Below are positions 1 to 16,465 of a stretch of 16,465 nucleotides of DNA, piece by piece. The stretch covers positions 1 through 16,465 of IMG/VR virus record IMGVR_UViG_3300014720_000027. One strand, 5' to 3'. The notes beneath the pieces are model-generated. The model was not told the DNA's origin. It made no database searches and saw nothing but the letters and a program-made list of their open reading frames with translations. The translations under genes were made by a program, and so were the position numbers. How positions within the stretch are numbered: position 1 is the stretch's first letter; every line of letters starts with the position of its first letter. The stretch is from a virus. Its lineage: Duplodnaviria > Heunggongvirae > Uroviricota > Caudoviricetes.

Positions 1-492
1 ATAGCCCGGTCTAATATGTGGCGTACTATTTGGGTTTCAAGCAAAAAGATAGAACTTTTTAACCGAGCCGCAGTTGATTTAACCAGAGACCAACTCACCC
101 TTTGTTCTTATTCACATATGTATGATTCTGTGCATGAAAGCCCAGAAAGCCCTAGCGAAAAGGTTATAGAGGACGATGACTGTTTAGATGGCTGGTTTAT
201 ATTCCAAAGACGTAAACATGAAAAGGATAAGAAGATGCAGGAAACCGAAGAACTTATTAAAAATCCCAAGATTAAAAACTCTAAAGAGGTTTTTGTTATG
301 GCTAAAAATAAACAAGAGGCAGAATCTATTAATGATCTTAATAATGAATTTTCAAAAGCTCTTGTTCAGCAAAGAAAACAAATCATACAAGAAAAAGGGT
401 CTGCTAAAGATACTGATTTTGTTGACGTTCAAACAGAATTACAAATGGAGAGGCAACAGGCTTTTATGAATAAAATGAAAGGTAGGAAATAA
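1..492 (+). CDS. Phage hypothetical protein, 5'-truncated (possibly tail-assembly related)
   Basis: The frame is open from position 1 (ATA GCC CGG TCT AAT ATG TGG = IARSNMW...), and the ATG at 16 has no clear Shine-Dalgarno, so the gene probably starts upstream of the window. Motif YDSVHESPESPSEKVIEDDDCLDGW is followed by charged helical sequence. The TAA (490-492) overlaps the next ATG. Function is not identifiable. Confidence 0.75.
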   Translation: MARSNMWRTIWVSSKKIELFNRAAVDLTRDQLTLCSYSHMYDSVHESPESPSEKVIEDDDCLDGWFIFQRRKHEKDKKMQETEELIKNPKIKNSKEVFVMAKNKQEAESINDLNNEFSKALVQQRKQIIQEKGSAKDTDFVDVQTELQMERQQAFMNKMKGRK

Positions 493-836
493 TGGAAGAT
501 GATTTTAATGAAATGTTAAAACTTTCTTTAGAAAGAAAAAGGTTTAAAGAAGAGGGGCTTAAAGAAGTCTCAAAAAATAAACTTTATCAAGCTGCTAAGA
601 AAAAGATTTTAACTACGATGATTGGGGCCTTAGACTCGATAGAAAAGAGTTTTGGGTTTTTATGGAGCAGAGAAGAAACGACAGAACAAAAACAAATGCG
701 AATCATTTATGATCAAATTCGCTCTGAGATTTTAGATAAAGGTAATACCCAGATTCGTAATTTGGAAGCCGAGTTTAGTAATTATGATATAGTATTTAAA
801 AAATACACTACAAAGATTCCGTTTAAGAAAGGATAA
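492..836 (+). CDS. Phage hypothetical protein (114 aa, predominantly helical)
   Basis: ORF coupled to the upstream gene by TAATG, with purine-rich AAGGTAGGA upstream. It fills the space between neighbours. No family recognised. Confidence 0.8.
   Translation: MEDDFNEMLKLSLERKRFKEEGLKEVSKNKLYQAAKKKILTTMIGALDSIEKSFGFLWSREETTEQKQMRIIYDQIRSEILDKGNTQIRNLEAEFSNYDIVFKKYTTKIPFKKG
828..833 (+). promoter_or_regulatory. Shine-Dalgarno site for the gene starting at 842
   Basis: AAAGGA at 828-833, 8 nt before ATG 842. Confidence 0.6.
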
Positions 837-841
837 AAAAG

Positions 842-1711
842 ATGGCAAAAGTAGAAACAGTAAAAGGTAAAGATTTGGCCGGGAATGAAGTCGTTATGGT
901 TGTAAAATCACCATCTCCAAAAAATTTGAGAGATGCTCAGATTGTTTATAACAAGGCTCTTAGGACAGCTCTTGAAAGCGGGGCTATTTTGAGACGCAAA
1001 TTAAATGACTTTTTGACCGAGCAAAAGGTTTGGGATTCTGATAAAGAAAACAGTTATCAAAAAATTCTAAAAGAAATTTCGGCCCATGAAGATATGATTA
1101 AGACCGGGGGTATTGCTCTAAAAAGGGGTAAGGAAATTGCTCTAGAGCTAAGAGACCTGAGACTTAAACTCCGGGAACTTCTATCTGAGAGACAGGTTTA
1201 TGACGCAACTACCGCAGAAGGACAAGCCGACAATACACAGTTTAATTTTCTTGTATCGGTATGCACTTTTAAAGAAAATGGAAGCGATTTATTGTGGTCT
1301 AGCTTGGAAGAATATGATAACTCTCGCGAGCCATATGCGGCAGATGCGGCTTCGGCGTTGGCAAAGATGATTTATGATCTTGATCCGGATTATGATAATA
1401 ATTTGACAGAAAACAAATTCTTGAAGAAATTTAAGTTTGTGCGCGATGATCTTCGTTTAGTTAACAAAGAAGGCCACTTGATTGATGAAGAAGGGCGTTT
1501 AATCAATGAAAATGGACGCTTCGTAGCATACAGGGCTGACGGAACTCAGTATTTCGTTAATAGAGACGGGGAAGAAGTCGACGCTGATGGCGAAAAGAAA
1601 ATAGAAGCATTGCCGTTTTTAGACGATGACGGAAACCCCATTTTAGATGAACCCGTTGTTGAAAAAGAGGTTGTTGAAGAAAAAACAGAGATCGTTGAAG
1701 AAAATGTGTAA
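842..1711 (+). CDS. Probable tail assembly chaperone (gpG/TAC-like position); 289 aa with C-terminal DxxG repeats and acidic tail
   Basis: Clear ORF with a Shine-Dalgarno site, immediately upstream of the TMP, which is the conserved position of tail assembly chaperones in long-tailed phages. N-terminal beta strands are followed by long helices and an acidic C-terminus. The CDS is secure; the product is a positional inference. Confidence 0.6.
   Translation: MAKVETVKGKDLAGNEVVMVVKSPSPKNLRDAQIVYNKALRTALESGAILRRKLNDFLTEQKVWDSDKENSYQKILKEISAHEDMIKTGGIALKRGKEIALELRDLRLKLRELLSERQVYDATTAEGQADNTQFNFLVSVCTFKENGSDLLWSSLEEYDNSREPYAADAASALAKMIYDLDPDYDNNLTENKFLKKFKFVRDDLRLVNKEGHLIDEEGRLINENGRFVAYRADGTQYFVNRDGEEVDADGEKKIEALPFLDDDGNPILDEPVVEKEVVEEKTEIVEENV
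1457..1642 (+). repeat. Protein-level ~7-aa repeats, (L/V/F)(V/I/L)(N/D)xxG
   Basis: LVNKEGH, LIDEEGR, LINENGR, AYRADGT, FVNRDGE, EVDADGE, FLDDDGN: seven units read from the 842-1711 translation. Confidence 0.75.
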
Positions 1712-1737
1712 TACATAGCGGGGATAGTGTGTTTTTT

Positions 1738-1779
1738 AGGGCAGTCCATATATAGCTGTATATGTGGCTGCCTTTTTTT
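1738..1779 (+). terminator. Intrinsic terminator-like hairpin between chaperone and TMP
   Basis: The arms GGCAGTC-CATATATA (1740-1754) pair with TGTATATG-T-GGCTGCC (1757-1772), with G-U wobbles and one bulge, followed by T7 (1773-1779). This lies in the only sizeable intergenic gap (1712-1793). Confidence 0.7.
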
Positions 1780-1781
1780 AT

Positions 1782-1785
1782 AGGA
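1782..1785 (+). promoter_or_regulatory. Shine-Dalgarno site of the TMP gene
   Basis: AGGA 8 nt upstream of ATG 1794, supporting 1794 rather than GTG 1764 as the start. Confidence 0.65.
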
Positions 1786-1793
1786 ATACAAGA

Positions 1794-4700
1794 ATGGCTA
1801 AATTCGTTTTAACGGCTCAGATAGCTTTACAAGCTCCTAATAATGTAGGACGAGTAGTTAACCAAATTAAAAGACAGTTGCAGGGGATTAATGTTAATAT
1901 TAATGTTAATGCCAATACTCGGACTTTAAATAATGTAAATAATCAGCTTAATACTACAACCAAAGCAGCTAAAACGGCTCAACATTCTATTTCCGAGCTA
2001 GGTAAAAGTCTTGGCTTGGCTGCTAGACGATTTGGCGCTATTGCTATTGCTACCGGAACATTTTTAAGTTTAAGCCGGGCCATTAAAAGCTCTTTAGGCG
2101 ATGCTATTGAGTTTGAGCGTCAATTGGTGAACCTGTCTCAGGTTACAGGTAAGTCTGTTCAAAACCTACAAGATATTACAAAAGAAATTACACGACTATC
2201 TACGGGCCTCGGCGTTTCATCCGACCAACTATTAAAGACAAGCGTTATTTTAGCTCAAGCGGGCTTGGAAGCTAGTAAAACTAAGGCGGCCCTTGAGGTA
2301 TTGGCCAAAACAGAACTAGCCTCATCTTTCGATAATATTACCAATACTACCGAAGGTGCTATTGCTATTCTTAGCCAGTTTAGAAGAGAAGCTGCGGCGG
2401 CTGGCGGTGATATTATTTATCTTGAAAGAGCTTTGGGTGCTATTAACGATGTTAGTAAAAAGTTTGCGGTAGAATCTTCCGACTTGGTTGCTGTTATTCG
2501 TCGTTCCGGTGGTGCATTTGAGGCTGCCGGTGGTTCTCTGAATGAGCTTTTAGCTTTATTTACATCTGTTCGTGCAACTACCCGTGAATCTGCGGAAACG
2601 ATTGCTACGGGTCTTAGAACTATTTTTACACGTATTCAGCGTGTTGATACTATTCGTCAGTTGCAAGAGCTAGGCATTGCACTGCAAGATACCGAAGGTA
2701 AATTCGTTGGGCCTTTTGAAGCTATTAAACGTATTTCCGAAGGCTTGTCTGGTCTTGATCCTAGAGACTTTAGATTTTCTGCTATTGTTGAAGAATTGGG
2801 CGGTTTCCGTCAGATTGGTAAAGTGATTCCGCTTATTAAGCAATTTGCCTTGGCTCAAGACGCCTTAAATACAGCGCAGGGCGCATCATCAAGTCTAACA
2901 AAAGATGCTGAAATCGCTCAGCTTTCTTTAGCTAATCAACTGGCGAAGGTAAGGGAAGAATTTCAGGCTTTGATTCGTCGCTTTGTAGATAGTAGCAGTT
3001 TTCAAACAGTGGCCCGTGGAGCTTTAGAATTTGCTAGAGCCTTGATTAGAATTGCTGACGCTATATCGCCCTTGATTCCTTTGATTGCTAGCTTAGCCGC
3101 TATTCAAATTGGCAAAGGTTTTATTCCAGCTTTAGGAGCATTGACAGGAGTAGCTAGACGTAATCAAGGCGGAAAAATTCATGCGTTTGCTAGCGGCGGT
3201 TTCGTGCCCGGCAGCGGAAATCGTGATACTGTTCCAGCGATGTTAACACCGGGCGAATTTGTTATTAGAAAAAGCAGTGTTAATAAAATTGGCACTGAAA
3301 ATCTGCAAAAATTAAACAGAGGTGGGACTGTTCAAAAAAATATTTGGGATGCTGATAAAGGTAATGTTGCCGCTGTTACGTTAGAAGATAAAAAATTAAA
3401 TCCTTTAACTACAAGTGTTTCGTACAAAGATTCTATTGAAAGCTTGGCTGATAGTAGAGGTATAAAACTTAAAAATAAATATCAGATAGATAAATTTTCA
3501 ATTTCTAAAAATTTGAAAGATATTACTGGAGAAAAATTAACAGAAAATATTTTAGATGGGGCGCAGGCAGCGATGGAGCAAACAGCCTCTCTAATACGTT
3601 CTGCTGGCTTAGATATTCCAACCCCTCTTTTAGATGAATCTGCCAAAGGAAAATTTGCTAAATCTATTGGTATTGGAACGGTTGGAGCTATTTTTGAATC
3701 TATTGTAGCTTCAATTAGAGATCCTAAATTTACAGATATGGATGATCAACAAAGACCATTCGATTTTATTGGAGGGCTGGGGAAGGCCGCAAGTCTTTTT
3801 GATAATACTCTAACGGATGTAAATACATATAGATATGTAGATGCTAAAGCTACTTCTAACGCTGCCTCTGGTAAGTCCTTTAAGAAAAAAATTCAAGGGC
3901 AAGTTGAAAGAGAATTACTCGGAACTGTTGGAAAGTCTGGTCAGGGCAAAGAAAATCCTCTTTCTAAAATTAGAGGGGTTTTTAGTAAAAAACAGCTAGA
4001 ACAAAAACTGCGGGACGAACGCCTTATAAATAAAGAAACAAAAGGCTCTAAACTAGACGAATGGTTAAATAAAAATAATATAGATAAATATGCAACAGTA
4101 GAAAATCTTGGTCCGGGCAAAGGTTTTCGATATTCTTTTAATTCTCCTAAAAAACAAATGTCGTTAGATTTAGAAGAAAAGTTTTTTGGTGGAAGAATTC
4201 AAAAATTTGCTAAAGGGGGTGCGGCTAGCGATACTGTTCCAGCCCTATTAACACCGGGCGAATTTGTTGTTAATAAAAAAACCGCCCAAGAGGTTGGCTA
4301 TGGCACTTTAAATAGAATGAATAAGACGGGCGATGTTCAGGGCTTCGCTAAGGGCGGAGTGGTTGGCTATCAAAGATTTGCAAGTGGTGGTGGGCCAGTT
4401 CAGCCGAGCCCTTTAAATGTTTCATCTCAAGGCCCTCCAACGGCAAACACGACCGCTCTTGCGCAAACATTTGATCAGTTGGTCCAGCAGGGCGGAGGTA
4501 TGGTTACATCTTTCAATTTATTAAAATCCGCTGTTGAAGAAATGCAAGCTGCTGGAGTTAAATTTACAACAGCAGAAAAAGCTGCAATAAAACAAATGAC
4601 AGATGATGCTAGGAAAAAAGCTACTGCGGAAAAAACACAAATCGATAGCTATAAAAAGCTTCAACAATCACAACAAGATGCTAAAGATAGATTAGCCAAT

Positions 4701-7700
4701 TTTAAATCTGGCATAGAAAAAACTTTGGGCTCTATGCAGCAATTTGTATTTTTAGGTTCTACAGTGGCCGCATTAGCTACGCAGTTTTCTAGTTTAGACG
4801 AGGCTACAAATAGCGCTATTGCTGAAACACTTGGTATGGGCGCTAGTATTGTCGGTGTAATTGGAACAGTTGGAGATTTGATATTAAGTACGGGCTTAGC
4901 TGACACTGCCTTAAAATATTTTACTGCTTCTGTTACAAGAGCGGGTACTGCTGCGGCAGCTTCTAGCGCTGCTGGAGCCGCTGGAAAAGCTGGTGGTGGT
5001 GCTGCTGCTAGCGCCGGTTTGCTCGGTAGACTTATTCCGTTAATTGCCAATCCTTTTGGGGCTGTAATAGCAATTGTTGTAGCGGCTTTAGCTGGTTTTG
5101 CAGCATATATTTATTTCATACAAGCTAGAGCTAGAAAAGTGGCTGAAAATCTTAGAAAATCCGCCGACACAATAGCTGATAGCATAGAAAAGGGTAAGGG
5201 TGGATCAACTCAAGAATTTGTCGATTTACAAGTTAAGGCCGCTCAGACTGTTACAGACTCGTATTTAACTTTTGGCGGTCTCTTGGATAATATGGGACTT
5301 ACTTCTGCTAAGGCTAGACAGGAAGAAATTGATGCTGTTAAACGATCTGCCGAAGCTTATATTGGAGCAGTTAAAAGCATTTCTGATGTCAACCAGTCTC
5401 TTGCTAATATTGATCTAGATAAAACTTTAAAACCGGCAGAAGCGGCTTTCAAGAAAATAGCGGCAATTGATACTGGAGTAAGATCACAGACTGGCGTATT
5501 ATCTGGTCCAAGTTCTCAGTTTCAAGAAATTGCTAAACTGGCCGATAGAGAGGGAATTCGTAAACCTGTTTCACAAATTACCGAAGCTGATTTCAGTAGT
5601 GACACAGCCAAGGCTCAATTTAAATTAGCTAATGATGCTATTACAAAAGTTACAGAAGATTTTGAAAAAAGAATACCAGAATCTATTTCTTTGCTTCAAA
5701 CACAATTAGAGGATTCATTACAATCTGTAAATTTTGGTCAAGCTGCTACCAAAGATTTAAATTTAGATGGCGTTGTCGATTCTTTTGATACTGTGCTTCA
5801 GCAAAATCAAGACTTTGGCAATAGTGTTAATACTGTAACAAAGTTAATTCAAATTGAAGCTCAGGCTAGAGCAGACGCCGCAAGACAGGCTGGGAAATTC
5901 GTAGAAGCTGGTAATATCGAAGCCGCTGCTCAAGAAAGGGTTAAAGTTGTCCAAGAAGCTATTCAAAAACAGGCAGTGGCTTTCGCTAAGTCTCAGGAAT
6001 CAGCTTTAGCTTTTCAAGCTGCGCTAGAAGCTAGTACGGCTCAGTTTAAAGGCTTGTCTGCAACTACTCAATTTATATCTAAGCTAGGCGATCAGGCTAA
6101 GCAATTTGGAAATAGAATATCTACTCTTGGCGATATAATGTCTGGAGAAATGCCGACATTTGAAGTTGATCAAATACAAGGCTTGGGAAATTTGTCTGAA
6201 ATTCAAGATTTGGATAAATTTACACAAGAGGTTGGTAAGCTTGGGGCATCAATGGGTCCCAAAGGTAAAGAGTTAGCAGGAAATCTTATTCAAAGCGCCG
6301 ATTTAATGCAAAATGCTAAAAGAGAATTGACCGGCATTAATTTTGCTGAAATCGGTGGTGGTGAAGAAAGCGCTGCTAAAACTGCGTTTAAAAAGGCTTT
6401 TGGTGATCAATTAGAGACCATATTCGGTCCACAGGTTGGCGGTAAACTTAGAACCGTTATGGAAAAGCGATTAGAAGACGCTATTAGAACCGCTAGCGAA
6501 GGCGGTGGCATGGTCGATCCAGTCGAACTTGAAAACATTTTAGATCCTCTAAAACAAATGACAGAGGAAACTAGAAAAATGTTTGAAGCATATAACAATG
6601 CTCAAATAGAATTTGTTAATCAATATAATAATACAAGTAAGATGTTGCTTGAGGTTATGGAGCGAGATATTGATGGTAGACAAAAAATTGTTGATATACA
6701 AAATCGTGGCCTAGAAAGAATGGATCAGGCTACAGGTAGAACGCTGGGCTTTCAGGAAAAAGAAGCTAGAAGAAATGCCTCAAGGGGATCTAGATTAGGC
6801 TCTTTAGGTCTTGGTGCTTTAACTGGCGATATTCGTGGCATGGGAAATGCTTTAAGAAATACCAACCAAAGCTTGGAAGTAAATTCTCAGAAAATAAAAC
6901 AAGACCCCGGGAACGAAGTTCTTGGCAGATCTCAAAGATTGCTAACTCTTCAAGCTAATGAGCTAAAGAAAGCTCTGGAAGATTTAACCGATCAAAGCGA
7001 TAAAGCTAGTGATATAATGGGGGAAATCGATAAAGAAAGAGGAAAAAGAGAAACCTTGACCAAAATTGTTGAAGATTTTGTTGTTGGCAGCAACGAAGAG
7101 AGAATGAGTACTGTAAGACAGTTTCAAGGAATTGAATTTGCGGCAGCTACGGGTAGCCTACAAGGATTACAGCCGGAAGACAGAAAGGCTACTTTTGGAT
7201 TATTGAGTCAATTAGCCGACGTTGACGATGGTTTTAAGCAATTAAAAGAAAATTTGGTTACGAGAGATGCTATAGCTATGGGCCTTCCTCCAGAATTGGC
7301 AAGAGCCTTAGCTACAAAAACCCCAAAAGAAGAACAATTGTTGGTAGAATTAAGTAATTTGACCGCGCAAGAAATAGCCGCTCAACAAGAATTAAATCGT
7401 ATTAATGCAGAGTTTGGAGTAAAGCTTTCTACAGAAATAAATAATTTATCTCAAAAAATAAAAGATTTAGGATCGGTGATTGAGTCTAAGCTAAATACAG
7501 AAGTGGCTAAAGCTGAGAAAGAACAAGACGCTGACAAAGCTTTGGTAGCGGCTGAAAAAGCCAAGCAGGAAGCATTAGCTGAGCCTCGACAAAAGTTATC
7601 TCAAGCTAAAACAAATAGAGAAAACAAAGAAAAAGAAATACGGCAAAAAGAAATAGAGTTAAAGGGAGCAAGAGAAGCGGCTGCTGCTGGAATTCAACAA

Positions 7701-9095
7701 GCTGACGAGGCTAAAAACAGAACTAGAACATGGACGGATGCAGTAATAGAAAATGCTCCAATGGCCTTTGGTCCAGCAGGAATGGCGTATAGCGCTATGG
7801 GTGGACCTTCTCCAATAACAAGTTATCGCCAAACAGAAATAAGTGGTTATGAGCAAAATATAACTGACCAACAAACTATTGCTAGTCAAAGAGAGGCTGA
7901 ATTAAATGCATTAAGACAAGAGCAACAAAGACTCTTATCAGAAGAGCAATCAGCTCAAGAGGAATTAAAAAAGGCCCAAAAAAAAGCAAGAGGTGGATTG
8001 GTATATCGTGCTTCTGGCGGCTCTATTTTTAAACCCAAGGGCACAGATACTATTCCTGCGATGCTAACGCCCGGCGAATTTGTGATGCAAAAATCTGCAG
8101 TAGATAAATATGGCGTAGGTACTATGAGTGCCATGAATCAAGGAGTGGTTTATGCTTCTACGGGAGGCACTCCGGATGATCTTGAAACATATAGATACAG
8201 AAGCGAGGTTACAGATAGATCAAAAATTCAAAAAGAAATGGATAGATTAAAAGGCGGAAATTATGATGTAGGTAATGTGAACGCTGCTGATATGTATAAT
8301 AGATTAGCAGAAAGGGATAACGAGTTGTCTAAATCTAATAAAGAATCTATAACAAATAGATTACAGTATTATCCAAAATCAAGCACTAAACAGGCTGATT
8401 TTTCTGAGCCACAGTACTTAAAAGATAGAGATGCAAAGCTAAACAAAGAGATACAAGAGACTTCTCAAAAAAGGAGAGAAAGCTCTGTTAAGCGAATTAG
8501 AGACGAACAGAGACAAGAAGATAAGAAAAGTGGCGTAATTAAAACGTTTAAACCAAATGTTAATGCTCCAAAATACAAAACAGCGTCACAAAGATCTGAA
8601 GAAAGAAGACAAAAGGCCTATAGAGAAAAAGATGCAGTTCAAAGAATGCAAGATCGAGGAAGGTTTTTTCCTAATACAGGCGGGTATGGCTTTAATAATT
8701 ATAATCAAATTACACCAACTCAAAGCCAACAAGGTTTTTATGGGGTTGGAGCTGGGTCAAAAGGATTAATGGCTCAATCGCAAACAATGGCTCAAAATCA
8801 GATTATGACACAAGGGGTGGCAGGTGTTCAGGGTATGAATGGCGGAATTGCCCAAGGTCAGGGCTTTAATATGGAGCCACTTATGCAACTAAAACAAACC
8901 TTTGACAACTTGGCTGGTGTATTAAATAATATGCAGATGACACACACGGTTAATGTTGATGGGGCTTTGAATATTAACGGTGTAGATGCTCCGCAAGTAG
9001 CAGAAGCTATTAAAACATATTTAGGAAACTTTATTGTTTCTGAAGTAAACAAGATTATAAATAGTCAGGGCAAGGGCTTTAAAGGACCACAATGA
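1794..9095 (+). CDS. Phage tail tape measure protein (TP901-family core), 2433 aa, with inserted domains
   Basis: The N-terminal core is typical of TP901-type TMPs (FERQLVNLSQVTG...LAQAG...LGAINDVSKKFAVESSDL...GGSLNELLALFTSVRATTRESAETIATGLRTIFTRIQ). It has long Ala/Gln/Glu/Lys-rich coiled coils, Ala/Gly-rich hydrophobic helices, DTVPAMLTPGEFV motifs, and a C-terminal strand-helix end (THTVNVDGALNING...VAEAIKTYL). Start reassigned from 1764 to 1794. Confidence 0.95.
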   Translation: MAKFVLTAQIALQAPNNVGRVVNQIKRQLQGINVNINVNANTRTLNNVNNQLNTTTKAAKTAQHSISELGKSLGLAARRFGAIAIATGTFLSLSRAIKSSLGDAIEFERQLVNLSQVTGKSVQNLQDITKEITRLSTGLGVSSDQLLKTSVILAQAGLEASKTKAALEVLAKTELASSFDNITNTTEGAIAILSQFRREAAAAGGDIIYLERALGAINDVSKKFAVESSDLVAVIRRSGGAFEAAGGSLNELLALFTSVRATTRESAETIATGLRTIFTRIQRVDTIRQLQELGIALQDTEGKFVGPFEAIKRISEGLSGLDPRDFRFSAIVEELGGFRQIGKVIPLIKQFALAQDALNTAQGASSSLTKDAEIAQLSLANQLAKVREEFQALIRRFVDSSSFQTVARGALEFARALIRIADAISPLIPLIASLAAIQIGKGFIPALGALTGVARRNQGGKIHAFASGGFVPGSGNRDTVPAMLTPGEFVIRKSSVNKIGTENLQKLNRGGTVQKNIWDADKGNVAAVTLEDKKLNPLTTSVSYKDSIESLADSRGIKLKNKYQIDKFSISKNLKDITGEKLTENILDGAQAAMEQTASLIRSAGLDIPTPLLDESAKGKFAKSIGIGTVGAIFESIVASIRDPKFTDMDDQQRPFDFIGGLGKAASLFDNTLTDVNTYRYVDAKATSNAASGKSFKKKIQGQVERELLGTVGKSGQGKENPLSKIRGVFSKKQLEQKLRDERLINKETKGSKLDEWLNKNNIDKYATVENLGPGKGFRYSFNSPKKQMSLDLEEKFFGGRIQKFAKGGAASDTVPALLTPGEFVVNKKTAQEVGYGTLNRMNKTGDVQGFAKGGVVGYQRFASGGGPVQPSPLNVSSQGPPTANTTALAQTFDQLVQQGGGMVTSFNLLKSAVEEMQAAGVKFTTAEKAAIKQMTDDARKKATAEKTQIDSYKKLQQSQQDAKDRLANFKSGIEKTLGSMQQFVFLGSTVAALATQFSSLDEATNSAIAETLGMGASIVGVIGTVGDLILSTGLADTALKYFTASVTRAGTAAAASSAAGAAGKAGGGAAASAGLLGRLIPLIANPFGAVIAIVVAALAGFAAYIYFIQARARKVAENLRKSADTIADSIEKGKGGSTQEFVDLQVKAAQTVTDSYLTFGGLLDNMGLTSAKARQEEIDAVKRSAEAYIGAVKSISDVNQSLANIDLDKTLKPAEAAFKKIAAIDTGVRSQTGVLSGPSSQFQEIAKLADREGIRKPVSQITEADFSSDTAKAQFKLANDAITKVTEDFEKRIPESISLLQTQLEDSLQSVNFGQAATKDLNLDGVVDSFDTVLQQNQDFGNSVNTVTKLIQIEAQARADAARQAGKFVEAGNIEAAAQERVKVVQEAIQKQAVAFAKSQESALAFQAALEASTAQFKGLSATTQFISKLGDQAKQFGNRISTLGDIMSGEMPTFEVDQIQGLGNLSEIQDLDKFTQEVGKLGASMGPKGKELAGNLIQSADLMQNAKRELTGINFAEIGGGEESAAKTAFKKAFGDQLETIFGPQVGGKLRTVMEKRLEDAIRTASEGGGMVDPVELENILDPLKQMTEETRKMFEAYNNAQIEFVNQYNNTSKMLLEVMERDIDGRQKIVDIQNRGLERMDQATGRTLGFQEKEARRNASRGSRLGSLGLGALTGDIRGMGNALRNTNQSLEVNSQKIKQDPGNEVLGRSQRLLTLQANELKKALEDLTDQSDKASDIMGEIDKERGKRETLTKIVEDFVVGSNEERMSTVRQFQGIEFAAATGSLQGLQPEDRKATFGLLSQLADVDDGFKQLKENLVTRDAIAMGLPPELARALATKTPKEEQLLVELSNLTAQEIAAQQELNRINAEFGVKLSTEINNLSQKIKDLGSVIESKLNTEVAKAEKEQDADKALVAAEKAKQEALAEPRQKLSQAKTNRENKEKEIRQKEIELKGAREAAAAGIQQADEAKNRTRTWTDAVIENAPMAFGPAGMAYSAMGGPSPITSYRQTEISGYEQNITDQQTIASQREAELNALRQEQQRLLSEEQSAQEELKKAQKKARGGLVYRASGGSIFKPKGTDTIPAMLTPGEFVMQKSAVDKYGVGTMSAMNQGVVYASTGGTPDDLETYRYRSEVTDRSKIQKEMDRLKGGNYDVGNVNAADMYNRLAERDNELSKSNKESITNRLQYYPKSSTKQADFSEPQYLKDRDAKLNKEIQETSQKRRESSVKRIRDEQRQEDKKSGVIKTFKPNVNAPKYKTASQRSEERRQKAYREKDAVQRMQDRGRFFPNTGGYGFNNYNQITPTQSQQGFYGVGAGSKGLMAQSQTMAQNQIMTQGVAGVQGMNGGIAQGQGFNMEPLMQLKQTFDNLAGVLNNMQMTHTVNVDGALNINGVDAPQVAEAIKTYLGNFIVSEVNKIINSQGKGFKGPQ
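3162..3326 (+). repeat. TMP di-glycine module, copy 1
   Basis: NQGGKIHAFASGGFVPGSGNRDTVPAMLTPGEFVIRKSSVNKIGTENLQKLNRGG. DNA core at 3225-3263. Confidence 0.9.
3675..3848 (+). other. Putative PD-(D/E)xK restriction-endonuclease-fold catalytic motif inside the TMP
   Basis: GTVGAIFE (E codon 3696), RPFDF (D codon 3762) and YVDAK (D 3840, K 3846), followed by a helix (SFKKKIQGQVERELLG). Order and spacing match E...PD-x(10-30)-(D/E)xK. Pattern recognition only; no HMM or structure search was run. Confidence 0.5.
4182..4394 (+). repeat. TMP di-glycine module, copy 2
   Basis: FFGGRIQKFAKGGAASDTVPALLTPGEFVVNKKTAQEVGYGTLNRMNKTGDVQGFAKGGVVGYQRFASGGG. DNA core at 4230-4268. Confidence 0.9.
4737..5120 (+). 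other. TMP hydrophobic/transmembrane cluster
   Basis: FVFLGSTVAALA and LGMGASIVGVIGTVGDLILSTG, then an Ala/Gly linker (4941-5018), then LIPLIANPFGAVIAIVVAALAGFAAYIYFI (5031-5120). A second hydrophobic stretch lies at about 3063-3152. Confidence 0.7.
7986..8168 (+). repeat. TMP di-glycine module, copy 3
   Basis: ARGGLVYRASGGSIFKPKGTDTIPAMLTPGEFVMQKSAVDKYGVGTMSAMNQGVVYASTGG. DNA core at 8046-8084. Confidence 0.9.
9081..9086 (+). promoter_or_regulatory. Shine-Dalgarno site for the gene starting at 9092
   Basis: AAAGGA 5 nt before the ATG that overlaps the TMP stop (ATGA). Confidence 0.55.
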
Positions 9096-12000
9096 CAAAT
9101 ACAAAAGAATCATTAGGACTACATGCAATATCGGACGGACCTTCGGGCGGTGTATATGTTAGAGCTAATCAGGCTAATCTAACTTTAAAAGCACCGCCCG
9201 TTGGAACTCCGCACTTTACTAATTGGGACGCTGGGCTTACTTCTCTTGAAAATACTACCAAAGAAAGATTTGAAAACAGAGGGGCTAGTAGATTTCTAGA
9301 ATATCATTACAGATATAATTTAGAAAGTGAAATAAGGATAAAATCATCGGCCAAAGATATAAAAATTGTCGATAATTTAGCCGCTATATCATTTCCGGAA
9401 TATACCGATCTTCGTAAAACAACGCTTGAATTCAGCACGCAGCTTTTTTCTTATCACTCCGGGTTCAAAGTTAATGCCTATGATTTTAATTGTATTGATT
9501 GGGAGGATGAATTACCCGCCGGGCATGTATTGATTCCTCAGTTTAATTTTGATACGATACTGGGGCCAATTGGACCAGCCTATCCGGCTGTTGCTACTAC
9601 CCCTAGATGGCAGGGCGATATAGACCTATATAATTTATTTATTATAGTCAAATATACCGGAGTTTATACTAAGAACGATGCCGATCCTTGTAATATAGCT
9701 GCTAATTACACAGAAAGTTCTTTAACGGATAAAATGCAGTTATTAAAATATAATCCTGATGCTTCATCTTTAAGCGTTGGAGAGTATTCAATGACTACAT
9801 TTTTTACCCCGGCTAATGTCGAAAAAAGAACTATAATTGCTAACATAGGCCACTCATTAGATATAGGCCCGGTAGAATATTTCGGACAGTCTATTAATAG
9901 TGTTAGCGGTCTTGTTCAGGGCTTTGGTAAAATTCAATGCTCTATAACTTTAGTAAAATATTTGCCCGTTTTTGAATGTGGTAGAGTAGACATATATAAT
10001 AAAAAACAAGGCTCTATTTCTTCTTATCAAAGTAATGGCAAGTTAGTTTCTTTGAGGCATGATTTAAACAATGGCGATATTATCAAGATTAGCGATGCTC
10101 AAAATTCTGAAATTAATGGCATTAGATATGTTCAAGTAATTAATGATTCTACTTTTAATATATATGGCGATGCTGATTTTACTCAAAAAATAAATAATAC
10201 TTACTATGAAGGTAGTCCGATATGGACAGCCTGTGGAAATGTTTATAATGAAGAATACCAATCTTGGAATTATGTCGGAAGTATTATCGGCAGTAATAAC
10301 TATGGTGTGAGTTATGCAGATTTCAAAAACTTTTTATTACCTAATTTGCAAAATAAAAACGCTTTATTAAGCGAAAAGTTTAATGACGCTGCAACATTTG
10401 AAGATATTTTATCTTTAGATTTTGATATTTCTTCTGCCCAGCTTTCTAATTTTAAACAATATCCGGGCTCTAGAGGTTCTACTTATGACAGTTTTTTTGC
10501 TTCTTTGGATTTTACGTCTTACTCTCAAGAAAATGTAGAAATTAAAAGGGCTGGCGCTGATGGAGTTTGGTTTGATTCTACTGCTCATAGTATTTTTTGG
10601 ACTTCTCCATTTAATTGTTTACATTCATTTAAGTTTGGATCGAGTATAGATTTGGTTAAGTATAAAAATAGATACGTTCTGGCTGTTGGTCAAAAAGGAT
10701 GGGAAAATATTGGGCTTTTGCCTAACAAACATATTCCAGAAACTCCTATATACGGAAGCGTTTCCCTGTTTGACATATATTTAGATTCCAATAAAAAACC
10801 GCTACCTCTACAAAATTATGACTCTGATCAAAATCCTATCAGATTTAATAGTACGGTTTATGCTCATACAAATGATTCTGAAATTGCGACCCCTCCATCG
10901 CCCGCTTATTACAATAATAGTTTTGGTCCGCTATTTAGAGATGATTTTTTAAACAGACAAGCGGCTGATTTTGCCTTGTTTAATTTTTCTGGAGATGCAA
11001 GATTTTTTAGAGATTATACCTTATATCCGTTTGATCTTGGAGGTAATGGAAATAATGATGCAATAGAAACAGCGTCCGGCATGGATTATTGGTACGGCTC
11101 TATGGTTTATAACCTTAGTGTTAATAGCGAAGATTTAAATATTGGATATAAATTATATTCAAGATCGGGCTCTACGGCAAATAACTGTAGAAATAAATAT
11201 TTTACAGACTGGCAAGTGCCTGAATTTTTGCCAATTAATAGCTCTTATTATTCTTATCCACCAATATGGAACAGGCCCGGCTATATTAATTATCCGTTCT
11301 TAGATAGATTTGGAAAAACTGTAGCTTTAGATGTATCGTCTAATCAGCTATTTTTATTCGTTGCGTCTACTACAAAACCTATTGTAGAACGAACAAAATT
11401 TTGTCCAGATGGAATATGTTCCGAAGATATGAGCTTGCTAGGCAGCACATGTAATAATACAAATTTAAATAAAACTCATTGTGGTTATATTCATGTTTTT
11501 AGAGTAGATGACGATCCTATTAGCGGCGGAAATGCGGATAATTTAAAAGCAATTAAGACTCAAAAAATATACGAAACAGAGGCGAGTATTTTACCAAGCG
11601 GAAAATACAGAGGGTTTTTTTATAAAGCGAATAAATTTGGTTCATGTATTATTGCAGAAAATGGTAAACTTATCTTTGGCCAAACAAAGCCCGCAGATTT
11701 TCATTCTGCATCAAATGGATCTATAGAAACTTCTAAAATATTTATTTACCAAAGGAGTGGAAATACTTATAATAAAATTTCAACTATAGAAAACGCAAGA
11801 CACAACAACTTTAATTTTAATACATATTTTTCTATCACAGAGCAGGGTGAGCTATATAATGAATTTGGAATCGACCATTTTGATCACAAGGAATTTTATT
11901 TAAGAGATAAATATAATGATGCGGATATATCTCCCTATACAGATTTTACAACCGGGGATTATTATTACCCTCCAGACAGATTTGGCACCTGCTTTAAGTG

Positions 12001-16465: not shown

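Follow-up and report, generated by a model that had tools for sequence, protein, structure and literature searches.

A Gly-Gly-bounded module related to a unit of lambda gpH is multiplied around exchangeable inserts in a giant phage tape measure protein

Introduction

The tape measure protein (TMP) of phage lambda, gpH, loses a fragment of ~14 kDa that is split off in a Gly-rich region, which yields gpH* and gpHC. Six gpH* chains occupy the tail tube and only three gpHC fragments (aa 818-849 resolved) are found on gpI (PMC12617516). For both lambda and phiTE, the TMP is reported to switch from six-fold to three-fold near its C-terminus. Mass spectrometry has mapped a single TMP cut, that of phage T5 pb2 after R1127 into pb2* and pb2C (Linares et al. 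2023, PMC10038345). Cutting of the lambda and T5 TMPs near the C-terminus is already known, and so is a TMP that can carry an enzyme. In Thermus phage P23-45, the 5,002-aa TMP gp96 carries a fused virion RNA polymerase and sets the published precedent for enzyme transport into the host by a TMP (Chaban et al. 2024, PMC10770324); the enzyme lies at the N-terminus and is proposed by the authors to act while fused. Phages and conjugative elements encode giant multi-domain polyvalent proteins with shuffled domains, which are delivered alongside the DNA and for which processing into individual products has been proposed (Iyer et al. 2017, PMC5512222). The processing is attributed there to a zincin-like MPTase domain and the delivery route is the head; the word 'tape' is absent from PMC5512222.

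Here we analyse the TMP gene of an uncultured phage in which a conserved module of 60-80 aa is present in three copies. The literature searched names neither a TMP polyprotein nor the module motif. Pfam, NCBIfam and the same literature hold no description of a module marking the lambda cut region, of its occurrence in TMP-like genes of (pro)phage DNA from many bacterial phyla, or of its multiplication around exchangeable inserts in thousands of uncultured phages.

Results

Layout of the tape measure protein

The window, that is, the whole stretch of 16,465 nucleotides analysed here, is taken from IMG/VR record IMGVR_UViG_3300014720_000027. The open reading frame at 1794-9095 encodes a giant TP901-type TMP, as the first-pass annotation had called it on inspection; PF10145 (PhageMin_Tail) matches aa 140-344 with E 6e-22 and 79 bits against a curated cut-off of 33.2, and the PHROG TMP families 4211, 28 and 1533 match as well. 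An in-frame GTG upstream at 1764 opens a 2443-codon frame (1764..9095; 2,443 aa, protein P0001), from which all residue numbers are counted here rather than from the ATG at 1794. The database form (P0006) starts at ATG 1794 and is the same from residue 11 of P0001 on. All open reading frames from 16 to 22670 run in the same direction on the + strand, and the TMP gene is the largest of this block; its neighbours have no Pfam or PHROG match. The window gave no match in a megablast search of 50,697 phage records, and tblastn of the whole TMP reached SPbeta YomI-type TMPs at ~23% identity over the core only. The layout of the protein is core, module 1 (M1), cassette, module 2 (M2), ruler with membrane helices, module 3 (M3) and tail (Table 1).

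Table 1 Features of the TMP gene in the window. Residues are numbered from the GTG at 1764; arrows mark candidate cut positions.
Feature	Position (nt)	Strand	Description
Tape measure protein (TMP) gene	1794..9095	+	2,433 aa from ATG at 1794; PF10145, E 5.8e-22; PHROG TMP families
TP901/PhageMin_Tail-type N-terminal core	1764..3125	+	aa 1-454; common to 144/151 family members
Module 1	3138..3383	+	aa 459-540: NQGG-KIHAF↓ASGG ... DTVPAMLTPGEFV ... LNRGG
Cassette 1 ('cargo 1')	3396..4151	+	aa 545-796; conserved domain, PD-(D/E)xK-like motif
Module 2	4170..4403	+	aa 803-880: FFGG-RIQKF↓AKGG ... DTVPALLTPGEFV ... GF↓AKGGVVGYQRF↓ASGGG
Ruler segment	4404..7952	+	aa 881-2063; block conserved in about 29 relatives
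Module 3	7953..8192	+	aa 2064-2143: ARGG-LVYR↓ASGG ... DTIPAMLTPGEFV ... VVYASTGG
C-terminal tail	8193..9092	+	aa 2144-2443; K/R/E/D-rich, then Q/N/G-rich linker, then plug

Three copies of a Gly-Gly-bounded module

The motif D-T-[VI]-P-A-[ML]-L-T-P-G-E-F-V begins at residues 488, 823 and 2095 (nt 3225, 4230 and 8046), exactly where the first-pass annotation had placed it. All the Gly-Gly strings listed there (NQGG-KIHA-FASGG, FFGG-RIQK-FAKGG, ARGG-LVY-RASGG, NRGG, FAKGG...FASGGG and STGG) are present. Each copy, 60-80 aa long and bracketed by Gly-Gly strands, consists of two or three such short strands (h-h-Y-x-F-A-x-G-G) around the nearly invariant turn D-T-V-P-A-M-L-T-P-G-E-F-V, and of a helix with Asn at its end. 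The modules make up 10% of the protein and hold 10 of its 26 Gly-Gly runs (binomial P about 1e-4), and the pattern x↓A-x-G-G recurs in them as F↓ASGG, F↓AKGG (twice), F↓ASGGG and R↓ASGG. Aligned with one another, the copies have 22 invariant columns in common. Between copy 3 and copies 1 and 2, 7-8 of the 17-18 codons for identical residues differ, so the module is conserved at the protein level.

The AF2 monomer model of the module, built from 120 sequences, has a pLDDT of 60, one helix and no confident fold, and a predicted homotrimer scored 0.05 in runs made without controls, a value that we count neither for nor against a trimer. The module might be a small peptidoglycan-binding (LysM-like) or envelope-active unit, repeated so that the tail can grip or breach the cell wall, which we regard as very improbable. 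By eye, the 21-residue spacing of G-E-F-V ... L-x-x-h-N resembles LysM G-D-T-L ... L-x-x-x-N, and the C-terminal fragment of T5 pb2 is reported to be muralytic (PMC10038345); but hhalign of 120 module copies against eight E. coli LysM domains gave a probability of 0.3%, the Pfam LysM model matches no module in the proteins scanned, and the AF2 model is without the beta-alpha-alpha-beta fold.

Homology to a unit of lambda gpH

The module is homologous, as judged from profile comparison, to a single unit of lambda gpH at aa 732-785. The module HMM matches this region with a domain E of 2.1e-9, and module profiles searched against PDB found gpH at E 0.0066 and 3.3e-5. Residues 731-782 of gpH read ...KFHF-ATGG-FTGTGGKYEPAGIVHRGEFVFTKEATSRIGVGNLYRLMRGY-ATGG..., so the lambda unit given in the first-pass annotation (FATGG...HRGEFV...YATGG) is real. 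Like the window TMP, gpH carries a C-terminal plug after the module. In gpH and other ordinary TMPs, however, there is one copy about 70-100 aa from the C-terminus, and lambda has no inserts. The window TMP departs from this gpH-type pattern (one copy that lies about 70-160 aa before the C-terminus and precedes the plug): it has three copies, two of which are internal and bracket a foreign domain, and its last copy ends 300 aa before the C-terminus against a family median of 125 aa. HMM matches and residue positions also bear out the earlier claim that the lambda unit is multiplied and internal here: two of the copies lie well upstream of the membrane helices (aa 1023-1120). A likeness of the window plug to gpH 775-853 (H-x-V-x-x-D-G) was noticed by eye and has no hhalign support.

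In lambda, the module sits where gpH* and gpHC separate, although cutting at the module itself is putative even there. A putative cut at F733↓A734 would leave about 79.7 and 12.6 kDa, the latter near the reported loss of ~14 kDa, and a cut in the poly-Gly stretch at gpH aa 705-722 is also compatible with the fragment size. The T5 cut directly precedes A-E-G-G (R1127↓AEGG), and in our count over the Gly-Gly contexts of the 1,219-aa pb2, A-x-G-G occurs twice. Module entry strands show the same four-residue pattern as R↓A-E-G-G; that of module 3 is VYR↓ASGG. The module HMM does not match T5 pb2, and pb2 aa 1100-1219, which span the cut, gave no significant hhalign match to it (probability 0.4%), so the A-x-G-G common to T5 and the module could be due to chance.

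The gpH*/gpHC boundary and the T5 cut are the basis on which we propose that the modules may be maturation joints, cut to release separate polypeptides. We hold this reading to be plausible, if somewhat short of probable. Its support comes from the position of the module in lambda and from the [F/Y/R]-A-x-G-G strand that matches the T5 cut. By analogy with T5, the cut would fall before the Ala of A-x-G-G and not after Gly-Gly, as the first-pass annotation had assumed.

Spread of the module family

Neither Pfam nor NCBIfam has a model for the module. Our HMM matched 18,231 cluster representatives, and the best 150 of these matches are TMPs of 1,000-7,900 aa with 3-12 copies. Module-bearing TMP-like genes occur in (pro)phage DNA that has been assigned to many bacterial phyla. 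Over 770 distinct copies, Gly-Gly stands at HMM positions 15-16 in 60%, at G24/G25 in 97/69%, at G71/G72 in 74/51% and at G79/G80 in 70/43%. The Gly-Gly flanks are thus a feature of the family and not specific to the window gene. Residues D34, P37, A38, L40, G43, E44, V46 and N64 are each 93-99% conserved, and the internal copies show no decay, which counts in favour of maturation joints. Natural gene fission was suggested by two family members with an apparent start at a module, but both were artefacts: one is a frameshifted core (L001) and the other an N-run scaffold gap (L002).

Cultivated phages carry the module as well. It was detected at aa 963-1025 and 1412-1472 of gp16 of mycobacteriophage Douge (PDB 8ZDO), once in the 1,158-aa TMP of PDB 8RK3 (aa 1015-1073) and in two places in several Gordonia phage records, Yeezy among them. 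These TMPs differ from the window TMP in having fewer copies and a different N-terminal core.

The module is strongly conserved at the protein level from lambda to actinophages to the window phage, which fits a conserved binding partner. Joints that stay uncleaved are accordingly a serious possibility, though we do not favour them: they would be flexible Gly-rich hinges with a conserved motif for docking to the tube lumen, the hub, a chaperone of the tail or a component of the host envelope. The hinges would permit the insertion of foreign domains, the TMP would remain intact, and the inserts would act tethered to the trans-envelope channel. Against this, lambda, the sole homologous case with data, is cleaved in just this region. 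Moreover, the gpH region of ~690-817, module included, is not visible in the lambda virion map (PMC12617516), and in Douge only TMP aa 1658-1699 were modelled and the TMP density along the tube is diffuse (PMC13033339). Because the module is unresolved in both maps and AF2 gives no confident fold, a linear signal fits better than a rigid domain.

Segments between the modules

Cassette 1, in the slot between M1 and M2, recurs in 36 of 151 relatives, almost always with modules on both sides. It is a conserved non-coiled-coil domain that is placed differently in different relatives. Its homologues conserve a motif like the catalytic E ... (P)D ... (D/E)xK of the PD-(D/E)xK nuclease superfamily, here as G..FE (E645), PFD (D667) and (D/E)AK (K695). 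In an alignment of 34 sequences (A2), G641, E645 and D667 never vary, and conservation is at least 90% at F666, K695 and K709. The superfamily has an alpha-beta-beta-beta-alpha-beta core; in the AF2 model of the cassette (pLDDT 74) helices predominate and the strands are very short. Foldseek against PDB gave no match at E<=0.001, and VIA-align wide reached a best Z of 5.2 over 49 residues, no convincing fold match; an Atlas feature search scored 0.76. The sole PDB-sequence profile match, ZMYND11, was a chance hit. Cassette 1 has no match in PHROGs, and a search for free-standing homologues of 101-499 aa came up empty. The 'cargo 1' of the first-pass annotation is therefore a real conserved domain, to which no known fold could be matched.

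The ruler has strongly hydrophobic stretches from aa 1023 and 1086 (about nt 4830-5123). A second cargo, which had been suggested after M3, was not borne out as a folded one: the 300-aa tail is a charged and Q/N/G-rich linker plus a plug of ~90 aa. This last part (nt ~8808-9092) is conserved in 44 relatives with an invariant His in H-x-V-x-V-D-G, and is presumed to be a hub-binding plug.

Members of the window subfamily are laid out as core-[M]-X-[M]-ruler-[M]-(Y-[M])-tail, in which X and Y are swapped among relatives and the ruler is constant. Among the 29 relatives that share the ruler, the M1-M2 slot is taken up by cassette 1 in some and by unrelated inserts (190-550 aa) in others, and extra cassettes of 185-1,000 aa each come with a module of their own. 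The giant relatives P0002 and P0012 carry ADPrib_exo_Tox, an ADP-ribosyltransferase, in slot X; this points to candidate enzyme passengers and, like the exchange of inserts at the modules, counts in favour of cut joints. EF-hand domains, too, occur between modules in relatives. Apart from these two, Pfam and PHROG searches of the other cassettes and long segments returned almost nothing (weak Gly-zipper matches and one weak NTase-associated match). Multi-copy modules are common, and between them lie variable domain-sized inserts, not the coiled-coil filler alone that the first-pass annotation had named as the contrary case.

The 567 inter-module segments fall into 254 clusters. Many are ~1,000-1,200 aa long and without a Pfam match, as would be expected if the modules were assembly or registration elements that mark the change from six to three chains or a pause in tube polymerisation. 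Copies would then stem from duplication of a ruler unit, and the inter-module segments would be ruler and not cargo. The six-fold to three-fold switch in lambda and phiTE also agrees with such a role. We nevertheless judge it unlikely, as segment lengths have a second peak at 200-300 aa, the long segments of any one protein are members of different families, not tandem copies, ADP-ribosyltransferase and EF-hand domains lie between modules, and cassette 1 is conserved, not coiled-coil and variable in position.

Discussion

If the modules are maturation joints, cutting may take place once the tail is built, or on ejection. Some protease, or the module itself, would act at the [F/Y/R]↓[A/S]-x-G-G strands, with predicted cuts at F475↓A476, F815↓A816 and R2082↓A2083. 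The separate polypeptides then carried and ejected by the tail would be the core, a ~340-aa passenger with a nuclease-like motif, a channel-forming ruler and a plug fragment.

Several observations count against this model. A JAB/MPN or other protease, for which the first-pass annotation had proposed a search, did not turn up in the 80-kb record, about 55% complete: the models PF14464, PF00877, PF18818, PF04586 and PF01551 (JAB, NlpC/P60, MPTase, S78 and M23) have no match there, a result that also favours uncleaved joints. Cassette 1 has no recognisable fold, and the tail after M3 is not folded cargo. P23-45 gp96, the published TMP-enzyme fusion, has no module and is thought to act fused. That its enzyme can work in this form (PMC10770324) speaks for uncleaved joints, while the absence of the module from gp96 speaks against them too. 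For uncleaved joints it also counts that cassette swapping at modules needs no more than recombination-tolerant joints. The window TMP also differs from polyvalent proteins in lacking several recognisable effector domains (PF10145 alone was matched in the Pfam scan) and an MPTase.

A broader version of the maturation model, which we consider doubtful, is that the module is a general portable TMP processing signal and the gpH* determinant in lambda. Where multiplied, as in a large uncultured family of giant TMPs, it would turn the TMP into a true polyprotein, to be cut once the tail is assembled into core, one or more passenger enzymes, channel-forming ruler and plug, with every product ejected through the tail before the DNA. 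The passengers would be nuclease-like in the window phage and ADP-ribosyltransferases elsewhere.

Should the modules be cut sites, the 50-year-old question of where and how gpH becomes gpH* would gain a target that is concrete and can be mutated, the mismatch of six-fold and three-fold in recent tail structures would be explained, and the tail lumen would be a second route of effector delivery beside the capsid. Should they stay uncut, the module would still be a general insertion joint, usable for loading foreign domains into phage tails.

Tape measure gene and its neighbourhood

Judged by its sequence, the largest open reading frame (ORF) of the virus record, which lies in the window, encodes a tape measure protein (TMP) of the TP901-type family. 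Its residues 140-344 match Pfam PhageMin_Tail (E 5.8e-22), and its first 470 residues also hit several PHROG TMP families. Residues are numbered here from the GTG start; the protein-database version begins at the ATG. The IMG/VR virus record, of which the window forms the first 16.5 kb, is linear, 80,465 bp long, with 34% G+C and an estimated completeness of ~55%, and no close relative of the window was found among 50,697 annotated phage records. The ORFs flanking the TMP gene run in its direction and gave no Pfam or PHROG match. The starts of the three large downstream ORFs overlap the preceding stops, and their products are presumably giant proteins of the distal tail or hub, of a kind not described before.

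Features of the window (residues count from the GTG start; M1-M3, the three module copies)
Feature	Window position	TMP residues	Strand	Description
TMP gene	1764/1794..9095		+	Largest ORF; 2,443 aa from GTG, 2,433 aa from ATG
M1 motif	3225	488
Cassette 1	3396-4151	545-796	+	Conserved segment between M1 and M2
M2 motif	4230	823
M3 motif	8046	2095
Downstream large ORF	9092-14584		+	1,830 aa; no Pfam or PHROG match
Downstream large ORF	14584-16116		+	510 aa; no Pfam or PHROG match
Downstream large ORF	16113-16463+		+	1,044 aa, continues beyond window; no Pfam or PHROG match

A conserved module in three copies

The three copies of D-T-[VI]-P-A-[ML]-L-T-P-G-E-F-V reported by the first-pass annotation are all found in the TMP, and the Gly-Gly strings quoted for each copy are present within a 60-80-residue unit, the module. 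Together the three units cover 10% of the protein and hold 10 of its 26 Gly-Gly runs (P about 1e-4). The codons of M3 differ from those of M1 and M2 at 7-8 of 17-18 same-residue positions, and selection therefore acts on the protein. M1 and M2 are 71-73% identical to M3 in DNA. Between M1 and M2 (3219-3263 vs 4224-4268) the identity is 84% over the 15-codon core, with only 3 of 16 same-residue codons differing, suggesting that these two copies, which bracket a cassette, were duplicated more recently or have undergone gene conversion.

A profile built from the window copies matches the mycobacteriophage Douge TMP (PDB 8ZDO) twice, at residues 963-1025 and 1412-1472, and lambda gpH once, at residues 732-778; a deeper profile additionally matches the 1,158-residue TMP of PDB 8RK3 at 1015-1073. 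The lambda unit given in the first-pass annotation is correct: the H sequence contains ...KFHF733-A734TGG-FTGTGGKYEPAGIVHRGEFVFTKEATSRIGVGNLYRLMRGY778-A779TGG... Neither Pfam nor NCBIfam has a model for the module, also when hits up to E<=10 are admitted, and we found no literature describing it or multi-module TMPs.

The module is widespread among phages. Its tblastn hits coincide with annotated TMP genes of 185 phage records, at two places in some, including phages of Gordonia, Burkholderia and Mycobacterium and cyanophages. When 1.84 billion cluster representatives were searched exhaustively with HMMER, 18,231 proteins matched at E<=1e-3 (996 at E<=1e-30); the best 150 are 1,026-7,872 residues long with 3-12 matched stretches each. 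A survey of one genome per prokaryote species placed the module in (pro)phage sequence assigned to Actinomycetota, Bacillota, Proteobacteria, Bacteroidota, Planctomycetota, Verrucomicrobiota, Chloroflexota, CPR lineages and others, with 2-5 copies within 20 kb at 28 of 74 loci. Five loci (L016, L030, L034, L045 and L046) carry same-family TMPs with 3-5 modules and cores 51-55% identical; their contigs were binned into marine MAGs of Gammaproteobacteria UBA3498, Verrucomicrobiales, SAR202 and Micavibrio, phage-contig binning being unreliable.

Across 770 distinct copies, the module is entered by [GG, 60%]-h-h-Y-x-F-[A/S]-x-G(97%)-G(69%). Next comes a loop that ends in D(94%)-T-V(90%)-P(95%)-A(93%)-M-L(95%)-T-P-G(99%)-E(93%)-F-V(94%), then a helix, N-K-x-A...G...L(87%)-x-x-h-N(94%), and an exit of one or two more GG-V-V-Y-x-x-G-G strands. 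Internal copies are as conserved as terminal ones and are therefore not decaying duplicates. AlphaFold2 (AF2), run with 120 sequences, gave a single helix at pLDDT 60. Residues ~690-817 of gpH were not resolved in the lambda virion (PMC12617516), and the Douge TMP is modelled at residues 1658-1699 only (PMC13033339). The module behaves like a linear motif or partner-dependent element rather than an autonomous domain. A LysM-like wall-binding unit is highly improbable, hhalign giving a probability of 0.3% against eight E. coli LysM domains.

Exchange of segments between modules

In 144 of a family set of 151 proteins, the TP901-type core leads directly into the first module. The lengths of inner inter-module segments are bimodal (200-300 and about 1,000-1,200 residues), and the 567 segments of at least 60 residues fall into 254 clusters. 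The ruler, the block between M2 and M3, is shared by 29 proteins with the layout core-[M]-X-[M]-ruler-[M]-(Y-[M])0-2-tail. Slot X is filled by cassette 1 or by inserts that are unrelated to it and 190-550 residues long; slot Y, where occupied, adds a further cassette of 185-1,003 residues together with its own module. As the contents of X and Y vary between modules while the ruler is constant, exchange occurs at the modules and the ruler is retained.

Most cassettes have no Pfam or PHROG family match. In two giant relatives, P0002 (7,794 aa) and P0012 (7,122 aa), an ADP-ribosyltransferase exoenzyme domain (PF03496) lies between modules 1 and 2, at residues ~1589-1671 (E 9e-12) and ~1161-1271 (E 3e-9), respectively, and later segments contain EF-hand calcium-binding motifs (relative P0048, residues ~3484-3508). 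The modules could be assembly or registration marks only, set between ruler units, but the inserts are domain-sized, mobile and sometimes enzymatic, and we consider this unlikely. Coiled-coil filler alone between copies, which would have told against the first-pass polyprotein reading, is not what the family contains, and the variable domain-sized inserts support that part of it.

Cassette 1 and the C-terminal region

Of the 151 proteins, 36 contain a homologue of cassette 1; in nearly every case it has modules on both sides, and its position along the protein varies. G641, E645 and D667 are invariant and F666, K695 and K709 at least 90% conserved, forming an E...PFD...(D/E)AK pattern that resembles a PD-(D/E)xK signature. 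The AF2 model (pLDDT 74) is mainly helical and found no convincing structural match, and homologues were found only embedded in TMPs, none free-standing; 'nuclease' is therefore kept as a motif-level lead only.

The 'cargo 2' that the polyprotein reading places after M3 is no folded cargo. Its 300 residues, against a family median of 125 from last module to C-terminus, comprise a charged stretch, a Q/N/G-rich stretch and about 90 conserved residues, that is, a linker and a presumed hub plug. The plug recurs in conserved form in 44 relatives and includes an invariant His, within H-x-V-x-V-D-G (residues ~2392-2400, window ~8900-8925; plug alignment A5). This motif resembles by eye the NNHVVINNDG of lambda gpH, before the gpI-bound helix; hhalign gave no support for homology.

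Possible cleavage at the modules

After tail assembly, lambda gpH sheds a ~14 kDa C-terminal fragment from a Gly-rich region, and six chains of the large product (gpH*) but only three of the small one (gpHC) are seen (PMC12617516). The lambda module lies exactly in this region. Cleavage at F733|A734 would produce fragments of 79.7 and 12.6 kDa, although a cut in the poly-Gly run at residues 705-722 fits the fragment size equally well. The T5 TMP, pb2, is cut after R1127 (PMC10038345), in NSFVPR|AEGGMMYPG, sharing x|A-x-G-G with the module entry strand (VYR|ASGG in M3). Counted by hand, A-x-G-G occurs twice in the 1,219 residues of pb2 (ALGG near 139, AEGG at 1128), so its coincidence with the cut is notable. 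The comparison is post hoc, however, and hhalign found no significant match between pb2 residues 1100-1219, which span the cut, and the module.

By analogy, these comparisons make it quite possible, if somewhat short of probable, that the modules are cleavage sites. Under the T5 rule, cuts would fall before Ala rather than after Gly-Gly, at F475|A476, F815|A816 (plus F861|A862 and F872|A873) and R2082|A2083, yielding fragments of about 475, 340, 1,267 and 361 residues. Several results count against cleavage. The available ~55% of the genome contains no JAB, NlpC/P60, MPTase, S78 or M23 domain, P23-45 gp96, the published TMP that carries an enzyme, lacks the module, and genes that looked split at modules turned out to be assembly artefacts. 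That the modules are instead uncleaved hinge-and-docking joints is a slightly less likely alternative.

Relation to known systems and gene arrangement

By sequence the window module belongs to the uncurated family of the lambda gpH C-terminal unit, but departs from the single, near-terminal placement that defines that family. The window TMP is similar in design to polyvalent proteins (PMC5512222), whose peptidase and architecture it does not share, and to the P23-45 TMP-RNAP fusion, which again differs in architecture.

Two metagenomic relatives whose TMP looked split into separate genes proved artefactual, one a frameshift inside the core (L001, 3984-9192) and the other a run of N (L002, 6950-7010), and gene calls in this family are unsuitable as evidence of fission. 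In Enterococcus sp. BWB1-3 (L020, NZ_JADOEP010000002.1, 3160-19964), a 1,704-residue TMP-like gene ends in module and tail. Downstream lie orphan module-and-tail copies at 9905-10357 and ~17000, which begin at the module entry strand, and a second, 945-residue paralogue, with eleven paralogous ORFs of ~165-200 residues interspersed among the copies, an arrangement that recalls polymorphic-cassette loci.
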